Below, one piece after another: positions 1-64,000 of a stretch of 64,000 bases of DNA. Made by a program: the position numbers and the translations under genes. Each line of letters opens with the position of its first letter. The first letter of the stretch is position 1. The stretch lies in contig CAWDPQ010000006.1 of the NCBI GenBank assembly GCA_963804245.1, positions 186,546 through 250,545 of the forward strand. Reading direction: 5' to 3'. The notes below the pieces were generated by a model. It saw only the letters and a list, made by a program, of their open reading frames with translations, was not told the origin of the DNA and searched no databases. Origin of the DNA: an uncultured Acidobacteriota bacterium. Its GTDB lineage: Bacteria > Acidobacteriota > Vicinamibacteria > Vicinamibacterales > 2-12-FULL-66-21.

Positions 1-700
1 TCCACTCCGCGTGGCGGCGCTCAAGCGCGCGGCTGTCGTCTCAATCGAGGCGTACCTCGACGGCTGCCGGCGCCTCTGGCGGCGATACGTCACCCTGGGC
101 ATGTGCTTGCTGGTCACGTACGGCGTGACCGCGCTCGTCTATATAGGCCTGATCGTGAGTGGCTACCGGCTGGTCGACAACATCGGCTTGCTCTTCAGCT
201 GGACCGTCGGGGCGGCAATCGGCTCCAGCGTTCTCATCGTCTGGATATCGGTGCTGAACTTCTTCTATCTCCTGACGCAGATGGTCATCGCCGTGGACGA
301 CGTCAGCGTGAAGAAAGGAATCCTGGGGGCGGTCAGGTTCGTTCGCAGCAGCTTGCGTGAGATTGCCGGTGTATTCGGCGTGGTCCTGCTGCTGGTAGCC
401 ATCGCCACGGTCGGCTCGATCCTGGCGGCGGCGGGGCTCGGCGTCATCGCTTTTGTGCCGCTCGTCGGTCTCGCCGTGGTACCGCTGCAGGTTGCGGGAT
501 GGCTGCTGCGCGGCTTCGTCTTTCAGTATCTCGGGTTGACCGCACTCAGCGCCTATCTGACATACTACCGTCACGACCACTGCGGGAGCGTTCAGCCCCC
601 AGCGCACCTCGTGGATGCTTCGGATCAATTTCCCGGACAAGGTGCCGCTCAAAATCAAGGTGCGCGATCCGCGCGCACAGCGGTCGAACAACCCGCATGA
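1..700 (+). CDS. Multi-pass membrane protein, hypothetical (probably 5'-truncated by the window edge)
   Basis: ORF 11..700 with several hydrophobic helices; frame is open to the window edge; its stop overlaps the next ATG (ATGA). Confidence 0.7.
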   Translation, partial: PLRVAALKRAAVVSIEAYLDGCRRLWRRYVTLGMCLLVTYGVTALVYIGLIVSGYRLVDNIGLLFSWTVGAAIGSSVLIVWISVLNFFYLLTQMVIAVDDVSVKKGILGAVRFVRSSLREIAGVFGVVLLLVAIATVGSILAAAGLGVIAFVPLVGLAVVPLQVAGWLLRGFVFQYLGLTALSAYLTYYRHDHCGSVQPPAHLVDASDQFPGQGAAQNQGARSARTAVEQPA

Positions 701-2004
701 CTGATTACACCCGATTTCTCTCCCGCGCCGCCGGCCACATGCAGGAGTCGGCCATCCGCCGCATGGGTATGGTGCTGGCCCAGGGGAGAGACATCATTTC
801 GTTTGCACCGGGCTATCCGGCGCCCGAGACGTTTCCCTGGAAGGAATTTCGCGACATTACGAACGAGCTGCTGTCGGGCGCTGATGGAGCGGTCCTGCAG
901 TACGGCCCGACGCGCGGTTACCGCCCGTTGCTCGAGACCATCGCCGGCATCATGGAGCACCGCGGCGCGCGCACGTCGCTGCAGCAGCTCATGGTGACCA
1001 CCGGCTCGCAGCAGGGACTCGACCTGGTCGCGCGCGTCCTCCTCGATCCGGACGACATCGTCCTCGTAGAGCTTCCGACCTATACCGGCGCGATTACCGC
1101 GTTCAGGAACGTGCAGGCGCGAATGGTCGGGGTTCAACAGGAAGCCGACGGCATCGACCTCGACGATCTCGACGACGTCTTCCGGAGGCTGACGCGGGAC
1201 GGCGGTCGCGTGCGGCTCCTCTACGTCGTTCCGAATTTTCAGAATCCGACCGGGCTCCTGATCGGCCTCGAGAAGCGGCGACGTCTCCTCGAGTGGGCGG
1301 CGCGGAGGCAGGTCCTGATCCTCGAAGACGATCCCTACCGCGAGCTCTACTTCGACGACTCCGCCAGTGAAGCGGACGTGCGGCCGATTCGGGCTGATGA
1401 CACCGACGGGCTCGTGATCTACTTGAGCAGCTTTTCGAAGACGCTGGCTCCTGGCTATCGCGTGGCCTGGATCGACGCGCCGCCGCCGCTGGCGGCAAAG
1501 CTCGAATACGCGAAGCAGGCCGAGGATCTCTGCACCGGCGAGCTGGACCAGCGCGTCGTCTTCGAAGCCTGCCGCCGCGGCATCCTCGCGCGGCAGCTGC
1601 CGATGTTGCGCGCGCACTACCAGCAGAAACGCAACGTGATGGTCGACGCTTTGACCAAATCGTTCGGCGGCGACGTCACCTGGCCCGAGCCACGAGGCGG
1701 CTTCTTTCTATGGGCGAGGCTTCCCGCACCTCTCGACGCCGAAACCCTGAGCGCGCGGGCGGTCGAGCACGGGGTCGTCTACGTACCTGGAGATGCGTTC
1801 TTCGTCGACGATCGAGCCGCTTCGCCCGATCACAGCGCGGGCGGAGCAAGACCCGGCAGCAGCGTCATCCGCCTCTCGTTCTCGGCACCTGCCCCGGCCC
1901 GCATACAAGAGGGAGTCGCCCGCTTGAAAACCGCCATCGATGAAGAGATTGCCGCCGTTACTGGGGCAGGACGATATCGATCGCCACACCGGGAAGCACG
2001 GTAA
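697..2004 (+). CDS. PLP-dependent aminotransferase class I/II (ARO8/LysN-like, no wHTH)
   Basis: Motifs GSQQGLDL, PNFQNPTG, EDDPY, SFSKTLAPGYRVAW; ATG 697 coupled to the upstream stop. Confidence 0.9.
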   Translation: MTDYTRFLSRAAGHMQESAIRRMGMVLAQGRDIISFAPGYPAPETFPWKEFRDITNELLSGADGAVLQYGPTRGYRPLLETIAGIMEHRGARTSLQQLMVTTGSQQGLDLVARVLLDPDDIVLVELPTYTGAITAFRNVQARMVGVQQEADGIDLDDLDDVFRRLTRDGGRVRLLYVVPNFQNPTGLLIGLEKRRRLLEWAARRQVLILEDDPYRELYFDDSASEADVRPIRADDTDGLVIYLSSFSKTLAPGYRVAWIDAPPPLAAKLEYAKQAEDLCTGELDQRVVFEACRRGILARQLPMLRAHYQQKRNVMVDALTKSFGGDVTWPEPRGGFFLWARLPAPLDAETLSARAVEHGVVYVPGDAFFVDDRAASPDHSAGGARPGSSVIRLSFSAPAPARIQEGVARLKTAIDEEIAAVTGAGRYRSPHREAR

Positions 2005-3160
2005 GGTCCACGATTGGAATGGGAGGCGGGTCCGTGGACGGCTCGAGAAGCCACAGCGTCCACGGGTGCTCCAAATCACCGGTGACAACGGCGAGCAACG
2101 TTGGCGCGCCTCCGCCCGGCACGTTCGAGATGGCAACGACCGTCGAAGGGAACGTCAAGTCCGTCAGCCCCGCGCCGTCGTCGGGACGGAAGACCGCCAG
2201 CGTGGCGACAGCGCCAGGCACGACAATGCCGCCGCGGATAATCGACGGCCCTTCGGCCGGACGGTACTTGAGCCCCTTTCTCCACTTCACAGCGCCGTGT
2301 CCACGATCGAGTGCGCGCAGCGTGTTATCGAGCGCGACGAAATAAACGTTCTTCTCGTCGACCGCTGCGCGTCCCCGCGGAGCGGCGCCGACGCGATGGT
2401 TCCAGAGGATTTCGCCATCCTCGGCGTCGAGGACGTAAAACAATTTGTCGGCTGCGCCAGCGTACACCCGGCCGGCTATCACCATCGGTTCGCCGGGGGA
2501 GCCGCCGAGCTGACGCTGCCAAATCGTCTCGCCAGTCTGAAGGTTGAGGCACACAATCGGCCCCTCGAGGAGCGGCACGAACAGGAAGTCGCCGTCGATG
2601 GCTGGCCTGAACTCGATGGTCCCGAGATTCCGCTGCCAAACGATCGCGCCGTCGCCCGCACGAAGCGCCGAGAGATTTCCGGCAGCCGCAGTGATGACCC
2701 ACCCCCCATGTACCAGCGTCGCTGCGGTGAGCGATCCCGTTTCCCTATGCCACTGCGGAGTGCCGGTCGACAGCTCGAGCGCCTGCATCGCATCAGCCGA
2801 CGGCACGTAGACGCGCTCCGCATCGGCGGAAATCGGCCGATCGATCGGAACGTCCTGTTTCCACTTCGTCTTGCCGTCGGCGATCTGTACTGCTTCGACG
2901 CGACCGCTCTGGAGAGCCACCACGATCGTCTCGCCGACGATCACTGGAGGGCTGGCGGGAGGTGCAGAAAGTGCCACAGACCAGCGCTGCACCATTGGCA
3001 GAAATGTCGTTGTCGCCGGCACGGCCGGCGGAGTCGACGGACTCGGCGGACTTTGCGGCGGCGTCTGCGCACAGAGGGTTGCCGCGAGGAAAACGCTCGC
3101 CGCAACGGCCACGCTTGGGGCGATAAACCTACAAGATATTGTGGTGCAGCCCGAATCCAC
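1958..3160 (-). CDS. PQQ-like beta-propeller repeat protein (BamB-like), exported
   Basis: Repeated A.d..tG...W motifs (ADGKTKW, STGTPQW, GDGAIVW, EDGEILW); N-terminal hydrophobic signal. Confidence 0.85.
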
Positions 3161-3182
3161 ACCTTATAATAGCGTCTCCTCC

Positions 3183-4736
3183 GTGACTCACCAGACCATC
3201 GTCGTTCTGGATTTCGGCTCCCAGTTCACTCAGCTCATCGCTCGCCGATTGCGTGAGCTGTCGATCTACAGCGAGATCCTCCCGTTCGACACGCCAGTCG
3301 CAAAGATTTCCGCGCGCTCGCCGGTCGGCGTGATTCTCTCCGGCGGTCCGAAAAGCGTGCGTGAAGATGGGGCGCCGCGCTGCGATCCGGCTGTGTTCGA
3401 TCTCTCGGTTCCGGTGCTCGGCATTTGTTACGGGATGCAGCTGATGACCGATGCGCTCGGTGGAGAAGTCGCACCGGCGCCGCATCGCGAGTTCGGATTG
3501 GCGACCATCCGGATTGAGCCAGATGCCCCGCTCCTTGCATCGGTGGGTAGCGGAGCAGGTGGCGCGGGCGAGTTGCGCGTCTGGGCCAGTCACGGCGACT
3601 TCGTCAAATCAGCACCGGCGGGCTTTGCCGTCACGGCGACCAGCAGCAATGCACCAGTCGCCGCAATGGCGGCTCCGGATCGCCACATGTACGCGCTCCT
3701 GTTCCATCCGGAAGTGGCGCATACGGATCACGGCACCGAGATTCTGCGCGGCTTCGCGTACGACGTCTGCGGCTGTGTAGGCGACTGGACGATGGCGTCG
3801 TTCGTGGACGAGGCGGTCTCACGGATCCGCAGCCAGGTCGGAAGCGGGCGAGTGGTCTGCGGCTTGAGCGGCGGCGTCGACTCGACGGTGGCAGCCCTGC
3901 TCATTCACCGGGCTGTTGGCGATCGCCTCACGTGTATCTTCGTCGACAACGGCGTCTTGCGGCAGGACGAAGCGTCGCAGATTCGCAAACGGTTCGAGCG
4001 GTTGCAGCTGCCGCTCGTCTTCGCGGATGCGGCGGATCTCTTTCTCGATCGCTTGACGGGCATTGTCGATCCCGAGCAGAAGCGCAAGATCATCGGCGGC
4101 ATGTTCATCGAGGTGTTCGAGTCGGAAGCGAAAAAGCTTGGATCGTTCGAATTTCTGGCCCAAGGCACGCTCTATCCGGACGTCATCGAGAGCGTGTCGG
4201 TCATCGGGCCGTCGCATGTGATCAAGAGCCATCACAACGTTGGCGGGCTTCCCGAACGGATGCGGTTCAAGCTGGTCGAGCCGCTGCGGTTGCTGTTCAA
4301 GGACGAAGTGCGGGCGGTGGGAGCGGAGCTGGGTTTGGACGACGAGTTCGTCTGGAGACAACCGTTCCCCGGCCCCGGTCTGGCGGTGCGCATCCTCGGC
4401 GAGGTGACGGCATCCCGCTTGAACCTCGTGCGCCGCGCCGACGCGATCGTCGCGGAGGAAGTGAAGCGAGCCGGCTGGTACCGGCGGCTATGGCAGTCGT
4501 TCGCCGTCCTTCTGCCGGTGCAGAGCGTCGGAGTAATGGGGGATGCACGAACGTACGAATACACCATCGCCATCCGTGCGGTAGAGAGCAAGGATGGAAT
4601 GACCGCTGACTGGGCGCGTCTCCCGCACGAACTGCTCGCTTCGATATCGTCGCGCATCGTCAACGAAGTCAAAGGCATCAATCGAGTCGTATATGACATT
4701 AGTTCAAAGCCACCTTCTACGATCGAGTGGGAGTAA
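3183..4736 (+). CDS. guaA: GMP synthase (glutamine-hydrolysing)
   Basis: [48 protein letters not shown]; GTG start inferred. Confidence 0.97.
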
Positions 4737-4825
4737 GGGGCTGCCGCGCGAAGCGCGGCGGCAAGGCCAACGGCCGTCGCGCGAAGCGCGTGGGCGCGTG
4801 GGGGTGGGGCCCCACGCGCACTGAA
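4737..4825 (+). repeat. REP-like palindromic element (two GCGCGAAGCGCG hairpins plus GCGCGTGGGG...CCCCACGCGC)
   Basis: Visible stem-loops; related copies at about 30517-30589 and 45537-45577. Confidence 0.7.
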
Positions 4826-4826
4826 T

Positions 4827-7800
4827 ATGACGGACTTCGTCCACCTCCACCTCCACTCGGAGTTCTCGCTGCTCGACGGAGCGTGCCGGATCGAGGAAGT
4901 GCTCGACAAAGCGGTCGAGCTCAAGATGCCGGCGCTGGCGATTACCGAACACGGGAACATGTTCTCGTCGATCATGTTCCACGATCAGGCGCGCAAGCGC
5001 GGGATCAACCCGCTGCTCGGCTGCGAAGTCTACGTCGCGCCGGGGGATCGGCGGACGAAAAGCGGCACGCCGGGCGAAACGGCGAATCACCTGGTCCTCC
5101 TGGCGGAGACGCTTCAGGGCTACCACAATCTGATCAAGCTCGTCTCGGCCGGCTACACCGAGGGGTTCTACTACAAGCCGCGCATCGACAAGGACCTGCT
5201 GGCGCAGCATTCGGCGGGGCTGATCGGGTTGAGCAGCTGTCTCAAAGGCGAGGTCGCAACCGGCATTCGTACGGAGCAGCAGCACAAGGCGCTCATCGCC
5301 GCGGCGACCTATCGCGACATTCTGGGTCCCGGCAACTTCTTCCTCGAAATGCAGTTTCAGGGGATCGACGATCAGCGAGTCGTCAACACCGGCCTGCAAC
5401 CGATCGCCAGAGACCTCGGACTGCCGCTCGTGTGCACGAACGACGTGCACTACCTGCAGAATTCAGATTTCAAGCCGCACGACATCCTGCTGTGCATCGG
5501 CACGGGCAAGACGGTGAACGACAGCGAGAGGCTTCGCTATCACGGCGACCAGTTCTATCTGAAGACGCCGCAGGAGATGGCCGAGATCTTCAAGGAGTTC
5601 CCCGAAGCGCTCGCCAACACGGTCCGCATCGCTGAGCGCTGCAGCGTCGACCTGTCGGGTACGGTCAACCATCTTCCCAACTTCGACGTACCCGCCGGCT
5701 ATACCCTGGACGACTACTTCGACCACGTCGTCCGCGAGGGCTTCCAGCAGCGGCTGCCGCGCCTGCAGGAGTTGGCCGCGCGCGGCGTGCTGACGCATGG
5801 GATCGAGGAGTACGAGCGGCGGCTGGCGTACGAAGTCGCCATGATCAAGCAGATGAAGTATCCCGGGTACTTCCTGATCGTCTGGGACTTCATCCGCTAC
5901 GCGCGCGAGCAGTCGATTCCGGTGGGACCTGGACGAGGTTCGGCGGCGGGCAGCTTCGTCGCCTACTGCCTGCGGATTACCGATGTCGATCCCATCGAGT
6001 ACGACCTGATCTTCGAACGTTTTCTCAATCCCGAGCGCGTCTCGCTGCCGGATATCGATATCGACTTCTGCGAACGCCGCCGTGGCGAGGTCATCGATTA
6101 CGTCACGCGCAAGTACGGACGCGAGAACGTCGCCCAAATCATCACGTTCGGGACCATGAAGGCTCGCGCCGTCGTCCGCGACGTCGCGCGTGTCATCGAC
6201 ATTCCTTACGCCGACGCCGATCGCGTGGCCAAGGCTGTGCCGCCGGCGCTCGACATGACCCTCGCCAAGGCGCTCGAAGAGAGCCCGGTGCTCAAGGAAA
6301 TGGAGCAGAAGGACGAGCGCGTCAAGGAGCTGCTCGCCATTGCCCGCCGCCTCGAGGGTATGACGCGGCATGCCTCCGTCCATGCGGCGGGAGTGGTCAT
6401 CGCGCCGAAGCCCCTGACCGAGTACGTGCCCCTCTACAAGAGTCAGAAGGACGAAATCGTCACGCAGTGGGCGATGAAGGAGGTCGAGCGCGTCGGGCTT
6501 CTGAAGATGGACTTCCTGGGGCTCAGCACGCTGACGCTCATCCGGGATGCGCTCGACGAGATCCAGCGGACCGAAGGCATTGCCGTCGACATCGACGCCG
6601 TGCCGCTGGACGATGCGAAGACCTACGAGCTGTTCGCCAACGGACAGACCTACGGCGTCTTCCAATTTGAAAGCTCCGGCATGCGCGAGCTGTTGCGCAA
6701 AGCGAAGCCGGAGCGCCTGGACGACCTCATCGCTCTCAACGCGCTGTACCGCCCCGGGCCGCTCAAGAGCGGGATGGTGGACGACTTCATCGCCAGGAAG
6801 CAGGGGAAGACCGAGGTCAAGTACGAGCTGCCGGCGCTCGCGCCGATCCTGTCCGACACCTACGGCGTCATCGCCTACCAGGAACAGGTCATGCGCATCG
6901 CCGCGGTCCTGGCCGGGTTCTCGATGGGTCAGTCGGACGTGCTGCGCAAGGCCATGGGGAAGAAAGACCCGAAGGTCATGGCCAAGCAGCGCGAGGCCTT
7001 CATGCAGGGCGCGAAGGCAAAGGGGGTCAACGAAAAGAAGGCCGCGAAAATTTTCGATCTCATGGAGTATTTCGCCGGGTACGGCTTCAACAAGTCGCAT
7101 TCGACGACCTACGCGCTGCTGGCTTACCAGACTGCCTACCTGAAAGCCAACTACCCCTGGCACTTCATGGCCGCGCTGCTGACGATTGAAGCAGCGAACA
7201 CCGACAAGCTCGCGATGTACCTCGGCGAATGCCGTGAGCTCGGCATTCCAATCCTGCCGCCGGATATCAACTCGAGTGAGCTCGCCTTCACGGTCGTGAA
7301 AGAAGGCGTGACGATTCGGTCTTGCGGCGGTCAAGAACGTCGGCGCGGGAGCCGTTCTGTCGATGCTCGCCTTCCGTCGCGAATTCGGCCGCATCGATTC
7401 GCTCTATACCCTGTGTGAGCACGTCGATCTGCGGTTGGTCAATAAGAGGGTGCTCGAAAGCCTGATCAAATCCGGAGCGCTCGATTCCGTTCCGTGCGGA
7501 GGCGAGCGCTCGGTTCGTGGACGCCGCGCCTGCCTGTTTGCGGCGGTCGACAGAGCCATCGAGAATGGCGGGCGTCATCAGCGGGATCGCGACAAGGGCC
7601 AGTCGCAGCTCTTCGGCGCCATGTCGGACGATGGCCCTGAGCCGCCCGTGGCGCTTCCCGATGCGCCGCCGTGGACCGAGGCGCAGCAGCTCGTTTACGA
7701 AAAAGAGGCGCTCGGGTTCTACATGAGCGGTCATCCGCTCGAGCGCTATGCGCAGGAGCTGAAAGTGTTCGGCGCGCGACGCCTGGCCGAGCTGACCACA

Positions 7801-8307
7801 TCCGAAGCCGATATCTGGGTCGGAGGCATCGTCGCCAGTGTCCGGCCGTTGAAGACCAAGAAGGGCGACCGGATGGCGGTCTTCATGCTCGAAGACATCG
7901 CCGGCAGCCTCGAGGTGGTGGTGTTTCCGGAAACGTTCTCTCGATACGGAGCCCTCATCGAGATCGAGGCCATGCTCCTCGTCCGCGGCAAGCTCGAAAA
8001 AGACGACGAGTCGGCGCGCATCGTCGCCACCGAGCTGCAGCCGATTGCGGCGCTGAGGGAACGCACCACGCGCGAAGTGGTCATCCACCTGCAGAACGGC
8101 AAACAGGCGCGGACGACGTTCGAGCAGCTGGCGGAGCTGCTGGACCGTCATCGTGGTGACCGGCGCGTGTTCCTCGAGCTCGATGTCAAAGGTCAGGAAC
8201 GGGCACTGCGCGTCCGGTCGGAGGTTGCGCAGCGGGTGAAACCCTCGGAGCGTCTGGTCACCGAAGTCGAGCTGCTTTGTGGATCGGGATCCGTGGAATT
8301 GAGGTGA
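4827..8307 (+). CDS. dnaE: DNA polymerase III alpha subunit (frameshift near 7310, likely a sequencing error)
   Basis: FVHLHLHSEFSLLDG PHP domain, GPGRGSAAGS, PDIDIDF, GYGFNKSH; continues in ORF 7363..8307 (EKEALGFYMSGHPL, OB fold). Confidence 0.97.
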
Positions 8308-8311
8308 TGGC

Positions 8312-8425
8312 GCTCAATCCACGACAGCCACTTGCCAAACTCCCAGGAGCTGTCGTACCATCTGGGTGAAATTCGCACGATCGGCTAATCTCCTGTCTGC
8401 TTGTGACGAGCGAACGTCGTCGATT
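8312..8425 (+). repeat. Dispersed imperfect hairpin element, copy A
   Basis: Both arms align with 50509-50593 on the minus strand. Confidence 0.65.
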
Positions 8426-8472
8426 TGGAGACATCCGCAATTGACCAAGATGGAAGTTGACACGCGGTAGAT

Positions 8473-9462
8473 ATGCCGGAACTCCTCGAATTCGAAGAAC
8501 CAATCGGCGTCCTGCTGAAGGAGATCGAGGCTCTCAGCATGCTGCCGCGCACGCCGGAGCGGGAGCGATCCATCGAGAGCCTGCGCCGGCGGGCGGAGGA
8601 AATTCGCAGCGAGCTGTACGCGAACCTCACGCCGTGGCAGCGCGTGCTGGTGGCCCGCCATCCCTCGCGTCCTAACACGCTCGACTACGTGGAACGGCTG
8701 TTCACGGGTTTCGACGAGCTCCACGGCGATCGCCGGTTTGCCGACGATCCGGCAATCATCGGCGGCTTCGCTGCTTACCACGGCGAGCCGGTGTGCGTGA
8801 TTGGCCATCAGAAAGGACGCGACACGAAGCAGAAGATTTTCAGGAATTTCGGCTACGCGCGGCCCGAGGGTTATCGCAAAGCGCTCAGGGTAATGCAGCT
8901 CGCGCAAAAGTTCGGCCGGCCGATCATCGTCTTCATCGACACGCCGGCGGCGTATCCGGGCGTCGAGTCGGAAGAACGCGGCGTGGCCGAGGCGATCGCC
9001 TACAACCTGCGCGAGATGATGATGCTGGAAGTGCCGATCGTCGTCCTGGTCTGCGGAGAGGGAGGCAGCGGGGGAGCGCTGGGAATCGCCATCGGCGATC
9101 GCGTGTTGATGCAGGAATTTGCCGTGTACAGCGTCATTCCCCCCGAAGGGTGTGCGGCCATTCTGTGGCGCGACGCGAACAGGAAAGTGGAGGCGGCGGC
9201 CGCACTGAAAATCACCGCGGGAGATCTCCTCAACCTGGGACTGGTGGACGCCATCGTGCCGGAGCCGTCCGGCGGCGCGCACAACGACTACGACAGGGCG
9301 ACAGGCCTGGTGGACCAGGCGCTGGCTCAGGCGCTCACTGCGGTCGCACCTCTGTCGGTCGATCAGCGCCTCGCTGCCCGCTATGAAAAGTTCCGACGGA
9401 TGGGAAGCGAGGGCACCGCGTTCATCGATACCGAACAGGCTGACGAGAATCCCGTCCCATGA
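8473..9462 (+). CDS. accA: Acetyl-CoA carboxylase carboxyltransferase alpha
   Basis: LEFEEPI, ARHPSRP, GHQKGRDT, PEGYRKA, GEGGSGGALGI. Confidence 0.97.
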   Translation: MPELLEFEEPIGVLLKEIEALSMLPRTPERERSIESLRRRAEEIRSELYANLTPWQRVLVARHPSRPNTLDYVERLFTGFDELHGDRRFADDPAIIGGFAAYHGEPVCVIGHQKGRDTKQKIFRNFGYARPEGYRKALRVMQLAQKFGRPIIVFIDTPAAYPGVESEERGVAEAIAYNLREMMMLEVPIVVLVCGEGGSGGALGIAIGDRVLMQEFAVYSVIPPEGCAAILWRDANRKVEAAAALKITAGDLLNLGLVDAIVPEPSGGAHNDYDRATGLVDQALAQALTAVAPLSVDQRLAARYEKFRRMGSEGTAFIDTEQADENPVP

Positions 9463-11175
9463 AATCCCTCATCTGGCAGCACCTGCCATGCGATGACGGC
9501 CAGGCGGCCGCCCTGGCCGCGGCCCTCAATCTCCATCCTACGGTGGCGCGGCTGCTCTGCCTGCGAGGGCTGGGCGATGCGGAAGAAGCCGAGCGCTTTC
9601 TGAACCCCAGCCTCGGACACCTGCACGACCCGTTCAGACTGATGGGGATGGCGGAAGCGGTAACGCGGATCGAGCAGGCACTCGCACGCAAGGAGCGCAT
9701 CGCCATACATGGCGACTATGACGTCGACGGGATCACGTCGACCGTCATCCTGCGGCGGGCGCTCGAGCTGCTCGGCGGCGAAGTCATTCACTTCATTCCC
9801 GAGCGTCTGCGCGACGGTTACGGGCTGCAGCCGGCAGCGATCGAGCGGTTGCACGCCGAGGGCGTGGCGCTCATCATTTCGGTCGACTGCGGAATTCGCG
9901 CAGGCCGAGGCAGCCAGACGCGCGCGCGAACTCGGAGTCGATCTCATCATCACCGACCATCACGAGCCGGACGGCGATCTGCCGGACGCGCTGGCGGTGA
10001 TCAACCCCAAGCGCCGCGACTGCAGCTATCCGGATAAATACCTGGCGGGCGTCGGCGTCGCGCTGAAGCTCGTTCAAGCCTTGTGCGCACGCGCGGGACG
10101 CGAGCGCTGGCTGCCTTCCTTCATCAAGGTCGCAGCCATTGGCACGCTGGCAGACGTCGTCCCTTTGGTGGGTGAGAACCGAGTGATCGCGCGGCTGGGG
10201 CTTGGCTCGCTCAGCCGGGGACCACATACGATTGGGCTACGCGCGCTGCTCGACTGCTGCGGCCTCATCGGTAAGACGATAGACAGCTATCAGGTGGCTT
10301 TCATGGTGGCGCCGCGCGTGAACGCGGCTGGACGGATGAGCACGCCCGACATCGCGACGCGGCTCCTGCTCTCGACCGACGAAGCGATGGCGGACGAAGC
10401 CAGGACGCTGGCCGGGCAGTTGAACGATGAAAACCTGCGGCGGCAGGCGGAGGAGCTGGGGCTCGTCACCGAGGCCAAGAAGGCGATCGAGACCGACCCG
10501 GCCGTGGGCGCGCACAACGTCCTGGTGGTGGGAGGGGACGGGTGGCACCGCGGGGTTATCGGCATCGCCGCCTCCAAGCTCGTCGACACCTACCACAAGC
10601 CGGCAATCGTGCTCTCAATCGATGGCGATGTGGCCCACGGCTCGTGCCGCAGTATCCCGGACTTCGATATGCTGGGAGCATTGGAGCGGTGCGCCGACCT
10701 GTTCATTCGGTTCGGCGGGCACCGGCAGGCGGCGGGCCTGACCATGGAGGCGGCGCGGGTGGGCGAGTTCAGGCAGCGGATCAACGCCTGGGCCGATGAA
10801 GTACTGGAACCCGATCAGCTGCGCCCGAGGCTGCGAATCGATGCACCGCTGCACCTCAAGGGCATCACGCACGACCTCGTGCGCGGACTGGACGCCTTGG
10901 GACCATTTGGCATGGGCAACCCGCGGCCGGTTTTTCACGCGGCGCCGGTGGAAATCGTCGATGGACCCCGATCGCTCAAGGAGCGACACCTGAAGATGAC
11001 GTTCAGTCAGGAAGGGCGGCGCTTTCGCGCCATTGCGTGGCGCGCCGCCGAACGCGCGGAGTTCCTGGAAAAGCATCGCACCGGTGTCGATCTGGCCTTT
11101 TCGCTCGAGCGCAACGAATATCAAGGGGAAACCTACCTCGAATTGAGCGTCGCGGACTTCAAGGCAATCGAGTGA
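9459..11175 (+). CDS. recJ: ssDNA exonuclease RecJ (frameshift near 9900)
   Basis: GDYDVDG, SVDCGI, TDHH, PRVNAAGR, GGHRQAAG, PFGMGNP across two ORFs. Confidence 0.95.
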
Positions 11176-11243
11176 AGCTGCAGCGGCGCGACAAAAAGCG
11201 CCTGCGGCCCCGAGCGAGGCGCGCAGCCGCCGAACGCACAACA

Positions 11244-13439
11244 ATGAGATGGCAGAAGGCTGCGCGCACAACAATCGCGATCGCGGTGGTGGTCTTCACC
11301 GCCGTGGTGTTCGTCGCGCTGCGCCGCGGTAGCAAGCGATCGAAACTGCCACCAACAACTCAGGGCGCACCGACGCCGAAGCCGAGACGCAAAGCCTCGG
11401 CGCGATCAACCTCAATCAGAAGCGAAGACGGCAAGCTGCTCTTCGCGCTACGCGCGACGGGACACACGACCTACCGGGACGGTCGCGTGAAGCTCAAGAA
11501 CGCCGAGCTGACGCTCCCTGACCGCGGCGGCCGGACTCTGCAGATTTCTTCGGTCGACATGGAAACAACCGCGCCGCCGGGGAAGCCGACCGAACTCGCA
11601 ACCGTGAAAGCCACAACCAACGTTCGGATGACGACGAGCGACGGCCTCGTCGTGACGACGGAGGCCGCCGACTTCGATCAGGCAAACGGAATGATCCGCG
11701 TCCCAGGTCAGGTCCAGTTCTCCCGTCAGCGCTTGAAGGGTACTGGGCTGGGTGCCAGCTACGATCAGGCACGCGAAGTACTTTGGCTCTTGAAAGACGC
11801 GCGCATCTCGATCGCGGCGGACGCAGAAGGTCAGGGAGCCGCCGAAGGCACCGCCGACTCCGCTGGATTCGCGCGATCCGAGCACTACGTCCGCATGACG
11901 GGCAACGCCAAGATCGACGGTGATGGCCGTCATACCGAAGCCGCCGACATCACCATCCAGTTGAGCGAAGACGAGAAGCGCGTCCAGACCGTGCAGCTAC
12001 GCGGCAACAGCCGGATCACGGGCACAGGAACCGGAACTGGCCCAACACAGAACATGGCGGCCCGTGACATCGACCTCACCTACGCGCCGGACGGCAAGGC
12101 GCTGCAGCAGGCGAGACTGATGGAGGGAGCATCCGTCCAGTTGCCCGGCCCACCTGGCGGTCCCGGCCGTCAGGTCGCTGGCCGCAACATGGTGATCGCG
12201 ATGGCTCCCGACGGGTCGACCGTGACCGCCCTGGATGCAACCGAGCAGGTGCAGGTCGACCTTCCGGCCGCCACCGACGCCCCGGCCCGGCGCATCACCT
12301 CCTCGTCGCTGACCGCCACGGGCCCTCCGGACGCCGGCCTGCAGAACGCGACCTTCACGGGCAATGCCGAGTTCCGGGAGACGCATCCCGGCGCTCGCGG
12401 CGCGCCAGCGTCGGAGCGGGTCGCCCGGTCGCAACGAATCATCGTCGAGACGAAGCCTGGCTTCGGCGACATCCAGCAGGCGGATTTCCGCGGGAACGTG
12501 CGCTTCGAGGACGGGGCGACGATCGGGGAAGCGCAGCGCGCCGTCTACAAGGTGGCCGGCGATTCGCTGCAGCTGATGCCATCAAACGGCGATCCTGGTC
12601 CGCCGCCCCGCCTGAACGACGAGCGCATGTCCGTCGATGCGCGCGCGCTCACGCTGGGACTGCAGACGCGGAAGCTCGTCGCCGAAAATACCGTTCGCAG
12701 TGCTCTCCAGCAGAGCAAGGGAGAAGGGCGTTCAGGTAGCAGCAAGGGGAAGGGCAATCAGAGCGAACAGCGCAGCAAGCTGCCCTCGATGTTGAAGTCT
12801 GACGAACCGGTTTTCGTCAACTCGAACAAGATGGAGTACGACGGAACATCTATCGCCGTATACACCGGCGACGCGCGGTTGTTTCAGGGACAGACGACCG
12901 TCATCGGCGAGGTGATCACCCTCGACGACAAAGCGGGCAACTTGACCGCGCGTGGAAACGTACGGACGGTGATGTTCTTCGATGACGTCGATCCCAAGAC
13001 GAAGGTGAAGAAGTCCACGCAAACGACCGGCACGGCAGACCAGTTGGTTTATGAAGACGCCAAGCGTCTCGCGACCTATACCACCGGACCGACGGCCAAC
13101 GCGCACATCGTCGGGCCGCAGGGAGATCTGACCGCTGAAAAGATCGAGCTGTTTCTGAAGGAGAAGGCGAACGAGCTGGAACGTGCGGAAGCGGATGGCA
13201 AGGTCGACGTCAAGGAAGGAGAGCGCCGCTCGCGAGGGGACCATCTGACCTACACGTCAGCCGATGAGTTGTACGTCATGAGGGGAAATCCCCTCGAGGC
13301 CGAACGCCGCGCGCCGGGCGAATGCTCGAAGACTCTCGGCGTGACGATGCGATTCCATCGCGGGGACGATACGCTGGTCGTCGATGGCATTCCGGGGGTC
13401 ACGCCGTTCAATACCAAGCCCATTCCTTGCTCCCACTGA
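11244..13439 (+). CDS. Large LptC/LptA (OstA-like beta-jellyroll) LPS export protein
   Basis: N-terminal TM helix, beta-rich repeats (YTGDARL, TARGNV, AEADGKV); directly upstream of lptB. Confidence 0.8.
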   Translation: MRWQKAARTTIAIAVVVFTAVVFVALRRGSKRSKLPPTTQGAPTPKPRRKASARSTSIRSEDGKLLFALRATGHTTYRDGRVKLKNAELTLPDRGGRTLQISSVDMETTAPPGKPTELATVKATTNVRMTTSDGLVVTTEAADFDQANGMIRVPGQVQFSRQRLKGTGLGASYDQAREVLWLLKDARISIAADAEGQGAAEGTADSAGFARSEHYVRMTGNAKIDGDGRHTEAADITIQLSEDEKRVQTVQLRGNSRITGTGTGTGPTQNMAARDIDLTYAPDGKALQQARLMEGASVQLPGPPGGPGRQVAGRNMVIAMAPDGSTVTALDATEQVQVDLPAATDAPARRITSSSLTATGPPDAGLQNATFTGNAEFRETHPGARGAPASERVARSQRIIVETKPGFGDIQQADFRGNVRFEDGATIGEAQRAVYKVAGDSLQLMPSNGDPGPPPRLNDERMSVDARALTLGLQTRKLVAENTVRSALQQSKGEGRSGSSKGKGNQSEQRSKLPSMLKSDEPVFVNSNKMEYDGTSIAVYTGDARLFQGQTTVIGEVITLDDKAGNLTARGNVRTVMFFDDVDPKTKVKKSTQTTGTADQLVYEDAKRLATYTTGPTANAHIVGPQGDLTAEKIELFLKEKANELERAEADGKVDVKEGERRSRGDHLTYTSADELYVMRGNPLEAERRAPGECSKTLGVTMRFHRGDDTLVVDGIPGVTPFNTKPIPCSH

Positions 13440-14165
13440 ATGGCGACGCTGAGAACAACGGATCTCACCAAGTCGTTCGGTGGCCGCACGGTCGTGCGCG
13501 GCGTCAGCGTCGAGATCTCATCCGGCGAAGTCGTGGGTCTGCTCGGCCCGAACGGCGCCGGCAAGACGACGACGTTCTCGATGGTGGTGGGCCTGGTATC
13601 GCCGGACTCGGGACGCGTGCTCCTCGACGGCAACGACGTGACCGAGGACCCGATGTACGTGCGCGCGCGCAAAGGCATCGGCTACCTGCCGCAGGAACCG
13701 TCGATCTTTCGCGGCCTCACCGTCGAACAGAACATTCAGGCGATTCTCGAAACGCTCGACCTGGATTCGTCGGGACGGCGCACGCGGCTGCGTGAGCTGC
13801 TGGCGGAGCTCGGCCTGACGCCGCTGGCCAAGTCGCCCGCTTACACGTTGTCGGGAGGAGAGCGTCGGCGCGTCGAGATCACGCGCGCCCTGGTCGTATC
13901 ACCCATGTTCATGCTGCTCGACGAACCATTCGCCGGCATCGACCCGATCGCCGTCACCGACATCCAGAAAATCATCTTCCACCTCAAGGACCGCGGCATC
14001 GGGGTGCTCGTCACTGACCACAATGTCCGTGAAACTCTGCGCATTACTGACCGCGCGTACATCGTGCACGACGGTGTAATTTTTCGCAGTGGAACGCCCG
14101 GAAAACTGGCCGCGGACGAGGATGTGAAGCGGATTTACCTCGGTCAAGACTTCCGATTGGACTAA
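13440..14165 (+). CDS. lptB: LPS export ABC ATPase
   Basis: [47 protein letters not shown]. Confidence 0.97.
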
Positions 14166-14194
14166 GATTGGAAGGGTAGACCCGGTACCGGTAA

Positions 14195-15634
14195 ATGGCT
14201 ATTCAGCAGAAGCTTCACACCAAACTCGTTCAGAAGCTCATTCTGACGCCGTCGCTGCAGCAGGCCATCAAACTGCTGCCGATGTCGACCTTGGAGCTCG
14301 CCGACCTGCTGAACCAGGAGATGGTGGAGAACCCTCTGCTCGAGGAGGTCCCGACCGAGGAGCTGCAACCAGCGGAGCAGCAGCAGGCCGAAAAGCCAGA
14401 GGTCGAAAAACCGGCGGTTGACAAGACCGACTCGTGGGACGACGCCGATTACGAATATTTTTTCGGTGACTACCTGGACGACGGGTTTCGATCGCGCACA
14501 CCGTCGGAGGTCAAAGAGCTCCCACCGATTGAGAATACGCTTTCGACCGCCGCCTCGCTCTCGGATCACCTCCTGTGGCAGCTTTCGCTGCAGACCAAGC
14601 CGGACGACGAAGACCTGAAGGAGATTGGCGCCGCCATCATCGGTAACCTCGATGACGACGGCTATCTGGTCGCCTCCGTCGAAGAGATCGCGGCGATGGG
14701 TGACTGGCCGGTGTCGACCGTCGAACGGGCGCTGCAGCACGTGCAGACGTTCGATCCGATCGGCGTCGCCGCCCGCGATCTGCAGGAATGTCTCTGGCTG
14801 CAGATCCGGCACATCGGCCTCGAAGGAAGTCCGGCCGAGAAGATTGTCACCGAGCACCTGCGGCTGCTGCAAAACCATCAGGTTCCGGAAATCGCCCGCA
14901 AGCTCGGCATGTCGCTCGAGGATCTGAAGGAGCACATCGAGATCATCCGCAATCTCGACCCGAAGCCCGGCAGCCGTTACAACCCCTCGCAGTCGCAGTA
15001 CGTCATACCCGACGTCTACGTGGTCAAAGTCGAAGATCAGTACGTGGCGGCGCTGAACGAGGAGGGCCTCCCGCAGCTGAGAATCAGTCCGGTCTATCGG
15101 CGCCTGCTCGACAAGAGTGTTGCGGCGCCGGCCAACGACGAGACGCGCGCCTACGTGAAGGACAAGTTCCGCTCGGCGCTCTGGCTGATCAAGTCGGTCG
15201 ATCAGCGGCAGAAGACGATCCACAAGGTCGCCACCAGCATCATCAACTTCCAGCGCGAATTCCTGGATCACGGAATCGAATACCTGCGTCCGCTCGTGCT
15301 CCGCGACGTCGCCAACGACATCGGCATGCACGAATCCACCGTGAGCCGGGTGGTGAACAACAAATACATGCACACGCCGCAAGGCGTGTTCGAGATGAAG
15401 TACTTCTTCCACAGCGGAATCAGCAGCTCGTTCGGCGAGAGCGTCTCGTCGGTGACGATCAAGCAGCGGATCCGGAAGATCATCGAGAACGAGGACCCGC
15501 GCAAACCGCTGAGCGACTCCAAGATCGTCAGCATCCTGCAGAAGGAAGGATTGATGCTGGCGCGTCGCACCATCGCCAAGTACCGCGAGGAACTGAAGAT
15601 CCCGACCTCGAATCAGAGAAAGGTGCTCTTCTGA
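14195..15634 (+). CDS. rpoN: RNA polymerase sigma-54
   Basis: LQQAIKLL, HESTVSR, RpoN box ARRTIAKYRE. Confidence 0.98.
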   Translation: MAIQQKLHTKLVQKLILTPSLQQAIKLLPMSTLELADLLNQEMVENPLLEEVPTEELQPAEQQQAEKPEVEKPAVDKTDSWDDADYEYFFGDYLDDGFRSRTPSEVKELPPIENTLSTAASLSDHLLWQLSLQTKPDDEDLKEIGAAIIGNLDDDGYLVASVEEIAAMGDWPVSTVERALQHVQTFDPIGVAARDLQECLWLQIRHIGLEGSPAEKIVTEHLRLLQNHQVPEIARKLGMSLEDLKEHIEIIRNLDPKPGSRYNPSQSQYVIPDVYVVKVEDQYVAALNEEGLPQLRISPVYRRLLDKSVAAPANDETRAYVKDKFRSALWLIKSVDQRQKTIHKVATSIINFQREFLDHGIEYLRPLVLRDVANDIGMHESTVSRVVNNKYMHTPQGVFEMKYFFHSGISSSFGESVSSVTIKQRIRKIIENEDPRKPLSDSKIVSILQKEGLMLARRTIAKYREELKIPTSNQRKVLF

Positions 15635-15650
15635 AATGGCGCTGAGCGAA

Positions 15651-15706
15651 GCTGGCGGCTGGCAGCTGCAGGCTGGAGGCTCGCGGCTGGAAGCTGGACG
15701 CTGAGT
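15651..15706 (+). repeat. Heptamer tandem array (GCTGGNN-like x8)
   Basis: GCTGGCG GCTGGCA GCTGCAG GCTGGAG GCTCGCG GCTGGAA GCTGGAC GCTGAGT. Confidence 0.85.
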
Positions 15707-15707
15707 T

Positions 15708-16241
15708 ATGCGCGTCGATGTCACTGGCCGTCACGTCGAGATCACCGATCCTCTCCGCCAGCTCATTTCCGATCGGCTCGCCAAGCTCGAACGCGTCCTC
15801 AACGACAATGCTCTCTCCGCGCACGTGATCCTGACGAAGGAAAAGTATCGCCATCGCACCGAGATGGTGATCCATGCCCGCGGCGATCACATGATGCGGG
15901 GCCTGGGTGAAGGCAACGCCTGGCCGGCGTCGGTTCGTCAGGCGGCGGCCAAGATCGAGCAGCAGGCGCTGACGCTGAAAGGCAAATGGGCGGGACGTAA
16001 GTCGCGCGCTGGGCGCCGGCGCCCCGTGGCTGACGGCGGCGGGGACGACGTGCCGCAGCCTCGGGCCCGGATCGTACGAGCGAAGAGGTATCCGGTGAAG
16101 CCGATGACGATCGAGGATGCCGCGCTGCGCGTCGATCAGCAGCAGGAGACGTTCGTCGTCTTCCGCAACTCGGACACCGAAGGCATCAGCATTCTTTACC
16201 GGCGGAAGGACGGCAACCTCGGTCTCATTGAGCCAGACTGA
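15708..16241 (+). CDS. hpf: Long-form ribosome hibernation promoting factor
   Basis: VTGRHVEITDPLR N-terminus; KPMTIEDA...YRRKDGNLGLIE C-terminal domain; follows rpoN. Confidence 0.93.
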   Translation: MRVDVTGRHVEITDPLRQLISDRLAKLERVLNDNALSAHVILTKEKYRHRTEMVIHARGDHMMRGLGEGNAWPASVRQAAAKIEQQALTLKGKWAGRKSRAGRRRPVADGGGDDVPQPRARIVRAKRYPVKPMTIEDAALRVDQQQETFVVFRNSDTEGISILYRRKDGNLGLIEPD

Positions 16242-16272
16242 GATCGCGCCCGTTCGAGGTGCGATCGAAGCG

Positions 16273-17274
16273 ATGTCAGAATCCACGCAGCCCGCCAGCG
16301 TCACCATTGCCACTCTGCTGAAGGACGTTCAGTCAACGCCCGAAAGTGCATTCGATTTGGAATTGATCGCCGGCAGCACCGGCTTGCCGCGGCGTATCAC
16401 CAACTCTCAGCCGCAAAAAACCGGGCTGGCCCTGGCCGGGTTCGACGGCTACCTGCGCCCCGGCCGCGCATTGATCCTGGGCGAGAGTGAGATCCGCTAC
16501 CTCGAGTCGCTCGGCAGCGACGCCTGCCGCGACACGCTCGGACGCGTCCTCTCCCACGATCTCCCGTGCATCGTCGTCACCCAAGGACTCGCCGCGCCCC
16601 CGGCGCTGCTGGAGGCGGCGGATCGGCACGGCGTGCCGGTTCTCACGACGAAGGCGGCAACGCCGGAGGCCATGGCTAGGCTGATCACCGTCCTCGACAG
16701 CCGCCTGGCGGCGCGGACCATGGTCCACGGCGTGTTGATGGATATCCTCGGCCTCGGCGTCCTGGTGATCGGAGAGAGCGGCATCGGCAAGAGCGAGTGC
16801 GCGCTCGACCTGATCGTGCGCGGCCATCGTCTCGTGGCTGATGATGCCGTCGAGCTGCGCTGCCGCGCTGCAGCGTTCGTGCTCGGCAGGTCGCCGGATG
16901 CCAGCCGCCAGCACATGGAGATCCGCGGACTGGGTCTCATCAACGTGCAGGATCTGTTCGGCGTCGCCTCGACCCGCACCTCCAAGCGCGTGGAGCTGGT
17001 GGTGCAGCTCGAACGGTGGGAACCGGGCCGCGAGTACGACCGGCTGGGCCTCGACGACCAGCGGTACGAGGTGTTGGGCGTCCGCATCCCCATGATTCGC
17101 ATGCCGGTCGCTCCGGGTCGGAACGTCGCGATCCTGGTCGAAGTCGCGGCACGCAACCAGTTGCTCAAGTCGCGTGGTCACAACGCCGCCGAGCGACTCG
17201 TCAAGAAGCTCGACCGCCGTCTGGACGAACACGCTGTCACCGACGTCGTCGACGTCGATCAGGAGGAGTGCTAA
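16273..17274 (+). CDS. hprK: HPr kinase/phosphorylase (full length)
   Basis: HGVLMDI, GESGIGKSECALDL, LVADD, MEIRGLG, PVAPGRN. Confidence 0.96.
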   Translation: MSESTQPASVTIATLLKDVQSTPESAFDLELIAGSTGLPRRITNSQPQKTGLALAGFDGYLRPGRALILGESEIRYLESLGSDACRDTLGRVLSHDLPCIVVTQGLAAPPALLEAADRHGVPVLTTKAATPEAMARLITVLDSRLAARTMVHGVLMDILGLGVLVIGESGIGKSECALDLIVRGHRLVADDAVELRCRAAAFVLGRSPDASRQHMEIRGLGLINVQDLFGVASTRTSKRVELVVQLERWEPGREYDRLGLDDQRYEVLGVRIPMIRMPVAPGRNVAILVEVAARNQLLKSRGHNAAERLVKKLDRRLDEHAVTDVVDVDQEEC

Positions 17275-18188
17275 TGCGAGAAAAGCGCCACGCGGCCCGG
17301 CGTGCGGCGCGGACCGCGGTCACGTCCCGCTTCGTCGTGCTGACCGGCCTTTCGGGATCCGGCAAGTCGCAGGCAATCCGCGCGCTCGAGGATCTCGGCT
17401 ACTTCTGCGTCGACAACCTGCCGGTGATGCTCCTGCCGATGCTTGCGGAACTGACGCTGCGGGCCGGGACCGAAATCGCCCGCGCTGCCGTCGTCGTCGA
17501 CGTCCGTGAAGGAAAGCTCCTTCGAGAGTTCCCCGGTATTTACCGGAAGATGAAGGCCATCCGCGGCCTCAACCCCGTTCTGATCTTCCTGGAATCGACG
17601 GAAGAGACGCTGGTCCGCCGCTTCAGCGAAACGAGAAGGCCGCACCCGCTCGCGCCGGATCGCTCCGCCCTCGAAGGCATCAGGGAAGAGAAAAAGGCGA
17701 TGCGGGCGATCCGCCGGCTCGCCGACCACATCGTCGACACGTCGGAGATGACGGTGCACGAGCTGCGTCATGCCTTCACCAACGTGGGGAGCGGCCGCGC
17801 GCCCGGGTCGCAGCTCGTCGTGACTGTCCTGAGCTTCGGGTTCAAGCACGGGATACCGGTCGATTCCGATCTGCTGTTCGACGTCCGCTTTCTGCCGAAC
17901 CCGCATTTCGTGCCGGAGCTTCGTCCGCACACGGGCCGCGACCCGAGGGTCGTCGAATTTCTCGATCGCGCCCCGGCCACGCACGAGTTCCTCGACCATA
18001 CCCTCAACCTGTTGAAGTTTCTCGTCCCCCAGTACGTGACCGAGGGAAAGTCGTATCTGACCGTGGGCATCGGCTGCACTGGCGGACGCCACCGCTCTGT
18101 CGCGATTGCCGAGGCACTGAAGAAGGGTCTGTCCGGCATCCCCGGCGTGCGCGTGCGCGTGAAGCACCGGGATATCGCTAATGAGTGA
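17274..18188 (+). CDS. rapZ: RNase adapter RapZ/YvcJ
   Basis: TGLSGSGKS, CVDNLP, SFGFKHG, DVRFLPNPH, GCTGGRHRSV. Confidence 0.96.
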   Translation: MREKRHAARRAARTAVTSRFVVLTGLSGSGKSQAIRALEDLGYFCVDNLPVMLLPMLAELTLRAGTEIARAAVVVDVREGKLLREFPGIYRKMKAIRGLNPVLIFLESTEETLVRRFSETRRPHPLAPDRSALEGIREEKKAMRAIRRLADHIVDTSEMTVHELRHAFTNVGSGRAPGSQLVVTVLSFGFKHGIPVDSDLLFDVRFLPNPHFVPELRPHTGRDPRVVEFLDRAPATHEFLDHTLNLLKFLVPQYVTEGKSYLTVGIGCTGGRHRSVAIAEALKKGLSGIPGVRVRVKHRDIANE

Positions 18189-18606
18189 CACGATGAAGGT
18201 CGGAGTGGTTGTCGTCACGCACGGACAGCTTGCCACCGAGCTCGTCAACTCGGTCGAGATGATCGTCGGCGACCTGCCTCACGTCGCCGCCGTCTCGATC
18301 GGATGGCACGACGACGCGGATAGGGCCCGCGAGGAAATCAGTCAGGCCATCGCCCGCGTCGACAACGAAGAGCTCGCGGGCGTCCTCGTGCTCACGGACA
18401 TGTTCGGAGGCACGCCGACGAATCTGGCGGTCACGCTCGTGACGTCACGCGTTGAAGTGATCACCGGCGTCAATCTGCCGATGCTCCTCAAGCTCGCGCG
18501 TCCACAGAAGCCGACGGACCTGGCAAGCCTCGCCCGCGACATGCGCGAGCACGGGCGCAATGCCATCTGGGTCGCGTCGGAGCTGCTGCGGGGAGAGACG
18601 GCATGA
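18181..18606 (+). CDS. PTS EIIA, mannose/fructose type
   Basis: VVTHG, LTDMFGGTP, GVNLPML. Confidence 0.93.
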   Translation: MSDTMKVGVVVVTHGQLATELVNSVEMIVGDLPHVAAVSIGWHDDADRAREEISQAIARVDNEELAGVLVLTDMFGGTPTNLAVTLVTSRVEVITGVNLPMLLKLARPQKPTDLASLARDMREHGRNAIWVASELLRGETA

Positions 18607-18881
18607 CCTCGTGCGAGGTGCCGATTACGAACACGCTCGGCATGCACGCACGCGCGGCCGCTCGTTTCGTACATGCCGCCACCGCCTTCTCGTCGCACAT
18701 ACGCGTGGGGTGCAAGGGCCGGGAAATCGACGGCAAGAGCATCATGGGCCTCCTTCTGTTGGCGGCCGCGCGGGGTACGACGATTGTCATTACTGCCGAT
18801 GGCCGGGACGAGGCCGGAGCCGTGGCGGCTTTGAAAACGCTCGTCGAGCGTGGCTTCGAAGAGGATGCGTCATGCGCTTGA
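18603..18881 (+). CDS. ptsH: Phosphocarrier HPr
   Basis: GMHARAAA (His15), DGKSIMGL (Ser46). Confidence 0.95.
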   Translation: MTSCEVPITNTLGMHARAAARFVHAATAFSSHIRVGCKGREIDGKSIMGLLLLAAARGTTIVITADGRDEAGAVAALKTLVERGFEEDASCA

Positions 18882-20620
18882 CGGGACTGGGAGTTTCACC
18901 GGGCGTCGGAATCGGGCGCGCGCTCGTGCTGAAGCGAGGCACGCCCTTGAGGTTCCGTGTCCCGGAATCGCTCGTTCCTCGCGAACTGGAACGTCTGGAC
19001 GTGGCCCGCACTCGGTCGCGCGAACAGCTTCGGGAGATCAAGGCGCGCATGGCGCACGCGGCAGGCAGCGAACATGCCTACCTCTTCGACGCGCAATTGC
19101 TGATGCTCGACGACGCGATGCTGAACGAACGGGCGGCGGCTATCGTCCGCGACGAGCGCCTCAATGCCGAGTCCGCACTTCAGCGCGCGCTCGATGAGAT
19201 CTCCGCGTATTTCGACAACGTCGAGGATCCGTATCTGCGCGAGCGCAAAGGGGACGTCGCAGACGTGGTCGGCCGTCTGTCCAAGAACCTCCGCGACTCG
19301 GCGGAACCATCCGATCTCTTCCAGCAGCTGGACGGCCCGTTAGTGCTCGTCGCGGACGAAATCACCCCGTCGGTCATCGCGCAGCTGGATTGGCAACGGC
19401 TCGCGGCGCTTGTCACCGACGCCGGGAGCTGGACCTACCACACGGCCATTCTGGCCCGGTCGATCGGAGTGCCCGCCGTCGCCGGTCTCCACAACGCCAG
19501 CGCCGTCATCGCGCCGGGTGCTGCAGTCGCGGTGGACGGCGTAACAGGCGAGGTCATCGTCGAGCCGGACGATGAGCAGCTGGCCACCGCTCGCGTCCGT
19601 CAGCGGCGGCGGGAAGCGCACGAGCACGAACTGGACTCGTACCGCCGCCTGCCGGCGGTCACGGAAGACGGCGTCGCGATCCGGCTGGAGGCCAACGTCG
19701 AGGCGCCGAATGACGCGGCCCGGGCACTGGAACAGGGAGCCGAGGGGATCGGGCTGTTCCGGTCGGAGTTTCTGCTGGCCGGGGCCGGTCATGCCGCCTT
19801 GACGGAGGAGATGCAGTACCAGGCGTATCGACGGCTGATCGATTCCGCCGGTGGACGCCGCGTGACGGTGCGGACCTTCGACGTGAGCGAACCGCAGCTG
19901 CGGCTCGAGCACGGCGGAACAGGCACGCGCTCACCGCTCGGGCTGCGCGGCATACGTCTCAGCCTCACGCACGACGACACCTTCCAGGTCCAGCTGCGTG
20001 CGCTGCTGCGCGCCGCCGCGCACGGGCCGCTGAGAATCATGTTTCCCTTCGTCGCCGGCGTCGCCGAATTGCGCGCCGGCCGGGCGGCGGTGGCCCGCGC
20101 TGCCGATACGTTGCTGTCGCGCGGCGAGAACATCCCGCCCGTGCCGATCGGCGTCATGATCGAAGTGCCGTCGGCGGCGTTGACGGCCGACCTGCTCGCC
20201 GAGGAGGCGGATTTCTTCAGCGTCGGCACGAACGATCTGATTCAGGTACCTGCCTGGCGGTCGATCGCACCGACGACCGCGTGTCACGGCTGTACGAGCC
20301 GCTGCACCCGGCGATCCTGCGAACGGTGCGCCTCGTCGCCCGCGCCGGACGCCGCCGCGATGTGCCGGTGGCGGTCTGCGGCGAGATGGCGGCGGATCCG
20401 GTGCTGCTGACGCTGCTCGTCGGACTGGGACTGCGAGAGTTCAGCATGGCACCTATTGCAATTCCGCTGGCGAAACAGGTGCTCAGGAGCCTCCGCGTGG
20501 AGGACGCCCAGGCGATCGCGCGGAGCTCGCTGCGCGCTCACACGGCGGCGGACGTCGAGAAAGTCGCTGCAAGGGGACAGTCACCTTTTTGCGAGATCGG
20601 ACAGTCCGGCAAAAAGGTGA
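18872..20620 (+). CDS. ptsI: PTS enzyme I (frameshift near 20245; true stop uncertain)
   Basis: GVSPGVGIG, HTAILARS, GIGLFRSEF, RTFD, GVMIEVP, SVGTNDL, then VCGEMAADP in ORF 20281; end placed at the +1-frame TGA 20618-20620 by inference. Confidence 0.9.
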
Positions 20621-20630
20621 CTGTCCCCTT
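20571..20630. repeat. Perfect 22-bp inverted repeat with GGGGACAG ends (MITE/TIR-like)
   Basis: AAGGGGACAGTCACCTTTTTGC-16 nt-GCAAAAAGGTGACTGTCCCCTT. Confidence 0.9.
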
Positions 20631-20652
20631 TTTACAGATTGGGGAAACCAAG

Positions 20653-21003
20653 GTGGCCGACGTGACTCGTGTAGACAAACCGTGGGGCTACGAACTGCAC
20701 TGGGCGAAGACGGATCGATACGTGGGGAAGCTCATTCACGTCAATGCCGGCCATGCGCTCAGCCTCCAGTACCACAACCAGAAGGACGAGACCATTTTCC
20801 TCTGGTCGGGCCGGATGCTGTTCGAGATCAAGGAAGGGGACGAGCTCGTCAAGCGCGAGATGAAGCCTGGAGAATCCGTTCACGTCACCCCCAAAACCGT
20901 GCACCGCATGACCGCGATCGAGGACTGCGACATCTTCGAGGTCTCGACTCCGGAGCTCCACGACGTGGTGCGTTTAGAGGATCGCTACGGCCGCGTCACG
21001 TAG
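20653..21003 (+). CDS. Cupin-domain protein (mannose-6-phosphate isomerase C-terminal-like)
   Basis: KPWG, LSLQYH..KDET, HRM, EVSTPELHDVVRLEDRYGR. Confidence 0.88.
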   Translation: MADVTRVDKPWGYELHWAKTDRYVGKLIHVNAGHALSLQYHNQKDETIFLWSGRMLFEIKEGDELVKREMKPGESVHVTPKTVHRMTAIEDCDIFEVSTPELHDVVRLEDRYGRVT

Positions 21004-21046
21004 CCGAAACTGCGTACTCCGCGCCGGCGCACCCGTCAAACATCGC

Positions 21047-21078
21047 AATTGACGAGGATCGTCGCGTGGTTCCACAAT
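21047..21078 (+). promoter_or_regulatory. Sigma70-like promoter of ssb
   Basis: TTGACG-18-CACAAT. Confidence 0.5.
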
Positions 21079-21138
21079 GGCGGCGCTTTTGAAGAACTGT
21101 GAACCCGAACCGCGAACCGGTAAGGAAGGACTCGTCGA

Positions 21139-21591
21139 ATGGGCAGTGTGAACAAAGTCATCCTGGTGGGCAATCTCGGGAGAGATGCGGAGCTGCGCTA
21201 CACGCCGGGAGGATCCCCGGTGGCCACGCTGAACCTCGCAACCACCGAGGTCTGGAACGACAAGGCCGGCCAGCGCCAGGAGAAAACCGAGTGGCACCGC
21301 GTCGTCCTGTGGGGCAAGACGGCTGAATCGCTGTCCGAATATCTGATCAAAGGCAAACAGCTGTACGTCGAAGGACGCCTGCAGACGCGTCAGTGGGACG
21401 ACAAGGATGGCAACAAGCGCTACACGACCGAGATCCGCGGCGATCGCATCGTGCTGCTTGGTGGCGGGGGCGGGGGGGGAGGCGGACGCCAGGCCGTGCG
21501 GGCGGGAGCCGGTGCCAGTGCCGGCGCGCCCATGGACGAGCACATGGGCGAACCGGTCTCCGAACTGAGCGACGACGATATTCCGTTCTAG
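21139..21591 (+). CDS. ssb: Single-stranded DNA-binding protein
   Basis: [24 protein letters not shown] tail. Confidence 0.98.
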
Positions 21592-21600
21592 CGAGGCTCG

Positions 21601-22447
21601 CTAGCGCTTGCTGAGCCTCTCGAGCCCCTGACGGGCGAGGATCGCTTCGATTGTGCCTTCGTGACTCTTGGTGACCGTTTCGTACGCCTTACGCGCCAAA
21701 TCCGCCTGTTTGAGCTGTTCGTAGGTCAGTCCCAGCTTGTACCACGCTGCTGGCACGCTGTTGCTCTGCGGGTAGCCGTTGATCACCTGCTGCAGCGCCG
21801 GCACGGCCTCCTTGAACTTTCCGCCTGCGTACAGGGCATTCCCAATATTCAGCTGCGCGTCGTCGGCGAGCTCTGAGCGCGGCGACGTCTTGATGAACGT
21901 TTCGAAACCGATGACCGCGAGGTCGTACTGGCCCGCCGTGTAGTCGGCAGAATGCGTTGTCGTACAGCTTCTGCGGGGCAATGAGTGGCGGCGGATTGGA
22001 AGGCGTCACCGTACCAGTGGGCGCTGTCCCGGGCGTCGATCCCGCGGCGGGATCCCCGGTCGGCGGTGTCGTCAGCGACGGCTGCGGCTGCGACGTGATC
22101 GCCTGCCGCATCGCTTCGAGCTCCTGATTCATCGTCGAGAGCCGCACGTTGGTATCGTCAGCCTTCTCGCGGAGTACGCGGACGGTGTCGCCGACGCCGT
22201 CGATGAGCAGCTTCTGATCGGCGAAGGTTTTTCGCGTGTTGTTGCCCTGCTCGTCGAGCCGCGTCGTCAGCGTCTTCAAGGCGTCACCGAGGGTGCCGAG
22301 CATCTGATGGATCTGCTGCTGCTGTTCCTGCAGCATGCGCAGCTCCGCCATCAGCTGCTGGTGCTCCTTGTTCGCCGCCGCCGCGCTCGACGGCTGTGCC
22401 AGAACGAGCGCCAGGGCCACGGTGACGATTACGCTTGTGCGTGTCAT
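21601..22447 (-). CDS. cpoB: Cell division coordinator CpoB/YbgF (frameshift near 21950)
   Basis: Signal peptide and coiled coil, then TPRs (ADDAQLNIG, AWYKLG); follows pal. Confidence 0.88.
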
Positions 22448-22463
22448 TTCAACCTCAACCGTC

Positions 22464-23036
22464 CTACTTGCTGGTCACGACGAACTGGGCGCGGCGATTT
22501 TTCGCCCAACCTGCCTCGTTGTGGGCGGGGTCGAACGGAAACTCCTTGCCGTAGCTAACGGTACGCAGTCGGTCGGCCGGCACGCCAAGCGATACGAGAT
22601 ACGTTCGCGTGGCCACCGCCCGTCGCTCGCCCAATGCCAGATTGTACTCGGCCGTGCCGCGCTCGTCTGCGTGCCCTTCGATGGTGATGACCCACGTGCC
22701 GTATTTCTTCATCAACTCCGCATTCGCGTTGAGCGACTGCTGGCCGGCCGAGTCGATCTCCGTGCTGTCGTAGGCGAAGAATACCGGCTGGAATGGGGAG
22801 TTTTTGTTGATTTGATCGATGTCGCGGCTGGCCAGCGAGTCCTCGGCGACCGGCTCCGGTGGAACCGGCGAGGGCTCCGCCACCGGCGTCGGCGGACCCG
22901 GTGTGCCCGCGCCACCAGCCGATGTTCCCGGGGGTGTCGTCGGCCGGGCGACCGGCGGCTTTTTCTTGGAGCAGCCGCTAACGAGCGCGAGCGTGATCGC
23001 CGCGACAATCAGTGCCTGATGTCTGTGCGTCTTCAT
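22464..23036 (-). CDS. pal: Peptidoglycan-associated lipoprotein
   Basis: Lipobox VSGC; EGHADERGTAEYNLALGERRA; SYGKE; NRRA. Confidence 0.96.
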   Translation of the reverse strand: MKTHRHQALIVAAITLALVSGCSKKKPPVARPTTPPGTSAGGAGTPGPPTPVAEPSPVPPEPVAEDSLASRDIDQINKNSPFQPVFFAYDSTEIDSAGQQSLNANAELMKKYGTWVITIEGHADERGTAEYNLALGERRAVATRTYLVSLGVPADRLRTVSYGKEFPFDPAHNEAGWAKNRRAQFVVTSK

Positions 23037-23064
23037 TTCAGTTGCATCTCTCCTGTTGTAGTTC

Positions 23065-24473
23065 TCAGCGAGACCAGTTCGGGTAGCGATTCACGCCCGA
23101 ACTGGTGATCTGCCGCAGATTCAACCCGTCTCGGTCGATCGTATAAATCTGTTCCTTCCCCTTCCGCGTCGATACGAACGCGACGTGCTTGCCGTTCGGC
23201 GAAAATGTCGGGCTCTCGTTGTTGCCAATGTCATCAGTGAGGGTTCGCGACCGCTCTGTTCTGGAAGTCGTAGATTCTGATGGTGTTCCCTGCTCCGGAT
23301 CGCGACGAGTAAGCAATCTCGTTCAAGGGTGCCGGCGACCAGGTCGGGCGATCGCAGTGTGACTCGCCGGTAATCTTCTGCGAGGCCGGTGCCGTCGGCG
23401 TTGACGATATAGATTTGCGGACTGCCGGTGCGATCGGACGTGAAGGCGAGTCTGCGTACCAGTGGGCGACCAGGTCGGTGTGGCGTCAATTGCCGGATGG
23501 TTCGTGACACGCCGCACGTCGCTGCCATCGCGGTTCATCGTGTAGATTTCCGGATTGCCGTCGCGACTCGACGTGAATGCGATCTTGCTGCCGTCTGGTG
23601 ACCAAGCCGGAAGGTAACTCTGCTTCTCCGCTGTACCACGCGTCGGGTTCTGCAGCGGCGGACCACCGTAGGGAAACAGGATGAAGAGATCCTGATAGCC
23701 CGTCCGCCAGGACGAGAACGCGATGGAGCGCACGTCGGGCGACCAGACGGGTGAGATGTCCATCGCTTTCGAGATCGTCACACGTGTCTGCCTGGCCCCG
23801 TCGTAGTCGGCGATGTAGAGGTTCGAGATGCCGCGATCGGCGACGGGCCCCTTGATGCGTTCGCCGTCGCGATCGGACGTGAAGGCGATCTTCGTTCGCG
23901 CCACGCCCTGAGCTCCGCGCTGCTGCAGGTGCACTTCGTCGGAGATCGTATGCGCGTATAAGCGGCTCGCCGCCACTTGGATGGACGTTGGCGATCCGCT
24001 GTATTCCTTGGCCATTGCCGACTGCGCCGCTGTTGACGTTGATCAGCCGGAATCTGCACCGTCACACCGTTGCCGGTTTTCCTCACCGTCCCGATGAGCA
24101 GAGCCGTCGACGCCGATTTCTTTCCAGCGGATCGAGAGGAAGTTTTCGAGCGACGGCGGTCGACGGAACCGTCCGATAAGTGTCCCGCCCAACCATGTAG
24201 AACTCCCGTTCGAAAGTTCAGATCGTCCCAGAGCACTTCGCCGATGGTCTTCGCGGCCGCCACCGTCTCCGCATCATTCGACAGCGCAATGAAATCGGGC
24301 ACGGCAATACGCGGCGGCAGACCGGGCGCGCTATCGATGCGCACGACGACTTCGCTTTGTTGCTGCGGCTGCGCGGGAGGAGGCTGGCCGGCGGTTGCTG
24401 TGCGCCAAGGCCGAAGGAGACCGCGGCAGCAGAGTGCCGCGGCAACTGTCAAGGAGCGATATGCATGCATCAT
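23065..24473 (-). CDS. tolB: TolB (several frameshifts)
   Basis: IAVPDF N-domain and PD40 repeats (PAWSPDG, PTWSP, PTFSPNG) spread over four ORFs. Confidence 0.9.
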
Positions 24474-25255
24474 CGTTTGTAGTTGAAGGCCAAATGGACC
24501 GTCAGATGCGGTTCGGTAAATTGCGCCGGTAGCGGCGGGAAGTTGCCTCGTCATGAGCACGGCGCGCCGAGATTCGAGGTCGAGCATCGCCTGCCCACTT
24601 GGCTTCTCGACCTCGACGAGCGTGAGCATGCCGTCTTGCGAATCGTAAACTTGACCCATACTTCGCCCGACGCTCCTTGATTCAGCATTCCACGACTGCC
24701 TGATCCGCTGGACCATCGTCTGGATGTACTCGGGGCAACAGAAGTTTTGCACGTCGAGCTGAACGCCACCGGTGCCGCCGCCACCCTGTGCGAGGCCACC
24801 GAACGGGATGGCTGCGCCACCTGTCTTGACGCGCGCGTCGCCCGTCTTGATCTCCGCACCTGTGGTCGGCTTGCGCGATGAAGATTTGTCGTTCGGTTTC
24901 TCAATAGGTCTTCGCTTTGGTCGTTGGCTTCACCACGCGGTCCGGTTCGGTCATCTCCGGCACCTTGGGGGCAGGCGGCGCGTCGGGCTCCGGCTTCGCA
25001 TCAGGAGGCGCCACTGCCTGAACCGGACTGATCCGAAATGGATGTCATTCCGCTCAGTTCCGGCCCTTCGGTTCCCCCTATCGAGATCGTCATCAGTAAC
25101 GGGTCGGGTCCCCTTGACGATCGCCAGAGCTCGGGCAACAGCACCAAGGTCGTCAGCAGCGCAACGTGGGCCGTCAGCGACACCGCGAGCATGCGGCTCA
25201 TGCCGTCGGTCACCCGCGCACGCTCGATCAGGATGTCGCTGACCGCTTCGTTCAT
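24470..25255 (-). CDS. TolA/TonB-family energy transducer (frameshifted)
   Basis: TM helix with SxxxH motif, Pro-rich linker, TonB_C-like end (VEKPSG...LTVHLAFNYKR); lies between tolR and tolB. Confidence 0.8.
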
Positions 25256-25280
25256 CTTCTAATACTCACTGCGCTTGGGC

Positions 25281-25745
25281 TTACCTGCGGCGCTCCGCCG
25301 GCTTGGTGGTGATCCCGATCTTCTCGACGCCAGCCTGCTTGAGCTGATCCATGACGTCCATCATGTTCTGCGCCGTCACCGTGGCATCCATGCGGAGGAA
25401 CAGTGATTTGTCCTCCCGCGGCAGAATCGCTTGCTTGACCCGCTCGTGCAAAATGTCGACACGCACGTCGTCGTCGCCGATACGGACGATCCGCGTCTCG
25501 TTGAAGTTCGCCGGAATGGTGACGTAGATCGGCTGCGAGGTGACGGGACTTGCACGCCGTGCCTGCGGCAGATTGACCGTGAGCCCCTGCTGCATCATCG
25601 GCGCGGTCACCATGAAAATGATCAACAGCACTAGCATGACGTCGACGAGCGGGACGACGTTGATCTCCGACAACGACGTGCCGACGTAACTGCCGCGGCC
25701 ACGACGGCCGCCGCCGTTTCCTCCGGTCTGATGAACTTTCGGCAT
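25281..25745 (-). CDS. tolR: TolR/ExbD
   Basis: INVVPLVDVMLVLLIIFMVTAP. Confidence 0.92.
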   Translation of the reverse strand: MPKVHQTGGNGGGRRGRGSYVGTSLSEINVVPLVDVMLVLLIIFMVTAPMMQQGLTVNLPQARRASPVTSQPIYVTIPANFNETRIVRIGDDDVRVDILHERVKQAILPREDKSLFLRMDATVTAQNMMDVMDQLKQAGVEKIGITTKPAERRR

Positions 25746-25749
25746 CGGC

Positions 25750-26535
25750 TTACGTGAAGTTTCGCTCTGAGATGTTGAGGAACTCGAGCGAGAAGTCGTC
25801 CATCTCCGCCGCGAAGAGCTTCACCCGATTCGTGAAGTGATTATAGAAGTAGACCGCAGGGATGGCGGCGAACAGCCCGGCCGCCGTGGCAATCAGCGCT
25901 TCGGCAATGTTGGGACCGACCGATTGGAGACTCGTCGATCCCGAGACGCCAATCGCCTGAAATGCCATCATGATTCCCCACACCGTGCCGAACAGTCCGA
26001 TGAACGGAGTGATGCTCGCCGTCGTTGCGAGAAACGGTACGCGATGTTCCAGCCGGGTGAGCTCCACGGTCGTCGCGCGCAGCAGTGCCCGGTCGACGGC
26101 GTCGAGGCTCTTCAATGTTGGACGTCCGACGACGGCCGTCGGCCGGCCCGCGGCCAGCCGGGCGCTCTCGCTCTCGGGTTTTTCCGTGCGTAACTGCGCA
26201 TTCAGTTCCGCATACCCGGACTGAAAGATGCCGACGAGCGGACTGGCCTGGAGCGTCGGGCAGACGGCTTGCACTTCGGAGAACTTGCTGCTCTTCCTGA
26301 AGACATTGAGGAAGGTCGCGGTCTGACGCTCCGCGCGCCTGTAGATCCATATCTTGTACAGGATGATCGCCCACGAGACCGCCGAGAAGAGCAGCAGGAT
26401 GAGCAGAACGACTTTCGCCAGCGGCGTAGAGTCGGCAAGCAGCGTAACGATGTCGGTTCTTCGGGTGAGCTCGCCGGCCCCAGCGTCCGGCTGACCCGCG
26501 CCCTGCGCCTGAAGCGCAAGCGCGTACAAAGTCAT
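25750..26535 (-). CDS. tolQ: TolQ/ExbB
   Basis: PFIGLFGTVWGI, AEALIATAAGLFAAIPAV; GGAGGA RBS before ATG 26535. Confidence 0.93.
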   Translation of the reverse strand: MTLYALALQAQGAGQPDAGAGELTRRTDIVTLLADSTPLAKVVLLILLLFSAVSWAIILYKIWIYRRAERQTATFLNVFRKSSKFSEVQAVCPTLQASPLVGIFQSGYAELNAQLRTEKPESESARLAAGRPTAVVGRPTLKSLDAVDRALLRATTVELTRLEHRVPFLATTASITPFIGLFGTVWGIMMAFQAIGVSGSTSLQSVGPNIAEALIATAAGLFAAIPAVYFYNHFTNRVKLFAAEMDDFSLEFLNISERNFT

Positions 26536-26572
26536 GCGCAACGTTCCTCCAAGAGACAACTACAGAGCTTGT

Positions 26573-26620
26573 GATCGGGCGACCGCATGATCGGGCGATC
26601 TGATCGCCGGAGATCGATTT
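26573..26620. repeat. Degenerate GATC-containing octamer-like array
   Basis: GATCGGGC GACCGCAT GATCGGGC GATCT GATCGCCG. Confidence 0.45.
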
Positions 26621-26786
26621 CTGCACGTCGCGCCGCTGGGACGGCGCAGATTGCCCTGCAGCGTAACATGAGCCCTGAGCGCTGTCAAACATCTGATAAG
26701 ATGGAACTTGCGTCGCGACAACGGCGCCGTGGCGCAAAGCCGTCTCTCTCGCGATTACAAAAACGAAAAGAACGGATCGACCGAAG

Positions 26787-28541
26787 TTGCTGCGCTTCCT
26801 GAGCATACGGAATCTTGCCGTCATCGATCGGCTCGAGGTCGAGTTCGAGCCCGGTCTCAGCGTCCTCACCGGCGAGACCGGTGCGGGGAAGTCGATCCTC
26901 GTCGGCGCCGTCGGTTTGCTCGCCGGCGGGCGGGCTACGTCCGATCTGGTGCGAACGGGCGAGGAGCTGGCGACGGTCGAAGCGATCTTCGAGAGCGCGC
27001 ACGGTGACGAGCTCATCGTGCGCCGGGAGATCACCGCACAAGGCGGACGGAGCCGCGCCTTCGTCAACGGCGCGTTGACGACTTCTGCGGCACTGCGCGA
27101 GCTCGCGGCACCGCTCGTCGATCTGCACGGACAGCACGAGCATCAGGTGCTTCTCGATCCCACGTCGCACCTCGATCTGCTCGATGCGTTTGCCGCTCTC
27201 ACCGACGCGCGCGAGCCCGTCGCGGAAGCGTTCGCGTTCTGGCAGCAGCTCAAGGCTGAACGCGCCGCACTGTTGACGGGCGAACGGGAGAAGGCCGCGC
27301 GCGCCGAGTTCCTCACGTTCCAGCTCCAGGAGATCGATCGCCTGGCTCCCCGCGCCGGCGAGGACGACGAGCTCGCAGCGGTGCGGCAGGTTCTGGCCAA
27401 TGCGGATCGGCTGCAGCGGCTCTGCGCCGATGCGTACACGTCGCTCTACGAGGGTGACCAGGCGGCATTGCCGGCCCTCGGCACGGTCTGGCGCAAGCTC
27501 GGCGAGCTCGCCGGCATCGATGATCGCTTCCGTCCATATGTGGATGCCCGCGACGGAGTGAAAGCGCAGCTCGAGGATCTCGCGTTCTTCCTCAGGTCAT
27601 ACGCGGAGAGCATCGACGCCTCTCCGGCGCGCCTTCAGGAAGTGGAAGACCGTCTTGCGGTCCTCGATCGTCTGAAGCGCAAGCACGGCGGATCCCTCAG
27701 CGAGGTCCTCGAAAAGGCCGCCAGCCTCAGAGGCGAGCTGGACGCGCTCGAGCACGCCACGGAACGCGCGGCGACGCTCGACGGTGCGGTGGCCGCTGCC
27801 CGCGATTCCTATCTCCGCCTCGCCGAAACGCTCTCCGAGGGACGGCGCTTTGCCGCCGAGCGCTTCTGCCGCACGCTCGAGGAGTCTCTGGGAGAGTTGG
27901 CGATGTCCCGCACGCGGTGCGAAGTGCGATTTGCGGCCGATCGTGGCGAGGCCGGGTGGACCGATCGCGGTCTCGACGCCGCCGAATTCTTCATCTCGCC
28001 AAATGCGGGTGAGGACCTGCGGCCGCTGGCGCGTATTGCCTCCGGGGGCGAGCTCTCGCGGATCATGCTCGCGCTGAAGACCCTCGCGTCCGTCGACGCG
28101 CCGGGCAAAACGCTGATCTTCGACGAAGTCGATGCCGGCATCGGCGGGGCAGTGGCCGACGTCGTCGGCGCCCGGATGCAACGGCTGGCTGGTCGTGTTC
28201 AGGTGCTCTGCATCACGCATCTGCCGCAGATTGCCGCGCACGGTTCCACGCACTATCGCATCGCCAAATCGGTGAAGGCGGGACGCACCATCACCTCGGT
28301 CACGCGCATCAGCGCCGCCGACCGGGAAGAGGAGCTGGCGCGGATGATTGGCGGGGCAGCGGTGTCACCGGCGGTGATGGCCAGTGCTCGTGAGATGCTG
28401 GCTACGCGGGGCGCCGACCTGCGCGCGGCGAGGACGAAGCTGCAGAAAAACCGCGACCAGGGTGGCGAAAGCGAAGGTAAACCGAAAGGCGAAAGCGAAA
28501 CGCGGCGCGGGCGAAAGGTGCAATGGCGCGAAAGTATCTGA
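26787..28541 (+). CDS. recN: DNA repair protein RecN
   Basis: TGETGAGKS, HGQHEHQ, ASGGELSR, FDEVDAGIGG, ITHLPQIA. Confidence 0.97.
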   Translation: MLRFLSIRNLAVIDRLEVEFEPGLSVLTGETGAGKSILVGAVGLLAGGRATSDLVRTGEELATVEAIFESAHGDELIVRREITAQGGRSRAFVNGALTTSAALRELAAPLVDLHGQHEHQVLLDPTSHLDLLDAFAALTDAREPVAEAFAFWQQLKAERAALLTGEREKAARAEFLTFQLQEIDRLAPRAGEDDELAAVRQVLANADRLQRLCADAYTSLYEGDQAALPALGTVWRKLGELAGIDDRFRPYVDARDGVKAQLEDLAFFLRSYAESIDASPARLQEVEDRLAVLDRLKRKHGGSLSEVLEKAASLRGELDALEHATERAATLDGAVAAARDSYLRLAETLSEGRRFAAERFCRTLEESLGELAMSRTRCEVRFAADRGEAGWTDRGLDAAEFFISPNAGEDLRPLARIASGGELSRIMLALKTLASVDAPGKTLIFDEVDAGIGGAVADVVGARMQRLAGRVQVLCITHLPQIAAHGSTHYRIAKSVKAGRTITSVTRISAADREEELARMIGGAAVSPAVMASAREMLATRGADLRAARTKLQKNRDQGGESEGKPKGESETRRGRKVQWRESI

Positions 28542-29872
28542 TCGAGACTCACGGCTGCCAGATGAACGTGCACGACTCCGAGCGCATGGCAGGGTTGCTC
28601 GAGCAGGCTGGCTACGAAGCGACTGCCGACGACCGCGACGCCGACGTCGTCGTCATCAACACGTGCAGCGTGCGGGAACGCGCCGAAGAAAAACTCTTCA
28701 CGCGTCTCGGTGAGCTTCGGCAGATGGGCATCGAGCAAGGCACGCGGCCGGTCGTCGCGGTGACGGGATGCGTCGCGCAGCAGGAAGGTGAGCGGCTGCT
28801 TCAGCGCTCGAAGGCCGTCGACGTCATCGTCGGCACCCAGAGCATGAAGCGACTGCCGATGCTCGTCGGCGCCGCGATTCAGTCCGCGGGGAAGCTCGGT
28901 CCGCAGCTCGATGTCGATCCGATGGGCGATGTCTCGTTTCCACTGGGGATCGCTCGCCGCTTCGATCCGGTGAAGGCCTACGTCACCATCATCGAAGGTT
29001 GCAACGAATTCTGCGCGTTCTGTGTCGTGCCGTACACGCGCGGTCACGAGCGCATGCGGCCGGCGGCGGACATCGTCGCCGAGGCGCGCTATGCCGTGGA
29101 CTCCGGCGCGCGCGAAATCCAGCTGCTCGGGCAGATCGTCAATCACTATCAGGCCCCCGACGACGCGGCCTGCGACTTCGCGGCGCTGCTCGAGCGTTTG
29201 CAGGCGATCGAAGGACTCGCGCGGATCCGATTCGCCAGTCCGCACCCGCGGCATGTCACTCCGCGGATGATCGCCGCCATGCGCGATCTGCCGAAGGTAT
29301 GCCGGCATCTGCATCTGCCCGTGCAATCGGGATCGACGCGCGTCCTCACCGCGATGCGGCGGCGGTACACGCGCGAGCACTACCTGGACCTCGTCGACCG
29401 TCTGCGCGCGGCCATGCCGGACATCGCCTTATCGACCGATATGATCGTCGGCTTCCCGGGGGAGACCGAAGCCGACTTCGACGAGACGCTGTCGCTGACG
29501 GCTGCTGTGGGCTACCACAGCATGTTCTCGTTCAAGTACTCGCCGCGGCCGAACACACTGGCGCTCAAACGGCTGCCAGACGACGTGAGCGAGGAGGAGA
29601 AGACGCGACGCATCGTGGCGCTGCAGACGCTGCAGCGTGAGATGCAGCACGGTCTCTATCGTGAGCACGTCGGCCGCATCGAGGAAGTCCTCGTCGACTC
29701 GCGGAGCCGGCGACGTGAATCGGAGCTCTCGGGACGGACCAGCGGCAACACGGTGGTCAATTTTCCGGGAGAGGCGGAGTGGTTGGGCAAACTGGTGCCG
29801 GTGCGCATCGTGGCGGCGAACCCGAACAGCCTGAAAGGCGAGGCGCTTGACAGCGACGGGGATGCCTCCTAG
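28523..29872 (+). CDS. miaB: tRNA methylthiotransferase MiaB
   Basis: GCQMN, NTCSVRE, CNEFCAFC radical-SAM motif, HLPVQSG, TRAM domain. Confidence 0.96.
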   Translation: MARKYLIETHGCQMNVHDSERMAGLLEQAGYEATADDRDADVVVINTCSVRERAEEKLFTRLGELRQMGIEQGTRPVVAVTGCVAQQEGERLLQRSKAVDVIVGTQSMKRLPMLVGAAIQSAGKLGPQLDVDPMGDVSFPLGIARRFDPVKAYVTIIEGCNEFCAFCVVPYTRGHERMRPAADIVAEARYAVDSGAREIQLLGQIVNHYQAPDDAACDFAALLERLQAIEGLARIRFASPHPRHVTPRMIAAMRDLPKVCRHLHLPVQSGSTRVLTAMRRRYTREHYLDLVDRLRAAMPDIALSTDMIVGFPGETEADFDETLSLTAAVGYHSMFSFKYSPRPNTLALKRLPDDVSEEEKTRRIVALQTLQREMQHGLYREHVGRIEEVLVDSRSRRRESELSGRTSGNTVVNFPGEAEWLGKLVPVRIVAANPNSLKGEALDSDGDAS

Positions 29873-29916
29873 CTTGGACGGGCGCCCGATTCGACGCTCG
29901 ATTGGGAGTTGACGTC

Positions 29917-30402
29917 ATGCAGATCGAGATGACCATCAAGGGGCTGATGATCGACCCCATCACGAACATGCCGATCGTGATCCTCCGTGACAAGGAGGGT
30001 CAGCGCGTGCTGCCGATCTGGGTGGGCGCGTTCGAAGCCAACGCCATCGCCCTGCAGATCGAGAACGTGACGACGCCGCGGCCGATGACGCACGATCTCC
30101 TGAAGAACGTGATCCACGACTTGAAAGCGGATATCCAGAAGATCGTCGTGTCCGATCTGAAGGAGAACACCTTCTACGCTCTGATCTACCTCCGCGTGAA
30201 CGGGGAAGCGGTCGCCGTGGATGCCCGCCCGAGCGACGCCATCGCCCTCGCCCTGAGGGCTCGCGCCCCCATCTTCGTCGAGGACAAAGTCATCGACCAC
30301 GCCCGCTCGGTTGACCTGGCGCCGGAGAAAGGGGACTCCGAACGGCTGCAGAAGTGGCTGGAGAACCTAGACCCGGACGACCTGGGCAAATACAAGATGT
30401 AG
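29917..30402 (+). CDS. Bifunctional nuclease family (DUF151)
   Basis: LPIWVGAFEA, RPMTHDL, DARPSDAIALALR. Confidence 0.93.
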   Translation: MQIEMTIKGLMIDPITNMPIVILRDKEGQRVLPIWVGAFEANAIALQIENVTTPRPMTHDLLKNVIHDLKADIQKIVVSDLKENTFYALIYLRVNGEAVAVDARPSDAIALALRARAPIFVEDKVIDHARSVDLAPEKGDSERLQKWLENLDPDDLGKYKM

Positions 30403-30516
30403 GGTACCCTCCGCGCAACCGCGCGAAATATCGGGCAATTTCGCAGATTTGATCAATTCCGTCATTTTGGCCCTACAATGGCGCCCAACCTACACCGCCG
30501 ATGCCTCGCGATCGCG

Positions 30517-30589
30517 AGGAGCGGAAGCGGGGCGTAGGGGCCCCGCGGAGCGACGCGCTAGGCGGGGTGCAGGAGTCCCCGCCATTCAA
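30517..30589 (+). repeat. REP-like element immediately before parA
   Basis: GCGGGG..GGGGCCCCGC and GGCGGGG..TCCCCGCC hairpins ending in CATTCAA. Confidence 0.65.
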
Positions 30590-30592
30590 TAG

Positions 30593-31348
30593 ATGATTGT
30601 CGCCATCGCAAATCAAAAAGGGGGAGTGGGGAAGACCACGACCGCCATAAACCTGGCAGCCGCCCTGTCCCTTCGCGGAACCCCCACGCTCCTCATCGAT
30701 CTCGATCCCCAGGCGAACAGTTCGATGTCGTATCTCGATGTCGCTTCGGTGTCGCGCAGCGTCTACGACGCGATCTCGGAACCGGACTGCGGCTTCGCCG
30801 ACATCATCGTCCCGTCGACGCAGGCGAACCTGTTCGTGGCGCCCTCGCGGATCGCCCTGGCGAAGCTCGAGTCCAAGCTGATAGGCGAGCTGGACGCGCA
30901 CTTCCGCTTGAAAGACCGACTGGAACCCGTGCGCGAGCAGTACCCGAACATCGTCATCGACTGCCCACCCACACTGGGCCTGTTGACGGTCAACGCCCTG
31001 GTGGCCGCGACGCACCTCCTGATACCCATTCAGTCGTCGTATTTCGCCCTCGAGGGAACCGACGACTTACTGGAAACGATCGAGAAGGTCCGGGCGCGGG
31101 CCAACCCCAGCCTCCGCATCCTGGGGGTCGTCATCACCATGCACGACAAGCGGACGGCGCTGGCGAGGGACATCCGCTCGCAGATCGACAAGGTGTTCGG
31201 CACGAAGGTGTTCAACACCGTCATCACCAAGAGCGTCCGGCTCGAGGAGAGCCCGGCTTACAAGGAATCGATTTTCGCATTTGCGCCGGAATCGAGCGGC
31301 GCCGCCGAGTACTACCGGCTGTGCGAGGAGGTCATGGATCGTGCCTAA
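30593..31348 (+). CDS. parA: ParA/Soj-family ATPase
   Basis: NQKGGVGKTTT, DLDPQAN, IDCPP. Confidence 0.95.
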   Translation: MIVAIANQKGGVGKTTTAINLAAALSLRGTPTLLIDLDPQANSSMSYLDVASVSRSVYDAISEPDCGFADIIVPSTQANLFVAPSRIALAKLESKLIGELDAHFRLKDRLEPVREQYPNIVIDCPPTLGLLTVNALVAATHLLIPIQSSYFALEGTDDLLETIEKVRARANPSLRILGVVITMHDKRTALARDIRSQIDKVFGTKVFNTVITKSVRLEESPAYKESIFAFAPESSGAAEYYRLCEEVMDRA

Positions 31349-32162
31349 GCGAGGTTTGCCGGAGACAGTACGGATGCGCCACGACGAGCACTACGTCGAG
31401 GCCCTTACCAGTTCTGCCGGCGCGCCGATCGGTCGAATGGTGCCCATCGATCAGATCGATCCAAATCCCAACCAACCCCGCCAGGTCATGGGCGACCTGT
31501 CGGAGCTGATGGCGTCAATTGCGGAAAAAGGGATCATCGAGCCCATCGTCGTCCGCCAGCGCGGGAGACGCTTTCAGATCGTCGCCGGCGAACGTCGTTA
31601 CCAGGCCGCGGTGCAGGTCGGCTTGCGCGAGATGCCGATTGTCATCCGCGAAGTGGACGACAACGAGATCATCGAGATCGCCCTCATCGAAAATCTTCAG
31701 CGGAAGGACTTGACGGCGTTCGAAGAATCCGAGGCCCTGCATTCACTGGCGAGCCGCTGCAGTTACACGCACGAGGATATGGCGCGCCGGCTAGGGAAGT
31801 CGCGAACGTCGATTACCGAGTCTCTGTCGTTGAACGGGATGCCGGAAGAGGTCAAAAACCTTTGTCGGCTGGCCGACATTCACTCCAAATCGTTGCTATT
31901 GCAGGTAGTTAGACAGGGAGACCACCAGAAAATGGTGGCTCTGGTCGAGAAAATCGCTCGCGAAGGGGGCGCCACGCGCGAAGCCCTTCGAAAAGAAACA
32001 GCCAAGCCCAAGGCCGGCCGCCCCAAGGCATTCATCTTCAGCTACAAGGCCCCCACCAAAGCATTCAAGCTGCAGCTCCGCTTCACGAAGTCACGCGTCG
32101 AGCGTGACGAGGTCATCTCCGCGCTCGAAGCCATCATTCAGGAACTACGAAACCAGAAGTAA
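31341..32162 (+). CDS. parB: ParB/Spo0J-family CTPase, atypical HTH
   Basis: PNPNQPR, GERRYQA, ENLQR, HTH GKSRTSITESL; GTG start overlaps parA. Confidence 0.93.
   Translation: MPKRGLPETVRMRHDEHYVEALTSSAGAPIGRMVPIDQIDPNPNQPRQVMGDLSELMASIAEKGIIEPIVVRQRGRRFQIVAGERRYQAAVQVGLREMPIVIREVDDNEIIEIALIENLQRKDLTAFEESEALHSLASRCSYTHEDMARRLGKSRTSITESLSLNGMPEEVKNLCRLADIHSKSLLLQVVRQGDHQKMVALVEKIAREGGATREALRKETAKPKAGRPKAFIFSYKAPTKAFKLQLRFTKSRVERDEVISALEAIIQELRNQK
31863..31878. other. Candidate non-canonical parS (16-bp palindrome)
   Basis: TGTCGGC-TG-GCCGACA inside parB; same length and TGT...ACA ends as parS. Confidence 0.45.
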
Positions 32163-32424
32163 GCCGCCCAGCCGCGAGCTGCCAGGCCCAGCCGCCAGCC
32201 CGGCTTCGGCCGGACTGCGCGAAAGTTCGACCCGCCGCGGGCCGCGGATCTCCATCCAAAAGGCAACACAGCCGAGATCCCTATGAACGCGTCAGAGAGA
32301 CTGGCGTGCGGATGACTTCGCAACCCGCCGGCGCCAGAAGGTGCGTAGCCAAACCGGAAGCTGAAGGCTGGGCGCTGGGCTGGAAGCTCGCGGCTGGAAG
32401 CTGGTAGCTGGCTGTTAGGAGCTG
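32162..32424. repeat. Inverted pair of GCTGG-heptamer arrays
   Basis: CCAGCCGCGAGCT (32168-32180) is the exact reverse complement of AGCTCGCGGCTGG (32385-32397). Confidence 0.7.
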
Positions 32425-32438
32425 CATTCTCGCCCCTT

Positions 32439-32466
32439 AGTTAACATAACACCCATTATCAGACCC
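32439..32466 (-). other. dif: dif site (XerC/XerD chromosome dimer resolution)
   Basis: Minus strand GGGTCTGATAA-TGGGTG-TTATGTTAACT versus E. coli GGTGCGCATAA-TGTATA-TTATGTTAAAT: XerD arm 10/11, XerC arm 7/11; intergenic. Confidence 0.88.
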
Positions 32467-32543
32467 ATGGGAAATGGCCAGAAAAAGCGGGCTGTTGAAG
32501 GATTGTGGACGCCCAGGCGGGGCTACCGCCCTAACCGCCGAAA

Positions 32544-32571
32544 GCTGGCAGCTCAGAGCTGGAAGCTGTTA
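32544..32571 (+). repeat. GCTGG-type heptamer array x4
   Basis: GCTGGCA GCTCAGA GCTGGAA GCTGTTA. Confidence 0.65.
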
Positions 32572-32582
32572 TCGTGAGTCCG

Positions 32583-34922
32583 ATGTTCCGAACGCTGGAC
32601 CGCTACGTGTGGCGCGAAATTCTGCCACCGATGCTCCTGGCGCTCCTTATCTTTACGTTTCTCCTGGCGCTGCCGCCGTTCATGCAGCATCTCGAGAACC
32701 TGCTGGCGAAGGGCGTCAGTTTCGGGACGATCGCCCGCCTGATCTGGACCTTGGTCCCGCAGGCTCTCGGACTGACCATTCCGATGGCCCTCCTCGTGGG
32801 CATCCTGATTGGCTTCGGCCGGCTGTCGGCCGACCGCGAATCGGTCGCCCTCCTGGCATGCGGGGTGAGCCCATACCGCCTGCTTCGCCCGGTCCTGGCG
32901 CTCGCCGTGGCCTGCGCGGCAGCGACGATGTACGTGATGATCATCGCCATCCCGCAGGCCAATCGCGCCTTCCTCGCCATCACGTTCGACATCATTTCCA
33001 AGCGGGTCGAAACGGACGTGCGCCCGCGCGTGTTCTTCGAGGATTTTCCCGGCTGGGTGCTCTATGCCGGCGACGAGGCGCCGCCAGGTGAGGCCGGCTG
33101 GCGGCGGCTGCTGGTCGCCGATTCGTCTCACGCCAACGCGACGGAGATCTACTTTGCCAATCGCGGCCGGTTGGTCATCGACCGGCACAAGCGAACGGTC
33201 GATCTCGTGCTGCACGATGGCGTGCGCTACACGACGGGCAAGCCGGGGCTGTCCGATACGCTGCGGTTCGAGGGCGACCTGCTGGTCGGTTTGAATCCCG
33301 AAGCGGTATTCCCGCAGGTCAGCATTCAAAAGGGTCCGAACGAACGGACCATCGCCGAGCTGCGCGCCGAAGCCGCGCGGAAGGCCCGCGAGGGGATTTC
33401 GCCGCACCCGGAAATCATCGCCCTGCAGCAGAAGTTTTCGTTCCCCGTGGCCTGTCTGGTCTTCGGCATCATCGGGCTGGCGCTCGGGATGACGGTGGCG
33501 CGCGACGGCAAGCTCGCCGGCTTCGTCGTCGGCGTGGTCGTGATCTTCGCGTACTACGTCGTGATGTTCATGGCGGAGTCACTCACCAAGGGGCAATACC
33601 TCAACGCGCATCTGTCGCGGTGGGTGCCTAACCTGATTCTCGGTGCGTTCGGTGTCGCGGCGCTCGTCTGGCGCGCCCGCGTCACGAGCGCCCGATTGCC
33701 GTTCACCATCCCCATTCGCTTCACTCGCGCAGGACGCGCGCTGCCCGACACGGATTCCAACGCGCCGGAGCCGTCAGCCGCTTCCACCCAATCCAAGCCG
33801 AAGGGCGTCGTCGTCGTCATCCGAATTCCCCGCTTCGCGGCGCCGTCGCCAAACCTGCTCGATCGATACGTGGCCCGGGCATACCTGCGGGTCGCCGCCA
33901 TCGCGTTCCTGGCCCTGCTCGGTCTGTTCTATATTTCCACCTTCCTGGACAAGTCGGACAAGATCTTCAAGGGTCAGGCTACGGCCTCCGCCGTCGGCGC
34001 GCTGCTCGTCTACATGACGCCGCAGTTCGTCTACTTCGTCATCCCGATCGCCGCGCTCCTGAGCGTCCTGGTGACGTTCGGCGCCTTGTCGCGAACGAGC
34101 GAGCTGACCGTCATGAAGGCGTGCGGGATCAGTCTGTACCGCGCGGCGCTCCCCGTCATCGTGCTCTCTTTGATCTTCAGCAGCGTCATCTTCGGCCTCG
34201 AACAGTGGCTGCTCGCCCGCGCCAACCGGCGGGCCGAGGTCCTCGACGCGCAGATTCGCGGACGGCCGCCGCGCATTTTCGACGCCTTGAATCGGCGCTG
34301 GGTCGTGTCGCGCGACGGCGACATCTATCATTTCAGGCTCTTCGATCCCGAACGGGACGAGCTCTCGGGTCTGACGATCTACACGCCGCGCACCGACGGC
34401 TGGCGGCTCGCCACGATGACCTACGCCGATCGCGCGCAGTATCGTCGCGGCTGGCAGGCGGCGTCTGGATGGGTGCAGAACTACACCTTCCAACCGCCGG
34501 TGTGGACCGCCTTCAAGGATCGCAAGCTGCCCGATCTCGAAGCGCCCGACTATTTCGAAACCGAGCAGCCGGTCGCCGAGATGATGACCGTCGGCCAGCT
34601 GCGGCGCTACGTGCAGGAGCTCTCGGCCAGCGGCCTGAATGTCGTGCCTCAGGCGGTGGAGCTTCATCGCAAGATGGCGTTTCCCTTCGTCACCTTCGTG
34701 ATGGCCCTGCTGGCGGTACCCTTCGGCGTGAGCATGGGTCGGCGCGGGACGCTCTATGGAATCGGAATCGGGATCGTGCTCGCCTTGTCCTACTGGATCG
34801 TCAGCAGCCTGTTCGTAGCGATCGGAAAAGGCGGGTTGCTGGCACCGGTACTCGCCGGGTGGGCGCCGAACATCATCGTGCTCGGCACCGCCTGCTATCT
34901 GTTCCTCACGGTCAAGACCTGA
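32583..34922 (+). CDS. Fused LptF-LptG permease
   Basis: Two tandem YjgP/Q units, each beginning LDRYV, with RLSADRE..AL.ACGVS and LSRTSELTVMKACGIS; both end W.PN. Confidence 0.9.
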   Translation: MFRTLDRYVWREILPPMLLALLIFTFLLALPPFMQHLENLLAKGVSFGTIARLIWTLVPQALGLTIPMALLVGILIGFGRLSADRESVALLACGVSPYRLLRPVLALAVACAAATMYVMIIAIPQANRAFLAITFDIISKRVETDVRPRVFFEDFPGWVLYAGDEAPPGEAGWRRLLVADSSHANATEIYFANRGRLVIDRHKRTVDLVLHDGVRYTTGKPGLSDTLRFEGDLLVGLNPEAVFPQVSIQKGPNERTIAELRAEAARKAREGISPHPEIIALQQKFSFPVACLVFGIIGLALGMTVARDGKLAGFVVGVVVIFAYYVVMFMAESLTKGQYLNAHLSRWVPNLILGAFGVAALVWRARVTSARLPFTIPIRFTRAGRALPDTDSNAPEPSAASTQSKPKGVVVVIRIPRFAAPSPNLLDRYVARAYLRVAAIAFLALLGLFYISTFLDKSDKIFKGQATASAVGALLVYMTPQFVYFVIPIAALLSVLVTFGALSRTSELTVMKACGISLYRAALPVIVLSLIFSSVIFGLEQWLLARANRRAEVLDAQIRGRPPRIFDALNRRWVVSRDGDIYHFRLFDPERDELSGLTIYTPRTDGWRLATMTYADRAQYRRGWQAASGWVQNYTFQPPVWTAFKDRKLPDLEAPDYFETEQPVAEMMTVGQLRRYVQELSASGLNVVPQAVELHRKMAFPFVTFVMALLAVPFGVSMGRRGTLYGIGIGIVLALSYWIVSSLFVAIGKGGLLAPVLAGWAPNIIVLGTACYLFLTVKT

Positions 34923-35343
34923 CCGGCGACTTCCCCGCATCAGGCTCGGGAAGATCGCGCTCTTCCCTTCTGCCCGGTGACGGCGCGAGCTCTTGCAGCG
35001 CGGTCACCAAGTCACTGGCGAGCAGACCGTGCCTGAACCCTTCGCGCAGGAACCGCCCGGCAATCTGACGCGCAACCATCGATCGTTTGGCATCCGTCGA
35101 ACGCGCCACCTGCCCGACGAAAGTCCCTACTCCGCGCCGGACGTACGCCGCGCCCGCCCGTTCGAGCTCACGATAGGCCTGCTGCACGGTGTTCGGATTG
35201 ACCTTCAGCAGCCTCGCCAGTTCCCGGACCGCCGGCAAGGGATCGTCCGCTCTGAGGATTCCCGTCGCGATGCACCGCTGCACCTCGTCCACGATCTGGC
35301 GAAACACCGGCCGCGGGTCCCCAGGCTCGATGACGATATGCAT
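34912..35343 (-). CDS. GntR family (YtrA-type) regulator
   Basis: PVFRQIV, LPAVRELA, VNPNTVQQAYRELE, RGVGTFV; short C-terminal helices. Confidence 0.92.
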   Translation of the reverse strand: MHIVIEPGDPRPVFRQIVDEVQRCIATGILRADDPLPAVRELARLLKVNPNTVQQAYRELERAGAAYVRRGVGTFVGQVARSTDAKRSMVARQIAGRFLREGFRHGLLASDLVTALQELAPSPGRREERDLPEPDAGKSPVRS

Positions 35344-35365
35344 ACTAGTACACTAGCACACTAGC
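35341..35365 (-). promoter_or_regulatory. Extended -10 leaderless promoter and probable operator of the GntR gene
   Basis: Minus strand GCTAGTGTGCTAGTGTACTAGTATG: TG-c-TAGTGT, 6 nt, ATG; repeated CTAGT. Confidence 0.55.
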
Positions 35366-35408
35366 CGGGTGGGACAGCGGCGAACCGTAAGGCGAGTTCC
35401 GCGAAACG

Positions 35409-35431
35409 CCCGCCCTGAAGGGCGGGACTAC
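35409..35431 (-). repeat. GTAG-type REP
   Basis: Minus strand GTAG-T-CCCGCCC-TTCA-GGGCGGG; the TAG is the stop codon of the PHP gene. Confidence 0.65.
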
Positions 35432-37125
35432 CGAGTCAAGACGATGTCGCGGAGGGTAACCTTACCGGAATCGCCAGGACGGGCGTTCGTAAGATCGACG
35501 ACGAACAGGACCGACGTCGCGCGACGGATGTCGGGACGCTGCGGCGGACCGTCGACGCGTCGCAGGTGCTCCACCGCCACGCTCGAGGGCCGCGGCTGCT
35601 CGTCGAAGTACACCGACTTCCGCCAGCGGGCGCTACCGTCCTCGGCAAACCGGAATTGAACCGAGAGTCGGGTTGGCGCACTTGCCTGACCGGTGAAGCT
35701 CACCCCCCGGAACTCGGCGAGGCCGCGCGGGAGATCGGCGACGAGAGCCACGAACTGGCTCGCGGGCGGACCTCCTCGCAGGCGATACGCGAACTCCACC
35801 GCTCCGTCGGTGATGCTCGAGCTGCCGTCCGATCCGTCGCTGTTCTCGATGCGCCAGGCCGCATCGCCCAGGTTGAACGCGGTGACGGCCGCCGGCTGCT
35901 GGACCGGAGCGCTCGGAGCAAATCTGAAGATCGGATTGCTGACGACCCAGGGCACCGGCGGCGTTCCTGGTGCGCCCGCCACATGGATCTCGATGCGAAA
36001 GGCACCCGGTGCTGCCGATTGGAAGTCGAGGCTCGTGCCCACCGCCCGTGAGACCTCGACACCGTTTCTGAAAGCGACCGTGGACGCACCGTCCACCTGC
36101 GCGGCGCGCACGCGGAACGTCGCGGTTCCCGCGCCCCGCAACACGCTCCCCTGCCCGACGATCTCGTCGGCCGTTCGCGCGCTGAACTCGAGGGTTGCCC
36201 CGCTCGCCACCGCGTCAATTTCGGAATAGGTGCTGCCTGCCCTCAGCTTTTCCAGCAGAGCGTCCCCATCAGTTCGAGGATCTCCGGTGAAGGCACGATC
36301 CAGTTCGACACGGGTCGAAAACGTGCGGAAGCTCGCGGCGAACGAAGGAACTCCGATACTGCGGCGCCGCGACGGATCCTCGAGGCGATTGCCGATGCCG
36401 CCGTGGGCATCGAGCCCGGCCAGGCCGACAACGCGAGCCCGCGCGGCCAGAGAATCCCATTGCTTCAACGTCGCGTCGGGGCGATCGAGAAGCGACGCAA
36501 GCGCGGCGGGTGGCCGTAAGGGGTATGACGCGAACGCGCGCGCAATCGCCCAGCGACCTTCGTCCCGCCACTCGCTGTCGGCATTGAGCCACTCCAGGCC
36601 ATCGATCGGCGCCGACCAGTCAGACCATGCCAGCTCCGGTCGCAGGGATCCGGGATGGGCCGCAACGCCAAAGCCGCCGAGGCGAGCAACATCGGCGACG
36701 ACCCCTGCGCTGTCCCCACCCAGCGGATACGACGATGGCCCCGCGCCCATCGCAATGTAGTGCCCGCCGTCGGTACTGATCTCGACGCCGTCGACGCACA
36801 GCACACCGTCGATGTACTCGGGACCATCCGCCGGCCGCGTGCCATCGCCATGATCGGTGAAGATGACGAAGTTCAGACCGGCCGCGCGCGCGGCAGAAGC
36901 CACGGTCGCCTTGTCGCTGACGCCGTCCGATCTCGTCGTGTGCACGTGAAATGCGCCCCGCACCGTGCGGGCGGCGATAGCCGGATCTCCGCCGGTTACA
37001 CGCCGGGGATTTGGTGGAAGACTGAGGAGGAAGAGCGCGATCCCGGCGCCGACAATCGTCAGCGCCAGGATCCGCCGTGATGGAAATCGTGAACGCTGAA
37101 CGGCGAAGCTAGTCGGAGAGCCCAT
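35428..37125 (-). CDS. PHP-domain (CehA/McbA-like) metallohydrolase with C-terminal CIA30/CBM-like domain
   Basis: HVHTTRSDG, TDH, GVEIS..GGH, AHP, GLDAHG; N-terminal TM helix; start uncertain. Confidence 0.75.
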   Translation of the reverse strand: MGSPTSFAVQRSRFPSRRILALTIVGAGIALFLLSLPPNPRRVTGGDPAIAARTVRGAFHVHTTRSDGVSDKATVASAARAAGLNFVIFTDHGDGTRPADGPEYIDGVLCVDGVEISTDGGHYIAMGAGPSSYPLGGDSAGVVADVARLGGFGVAAHPGSLRPELAWSDWSAPIDGLEWLNADSEWRDEGRWAIARAFASYPLRPPAALASLLDRPDATLKQWDSLAARARVVGLAGLDAHGGIGNRLEDPSRRRSIGVPSFAASFRTFSTRVELDRAFTGDPRTDGDALLEKLRAGSTYSEIDAVASGATLEFSARTADEIVGQGSVLRGAGTATFRVRAAQVDGASTVAFRNGVEVSRAVGTSLDFQSAAPGAFRIEIHVAGAPGTPPVPWVVSNPIFRFAPSAPVQQPAAVTAFNLGDAAWRIENSDGSDGSSSITDGAVEFAYRLRGGPPASQFVALVADLPRGLAEFRGVSFTGQASAPTRLSVQFRFAEDGSARWRKSVYFDEQPRPSSVAVEHLRRVDGPPQRPDIRRATSVLFVVDLTNARPGDSGKVTLRDIVLTR

Positions 37126-37170
37126 CCGAAGTTCAGCGTTCGACGTTTCGGATGCCGCGCAGGCGGCGCT

Positions 37171-38319
<1,149 letters not shown>

Positions 38320-38436
38320 GTCGTTCGAACTCCTTACTATTCAGTGGGTTCCATGGTGTAAGCCGCGATTCCTGGGCGCGGGCAAACCAACCAAATCTAC
38401 CAGATCGACCGCAGGTTCGCCAACCCGCGGCGCGCC

Positions 38437-39315
38437 TCAGCGCCTCGGATGAAATCGATCGTACACGGTGCGCAGTCGTGCTTCGAGAACGTGTGTATAG
38501 ATCTGTGTAGTCGACAGATCCGCGTGTCCAAGCATCACCTGAATCGACCGCAGATCCGCCCCCCGCTCCAGCAGGTGCGTCGCGAAGGAGTGTCGGAGCA
38601 CGTGCGGGCTCAGCTCGCGCGTAATGCCCGCCCTGATGCCGTAGTCCTTCAGCACTTTCCAGAATCCCACCCGCGACAGCGGTCCACCATCGCGGGCGTT
38701 GACGAACAGCCACGTTGACGCGCGGTGCAAAAGTGCGCCGCGGCCCTGGGACATGTATCGGCGTACGCACTCGGCGGCTTCATTGCCGATTGGCACGATG
38801 CGCTCCTTGGATCCCTTCCCCACGCAGGTCAGGTAGCCCTCGTCGAGATGCAGGTTGTTCATCTTCAGCGACAGAAGCTCGGACACGCGCAGACCCGTCG
38901 CATACAACACCTCGATGAGCGCTTTGTCGCGCAGCCCGCGCGGAGTTGTCGCCTCGGGCTGAGCGAGGAGCCGATCGACTTCCTCGAGGCTGAGAAATTT
39001 CGGCAGCGCCGGCCACGCCCGCGGCGCGCGCAGATCGTCGGCCGGGCTGCCGTCGCGCTTGTCTTCGACGGCGGTGAACTTATAGAACCCGCGCACGCAG
39101 GCCACCGCTCGCGCGACCGACCGCGGGGACAGACCCGATGCCATCAGGCTGCGCACGAATGCCTCGAGGTCGCGACGCTCGAGCGTGTTCACGTCCACCC
39201 CGCGCTTCTCCGCGAACGTGGCCAGCGCTGCGAGGTCGCGCGCGTAGCCCGACACCGTATTCGGCGACATCCGCCGCACGTCGCGCAGGTAGATCAGATA
39301 GCGGTCAATTGTCAT
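38437..39315 (-). CDS. xerD: Tyrosine recombinase XerD
   Basis: LYATGLRVSEL, GKGSKER, HVLRHSFATH, QVMLGHADLSTTQIY; ATG at 39315. Confidence 0.92.
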   Translation of the reverse strand: MTIDRYLIYLRDVRRMSPNTVSGYARDLAALATFAEKRGVDVNTLERRDLEAFVRSLMASGLSPRSVARAVACVRGFYKFTAVEDKRDGSPADDLRAPRAWPALPKFLSLEEVDRLLAQPEATTPRGLRDKALIEVLYATGLRVSELLSLKMNNLHLDEGYLTCVGKGSKERIVPIGNEAAECVRRYMSQGRGALLHRASTWLFVNARDGGPLSRVGFWKVLKDYGIRAGITRELSPHVLRHSFATHLLERGADLRSIQVMLGHADLSTTQIYTHVLEARLRTVYDRFHPRR

Positions 39316-39329
39316 GTCACGATGTGGTT

Positions 39330-39395
39330 TCGTGGCTCGTGGCTCGTGGCTCGTTCGAAGTCTGCCACACCACGAGGCCCGAGCCACGAGCAACG
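39330..39395. repeat. Inverted heptamer arrays (TCGTGGC x3 ... CCACGAG-type x3)
   Basis: Read directly, upstream of xerD. Confidence 0.75.
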
Positions 39396-39396
39396 C

Positions 39397-39435
39397 ACGG
39401 GAAGTTTGACACTTCCCGTCCGCGAGGAGTAGTGT
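39397..39435 (+). promoter_or_regulatory. murQ promoter with an operator palindrome centred on -35
   Basis: TTGACA-18-TAGTGT; ACGGGAAGT-TTGAC-ACTTCCCGT. Confidence 0.65.
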
Positions 39436-39477
39436 ACGCGGTTGCCCTGCTAGCGCGGCGTTCGACGAATCTTCTGC

Positions 39478-40425
39478 ATGCCAACCCATTCGAAGTGGCA
39501 GTCCCTGCCGACCGAAGCCATCAATCCCGTCAGCCTCGCGATTGACAAGACGCCCGTGCGCGACATCATCGAGATGGTCGTCAACGAAGACCGCAAGGTG
39601 ATCGCCGCGGTGTTGAAAGAGAAAGAGCGGATCGCGCACGGGATCGAGATCATCACCCAGGTCCTCAAGAAGGGCGGCCGCGTCATCTTCATCGGCGCCG
39701 GCACGAGCGGCCGGCTCGGCGTGGTCGAGGCCTCCGAGATGCCGCCGACGTTTGGCACCTCCCCCTCCCTCGTCCAGGCCATCATGGCTGGCGGACAGGA
39801 AGCCGTCTTCCGCGCCAAGGAAGGCGTCGAAGACAACTTCGAAGAAGGCGCACGCAGCCTCGGGCGTCTCCGCCTCTCTCGCCGCGATGTGGTGATCGGC
39901 GTCTCGGCCAGCGGCATGACGCCGTTCGTCCGCGGCGGACTGACGCGCGCGCGCAAAGCGGGCGCCAAGATCATCTTCGTCACGTGCTGGCCGGGATCGG
40001 AGCTTCAGAATTTCGTCGATCTGCAAATCGCTCCGGCCGTGGGACCCGAGATCATCGCCGGCTCGACCCGTCTCAAGGCGGGCACGGCGACCAAAATGGT
40101 CCTGAACATGCTGACCACGGTGGCAATGATCAAGGTCGGTAAGACCTACGGCAACCTGATGGTCGACGTCCAAACCGGCTCAGAAAAGTTGAAGGATCGC
40201 GCCCGCCGGATCCTGGGCATCGTCACCGGGCTGCCCTACGACGACGCCGATGCGCTGCTCCGTCGCTCGAAGTGGGACGTCAAGGCAGCAATCGTCATGC
40301 AGAAGGCCGGCGTCACGCTGCCGCAGGCGCTCAAACGTTTGAAGAAAGCAGACGACTCGCTGCGGGAGGCCATCGGCGAAGACATCGAACCGCGTCTGCG
40401 TGAGCTGCTGAACCGCGGCGCCTAG
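39478..40425 (+). CDS. murQ: MurNAc-6-phosphate etherase
   Basis: TEAINP, GAGTSGRLG, E.PPTFG, EGVED, GPEIIAGSTRLKAGTATK, GNLMVD. Confidence 0.95.
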   Translation: MPTHSKWQSLPTEAINPVSLAIDKTPVRDIIEMVVNEDRKVIAAVLKEKERIAHGIEIITQVLKKGGRVIFIGAGTSGRLGVVEASEMPPTFGTSPSLVQAIMAGGQEAVFRAKEGVEDNFEEGARSLGRLRLSRRDVVIGVSASGMTPFVRGGLTRARKAGAKIIFVTCWPGSELQNFVDLQIAPAVGPEIIAGSTRLKAGTATKMVLNMLTTVAMIKVGKTYGNLMVDVQTGSEKLKDRARRILGIVTGLPYDDADALLRRSKWDVKAAIVMQKAGVTLPQALKRLKKADDSLREAIGEDIEPRLRELLNRGA

Positions 40426-40427
40426 CT

Positions 40428-40498
40428 CCCCCGTTCCCCCGTCCCCCGCTCCCCAGTTCCCCAGTTCCCCAGCTCCCCAGTTCCCCAGTTCCCCAGTT
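40428..40498. repeat. Octamer tandem array (CCCCAGTT-like x9)
   Basis: Fills the convergent murQ-nagB gap. Confidence 0.9.
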
Positions 40499-41267
40499 AG
40501 ACTTCCTCTTCCTTGAAGGCCCTTCCGTGCCCCAGCGTGCCAGCTGCCGGCTCGTCGATCATGACCTCGACGTCGTGATGAAGCTGCAGAAACGAGGCTG
40601 GCAGCGCCGTCGTGATGGGACCGTTCACCAGACGCTCGATGCACGGCGCCTTCGAACGGCCCGTGGCGAGCAGCACGATCGAGCGGGCATGTAGGATCGT
40701 CGCCATACCCATCGACAGCGCCTCGGTCGGAACGGCATGGACATCGCCGTTGAACAGCGCCGCGTTGCTGCGACGTGTTTCCGCGCGCAGCGTGACGCGA
40801 TGCGTGCGGGCCTGCAGCGCCGGCGCCGGCTCGTTGAATCCGATGTGACCGTTCGTACCGATGCCCAATATCTGCAGATCGATCCCGCCCACATCCTGGA
40901 TGTCTCGTTCGTAACGCAGGCACTCGGTGACCGGGTCAGCGGCCGACCCATTCAAGAAGTGAATGTTCTCCGGGCGCAGGTTCACGCGGCTGAAGAGATG
41001 CTGCTCCATGAACTGACGGTACGAGCCCGGATGCGTGGGATCGATGCCGAAGAACTCGTCCAGGTTGAACGTCCTCACCTGCGAAAAGTCGGCGTGAGAC
41101 GCCGCCGCTCGCGATGCCAGCTCGTGGTAGAAACCGACCGGGGTCCGGCCCGTCGGCAGTCCGAGCACCAGCCGCGGATTCTCGGCGAGCGCCGCGAGTG
41201 CGCGACGCGCCAGCGCGCGCGCCGCGGCGCGGTCGCTGTGAAAGATCTCAACCTTGGGGGCGTGCAT
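40497..41267 (-). CDS. nagB: Glucosamine-6-phosphate deaminase
   Basis: LGLPTGRTP, FNLDEF, LGIGTNGHIGFNEP, PASFLQLH. Confidence 0.95.
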   Translation of the reverse strand: MHAPKVEIFHSDRAAARALARRALAALAENPRLVLGLPTGRTPVGFYHELASRAAASHADFSQVRTFNLDEFFGIDPTHPGSYRQFMEQHLFSRVNLRPENIHFLNGSAADPVTECLRYERDIQDVGGIDLQILGIGTNGHIGFNEPAPALQARTHRVTLRAETRRSNAALFNGDVHAVPTEALSMGMATILHARSIVLLATGRSKAPCIERLVNGPITTALPASFLQLHHDVEVMIDEPAAGTLGHGRAFKEEEV

Positions 41268-42220
41268 CAGCGATAGACCGGAATCCGAGCCGAGCCGCGC
41301 GCTTCCTGCAGCGCGAACGCCACGGCCCCTTCGGCGGGTTCCCGTTCCAGCAGATGGGCGCTACTCTCCGGCACCGCACGAGGAAGCCGTTCCAACAGCT
41401 CTCGCTGCAGCCACGGGACGGCTCGATAGATACCGCCGGCAAGGATGAAGGGAAAGGGCTGACCGACGAGATGGAGCCGACGCGCGACCGACAGGCCTGC
41501 CGCCTCGAGCTCCCGCACCGCAGCGTGCAGGATGCCGACGGCTACATCGTCTCCCTGCTCGAATGCCTGTTGCACGCAGGTTGCGAGCGCGCCGATCGCC
41601 GCGGGCTTCAGATGGCCGTGATAGACCTCGTGGATGAGGCCCTGCGGCTGCGGGATGGCGAAATGCTGCAGCAGCATTGGCGTCAGCGCGGTGCGCGGTC
41701 CCCGGAAGTCGGCCTCGCGAAGTACCGCACGCAGCGCCGCCCGTCCGATCCAGTAGCCGCTGCCCTCGTCGCCGAGCACGTAACCCCAGCCACCGGACCG
41801 TGCCGCTTCTCCGGCCGCGTTTCTGCCGTACGCGATCGACCCCGTACCCGAGATGATGACCACGCCGGGTTGCCCTGGCGCACCCGCCTCGAGCGCGACC
41901 AGCGCGTCGTTGACGACGAGCACGCGGGCCTTGGCGCCGATGCGTCGCATGATGCCGCGCACGACCTCGGCGTCCCCGGACCGGTCGGCGCCGGCGATGC
42001 CGAGGCAGATCGCGTCGGGCATGACGTCAGTTCCCGCAAGGGCGTCTTCCATGACGTCATGCAGGACCTTCTCTACTTCGAGCTCGCCCGACGCCTGCAG
42101 GTTGGCGCCGCCGCGTCGCGCCCTCGACAGGATGGCGCCCTCCCCGTTCGCGAGGAGACAAACCGTCTTCGTACCGCCGGCATCGAGGCCGAGGACATGA
42201 ATGTCTGATGCGCTCCGCAT
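41267..42220 (-). CDS. BadF/BcrA-family GlcNAc/MurNAc kinase (MurK-like)
   Basis: GLDAGGTKT, VNDA, ISGTGS, GGWGYVLGDEGSG. Confidence 0.88.
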   Translation of the reverse strand: MRSASDIHVLGLDAGGTKTVCLLANGEGAILSRARRGGANLQASGELEVEKVLHDVMEDALAGTDVMPDAICLGIAGADRSGDAEVVRGIMRRIGAKARVLVVNDALVALEAGAPGQPGVVIISGTGSIAYGRNAAGEAARSGGWGYVLGDEGSGYWIGRAALRAVLREADFRGPRTALTPMLLQHFAIPQPQGLIHEVYHGHLKPAAIGALATCVQQAFEQGDDVAVGILHAAVRELEAAGLSVARRLHLVGQPFPFILAGGIYRAVPWLQRELLERLPRAVPESSAHLLEREPAEGAVAFALQEARGSARIPVYR

Positions 42221-42250
42221 GCGAAGTGATGTGAGGGGGACCAACCGCTC

Positions 42251-42279
42251 ACTCTAGACGGCGACGCACGGCAAGTCAA
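42251..42279 (-). promoter_or_regulatory. Sigma70 promoter of the kinase-nagB unit
   Basis: TTGACT-17-TAGAGT. Confidence 0.6.
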
Positions 42280-42308
42280 CGGAACGACTGCGCCGCGGCG
42301 CGCGCGAC

Positions 42309-44141
42309 CTAAGGTCGGAGAATCGAGTGGATGTCTGCGCGAAATTGATCGATCTGAACAGCCGCTCCGGCAGGTGACGGCGCAAAGTACTCGATTAAGG
42401 GCTTGTCGTCGGTCAAATGAGGGCCCCGGCCGACGAGCTCGTGAAGCTGTTCGGGTCCAGCCCTGAAGGTGCGCGCCAGATGATCGAAGGTTTCCACGTT
42501 CATCAGGGCAAGAACCTGCCGTGTGGCCGGCTCGCTCAGCATCCGCTCGATTCGATTTCGCGACAGCCTGATCGGTTTGTTCGATCCCACCATCAGCTTA
42601 CCGTCTCCCCACAGCGTCGTGTACGGAAACGCTCTGACGAATGCGCGGAGAATCAGGCCGTAATCTGCGTCGGAGCCGCCACCGTTCCAGTGCAGTGCGA
42701 CGCCGTCCGGCGCCAGCGCCTGGTGAACGAGTTGAAAGTATTCGATGGAGTACAGATTCGTCGCGCCGGCGTGCGTTGGAATAATCGCATCAGCCGTGAT
42801 GACATCGTACGGGGCACTCACACGCGACAGGTAGTTTCGCCCGTCGTCCACTCGCGCGTGCACGTTTCGCCGTTGCAGCACATCGAAGTTCACGTGCGAA
42901 AAGAGACTCGACGCGCGAAGCACACCCTCCGACAGCTCGACGACGTCTATGTCGATACCAGGATATTGGCTGAGCGCACCCGCCGTTGCTCCTCCACCGA
43001 GTCCAACGACGAGCGCCCGCTTCGGTTCGGCATGCAGTACCGCGGGCAGCAGGCCGATGCGGCGATGGATGAACACCGCCGCCGGCGAGTCGTTGGCCTG
43101 ATGGCGTCCATCAAGGTGAAGCGCACGGTTACCGGTGCCTGGCCCGCCGAATACCGTCACGGTGGTCTGAACGCCTTCTTCGTGGAAGAGCATCGGCCGC
43201 CCGGAGTGAAAGCGACCGAGTCCCGTGAGCGGCGGAACGTCCCGCGCCCAGTAAACGAAGAGCGCAGTCGCCGCCAGGGCAAGCAGGCCCCGCATCGCGA
43301 GTCTTTGCTGCCAGACGGCGAGAAGCGCAACACCCGACATCAGGAACAACGCAGCCACCACGATGAGGCTGCCTTTGCTCGTCAGGAGCGGCAACAGCAG
43401 GAAGCCGGCGGCGATCGAGCCGAAGATGCCACCGCAGACATTAATCGAGTAGAAGAAGCCAATCCGTTCCGCGGTGCGCCGTTGGTCGCCATCGCCTCCC
43501 GCCCACAAGCGAAGGCCGACGGGAAACGCGAGCCCGAAGAAAATCGCTGTCGGGAGAATGGTGGCAGCCGTGGACAATGCCGCGGGCAATATGAGATCCA
43601 GCGACGGCCATTCGGCCAGCGACCGCAGCCACTCCGGTGTGCGCGGCTGCCGTCGAAGAGAAGAGAACGACCGAACTGCCACCAGCGCAGCGCCGACCTG
43701 CAGCCCGGCGAGCACCAGAAGCCAGTTTAGATGCAGCCGCATGAGAGGCGCGATCAGAAAGCCGCCCAGGGCAATACCCGCCAGGACCCCAGCCAGCATC
43801 AGTTGACGCGGCTAGCAGGAACGATCGTGTCAACCCGACCTGAGGAATCAGATAGAAGCCGGTCGCGAGCGCACCGGCGATCGCACCGGCCGTGTTCGTG
43901 GCGTAGAGCAGACTGACGCGCGTACCCAGCCTGTCGCGTCGCGTCAAGGACGATTTCATGGCGAGCGGGCGAGTCCCGCCATGAAACTCATCAAGACGGT
44001 GCTCGCTGCGTAAACCGTCACGCCAAAGGTGAGCGAGAGGAGCCGCAGCCACAGCACCTGATAAGTGAGCGCGCTGAGACCCGAGAGCAACAGCAGGCCG
44101 GTGAGAACGGGAAGGAGAAGAAACCGGGTCAGAGGCGCCAC
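42309..44141 (-). pseudogene. Membrane (MFS-like)/spermidine synthase fusion with internal deletions and frameshifts
   Basis: SGLSALTYQVLW, LYATNTAGA, GLGGG.T, VELS, DDGR, LTDDKP spread over three frames; segments appear to be missing. Confidence 0.65.
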
Positions 44142-44178
44142 TATGTGTCGGCCCTCGTCATCATTGCAAGGCTGACGC

Positions 44179-44240
44179 GAAGACGCGTCCACAGAAGACG
44201 CGTCCACTCGTTGACTTCGCCGTGAGCCGCCTGCTACATT
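44179..44240 (+). promoter_or_regulatory. Promoter with an upstream 14-bp direct repeat
   Basis: GAAGACGCGTCCAC x2 (44179, 44194), then TTGACT-18-TACATT with extended TG. Confidence 0.6.
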
Positions 44241-44250
44241 CACGCGATTT

Positions 44251-45519
44251 ATGTCTTTTGCGGCGCGCTCACCATGGAGAGCGGCAACGCTGGCGCTCGT
44301 CCTGGTGCTATCCCCCTTTGCCGGCGACCCTCCCGCCGCGGCAGGGGCCAACGCCGAGATTCGCGCGCTGTGGGTGTTGCGAACGTCTCTCTCGTCGCCG
44401 GCGAGCGTGCAGACGTTGGTGCAGTCGGCGCGCGCAAATGGGTTCAACACGCTGCTGGTCCAGGTGCGCGGGCGCGGTGATTCCTATTTCCAGTCACGCC
44501 TGGAGCCGCGCGCAATCGAGCTGATGCGTCAACCCGAGAGCTTCGATCCCCTCGCTTCGGTGATCGAGGCAGCGCGGACCGCCGGTCTCAATGTTCACGC
44601 GTGGGTCAACGTCAACCTCGTGTCGAGCGCGGCCGATCTGCCCAGCGCTCGTGAGCACCTCGTGCATCGCCATCCCGACTGGCTGATGGTGCCGCGGGAT
44701 CTCGCGCAGGAGCTCGCGCGCGTCGATCCGGAAAGCCCGGCCTACCTCGGCAAGCTCGCGCGATGGACCCGCTCTCAATCAGCAGGCGTCGAGGGCCTCT
44801 ACACGTCCCCTCTGGTGCCGGCCGCGGTCGAACACACTGTGGCTGTCGTTCGCGACCTCGTGCGGCGCTACCAAATCGATGGCGTCCACCTCGATTACAC
44901 GCGGTATCCGTCGGACCGCTTCGACTACAGTCAGGCCGCGATTCGAGCGTTCACCGCCGCGGTGCGGCCACGTTTGAGCGCCGCGGCCCGTCGCGATGTC
45001 GACGCGCTCGAACGCGACGACCTGTTTGCCTACCCTGATGCATTTCCCGAAGACTGGCGTCGTTTCCGGATCGATCGCCTGTCCGCGCTCGTCCGCCGCG
45101 TGCGCGACGCCGTGAAAGAGGAACGGCCTGATGCGGCGCTTACGGTGGCGACGACACCGGATGCGCAGGAGGCGCGCCAGCGCCGCCTGCAGGATTGGGG
45201 CAGCTGGCTCGAAAGCGGGCTCGTGGACGCGGTGTGTCCGATGGCCTACACGCCGGAGGCCGGGCGCTTTGCCGAGCACATCGCCGACGCTCGTCAGGTT
45301 GCCGGCAACAGGGCCGTGTGGGCGGGCATCGGTGCCTATCGTCTGACGCCGTTGCAAACCGTCGAGAACATTCAGGCCGCCCGAAAGCTCGGCGTCACCG
45401 GCATCGTCCTGTTCTCCTACGACAGCATGACGGATCCCCGCACGAGCGTCCCCGACTACCTCGCCATCGTCGCCCGCGGCGCCTTCGGGCCGCGCATGGC
45501 TGCAGTCGGTTCGCGTTAG
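44251..45519 (+). CDS. GHL10/DUF187 (YddW/DigH-like) glycosyl hydrolase, exported
   Basis: RALWV, VQVRGRG, FDPL, VHAW, DGVHLDY.RYP, QDW..W, PMAY. Confidence 0.88.
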   Translation: MSFAARSPWRAATLALVLVLSPFAGDPPAAAGANAEIRALWVLRTSLSSPASVQTLVQSARANGFNTLLVQVRGRGDSYFQSRLEPRAIELMRQPESFDPLASVIEAARTAGLNVHAWVNVNLVSSAADLPSAREHLVHRHPDWLMVPRDLAQELARVDPESPAYLGKLARWTRSQSAGVEGLYTSPLVPAAVEHTVAVVRDLVRRYQIDGVHLDYTRYPSDRFDYSQAAIRAFTAAVRPRLSAAARRDVDALERDDLFAYPDAFPEDWRRFRIDRLSALVRRVRDAVKEERPDAALTVATTPDAQEARQRRLQDWGSWLESGLVDAVCPMAYTPEAGRFAEHIADARQVAGNRAVWAGIGAYRLTPLQTVENIQAARKLGVTGIVLFSYDSMTDPRTSVPDYLAIVARGAFGPRMAAVGSR

Positions 45520-45536
45520 TGCGACCCGTCACGGAC

Positions 45537-45577
45537 GCGCGGAAGCGGAGCGGGGCGATGGGGTCCCCGACATTCAA
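45537..45577 (+). repeat. REP-like element before the SSS transporter gene
   Basis: GCGGAAGCGG...CGGGG..GGGGTCCCCG.CATTCAA, similar to the copy at 30517. Confidence 0.6.
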
Positions 45578-45580
45578 GCA

Positions 45581-47018
45581 ATGACTCTGACGGCGGTCGA
45601 TTACGCCGTTATCGCGATCTACCTGATCGCCATTACCGCCTTCGGGTCCTGGTTCGCCCGATTCCAGAAAACGACCCGCAACTACTTCCTCAACGATCGA
45701 ACGGTACCGTGGTGGGCCATCTGTTTCACGATCGTCGCCACTGAGACCAGTACCCTGAGCTTCATTGGCGTGCCGGCCGGCGCGTTCGCGTCGAACATGA
45801 CGTTCCTGCAGCTGGCCATGGGCTACGTCGTCGGGCGCATCATCGTCGCCGCAGTGTTCATCCCCGCGTATTTCCGCGGCGAGCTGTACACATCGGTACG
45901 AGCTGCTCGGGCGGCGCTTCGGCCCGTCGGTCAAGAACGTCGCGGCCATCATCTTCATGGTGACGCGAACGTTTGCTGACGGGATTCGATTGTTCGCCAC
46001 GGCACTCGTCATTTCCGTGGTGACCCAGATCAGCGTGTCACTGATCGTCGTCGTGCTCGGTGCCGCGATGATTGTCTACACGGTGCGCGGCGGCGTCTCC
46101 GCAGTAATCTGGACCGACGTCGTTCAGATGTTCGTCTACCTGGCGGGAGCGCTCGTGGTGTTCTTCGGTCTGCTGCAACTGATCGAGGGCGGGTGGCCGA
46201 CCGTCGTCAGCGTGGCGGGTGGCGCCGGCCGATTCACGGTTTTCGATGTCTCGACGAATCCGCGCGTCGTGTACACGTTATGGTCCGGTTTGCTCGGCGG
46301 CATTGCCCTCACCCTCTCGACCCACGGAACGGATCAGTATCTGGTCCAGCGCCTCCTCTCAGCGCGATCGTCGCGTGATGCGTCGACCGGGCTTGTGTTG
46401 AGCGGCTTCATCGTGTTTGCGCAGTTCGTGCTGTTCCTCACCATCGGCGCCATGTTGTTCACGTACTACCAGCAGGTTCCACTGCCGCGACCGCTCGGAA
46501 GAACGGACGAAGTGCTGCCGCTCTTCGTCGTCACTTCCCTTCCACACGGCATCTCAGGCTTCATTGTCGCCGCCATCGTCGCGGCCGCGCTCTCTCCCTC
46601 CATCAATGCTCTGGCTGCCACCACGGTCAACGACTTTTATCTCAAGTACGTTCGTCCGGATGCGGATCAGGAGCGCTTGATGCGCATCTCGCGGCTGGCC
46701 ACGATTTTCTGGGGGGCCGCACAGGTGGCCGTGGGCCTTGGCGCGCAGTACGTGACACGTTCAGTGCTCGACGCCGGGCTCTCGGTGTTGTCTCTCGCCG
46801 CCGGTCCGGTCCTGGGGGCATTTCTCACGGGTGTGCTTACACGACGCGTCAGTGCGAAGGGGATCTTGATCGGCATGGCGACTGGTACCGTCGTCGTGGG
46901 CTGGGCATGGTGGACCGGGAGCTCCGCGTGGACCTGGTTCTCATTCCTCGGCGCATTGACGACAGCTGCCGTTGCCATTGTGCTTGCCGGTTTCTGGCCG
47001 CAGCGGGACCATGGATGA
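45581..47018 (+). CDS. Sodium:solute symporter (frameshift near 45895)
   Basis: IVATETSTLSF, GGVSAVIWTD, HGTDQYLVQR. Confidence 0.9.
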
Positions 47019-48108
47019 CAGATTCTCCGCGGTGGAAGAGATGCTGCGCGAAGCGGTCGAAGCGCACGTCTTTCCGTGCGCGGTCGTTGAGGTTGGCACC
47101 AGCGCCGACGTGCTTCTCTCGGCCGCCGCCGGCGCGCATACGTTCGACCCTCTCGCGGAACTGGCCACACCCGCAACAATCTTCGACCTCGCTTCCCTCA
47201 CGAAAGTGATGTCGACGGCAACTCTGGTCATGCGAGCGGTTGATGAAAACCGCATTCGATTGGACGACCCGGTTAGCGCTTGGCTGAGCGAGTGGCGAGG
47301 CATGGACCGGGAGGGCGTCACGATTCGCGACCTGCTCGCGCACAGCTCGGGTCTCGCGGCATACCTGCCCTTCTTCCGCGACCATACTGCACGCCGCGAG
47401 TTTCAACATGCGATCTGCACGATGCCGCTGGAATATGCCCCGGGCACGGAATCGATCTACAGCGATCTCGGATTCATCCTGCTTGGCTTCATCCTCGAGG
47501 ACGCGGCTTCCGTCTCGGCGGGATATTCAGGTATCGCAGGATCCTTCGATCCGGCCGCGTCACTGTCGGCGCAATTTCAGCGCTTTTCGACATTCGTCAC
47601 GAACGAACCGCTGACGTTCAACCCACCACGTGCGTGGCGTGACCGCACGGCGCCGACCGAGATCGATCGCTGGCGCGGACGACTGCTCGTGGGCGAAGTG
47701 CATGACGAGAATGCCTGGGCGCTCGGAGGAGCCGCCGGGCACGCGGGACTGTTTGGAACGGCAGCAGGGGTTGGTGCATTTGCGCGGGCGGTGCTTCGAA
47801 CGATGTCGGGCGAAGCGATCGCCGCCAACCCTGACACGCTGCGTCTGTTCGCACGACGAACCGAAGTTCCTCAGAGCTCGCGAGGGCTCGGCTGGGACAC
47901 CATGCTGCCAACTTCGTCTTGCGGAACGCGGCTCTCGGCACACGCGATTGGCCACACCGGATTTACCGGTACCTCTCTGTGGATTGACTGGGAGCGCGAC
48001 CTGTACGTCGTCCTGCTGAGCAACCGTGTGCACCCGACGCGGGAGAATGAAAAAATTCGACAGTTCCGGCCGCGATTCCACGACGCGGTCGTCGAAGCTG
48101 TAGCGTAG
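47011..48108 (+). CDS. Beta-lactamase-family serine hydrolase (AmiE-like)
   Basis: FDLASLTK (SxxK), YSDLG, GHAGLF, GHTGFTG, LSNRVHP. Confidence 0.88.
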   Translation: MDDRFSAVEEMLREAVEAHVFPCAVVEVGTSADVLLSAAAGAHTFDPLAELATPATIFDLASLTKVMSTATLVMRAVDENRIRLDDPVSAWLSEWRGMDREGVTIRDLLAHSSGLAAYLPFFRDHTARREFQHAICTMPLEYAPGTESIYSDLGFILLGFILEDAASVSAGYSGIAGSFDPAASLSAQFQRFSTFVTNEPLTFNPPRAWRDRTAPTEIDRWRGRLLVGEVHDENAWALGGAAGHAGLFGTAAGVGAFARAVLRTMSGEAIAANPDTLRLFARRTEVPQSSRGLGWDTMLPTSSCGTRLSAHAIGHTGFTGTSLWIDWERDLYVVLLSNRVHPTRENEKIRQFRPRFHDAVVEAVA

Positions 48109-48176
48109 TGACTACGGGTTGGGGAAAGCCGGAGAGCGCCGGTCGGTCGTCTTAAGGGTCGGTGCCGATCGCTCCG

Positions 48177-48930
48177 TTACTGGCCGGGAGGCCGTACCCC
48201 ACCGCCTTGCCCCGGCCCCGGACCGGTGCCTGGGAAGCCGCGACCCGGTCCGGGAGCTCTGGTACCTCCAGGTCCGGTGCCGCCTGGGCCGCCGCTCGGC
48301 GGGAATCCCGGGCTACCCACGCCGCCGGGAAATCCGCGCCCACGGCCCGCCAGGTGCGCCCGGCACATTCTGACCACCGCGCCCGACACCGCCGGGATTT
48401 CCCCTATTGGCGTTGGCGAACACGAACTGCCATTCGTTGTATTTCGTGCGTCCGCGGTAGTTGCGGATCGAATCCTCTTTGCTCTTGCTGACGACGCCGA
48501 TAAGTCCTCCGGCACCGGTTTGAAAGCCCGGCGCGCTGGCCCCGCGACCGGTGCCAGGCTGCGGAGAATTTGGACTCGCTTCCGATGTTCCCGCCGCACC
48601 TCCCGTGCCGCCGGGTCCCGGATTTGCACCGGCGAAGAGCGGCTGAAACTCGCCGTCCTTCGTCATCGGATCCTTGTATTTCTTGCGGAGGTAGCGTCCC
48701 TGGACGAGAACATCGATACTCGGCGGAAAGTTGCGATTCTTGAGCTGGTAAAGGCCTATGGCTCGCGCGTACTGCTCGCCTCTAAAAACGAGCTCCAGCT
48801 CCTTCTCGCGCTTCGCCTGAAAACGCCAGGCTGGAAGGGCGGCCGACATCAGAACCAACATCACGGCCAGCGCCACCAGCAGGGCGGCCATTGCGTAGCC
48901 ACGATCTCCGTATTGACCCCGTAAACCCAT
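48177..48930 (-). CDS. Type II secretion pseudopilin-like protein with a Gly/Pro tail (frameshift near 48345)
   Basis: GYAMAALLV prepilin-like start, REKELELVFRG.QY..AI, YLRKKYKDPMT, YNEWQF. Confidence 0.8.
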
Positions 48931-48955
48931 GAGAGTATTATCCTTAGCGCCAACT

Positions 48956-50327
48956 ATGGTAACACAGCGCACGCCCCCCCGACGTCCCCTCCGAATCGCT
49001 GCGGCAATTGCTTCGGCATTTGGATTCATGATCTTCTTCTCCGCGTGCGACAAGATGCCGCTTCTCGCCCCGAGCGGCAGCGTTATCACGATTTTTCCTA
49101 CGGCGACCACCGTTCCGTTGAACGGCGAAGTCGAGATCGTCGCCACGGTGATTGAGAACGGCACGACGCAGACACCGAGTAATGGAACCGGAAACGGCGG
49201 CACCGGCACCGGTACGGGCGGTGGCACGGGCACCGGGACAACGAACCCGACGACCACCACGACCTCGACCAATGGAGCAGGTACGCCAGTTCAGAACGGC
49301 ACCCTCGTCACCTTTACGACGACTATCGGACGAATTGAGCCGAGTGAAGCGCGGACGCAGAACGGTCAGGTGCGCGTCAAGTTCTTCCCGGGCGGCCAAA
49401 GTGGCACTGCCATCATCACGGCCTTCTCAGGCGGCGCATCAGGCAAGATCGAAAACCTCAGAGTGGGAACGGCGGCGGTCGAACGCGTGATCGTGACGGC
49501 GAATCCGCAGACGGTAGGGCCGACAGGTGGCACGTCTGAGATTCAGGCTCGAGTCGAGGACGTCACTGGTGCCGGTCTGCCCGGCGTGCCTGTGAATTTC
49601 ATTGCCGACGCGGGAACGCTGAGTCCTCCCACGGCCAACACCGACGAAAGCGGCGTCGCGCGCACGACGCTCAACACGTCGAGGGTGACAAAGATCACGG
49701 CAAACGTCGGCGGCAAGACTGCGGAAGTCACGGTGCAGCTGAATCCGAGGACTGGGATCAGTATCAGTGTCGGAACCGGAACCAGTACTGGCGGCAGTAT
49801 CGCGGCCGGGCTGCCCGCGACGTTCACGGTCAACGTGACCGCGCCGACGACCGGCCCGGCGCCGAACATTCGAGACGTGACGGTCGATTTCGGCGACGGG
49901 AGTCGGCAGTCTCTCGGCTCGATCAGCGGCACCACGACCATCCAGCATACGTACAACCTCGCCGGCACATTACATCGTTCGGGCGACTGCGACCGAGGCG
50001 AGTGGTTTCACGGAAACAGTATCGACGTCTGTGACGATTCTCCCGGCGCAGCCGCCGGGCGTAACGATCACCGCGTCGGATTCGACGCCGACCGTCAACC
50101 AGATCATCACGCTGACGGCCACCGTGACCGGCGCGACGTCCACGGTCCAATCGTTCCAATGGGACTTCGGCGACGGCACGTCCAGCGTCACGACAGGACC
50201 GCAGGTCACCAAGGCCTATGCGACGCCAGGTACGAAGGTGATCTCTCTCACCGTGATTCAGGCGGTGGGTCCGTCGGGCCAGACTCAGATATCGGTGAAC
50301 GTGGGCATCGGGGGAACGTTGCGGTAG
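48956..50327 (+). CDS. Lipoprotein with bacterial Ig-like and PKD domains (frameshift near 49968)
   Basis: Lipobox FSAC, TDESGVA, VDFGDG and WDFGDG PKD motifs. Confidence 0.8.
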
Positions 50328-50340
50328 CACTGGAAAATTG

Positions 50341-50375
50341 AAGGGGGCGCTCGACGAATGAGCGCCCCCTTTCTT
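50341..50375 (+). terminator. Rho-independent terminator
   Basis: AAGGGGGCGCTC-7-GAGCGCCCCCTT followed by TCTT. Confidence 0.75.
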
Positions 50376-50508
50376 GGTGCCCGCGGTCGTCCCGGGGGGG
50401 TCAGATCTTGTTTCTTGCAGGGATGTCATCCCGAGGTGACATCCACCCGCATCGCGCGTTCGGCCAAACCTCAGTAGACCGGCCGACCCGGCGAGCGAAT
50501 GGATTATC

Positions 50509-50593
50509 AATCCACGATGTTCGCTGGTCAAAGGCCAACAGGAGATAAGGAGGCATCCTGTAAGTTTTGGCAAGTGGTCGTCGTTGATTGAGC
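50509..50593 (-). repeat. Dispersed imperfect hairpin element, copy B
   Basis: Arms homologous to 8312-8425. Confidence 0.65.
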
Positions 50594-50663
50594 CGCAAGT
50601 GACCGTGGGAATTGGGCGAGTGAGAGGGTCAAAGGTGGCGACACCTGAAGGGAGACTCAGTCG

Positions 50664-53062
50664 TTACTCCGCACGCAGGGCTTTCACGGGGTCGAGCCGC
50701 AAGGCACGGTACACGGGCACCAGGCTGGCCATCAACGCAACAAGGGCGAGCGTGGTCCGCGACGGCAGCAAGCGTCAGCGGAGTCTGATGCGCTCACGCC
50801 AAAGACGAGCGTTTTCATGACCTTCGCCGACGCGAGCGCGGCGATCGTTCCGGCCGCGATGCCGACGAGCACGGGCGACATGCCCTCGACGATCACCAGA
50901 CGAAGGACGTCGGATGTCCGCGCGCCAAGCGCACTTCTGATCCCGATCTCGCGGCTGCGTCCGCGCACGATGTACGAGAGGACGCTGTAGATTCCGACTG
51001 CGGCGAGCAACAGCGCGACTCCCGCAAAGACTCCGAGCAGCAGCGCGCTGAAGCGCTGCGACGTCAGTTTCTCGTCGAGCACCTGCACCATCGTCCGGAT
51101 ATCTCCGACCGGCTGCTCCGGATCGATCGCGCGGATCGCTGCAACGGCGGGCTGGGCGAGCGTGGCGGGCGGCACTGATGTCCGTAGGACGAACGTTGCC
51201 CTGCCATAAGGCTCGCGGGTGTAGAAGTACGCCGTGGGCGTCGGTGGCTTCAGTGAGATTTCGCTGCTTGACGTCACCCACGATTCCGACCACCTGCCGA
51301 AGCACCGTCTTGAAGGCTGGCAGGGTCGCAGGCGTCCGATCGGATCGTCTGCTCCCCAATACAGCTTCGCGGCGTCCGCGCTCACCAGCAGCACCTCTGC
51401 ATCGCTCCCGACGATTCGCGTCCACGCAGCACCGGAATCCCCATGGCGCGCAGGTAGCCAGGGGTGATTTGCCGAACTTGCACGGCCACCGGATCGCGTT
51501 GAGGCGGGTATCCCTCGAGATGTGAGAGTCTGCGAGGATCCGTCGGCGAAGGGCAGGTCGTCGATCGTTCCCGCAGCCTCGACGCCGGGAAGCGCCCGAA
51601 TGCGCTGCAACGCCGCGTCGAAGAATGACGATCGCTGTGCCGGCGACGGGTACCGTGCGTCCACGAGCCTCACAACCATCGTCAGGACAATGTTCCGATC
51701 GAAGCCGGTGTCGCTGTGCCTAAGAGCCAGCAGGCTCTGGATCATCACGCCAGCGCCCATCAAGAACACCAGCGACAGCGCGACCTCGCACACGATCAGC
51801 AAGCGGCGCGTGCCGACACCGATCGCCCCGTCGCTGCGCCCACCTTCCTTGAGCGCTCGTTGAGGTCGGACCGGCCTGCGCGCACGGCCGGCAGCGTCCC
51901 GGCGAGCATGCCGGTGAGCATCGACACCCCCACCGCGAACAGCAGCACTCGCCCATCGATCGAGATTTCCTCCGCCCTCGGCACCTGGCTGGCGAGCAGC
52001 GTCGAGGCTGACGTGAGAGTCCCGTACGCGAGCAGAAGCCCGAGCGCGCCACCGGCGCCCGCGAGCAGCAAGGCTTCGGTCAACAGCTGCTGAAACACGC
52101 GTCCGCGTCCCGCGCCAAGCGCCGAGCGAATCGCGATCTCCTTGCGTCGGCTCAGGGCGCGAGTGAACAGCAGGTTACCGACGTTGGCGCAGGCGATGAG
52201 GAGGACCAACCCGACGGCGCCGAGCAGCATGAGAAGCATCGTGCGGCTATTGCCGACGATTTCCTCCTGCATCGGGATGACCACGGCTCCCCAGCCTCGT
52301 CCGTCCGATGTGGGGAACTCACGCGCGAGCCGTGCGGAGATCGCGTCCATCTCGGCTTGCGCCTGGGCCAGTTCGACATCTCGCTTCAGACGCGCGACGC
52401 CATACCGATTGTGATTCCCACGGGCGGCGCGCTGCTCGTCGGTGAGTGCGAGCGGGATCCAGACGTCGCTTGCCATCCCGGTCCATGACTCGACCGAGGC
52501 AGTGGCCGGCATGACTCCGACGATGGTGTACGCTTCGTCGCTGAGCTTCACCGTGCGCCCGATCACGTCTGGGTGTCCGCCGAATTCTGTTCTCCAGAAC
52601 CGGTCGCTCAGGACGACCCGTGCTTGCTGCCTGGCGTGTCCTCCTCTTGCCGAAAGACGCGTCCGAGCGCCGGTCGGGCTCTGACGACCTCGAAAAAGCC
52701 CGCGCTCACGGCTGTCGCACGTACTGTTCGCGCGGCACCCGTGCCAGTGAGCGCGAGCTCCCTGAAGCCGCAGCATTGATACATCGCCATGCCCTCGAAC
52801 GACTGCGCATCCCGCTGCCAGCCGTAGAACTTGCCTGGGGAGAGCTCGAAGAGTCGACCGCCCGGTGTGCGGGTGAAGATCGCACCAGGCGTTCCGGCTC
52901 CTCGAACGGCAGCGGACGCAGCAGGACCGAGTTGACGATGCTGAAGATCGTGGTGTTGGCGCCGATGCCAAGCGCCAGCACGCTGACGACCGCAACGGCG
53001 AACGAGGGTGTCCGGGACATGACCCGGAACGCATAACGAAGATCGGCAAACAACGTACGCAT
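50664..53062 (-). CDS. ADOP/MacB-type duplicated ABC permease (multiple frameshifts)
   Basis: [46 protein letters not shown], ends [10 protein letters not shown]. Confidence 0.88.
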
Positions 53063-53556
53063 CCTCGAGTCTCCTTGTGACGGTCGACGCGGCAATGGAT
53101 TGGCGGAACGGCTGGCTGCGCAGCCAGGCAGCACGTTGCCACCTACTCCAGGCGGCATCTTTACGTTCGACATCTTCAATCCCGATGTCAGGATGCTGGC
53201 CCGGCCGGACCAGCGCTTTCCTGTGATGAAAGTGAGCACAGCTACGTTCGGGCCGCTTCCGCCGTCGGCCTTGAGCTACTCAGTGGGTTCGGCGATCTGT
53301 CCCGCGCGCCGTTCGGCCTCGCGAGTCGGTCGCAAGTATGTCTGTGCCGGCGACCGGTCTGACGCGCGAGCGCTTACGACAAGATTTGTAGCGTACGTCA
53401 GGCCGACGATGTCGAGCGCGGCCGCGATGACGAGCGAGTTGGTTTGGGTGGTTGTTGAAGTGACCTGCGCGGCCAGCGTCTGACTCGAGTAAGTGTCATC
53501 TCCAGATGACATCGTTGCAAGAAACAAGATCTGACCCCTACCCCCGCTCCCAGAAA

Positions 53557-53591
53557 GCTGGAAGCTGGCGGCTGGTAGCTGGTAGCTGACC
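53557..53591 (+). repeat. GCTGG-type heptamer array x5
   Basis: GCTGGAA GCTGGCG GCTGGTA GCTGGTA GCTGACC. Confidence 0.8.
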
Positions 53592-53592
53592 C

Positions 53593-53994
53593 TCACCAAT
53601 CGACGTAATTCGACCCGTCGAGCGAGGTGCCCGGAGCCCCACTCTTCACATCGTAGATCCCAGCCTCCGCCGACGGATTACCGGGATCCGGCTCCGCGGG
53701 AACTGTCGTCCACGTCGTGGCCGATTTTGTGACGGGATCGTCGGGAATCTTGCGGATGTAACCGTCGCTGACCAGCGAATCGAGCGACGCTGGGTACTTC
53801 CCCTTGTCGGCGTAGTACTGATCGATCGCGTCACGCATCGAGAACAGGTCGTGCTTCAGCGTGACTTCCTCCGCGCGGCGGACCGAGTTCCGATACTGGA
53901 CCATGCCCATGGCGGCCAGGATCGAAATCATCGAAATGACGACGAGCAGTTCGATGAGGGTGAAGCCGCGCGAGTTGCGGTATTCGAATTTCAT
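53593..53994 (-). CDS. GspG-like pseudopilin
   Basis: GFTLIELL N-methylation motif, DP.T, YDVKSG. Confidence 0.9.
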   Translation of the reverse strand: MKFEYRNSRGFTLIELLVVISMISILAAMGMVQYRNSVRRAEEVTLKHDLFSMRDAIDQYYADKGKYPASLDSLVSDGYIRKIPDDPVTKSATTWTTVPAEPDPGNPSAEAGIYDVKSGAPGTSLDGSNYVDW

Positions 53995-54009
53995 GTTACG
54001 GCTCCGCGT

Positions 54010-54498
54010 TTACCATTCGCGATACTTGGTGCCGTCGAGCGCGGTGCCCGTCGACTTGGTGTAGACGTCGAAGACGTTCTGACCGCCCCAGGATGTCGCG
54101 TCCGCCTTGTCCTGGAACGAGCGCAGACCCCACTCCGCCGAGTGGGTCATCGGATCGATGGGAATCCGGCGCAGGAACTTCAGCTTTCGTCCCGAGGCGT
54201 CGTTGGCCACGCTGACGCCATCGACCAGCGTTTCCAGATCCGGTGGATAGCCCTCGCTGCCGGCCTTGACGTCAGTCGAGCCGATCAGACCGTTGTCAAC
54301 GGCGTCCTTGTACTTGTCGATCGCTACGCGCATTTCACGCAGGTAGCGGTGCAGCTCGGCCTCACGCTGGCGCTGTACGGTGACCTTGGACAGCGGCATG
54401 ATCGCCGATGCCAGGATCAGCACGATCGTGGTGACCACGAGCAGTTCGATGAACGTGAATCCCCTGCTCGTCCGCACCGCCGCCCAGCGTCGTCCCAT
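54010..54498 (-). CDS. GspG-like pseudopilin
   Basis: GFTFIELL, FLRRIPIDPMT, DGTKY..W. Confidence 0.9.
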   Translation of the reverse strand: MGRRWAAVRTSRGFTFIELLVVTTIVLILASAIMPLSKVTVQRQREAELHRYLREMRVAIDKYKDAVDNGLIGSTDVKAGSEGYPPDLETLVDGVSVANDASGRKLKFLRRIPIDPMTHSAEWGLRSFQDKADATSWGGQNVFDVYTKSTGTALDGTKYREW

Positions 54499-54502
54499 AG
54501 AA

Positions 54503-57067
54503 CTACCTGACCGTCACCGTCACCGGGCTGAATTGCAGCGGCACGGGCGCGCCGTCAGGCGTGCTCGCCACGCCACTGACCTGGATCATCGAGCCACCCT
54601 GACCGACCGCGTCGAAGAGCAACGCCGCGAGCAGACCCGAGCCGGAGGCACCAGCCTGGTCGCCCGCACGTGTGATCGCGATATCCACGCGGCCGGTGGC
54701 CGCGTCGATCCGCGGAGTGAACGTCGCGCTGATCCCGCCCTGCCGCATGAAGGTGCCGTCCTGCACCATGCGAGCGCGCAGCACGTTCGGATTGAACGTC
54801 ACGGTGAGAGTCACGACCGAGACACGCGACGCGTTATTGATCGAAACCGGCACCGTGTACGGTCCGCCGGCGATCTGGAACGCGGTACCCGGCACGGTAA
54901 CGATCACTTGTGCTGGCGTGGCAGTCGCGGCCGGATCGGTGGTGGCGGGGAACGCCGCCGGATCGCGCACAGGCGTGCCTCCGGGTGTCGTCCCTGGAGG
55001 TGCGGCCTCGGGTGTTGGCGTCACCCCGGCAGGTGGCGCCGCGGTTGGTGACGGCGTCACTCCAGCAGGTGGAGTCGCTCCTGCCGGTGCCGCGCCGGGT
55101 GTGGGCGGGGTACCGGTCGGAGGCGCCGGAGTCGGAAACGACGGCTGATCGGGCGCCGGTGTCGGCATCGTCGGCACCGGGAACGTCCCAGGCGGCGGTG
55201 TCGGATTCACCGGCTGCGCACCTGGCTCCGACGCCACCGGCGGGCGCGGCATTCCCGGTTGCGGAGTCGGTGTTCGACGTGCGGCTGCTGCCGCAGCTGG
55301 CGCCGGTGCTGGCGCGTCGGGTGCGGGCGCAATCAGCGGAGGCGGTCCGCCCAGTCCAATGTTCTGCTGCGTCCCAATGTAAATCGGCGCCAGGTCGTCT
55401 GCCGTCAACTCGTGCGTGCGGACGATGTGCGGCGTCAGGAGCATGACGATGTCCGTCTGCTCGATCTGCTGATCGTTGTCCGATAGGAATTGCTTGAAGA
55501 CCGGAAGACGCAGAATTCCAGGGAACCCACGCAGATCCTTGCGGTCACGCTCACGCAGCAACCCAGCTAGAAGGTTGGACTCACCTTCCCGGAGGCGCAG
55601 CCTGGTCGTGACCTTGCGCGACCCGAAGGTGGGTACCAGCTGCCCGGCGACCAGGATCGGAGTTCCGAGCGTGCTGTTCTCTACCATCAGCTCGAGAATA
55701 ATCTCCCCGTCGTAGGTGACCCGCGGCGTCACCTCCAGGATCACGCCGACCGAACGGTAGTTGAAGGAAGACTGCGGGATGCTGGCGAATCCGCCCTGCG
55801 CGGCGGCGCCGAAAACGGTGGAGAGCACCGGAATATCGTCGCCAAGGTTGAGCGTAAGCTTCTGGCCTTCGGCGCCGCGCAGCTGCGGCTTGGCAATGGT
55901 CTTCGTGTGAGAATCACTCTCGAGGAACCTTACCTGCGCGGTCGGCACACTCATGTAAAAGTCCGCCGTGCTGACGCCCTGAGAGATCGTGTTCAGGTTG
56001 AAAGGCGGCGGCGACGGCGGCGGCTGGCTCAGGTTCGCGCTCGTATTGGGTGGCGATACTTCTGGCGAGAATGTGATGCCAACGGCATATGCATTCAGAT
56101 TGAGCCCGAACTGCTTCGCACGATTGCGGTTCACTTCGAGGATCTGGACATCGATCAGGACTTCGGCCCGCGGTTTGTCGTTCGACCGGATGATCCGCTC
56201 GATGATGTCGACGACTGCCGCCGTGGCGCGCACCGTGATCGTGTTCGCCGTCTTGTTGGCCATGAGGGTCGGCTGCACGGCCATCTGCGGCACGCGCATG
56301 ATCGTGCTGACCAACTGCGAGAGTTCCTGCGCCTCGACGTGCGAGACGTAGAACACCTTCACCACCAGGTCGTCGTACTGCGCATGCTTGGTCGGCGTAT
56401 CGTCGACGACGACGATCGTGCGCGGATCGACGACTTTGTAGAACTTCTGATTGGCGGTCATGATCTGCTGAAGCGACTGCTCCAGCGTCACGCCGTCCAG
56501 CGTGACCGTGTACGCACGATCCTGAAACTGTTGATCGAACGTCACGTTGATCCCCGTCATGTCGCCGATCGTCCGCAGGATGTCGCGCAGGCTGGCGTTG
56601 TTGAAGGTGACCTTGATGGGATCTCGGGAAGCCGGATCGAGCAGCGGACGCTGCTGCCGAGCCTGTTCCCGCAGCGTGTCGATTCGCGGCTTGGGTCGCC
56701 CGGCTTCGATTCGGTCGCGAATGATCTTCTCGAGCTCAACGGCCCTGGCTGCAGCCAGCCGGTTCGATGCGTCGCTTTCGAGCGCCTTGCGATACTCGAT
56801 CAAGGCCAGATCCAACTGATCTTTCTGTTCGAGCTCACGCGCGCGGCTGATGTGCTCGAGCGAGGCGCTCTGCTGCGCGCGCTCCAGCGCAATCTTGTAT
56901 TCCGGTTTGTTCGGGTTGTCCTGGACCGCCTGGGTAAAGTACTTGACTGCCGAATCCCAGTCGCCGTTCGATGCCGCCTGCATACCTTGTCGGTACGGCC
57001 GTCCGCCGGCGCAGCCCGAAACAATCGCGGCGCATATGAGAATGATCGTCAGCCTGCGTTTCAACAC
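54503..57067 (-). CDS. Secretin (GspD/PilQ family) with N-terminal lipobox and TPR, Pro-rich linker, C-terminal cohesin-like domain
   Basis: VSGC, IDVQILEV, YRSVGVILEVTP, LLAGL, PGILRLP, LLTPHIV. Confidence 0.9.
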   Translation of the reverse strand: MLKRRLTIILICAAIVSGCAGGRPYRQGMQAASNGDWDSAVKYFTQAVQDNPNKPEYKIALERAQQSASLEHISRARELEQKDQLDLALIEYRKALESDASNRLAAARAVELEKIIRDRIEAGRPKPRIDTLREQARQQRPLLDPASRDPIKVTFNNASLRDILRTIGDMTGINVTFDQQFQDRAYTVTLDGVTLEQSLQQIMTANQKFYKVVDPRTIVVVDDTPTKHAQYDDLVVKVFYVSHVEAQELSQLVSTIMRVPQMAVQPTLMANKTANTITVRATAAVVDIIERIIRSNDKPRAEVLIDVQILEVNRNRAKQFGLNLNAYAVGITFSPEVSPPNTSANLSQPPPSPPPFNLNTISQGVSTADFYMSVPTAQVRFLESDSHTKTIAKPQLRGAEGQKLTLNLGDDIPVLSTVFGAAAQGGFASIPQSSFNYRSVGVILEVTPRVTYDGEIILELMVENSTLGTPILVAGQLVPTFGSRKVTTRLRLREGESNLLAGLLRERDRKDLRGFPGILRLPVFKQFLSDNDQQIEQTDIVMLLTPHIVRTHELTADDLAPIYIGTQQNIGLGGPPPLIAPAPDAPAPAPAAAAAARRTPTPQPGMPRPPVASEPGAQPVNPTPPPGTFPVPTMPTPAPDQPSFPTPAPPTGTPPTPGAAPAGATPPAGVTPSPTAAPPAGVTPTPEAAPPGTTPGGTPVRDPAAFPATTDPAATATPAQVIVTVPGTAFQIAGGPYTVPVSINNASRVSVVTLTVTFNPNVLRARMVQDGTFMRQGGISATFTPRIDAATGRVDIAITRAGDQAGASGSGLLAALLFDAVGQGGSMIQVSGVASTPDGAPVPLQFSPVTVTVR

Positions 57068-57080
57068 AGCGCTCCTTCGG

Positions 57081-57665
57081 TTATTTCGCCACGCACTCGG
57101 CACCGCTCATGCGCAGTGTCGTGCGTCCTTTGCCGTCGAGGTATTCGATGACGAGGGACTCGACGCCGATCTTCACGATCCGGTACTGCCCCTCGATCAC
57201 TTCCCCCTCGACGCCCTGAACTGTATGCCGACAATCGGTCAGCGCGGCAATTTTACCTACCGACGGCGCTTCGGTGACCCCTATGAATTTCAGCGGGATC
57301 GGCGGCGTCGGTGGTGGCGGTGGGGGCGGCGGCGGCCCCGGTTTTACGCCTTTGTCGCCCGGCGGCCGCGTCGGCGGCAGAACCGGCGCCGCCTTCGGCT
57401 TGAAGCGGAAAGGATTGCGGCCCGTCTCATCCGGCTGTGGCGGCGGCTGTTTCAACGCCTCGAGCCGAACGTCCAGCTCTTCAGGATCCGGCTTCTCCGC
57501 GGCGGCCTGCTGCGACGGTCTGCTGGGATTAGACGTCTGGACCACCGGCTCGGCCGAATCCCTGAGCGACATCACGACGAAGCCGGCAACAACTACACCG
57601 AGCAACACCAGCAGCGCTATACGCGGACGGCGGGCGGTCGTCGTAGCCGTCGTCTCAGTTTGCAT
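57081..57665 (-). CDS. PilP-position hypothetical protein
   Basis: TM helix, RNPF motif, Pro run, PLKFIG; lies between PilO and the secretin. Confidence 0.7.
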   Translation of the reverse strand: MQTETTATTTARRPRIALLVLLGVVVAGFVVMSLRDSAEPVVQTSNPSRPSQQAAAEKPDPEELDVRLEALKQPPPQPDETGRNPFRFKPKAAPVLPPTRPPGDKGVKPGPPPPPPPPPTPPIPLKFIGVTEAPSVGKIAALTDCRHTVQGVEGEVIEGQYRIVKIGVESLVIEYLDGKGRTTLRMSGAECVAK

Positions 57666-58230
57666 TGCCCCCCGTCCGGAAGTAGGTTGACACGAGCGCG
57701 GTCACGCTCAACCCGCGCTCTCCCTCTTCCCCCTGGGCCAGGGCAACGCTCTCGAGAACGCGAAACTCCGGGGATGTCTCGAGCTGATGGATGAACCGGC
57801 GGATGTTGTTGTACTCGCCCTCGAGATTCAGCGTCATCGTCAGTTTCTGCAAGCTGCTGCGCCTATCCGTCTCCGAGTCGAAGTTGTAGCGAACGACCGT
57901 CAGGTTCGATTTCCGCGCCAGCTGATCGATGCTCAAATACAGAATGCGCCGGGCGCCACTTTGATCCGCTGGCAACACGTCCTGGTAGAACTTCTTCAAC
58001 TCGCTATCGGCCTGCCCCTTCCCGGTCACCGTGGCGCGCGCGGCGTTGAAGTCGCGACGGGCATTGGCAAGCTCCCCAATGGCGCTCTGCGACTGCTGTT
58101 CGCCGCCTCGCACCTTCTGTGAAAGCGGGAGCACGACCAGTGCCAGCAGCGCGGCGTTCAGGATCAGTCCGGCGGCAATGAGCCACACCGCACGTCGATG
58201 CTCGGCGACGATGCGCTTGATGTCAGCCAT
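57655..58230 (-). CDS. pilO: PilO/GspM-like protein
   Basis: TM helix and coiled coil, LEGEYNNIRRFIHQLE. Confidence 0.8.
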   Translation of the reverse strand: MADIKRIVAEHRRAVWLIAAGLILNAALLALVVLPLSQKVRGGEQQSQSAIGELANARRDFNAARATVTGKGQADSELKKFYQDVLPADQSGARRILYLSIDQLARKSNLTVVRYNFDSETDRRSSLQKLTMTLNLEGEYNNIRRFIHQLETSPEFRVLESVALAQGEEGERGLSVTALVSTYFRTGGNAN

Positions 58231-58251
58231 CGGTCCGCTCCATGCGCCGAC

Positions 58252-58854
58252 TCATCGGCTGCCGCCTGACTTGCCGGGGGATGCCGCGGGCTTTGCTTCT
58301 TCGACAGCGCCACGGTAGATCGACGTGATCAGGACACGCGTGAGGCCTTCATCGGTCTTGTCATGCTGCTTCGGCAGGACGTTCTCGAACGCGCCGGTTG
58401 CCTCCAGCTTCTCCACGAATTCATCGACGTCCTCGGTGCGCCGGCCCAGGACCATCATCGAGATCACGGTATGGTCTTCCTGGAAAGATGGATGTACCTC
58501 GGTCAGCATCACGTCGGCCGGCAGCGTTTCTTCGATCCGATTGAAGAACTCGGTCCAGGAAAATGTCCGCTGGTCGATCAGAATGTTCGCTTCCTCCGCG
58601 GCGGCGACGATCGTTTTCAGCTCCGCCTGGTTGATGCCGCTTCGGATCGTTGCGGCCTCGCGGCGTAGTCGCCCCGACTCGTCACGCTCGCCGGACGTGC
58701 TCGACGCGAGCTGCGTATTCTGCTGCGACAGCGAGATGACGCGCGTGACGTTGAAGAGCGTCAGGGCGAGCACCACTCCGCCTGCCAGGAGCAGCAGGAG
58801 CTGCACCGCGCGCTCGTTGTAGAAAGGCCGTGTCGAAAGATTTCCGCGAAGCAC
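58252..58854 (-). CDS. pilN: PilN-like protein
   Basis: NLSTRPF, TM helix, WTEFF..IE..LP..V.L. Confidence 0.8.
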   Translation of the reverse strand: MLRGNLSTRPFYNERAVQLLLLLAGGVVLALTLFNVTRVISLSQQNTQLASSTSGERDESGRLRREAATIRSGINQAELKTIVAAAEEANILIDQRTFSWTEFFNRIEETLPADVMLTEVHPSFQEDHTVISMMVLGRRTEDVDEFVEKLEATGAFENVLPKQHDKTDEGLTRVLITSIYRGAVEEAKPAASPGKSGGSR

Positions 58855-59817
58855 TTACGCCACCCGCTCTCGGAGAAGCATGCCCAGAGCCGGAGCGAGC
58901 GCGTCGAGCAGCTCGGGGCCCGTCTCAATGCGATCGCGCATGGCAACTGCCGATCGAAAGTCTACGAGATCGACTTTGACGCCAGCGCGCTCTTCGAGCA
59001 TCCGTCGCAGACGCTCGGTCTCGGGGCTTCCGAGCACGGCCGCGCCGGCGAGGACGACGCGTGCGAAGCCGCCGCCGCCCAGCCGGTCCTCATGGTACAT
59101 GGCCGTCTGGTGCACGAGCTCCACGAGGTCCTGCTCGCTTGCCGCGGTGCGGTTCCGGAACGACACGATGTCGTCGCCGCGTACGACGGCAAGCGTCGCG
59201 TAATCGGCAGCGACGTGAACCAGCAGCCAGTCCCCGGATGAGGGTTCGGAGGCCAGCACGGCGTTGATGTAGTTGAAGCTGGCGAGATCCACGAGCCCGG
59301 CATGCGTTCCAGCCGCCTCGCACGCCCGCTCGTAGCTCTTGACGATATCGCGGCGGGCGACGCTGACCAGAAATTCCCGGCCGCCGCCCGGCAGCTCGGC
59401 GGCAGGCTGCCACGCGACCTGGGCGTCCTCGATGCGGAACGGCGCCGCCTTGCGCACCTGCCAGCGGATCAACTGATCGAGGTCCGCCGTCTGCGCCGGC
59501 ACTTTCTCGAATCGAATCAGCGACACTTTGGCCACCGAATCCGGCAGGACGAGCGCGACGCGGCGCGTCCGCAGCCCGATGTGCTGCAACACGGAGCGAA
59601 TGCCCGTCGCCAGCGCTCCCTGATCGTGGACGTTGCCGCTGTTGAGACCAGGCTCGACGGCTCGTGCCGGCAGCGCCACGCTCGCGTAGGCCGAAACGGT
59701 CCGCGACTTGCCGTGGTCGGACATCGCCACAGCCGTCACGCGAGCCGCCGTCACCTCGACGGCGACGTTCGGTGGCGGACTGGCGAGCCAGCCGCCTGAT
59801 GGTTTGGTCTTGCTCAT
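58855..59817 (-). CDS. pilM: PilM-like protein
   Basis: Actin-like fold motifs, PFRIEDA; position in the cluster. Confidence 0.78.
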   Translation of the reverse strand: MSKTKPSGGWLASPPPNVAVEVTAARVTAVAMSDHGKSRTVSAYASVALPARAVEPGLNSGNVHDQGALATGIRSVLQHIGLRTRRVALVLPDSVAKVSLIRFEKVPAQTADLDQLIRWQVRKAAPFRIEDAQVAWQPAAELPGGGREFLVSVARRDIVKSYERACEAAGTHAGLVDLASFNYINAVLASEPSSGDWLLVHVAADYATLAVVRGDDIVSFRNRTAASEQDLVELVHQTAMYHEDRLGGGGFARVVLAGAAVLGSPETERLRRMLEERAGVKVDLVDFRSAVAMRDRIETGPELLDALAPALGMLLRERVA

Positions 59818-61475
59818 TCGACGAACGTCACCTTGTTGATCTCACGCAGGGTGGTCCGCCCGGCGAGAACCTGTTCGACCGCCGATTCACGCAGGAAGCG
59901 CATCCCCTCCTCGCGCGCCGCTTTCTTGATCTCGGACGTCGGCCGCCTGTCGAGAATCATCTCTCGGATGCTGTCCGAGAGATCGAGCAGCTCGCAAATC
60001 GCCGTGCGTCCCTTGTAACCCGTGCCTCCGCACTCGATGCACCCGGCGCCCTCGAAGAAACGGCCGCTGAACTCGAGCGACGTATCGAGCGCCGCCTCCA
60101 TGAGTTGGGCGCGCGTAATCTTCGCTGGACGCTTGCAATGCACGCAGATATTTCGAACGAGACGCTGTGCCAGCACGCAGTTGAGCGCTGAGACGAACTG
60201 GTACGCCTCCACGCCCATGTTGAGAAATCGCCCGAGGACGTCCAGCACGTTGTTGGCGTGAACCGTCGTGAACACCAGGTGGCCGGTCAGCGCCGACTGG
60301 ATGGCGATCTGCGCCGTTTCCGGGTCGCGGATCTCCCCGACCATGATCTTGTCCGGATCGTGGCGCAGAATCGAGCGCAGCCCCCGCGAGAACGTCAGGC
60401 CCTTCTTTTCGTTGATCGGAATCTGCGTGATCCCGCGCAACTGATACTCGACCGGATCCTCGATCGTGATGATTTTGTCTTCGATCGTCTTGATCTCGGA
60501 AAGCGCTGCGTAGAGCGTCGTCGTCTTGCCGCTGCCGGTCGGCCCGGTCACCAGCACCATACCGTAAGGTTCGGCGATGTACTTGCGGAATCGACGCAGC
60601 TCGTCCTCCGGAAATCCCAGAATGTCCAGCCGCAGTTCGCGGAACTGTTCACTGATCGATTCCTTGTCGAGAATACGGATGACGGCATCTTCGCCATGCA
60701 CACTGGGCATGATCGACACGCGGAAGTCGATGCTCTTGCCGCCCATGCGGACCTTGAACCGTCCGTCCTGCGGCACCCGTTTCTCGGCGATGTCGAGCTC
60801 CGCCATGACCTTCACGCGCGAGATGATCGTGCTGTGAAAGTGCTTGGCGATGGGCCGCATCGCCGGCTGCAGCACGCCGTCGATGCGGTACTTCACGTGC
60901 ACCGCGTCGTCGCCGGTTTCAATGTGAATGTCGCTCGCCCGCTTCTGAATAGCCGTGAAGATCGTCGTGTCGACGAGGCGAATGACCGGACTCTGATCTG
61001 CGGTCAGCTTGGCGACGGTGAGCTGATCTTCACCCGACTCGTCTTCGCGCAGGATTTGCAGCTGGAAGCTCTCAGTGGCTTCCTCGAGGACGCGTTGCGA
61101 GCTCTCGCTCTTCTTCAGAATCGCTTCGATCGACGACGGCGTGCCCACCGTGACTTTGATCGGCGTCGCCAGCAGCACCGCCAGCTCATCGATCATCGGC
61201 AGGTCGGTCGGATCGGACACGACGATGACGAGGGTCTGCCCCTCACGCCGGCACGGCACGAAGCCGTAGCGAAGCATCAGATCCGCAGGAATCGCGCGGA
61301 AGAGCTCGTGGTCGATGCTGAACTGCGAGAGCTCGACGAACTCGAGCCGGTAACGCTCGGCCAGGCGCCGGGCTTGCGCCGACTCCGCCGCTCGCTCGGC
61401 GGCGCTCGTTTCCGGAGCGCCGATGTAGAGCTCGGTCTCGACGCCGTTGGTCGTTGTCGTGTTTCCGTTGGACAT
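59814..61475 (-). CDS. GspE/PilB ATPase
   Basis: ASDIHIE, PQDGR, GPTGSGKTTT, EDPVE, GEIRD, TGHLV, CxxC pairs. Confidence 0.95.
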   Translation of the reverse strand: MSNGNTTTTNGVETELYIGAPETSAAERAAESAQARRLAERYRLEFVELSQFSIDHELFRAIPADLMLRYGFVPCRREGQTLVIVVSDPTDLPMIDELAVLLATPIKVTVGTPSSIEAILKKSESSQRVLEEATESFQLQILREDESGEDQLTVAKLTADQSPVIRLVDTTIFTAIQKRASDIHIETGDDAVHVKYRIDGVLQPAMRPIAKHFHSTIISRVKVMAELDIAEKRVPQDGRFKVRMGGKSIDFRVSIMPSVHGEDAVIRILDKESISEQFRELRLDILGFPEDELRRFRKYIAEPYGMVLVTGPTGSGKTTTLYAALSEIKTIEDKIITIEDPVEYQLRGITQIPINEKKGLTFSRGLRSILRHDPDKIMVGEIRDPETAQIAIQSALTGHLVFTTVHANNVLDVLGRFLNMGVEAYQFVSALNCVLAQRLVRNICVHCKRPAKITRAQLMEAALDTSLEFSGRFFEGAGCIECGGTGYKGRTAICELLDLSDSIREMILDRRPTSEIKKAAREEGMRFLRESAVEQVLAGRTTLREINKVTFVE

Positions 61476-61496
61476 GGTCTTGATTGATTGGCGCGT

Positions 61497-62699
61497 TCAG
61501 AACGCTGAAATATTGAACAGCGGCATGTACAGCGCGAGTAACAGTCCCGCAATCACCAGGCCCATGACGACGAGCAGGAGGGGCTCCACGAGCGTGATGA
61601 ATCGTCCGAGATTGGTTTCGATCTCCTCGTCGTAGAAGTCGGCGAGGCTGTTGAGCATCTCCTGCAGTGCGCCTGTCGACTCGCCGACCTCGACCATCTT
61701 GATTGCCACATCAGTAAACGCGCCGCTGTCGTTCATCGCGGCGGAGAGGGCCCGTCCTTCACGCACCTTCTGACCCGCGGTGCGCAGCTCGTGGGCGATG
61801 TAGCGGTTCTGGATCGATCGAGCCGCAACATCCAGCGCATTGACCAGCGGAATGCCGCCTTGGAGCAGCGTCCCGAGTGTCCGCGCCGCCTGCGACGTCG
61901 AGAATTTCCTGGCCACCGGCCCGAGTCCCGGCACACGCAAGATCCAGCGATCGAAGCGCTCGCGCTGACTCGGCTGCTGCATCCACGCCCAAAGTGCCGC
62001 CCCGCCCCCGATAGCACCGAGAATGAAAAGCCACAAGTAGGTGCGCGCCACCTCCGACACCGCCATGATCACGCGGGTCGACAGCGGCAGCTCCCGGCCG
62101 AACTGCTCGTAAAACGCCGTGAACTGCGGTACCACGCGCAGCACGATGATGCTGACGACAACGAGCGACAGGACAAGCAGAATCGACGGATAGACCAGCG
62201 CTGAGATGGTGCGCCGCCGGACCGTTGCCACTACTTTTACGTAAGCGACGTACCGGCGGATGACCTGCTCGAGACTGCCGCTCTTCTCACCGGCCAGGAG
62301 CGATGCTGTGTAGACCCCAGGGAACATCGCTCCGTGCGCCTCGAACGATTCCGACAGCGAGCTGCCGCCCCTCACGCGTTCGTACACGTCGTCGAGCACC
62401 GATTTGAAGAGTGAATTGGTCACTCGGCTCCGCAAAATGTCCAGCGACTGTACGAGCGGCATCCCAGCCTTGAGCAGCGTCGCGAGCTCCTGGTTGAACA
62501 CCAGAAATTCCCGCGTCGACACGCGCGACCGCTTGGGAAGCGGGACGCGACCGAGCGCGACACGGCCCGCCCGCTGGATTCCAAGAACATAAAGTCCCTT
62601 TTCCTCCAGCTCCCGGCGCAGCCGGGCCTCGCTTTCGGCGACGTAGACTCCTTCGAAGACTTCGCCTCCGAGGGTGCCCAGGCGGCAGCGGAATTCCAT
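61497..62699 (-). CDS. GspF/PilC platform protein
   Basis: LATLLKAG, GEKSGSL, ALVYP, VGESTG, EP, LYMPLF. Confidence 0.93.
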   Translation of the reverse strand: MEFRCRLGTLGGEVFEGVYVAESEARLRRELEEKGLYVLGIQRAGRVALGRVPLPKRSRVSTREFLVFNQELATLLKAGMPLVQSLDILRSRVTNSLFKSVLDDVYERVRGGSSLSESFEAHGAMFPGVYTASLLAGEKSGSLEQVIRRYVAYVKVVATVRRRTISALVYPSILLVLSLVVVSIIVLRVVPQFTAFYEQFGRELPLSTRVIMAVSEVARTYLWLFILGAIGGGAALWAWMQQPSQRERFDRWILRVPGLGPVARKFSTSQAARTLGTLLQGGIPLVNALDVAARSIQNRYIAHELRTAGQKVREGRALSAAMNDSGAFTDVAIKMVEVGESTGALQEMLNSLADFYDEEIETNLGRFITLVEPLLLVVMGLVIAGLLLALYMPLFNISAF

Positions 62700-62873
62700 G
62701 CTTAGCGGCCATCCTCCGGCGCTTCGGCGCAAGCTCTTGTCACTAAGGACATTATCGGCAGATCGAGTCCGACAAATTATATAACAGGGCCACCCGCTCC
62801 GGCGGCTCCGGCGCAGGCACATCTTTAGGTTAGACAGGGAAAGTGGGACGACGGCCTGAGGTCTTGACTCGGC

Positions 62874-63519
62874 TTACTTGACCCCAGCGAGGGAGAGAAT
62901 CCGCGAAACGTAGTTTCTGGTCTCCCGATACGGCGGGATACCGTTGAACTTCTTCACCGCTCCCTCGCCGGCGTTGTACGCCGCGAGCGCCAGTTCGACG
63001 CCCCAGCGATCGATCAACGACTTCAGATGCTTGACGCCGGCTGCGACGTTCGATTTGGGATCGTACGGGTTGCGGACGTTGTACTCGCGGGCCGTGGAAG
63101 GCATCAACTGCATCAGCCCCATCGCTCCCTTGGCAGGATTTTGCCTTCGGCCGGTAGTTCGACTCGACCTGGATCAGCGCTCGCACGAGATTGGGGTCGA
63201 CGCCGTGCGCCTCCGACATGCTGGCGATGAGCTCACCATAGGGGCTGGGTTCGAGCCCCGCTTCCACCTGATCGGCGACTGTTACCTCGGGCTCCGGGTA
63301 CGGGACCTCGTCGGGGACGATCTTGTCGACGAGCGTCTTGTCGATGTTGACGTCACCGCCGCCGCGGAGGGTAAGAACCAGGGTTTCGCCGTCAAAGCGA
63401 TGGCCTTTTATGGAGAGCGTTCTGCCGGAGGTCAGGTAGACGATTTCGGCGTCAGCGGGAGCGGCCATCAGGCTCAAGGCGAAGGCTACCGCTGAACAGA
63501 GGGGAACTCTGAACGTCAT
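62874..63519 (-). CDS. Lytic transglycosylase, SLT domain (frameshift near 63135)
   Basis: [28 protein letters not shown]. Confidence 0.9.
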
Positions 63520-63623
63520 TCGAAGCGCGAATCCTACCATCCGGCCGAGACTCCTGTCCAGAAACACTACAGTCGAGCTAGACCGTATGGGTGTCCAGCG
63601 GCCGCTCGAGCTGTATTCGACGC

Positions 63624-64000
63624 TTACTTGGGTTCAACGAACGCGTGAAACACGCGAATGCCGAGCTCGCGAGGATCGCCATCGCCCGGCTTGAAGGTCT
63701 TATCGACTTCAACGACCAGTTCGGCCATCTCTCCCGTGCCGAACTGCGCAGCCGAGATCGGAAAAGTCGTGAGCGCGCGATCCTTCGAGGATGCCGGGAA
63801 GGTTCCTACCGTCTCGTTGCCGATCCGAAGCGTGACCTGCTGCGGAGGGGTGAAGAGATCGACCCGCGCATCGTATTCGAGGTAGAAAGTCGCGTCCTTC
63901 TTCGGGTTGCGGAAGGAGATCGTCCCCGCCTTCTGCGTCCACTGCCATTCGGACGATGGGTTCGACGCGTCGACCTCGGCGGAGTGCCAGCCATCCTTAT
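63624..64000 (-). CDS. Hypothetical protein, C-terminal part (absent from the ORF track)
   Basis: Manual translation KDGWHSAEVD...WQWT...DPRELGIRVFHAFVEPK-stop; frame is open from the window edge. Confidence 0.75.
   Translation of the reverse strand, partial: KDGWHSAEVDASNPSSEWQWTQKAGTISFRNPKKDATFYLEYDARVDLFTPPQQVTLRIGNETVGTFPASSKDRALTTFPISAAQFGTGEMAELVVEVDKTFKPGDGDPRELGIRVFHAFVEPK

What the first reader, a model, noticed from the sequence alone, without database searches (positions are those of the whole stretch)
30593..32466. Atypical ParA-ParB pair directly beside dif: candidate terminus-linked partition system
Seen: the parA-parB operon ends at 32162 and a well-matching dif starts 277 bp later, with xerD about 6 kb away. 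ParB keeps the CTP-binding GERRxxA and ENLQR motifs. Its HTH reads GKSRTSITESLSL instead of the usual GKSRS.(I/V)AN.LRLL, and the GHARAL segment and a full LGRGL N-terminal peptide are missing. Known: chromosomal parABS normally sits near oriC (rsmG/mnmG/dnaA), and none of those genes are here. Inference: this is a second Par module with different DNA specificity that positions or organises the ter/dif region, analogous to MatP, Noc or ZapT but ATPase-driven. The flanking genes are housekeeping, so it does not look like a recent plasmid insertion.
Basis: partly seen in the sequence, partly recalled or inferred. Interest (0 to 1): 0.85.

Follow-up and report, generated by a model that had tools for sequence, protein, structure and literature searches.

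The report
Second ParABS system beside dif
Besides its normal origin-linked partition genes, this soil Acidobacteriota genome has a second ParA-ParB pair with its own probable docking site next to the dimer-resolution site at the replication terminus, an arrangement kept across much of the phylum and apparently undescribed.

Summary
parA2 (30593-31348) and parB2 (31341-32162) form an operon ending 277 bp before a dif-like 28-mer (32439-32466). That site is unique in the 5.82-Mb genome and lies at the GC-skew switch of its contig. The canonical parB-parA lies about 9 kb from dnaA on contig C14.

New here: a 16-bp palindrome, TGTCGGC-NN-GCCGACA (31863-31878, inside parB2), occurs once in the genome. 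It is my candidate centromere, "parS2". Three results support this:
- Its synonymous codon positions are frozen in relatives.
- In other lineages it sits upstream of parA2 or downstream of parB2 instead.
- It co-occurs with ParB2: 127 of 173 ParB2-positive genomes against 1 of 128 ParB2-negative.

All 16 perfect copies in ten near-complete chromosomes lie within about 77 kb of parB2 (14 within about 55 kb). In those ten chromosomes parB2 lies 0.47-0.56 of the chromosome from dnaA.

A dif-like site follows parB2 in 105 of 106 distinct Vicinamibacterales loci and in 36 of 60 loci from other orders. ParB2 is more conserved than the canonical ParB.

Best reading: a terminus-specific ParABS that positions or separates the dif region. 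The function is inferred, not shown. Six literature searches found no description of it.

The parts
30449..30479 (+). Promoter-like element upstream of parA2 (TTGATC, 19 nt, TACAAT)
   Evidence: In an alignment of 17 family-level relatives the -35-like TTGACAC and -10-like TACAATG blocks are the only conserved non-coding blocks upstream of parA2. The strict consensus scan did not flag it in this genome, where the spacer is 19 nt. Inferred, not shown.
30593..31348 (+). parA2: 251-aa ParA-type ATPase
   Evidence: Pfam AAA_31 scores 1e-53 and CbiA 7e-27. KGGVGKT is present. It is 40% identical to the origin-linked ParA of the same genome. It precedes parB2 in 78 of 80 related loci and in 59 of 60 loci of other orders.
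31341..32162 (+). parB2: 273-aa ParB-family CTPase-fold protein with variant N-terminus, variant HTH and a distinct C-terminus
   Evidence: ParB_N, HTH_ParB and TIGR00180 all score above cut-off. Boxes NPNQPR, GERRYQA and ENLQR are invariant in alignment A2. The best PDB profile hit is Spo0J 1vz0, 7e-42. Foldseek top hits are Noc 7nfu and ParB 6t1f. It is 40% identical to ParB1 over 162 aa only, and the C-terminus is unrelated.
31863..31878 (.). Candidate centromere parS2: TGTCGGCTGGCCGACA (7-bp inverted arms, 2-bp centre), inside parB2 codons C175-I180
   Evidence: It is the only match at up to 1 mismatch in the 5.82-Mb genome. Synonymous positions are frozen in relatives (Cys TGT in 90 of 97). 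It is present in 105 of 106 distinct order-level loci and in 48 of 60 loci of other orders, at shifting positions. It co-occurs with ParB2 across 301 genomes.
32439..32466 (-). dif-like XerC/XerD site (minus strand: GGGTCTGATAA-TGGGTG-TTATGTTAACT)
   Evidence: It is unique in the genome and lies at the GC-skew switch of contig C6. It is conserved downstream of parB2 in 79 of 80 loci. The arms are conserved and the 6-bp centre is variable.
32467..32530 (.). About 60 bp of moderately conserved sequence flanking the XerC-arm side of dif, away from parB2
   Evidence: The conservation profile of 108 Vicinamibacterales sites shows it. It is not seen in 36 sites from other orders. Function unknown.
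29902..30402 (+). BFN-domain (bifunctional nuclease, DUF151) gene, a conserved upstream neighbour
   Evidence: Pfam BFN_dom scores 1.1e-42. It lies upstream of parA2 in 78 of 80 loci and in 50 of 60 loci of other orders. Whether it belongs to the system is unknown.
38437..39360 (-). xerD
   Evidence: TIGR02225 XerD scores 348.2 bits against a cut-off of 329.6. It lies about 6 kb from dif.

Best explanation
This is a second, complete ParABS partition system dedicated to the replication terminus. It consists of ParA2, ParB2 and a distinct 16-bp centromere-like palindrome, parS2 (TGTCGGC-NN-GCCGACA).

The canonical ParAB-parS stays at oriC. ParAB2-parS2 sits opposite it, and in most lineages parS2 lies within 0.1-3 kb of dif.

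Proposed mechanism:
- ParB2 dimers load at parS2 as CTP-dependent clamps and spread over the neighbouring DNA. With a median parS2-dif distance of about 550 bp, that DNA includes dif.
- The conserved N-terminal RGLP...MRHDxH(F/Y)VE peptide stimulates nucleoid-bound ParA2.
- As with a low-copy plasmid, the ParA2 gradient would hold the single terminus complex at mid-nucleoid and move the two sister copies apart after the terminus has replicated. That would place dif where FtsK/XerCD act and help the last step of segregation.

Shown here:
- the two systems and their positions;
- the uniqueness, conservation, mobility and co-occurrence of parS2;
- the phylum-wide, vertically inherited, strongly constrained state of ParB2.

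Inferred only:
- that ParB2 binds parS2;
- CTP clamping and spreading over dif;
- ParA2-driven positioning;
- any link to Xer, FtsK or division.
For: Two systems. ParB_N hits lie at C14:101143-101412 and C6:217979-218245. DnaA lies at C14:110048-111343. The canonical ParB, ParA and a canonical-type parS at C14:102645 sit together.

Terminus position. The best skew breakpoint on C6 is 218,000 against dif at 218,986 (Mann-Whitney p = 0.0013). In 10 of 10 complete or near-complete chromosomes parB2 lies 0.47-0.56 of the chromosome from dnaA. Four of those genome sizes are rounded.

parS2:
- It occurs once in 5.82 Mb at up to 1 mismatch.
- Codons are frozen in 97 relatives: TGT 90, CGG 92, CTG 92, GCC 85, GAC 93, ATT 88.
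- It is found at up to 1 mismatch in 105 of 106 distinct order-level loci and in 48 of 60 loci of other orders. There it lies inside parB2, upstream of parA2 or just downstream of parB2.
- The arms are invariant while the central 2 nt vary.
- All 16 perfect sites in ten genomes lie within about 77 kb of parB2, 14 of them within about 55 kb. One genome has 5 perfect sites spread over 130 kb around parB2.
- A perfect motif is found in 128 of 301 phylum genomes. The reversed-pattern control is found in 8 of 301.
- My hand tally against one search gives 127 of 173 ParB2-positive genomes and 1 of 128 ParB2-negative genomes.

dif linkage:
- 30 of 30 loci, 79 of 80 and 36 of 60 outside the order carry the site.
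- 9 of the 10 loci that lack miaB and BFN upstream still carry it.
- The side of dif away from parB2 varies: lptFG directly, or a GH57 gene first.
- The parS2-dif distance has a median of 552 bp (107 loci) and 609 bp (31 loci), and a maximum of 2.9 kb.

Constraint:
- ParB2 identity exceeds ParB1 identity in 31 of 31 genomes.
- In 248 of 253 genome pairs ParB2 is the closer of the two. The two distance sets correlate at r = 0.85.

Protein competence:
- Boxes I-III are invariant.
- The fold is ParB/Noc-like.
- ParA2 keeps the Walker A motif, and it keeps VRLEESP where Soj has its DNA-binding arginine. That residue's role is recalled, not tested.
Against: - No experiment exists. Binding of ParB2 to parS2, its localisation and any phenotype are all untested.
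- The system is not universal. 128 of 301 sampled genomes of the phylum, including whole families, have only the canonical ParB.
- Within the window's own family, two genomes (98% and 81% complete) show only the canonical ParB. One genome has parB2 with in-frame stops. It is therefore dispensable in some lineages.
- Immediate adjacency to dif is not obligatory. 24 of 60 loci outside the order have no dif-like site within 5 kb by my strict pattern. In the genomes I checked, dif-like sites lie 23-73 kb away.
- 46 of 173 ParB2-positive genomes lack a perfect parS2. I found no variant palindrome in 12 such loci.
- Within the order the whole block recN-miaB-BFN-parA2-parB2-dif-lptFG is syntenic. 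Much of the raw linkage count there reflects shared ancestry, and kin are not independent.
- The GC-skew amplitude is small. An 8-mer polarity hunt on C6 was inconclusive.
Confidence: 0.6

Rival explanations
1. ParB2-parS2 is chiefly a regulator of events at dif rather than a positioning motor. ParB2 clamps spreading over dif would gate XerCD/FtsK dimer resolution. Alternatively they would load, stall or unload SMC-type complexes at the terminus. ParA2 would only tune ParB2 turnover.
For: parS2 lies at a median of about 550-600 bp from dif and never more than 2.9 kb away where both are found. In two genomes whose parAB2 lies about 38 kb from the dif candidate, a 1-mismatch parS2 still sits about 2 kb from that candidate. 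dif always lies on the 3' side of parB2.
Against: A full ParA partner with intact ATPase motifs is kept in 78 of 80 and 59 of 60 loci, which is what a motor system needs. Some genomes spread several parS2 sites over 80-130 kb. That looks like a centromere cluster rather than a dif-specific operator. In several families dif is 23-73 kb away.
Confidence: 0.17
2. The pair marks the terminus for the division machinery. It would be a ParA-like spatial regulator (as MipZ or PomZ are) tethered by ParB2 to ter, promoting or blocking Z-ring assembly over the terminus. It would not move DNA.
For: ParA2 has a weak MipZ-family match (Pfam MipZ 9.1e-11). The ter location is consistent across ten chromosomes. 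ParB2's closest solved fold is Noc.
Against: The MipZ match is far weaker than the general ParA match (AAA_31, 1e-53). The Noc family score is 154.7 against a cut-off of 315. Sites number only 1 to 5 per genome, not a chromosome-wide array. No divisome gene is linked in the window.
Confidence: 0.1
3. It is a domesticated relic of a plasmid, secondary replicon or Xer-exploiting island that once integrated at dif. That would explain why a par operon lies exactly there. Its present role would be minor or unrelated to the terminus.
For: There is a precedent for parA-parB at the border of an island inserted at dif and flanked by difA and difB. This is the gonococcal genetic island (passages read in PMC4207684). 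Integration at dif would place a par locus next to dif without any selection for that position. The system is missing from many families of the phylum.
Against: This explains the origin, not the retention.
- There is only one dif-like site in the genome and none on the other side of the operon.
- The flanks are housekeeping genes with no integrase, relaxase or replication gene.
- No plasmid ParB exceeds 44% identity.
- ParB2 evolves more slowly than the canonical ParB and tracks it, with r = 0.85.
- parS2 sites are maintained and multiplied around ter.
Confidence: 0.08
4. The adjacency is ordinary conserved gene order with no functional tie between the par operon and dif, and the palindrome is a coding or RNA-level feature of parB2.
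For: The whole block is syntenic within the order. On the minus strand the palindrome followed by a T-rich run is flagged as terminator-like.
Against: The palindrome keeps its arm sequence rather than only its pairing. It also moves out of the gene into intergenic DNA in other lineages. The terminator scan found no more sites than in shuffles (2 found against 2.0 expected). The linkage survives where the upstream genes differ, in 9 of 10 loci, and where the downstream gene differs. Perfect sites occur only near ter in ten genomes.
Confidence: 0.03

Closest known systems
Canonical chromosomal ParABS (Soj/Spo0J-parS) at oriC
   Same: It is the same protein families: a ParA deviant Walker ATPase, and a ParB with N-terminal CTPase-fold boxes and an HTH. 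It has the same operon order and a 16-bp palindromic site at the operon. The outer TGT...ACA of parS2 matches the outer bases of the canonical parS quoted in the finding.
   Different: It lies at the terminus next to dif, not at oriC. The inner palindrome differs, and there are only one to a few sites near ter. The N-terminal peptide, the HTH and the C-terminal beta-beta-alpha region differ. It coexists with a canonical system in the same chromosome.
Replicon-specific second ParABS of multipartite genomes, such as ParAB2-parS2 of Vibrio cholerae chromosome 2 (papers listed; listing and abstracts only)
   Same: It is a second ParAB pair with its own distinct centromere sequence, in a cell that also has the canonical system.
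   Different: Those systems serve a separate replicon and sit near that replicon's origin. Here both systems lie on one chromosome, one at ori and one at ter.
parA-parB at the border of the gonococcal genetic island inserted at dif (PMC4207684, passages read)
   Same: par genes lie directly beside a chromosomal dif site.
   Different: That case is a strain-variable mobile island flanked by two dif sites. [quoted passage not shown] Here there is a single dif, housekeeping flanks, phylum-wide vertical inheritance and no mobility genes.
   Same: The role would be analogous: a sequence-specific protein marking the ter region.
   Different: There is no homology. Those are not NTPase-driven and have no ParA partner. 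As I recall, MatP uses many matS sites over a large macrodomain, against 1-5 parS2 sites here.
Noc (ParB paralogue for nucleoid occlusion)
   Same: It is a ParB paralogue with changed DNA specificity. It gives the best Foldseek match (7nfu) and the best-scoring NCBIfam row.
   Different: The score of 154.7 is well under the family cut-off of 315. ParB2 keeps a ParA partner. Its sites are few and concentrated at ter, whereas Noc sites are, as I recall, many and depleted at ter.

Membership tests
ParB/Spo0J partition protein family (TIGR00180; Pfam ParB_N + HTH_ParB) | ParB_N domain with the conserved nucleotide-binding boxes (NPxQPR, GERRxRA, ENLQR) | tested here: met
   ParB_N scores 6.7e-29 and TIGR00180 scores 142.7 bits against a cut-off of 58.45. 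The boxes are invariant in 12 orthologues and conserved at 90% or more in 61 phylum-wide sequences.
ParB/Spo0J partition protein family | Central HTH DNA-binding domain | tested here: met
   HTH_ParB scores 4.1e-13. It aligns with Spo0J 1vz0 through the HTH. The recognition-helix sequence differs from ParB1.
ParB/Spo0J partition protein family | N-terminal ParA-stimulating peptide (LG(R/K)GL type) | tested here: inconclusive
   The peptide is a variant, (K/R)RGLP, followed by the invariant MRHDxH(F/Y)VE. The arginine is invariant, but the first glycine of the canonical motif is absent. Activity was not tested.
ParB/Spo0J partition protein family | C-terminal dimerisation domain | tested here: inconclusive
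   AlphaFold2 predicts strand-strand-helix at residues 231-271 with pLDDT about 80. There is no sequence similarity to the ParB1 C-terminus. Solved structures matched only the N-terminal and HTH parts.
Complete ParABS system | A cognate ParA encoded immediately upstream in one operon | tested here: met
   The parA2 stop overlaps the parB2 start by 8 nt. ParA2 is present in 78 of 80 and 59 of 60 related loci.
Complete ParABS system | A specific palindromic centromere site at or near the operon | tested here: met
   A candidate parS2 was found by uniqueness, frozen synonymous sites, shifting position and co-occurrence with ParB2. Physical binding was not tested.
Canonical chromosomal (origin-proximal) ParABS | Location near oriC and use of the canonical parS | tested here: not met
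   It lies at the GC-skew maximum next to dif and 0.47-0.56 of the chromosome from dnaA in 10 of 10 chromosomes. The only canonical-type parS lies on C14 beside the other operon.
Noc (TIGR04285) | Score above the family cut-off, and a stand-alone gene without a ParA partner | tested here: not met
   It scores 154.7 bits against a cut-off of 315. A ParA partner is present.
dif / XerCD dimer-resolution site | A single 28-bp site with 11-bp arms and a 6-bp centre, at the terminus, in a genome encoding XerD | tested here: met
   It is unique in the genome. The arms are conserved and the centre is variable across 144 sites. It lies at the skew switch. XerD scores above cut-off 6 kb away. Recombination itself was not tested.
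Xer-exploiting mobile island (GGI-like) or integrated plasmid | Two flanking dif-like sites, mobility or replication genes, and patchy strain-level distribution | tested here: not met
   There is one dif-like site. The flanks are recN, miaB, BFN and lptFG. The operon is conserved across 17 sampled families of the order and many others. There is no close plasmid relative.

The most novel reading that the evidence does not exclude
Acidobacteriota segregate both poles of the replication cycle with dedicated ParABS machines: the usual one for the origin, and a second for the terminus. In the second, CTP-loaded ParB2 spreads from parS2 over dif and ParA2 centres the terminus and then splits the sister termini. 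This would directly couple terminus positioning, XerCD/FtsK dimer resolution and division. It would be the first ATP/CTP-driven 'terminus centromere', and a non-MatP answer to how ter is handled outside the enterobacteria.
Probability: 0.4. Interest if true: 0.92.

Novelty: new variant of a known kind. Interest (0 to 1): 0.85.

Why it matters
Chromosomal ParABS systems are treated as origin machines. How most bacteria position and separate the terminus is an open question, because the known ter organisers are restricted to a few lineages.

This is a conserved, strongly constrained second ParABS with its own centromere sequence beside dif, spread over much of a major soil phylum. It turns that question into concrete experiments, because it names one protein, one 16-bp site and one locus. 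It also offers a natural orthogonal ParB/parS pair for DNA labelling. And it shows that parS-type sites can hide inside coding sequence, where they are detectable through frozen synonymous codons.

Tried and rejected
- Rfam scan of 29800-33000: no match at E up to 1.
- Repeated perfect palindromes near dif in the own genome: the first script timed out. The faster rewrite found none of note. The informative signal came only from cross-locus counting.
- Operator in the parA2 upstream region: only promoter-like blocks are conserved and there is no palindrome.
- A required site in the parB2-dif spacer: rejected, because the spacer is only 30-38 bp in two relatives and ranges up to 1182 bp.
- 8-mer polarity (KOPS-like) hunt on contig C6: no convincing motif.
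- Variant parS2 in the 12 loci of other orders that lack it: none found.
- Close plasmid relatives of ParB2: none, with the best at 44% identity.
- The large protein search returned only close kin with generic ParB names. The protein atlas gave Acidobacteriota clusters only. I could not test for the system outside the phylum, so 'restricted to Acidobacteriota' is not shown.
- Complex prediction on two copies of the ParB2 C-terminus (residues 222-273): no verdict, 0.41 against a mark of 0.42. It is not used as evidence either way.
- Metatranscriptomes: contigs of three RNA libraries from three studies (X7, X16, X17) hold near-identical pieces of parA2 and parB2. One example is a 262-nt piece with 2 differences at 31448-31709. 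The tool warns that this shows presence in the library, not transcription, so I do not count it as evidence of expression.
- Reading parS2 as a minus-strand terminator: rejected.
- Literature: six searches and passages of three papers gave no description of a ter- or dif-linked chromosomal ParABS or of this palindrome.
Full report
**What is there**

The window is G000:C6:186546-250545 of a 21-contig, 5.82-Mb assembly. Titles of related records place it in Vicinamibacterales, Acidobacteriota.

ORF 30593-31348 encodes a 251-aa ParA-type ATPase. Pfam AAA_31 scores 1e-53, and KGGVGKT is present.

parB2 ends at 32162. Its likely start is GTG 31341, which overlaps the parA2 stop by 8 nt. This gives 273 aa beginning (M)PKRGLPE, in register with relatives that begin MSKRGLP. 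It has ParB_N and HTH_ParB and passes TIGR00180. It fails the Noc cut-off, 154.7 against 315.

A dif-like 28-mer lies 277 bp after the stop, at 32439-32466. On the minus strand it reads GGGTCTGATAATGGGTGTTATGTTAACT. It is the only 0-mismatch match to a loose dif core in the assembly.

XerD, which scores above its family cut-off, is 6 kb away. The neighbours are recN, miaB, a BFN-domain gene and a fused lptF-lptG.

**It is a second system, and it is at the terminus**

The genome has another ParB_N gene on contig C14, 9 kb from dnaA. Its translation has the canonical MADKRPALGRGL, GKDRSSIANYVRLLRL and GHARA. It is preceded by a ParA. I read the next genes as rsmG and mnmG by eye only. The single canonical-type parS, TGTTCCACGTGGAACA, lies beside that operon.

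On C6 the best GC-skew breakpoint is 218,000 against dif at 218,986. The skew goes from plus to minus there (p = 0.0013). On C14 the switch runs the opposite way at 100-108 kb. The amplitude is small.

Independent support comes from relatives. In 10 of 10 complete or near-complete chromosomes parB2 lies 0.47-0.56 of the chromosome from dnaA. Four of those genome sizes are rounded.

**A candidate centromere**

I counted near-palindromes across all fetched loci. This singled out TGTCGGC-NN-GCCGACA.

- In this genome it occurs once at up to 1 mismatch, at window 31863-31878, inside parB2 codons C175-I180.
- In 97 relatives whose parB2 carries the same peptide, the codons are nearly fixed: TGT 90, CGG 92, CTG 92, GCC 85, GAC 93, ATT 88. 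That includes the rare Cys codon TGT in a 64% G+C genome.
- The motif is present at up to 1 mismatch in 105 of 106 distinct order-level loci and in 48 of 60 loci from other orders.
- In those other orders it lies in the gene, upstream of parA2, or just downstream of parB2.
- The arms stay identical while the central two bases vary. That fits a protein-binding DNA site, not an RNA hairpin or a coding constraint.
- In ten near-complete chromosomes all 16 perfect copies lie within about 77 kb of parB2, 14 of them within about 55 kb. One genome has five spread over 130 kb.
- Across 301 genomes of the phylum the perfect motif is found in 128. The reversed control is found in 8.
- My hand tally against the ParB2 search gives 127 of 173 ParB2-positive genomes and 1 of 128 ParB2-negative genomes. 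Kin are not independent, but the pattern holds family by family.

**Linkage to dif**

A dif-like site follows parB2 in 30 of 30 loci and in 79 of 80 named loci. The one miss holds only 753 bp of downstream sequence. De-duplicated, the count is 105 of 106.

Within the order the whole block is syntenic, so these counts partly reflect ancestry. Three results point to a specific tie:

1. The far side of dif varies. It is lptFG directly, or a GH57 gene first.
2. Outside the order, 36 of 60 loci still have the site. That includes 9 of the 10 loci that lack miaB and BFN upstream.
3. Where parAB2 lies about 38 kb from the dif candidate, a near-perfect parS2 still sits about 2 kb from it.

Where dif is not adjacent, it lies 23-73 kb away. 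The parS2-dif distance has a median of 552 bp and 609 bp in the two sets.

**Selection and descent**

- ParB2 is closer to its orthologues than ParB1 is, in 31 of 31 genomes.
- The same holds in 248 of 253 genome pairs. The two distance sets correlate at r = 0.85, and ParB2 changes about 0.72 times as fast.
- No plasmid ParB exceeds 44% identity.
- The family signature across the phylum is RGLP-x4-MRHDxH(F/Y)VE plus the three ParB boxes.
- The model has a ParB/Noc-like N-terminal and HTH part and a separate strand-strand-helix C-terminus.

**Against, and limits**

- The system was not found in 128 of 301 sampled genomes. Two genomes of the window's own family show only the canonical ParB, and one has a parB2 with in-frame stops.
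- 46 ParB2-positive genomes lack a perfect parS2.
- Nothing here shows binding, spreading, localisation or phenotype.
- I could not search other phyla.

**Novelty**

Six full-text searches and three papers read in passages gave no report of such a system. Supplements were closed. The nearest precedent for par genes beside dif is a mobile island with two dif sites, and this locus fails that description.

**Verdict**

I read this as a terminus-specific variant of ParABS with a new candidate centromere. The function is inferred.

Noticed in passing
window 29902-30402: A BFN-domain (bifunctional nuclease, DUF151) gene sits immediately upstream of parA2. It does so in 78 of 80 related loci and in 50 of 60 loci from other orders, so it may be a functional partner rather than a bystander.
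   Followed up: partly
window 32574-34922: LptF and LptG are encoded as one 782-aa ORF. Both NCBIfam equivalogs score above cut-off, on the two halves. The fused form recurs downstream of dif in relatives.
   Followed up: partly
L047, L056, L066, L070, L071, L072, L092, L094, L095, L100: In 10 of 105 distinct Vicinamibacterales loci that carry the site, dif is inverted relative to parB2 while staying adjacent. Most of these (7 of 10) also carry a GTCGC rather than GTCTG XerC arm.
   Followed up: partly
window 32165-32571: The parB2-dif spacer and the start of lptF carry GCTGGAAGCTGG-type direct repeats and a 21-nt inverted repeat (32168-32188 / 32377-32397, 90% complementary). No Rfam match. 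The spacer is not conserved in relatives.
   Followed up: partly
window 32467-32530: About 60 bp next to the XerC arm of dif are moderately conserved within Vicinamibacterales only. Function unknown. It could be the lptFG leader or promoter, or an accessory site.
   Followed up: no
G000:C12:549206-549439: A third, weak ParB_N-domain hit (35.4 bits) lies in a 441-aa open frame of the same genome. I did not examine it.
   Followed up: no
G011:C10:1460495-1461294: One genome of the same family has a parB2 homologue with in-frame stops (2 TGA, 1 TAG) at only 51-56% identity. This looks like a decaying copy.
   Followed up: no
G142:C1:875554-1005017; G188:C1:1260076-1340758: Some genomes have 4-5 perfect parS2 sites spread over 80-130 kb around parB2. 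This resembles the clusters of canonical parS around origins.
   Followed up: partly
G099:C148:2885-2900: This is the one genome with a perfect parS2 motif but no ParB hit at E up to 1e-30 (96% complete). It may be an assembly gap or an orphan site.
   Followed up: no
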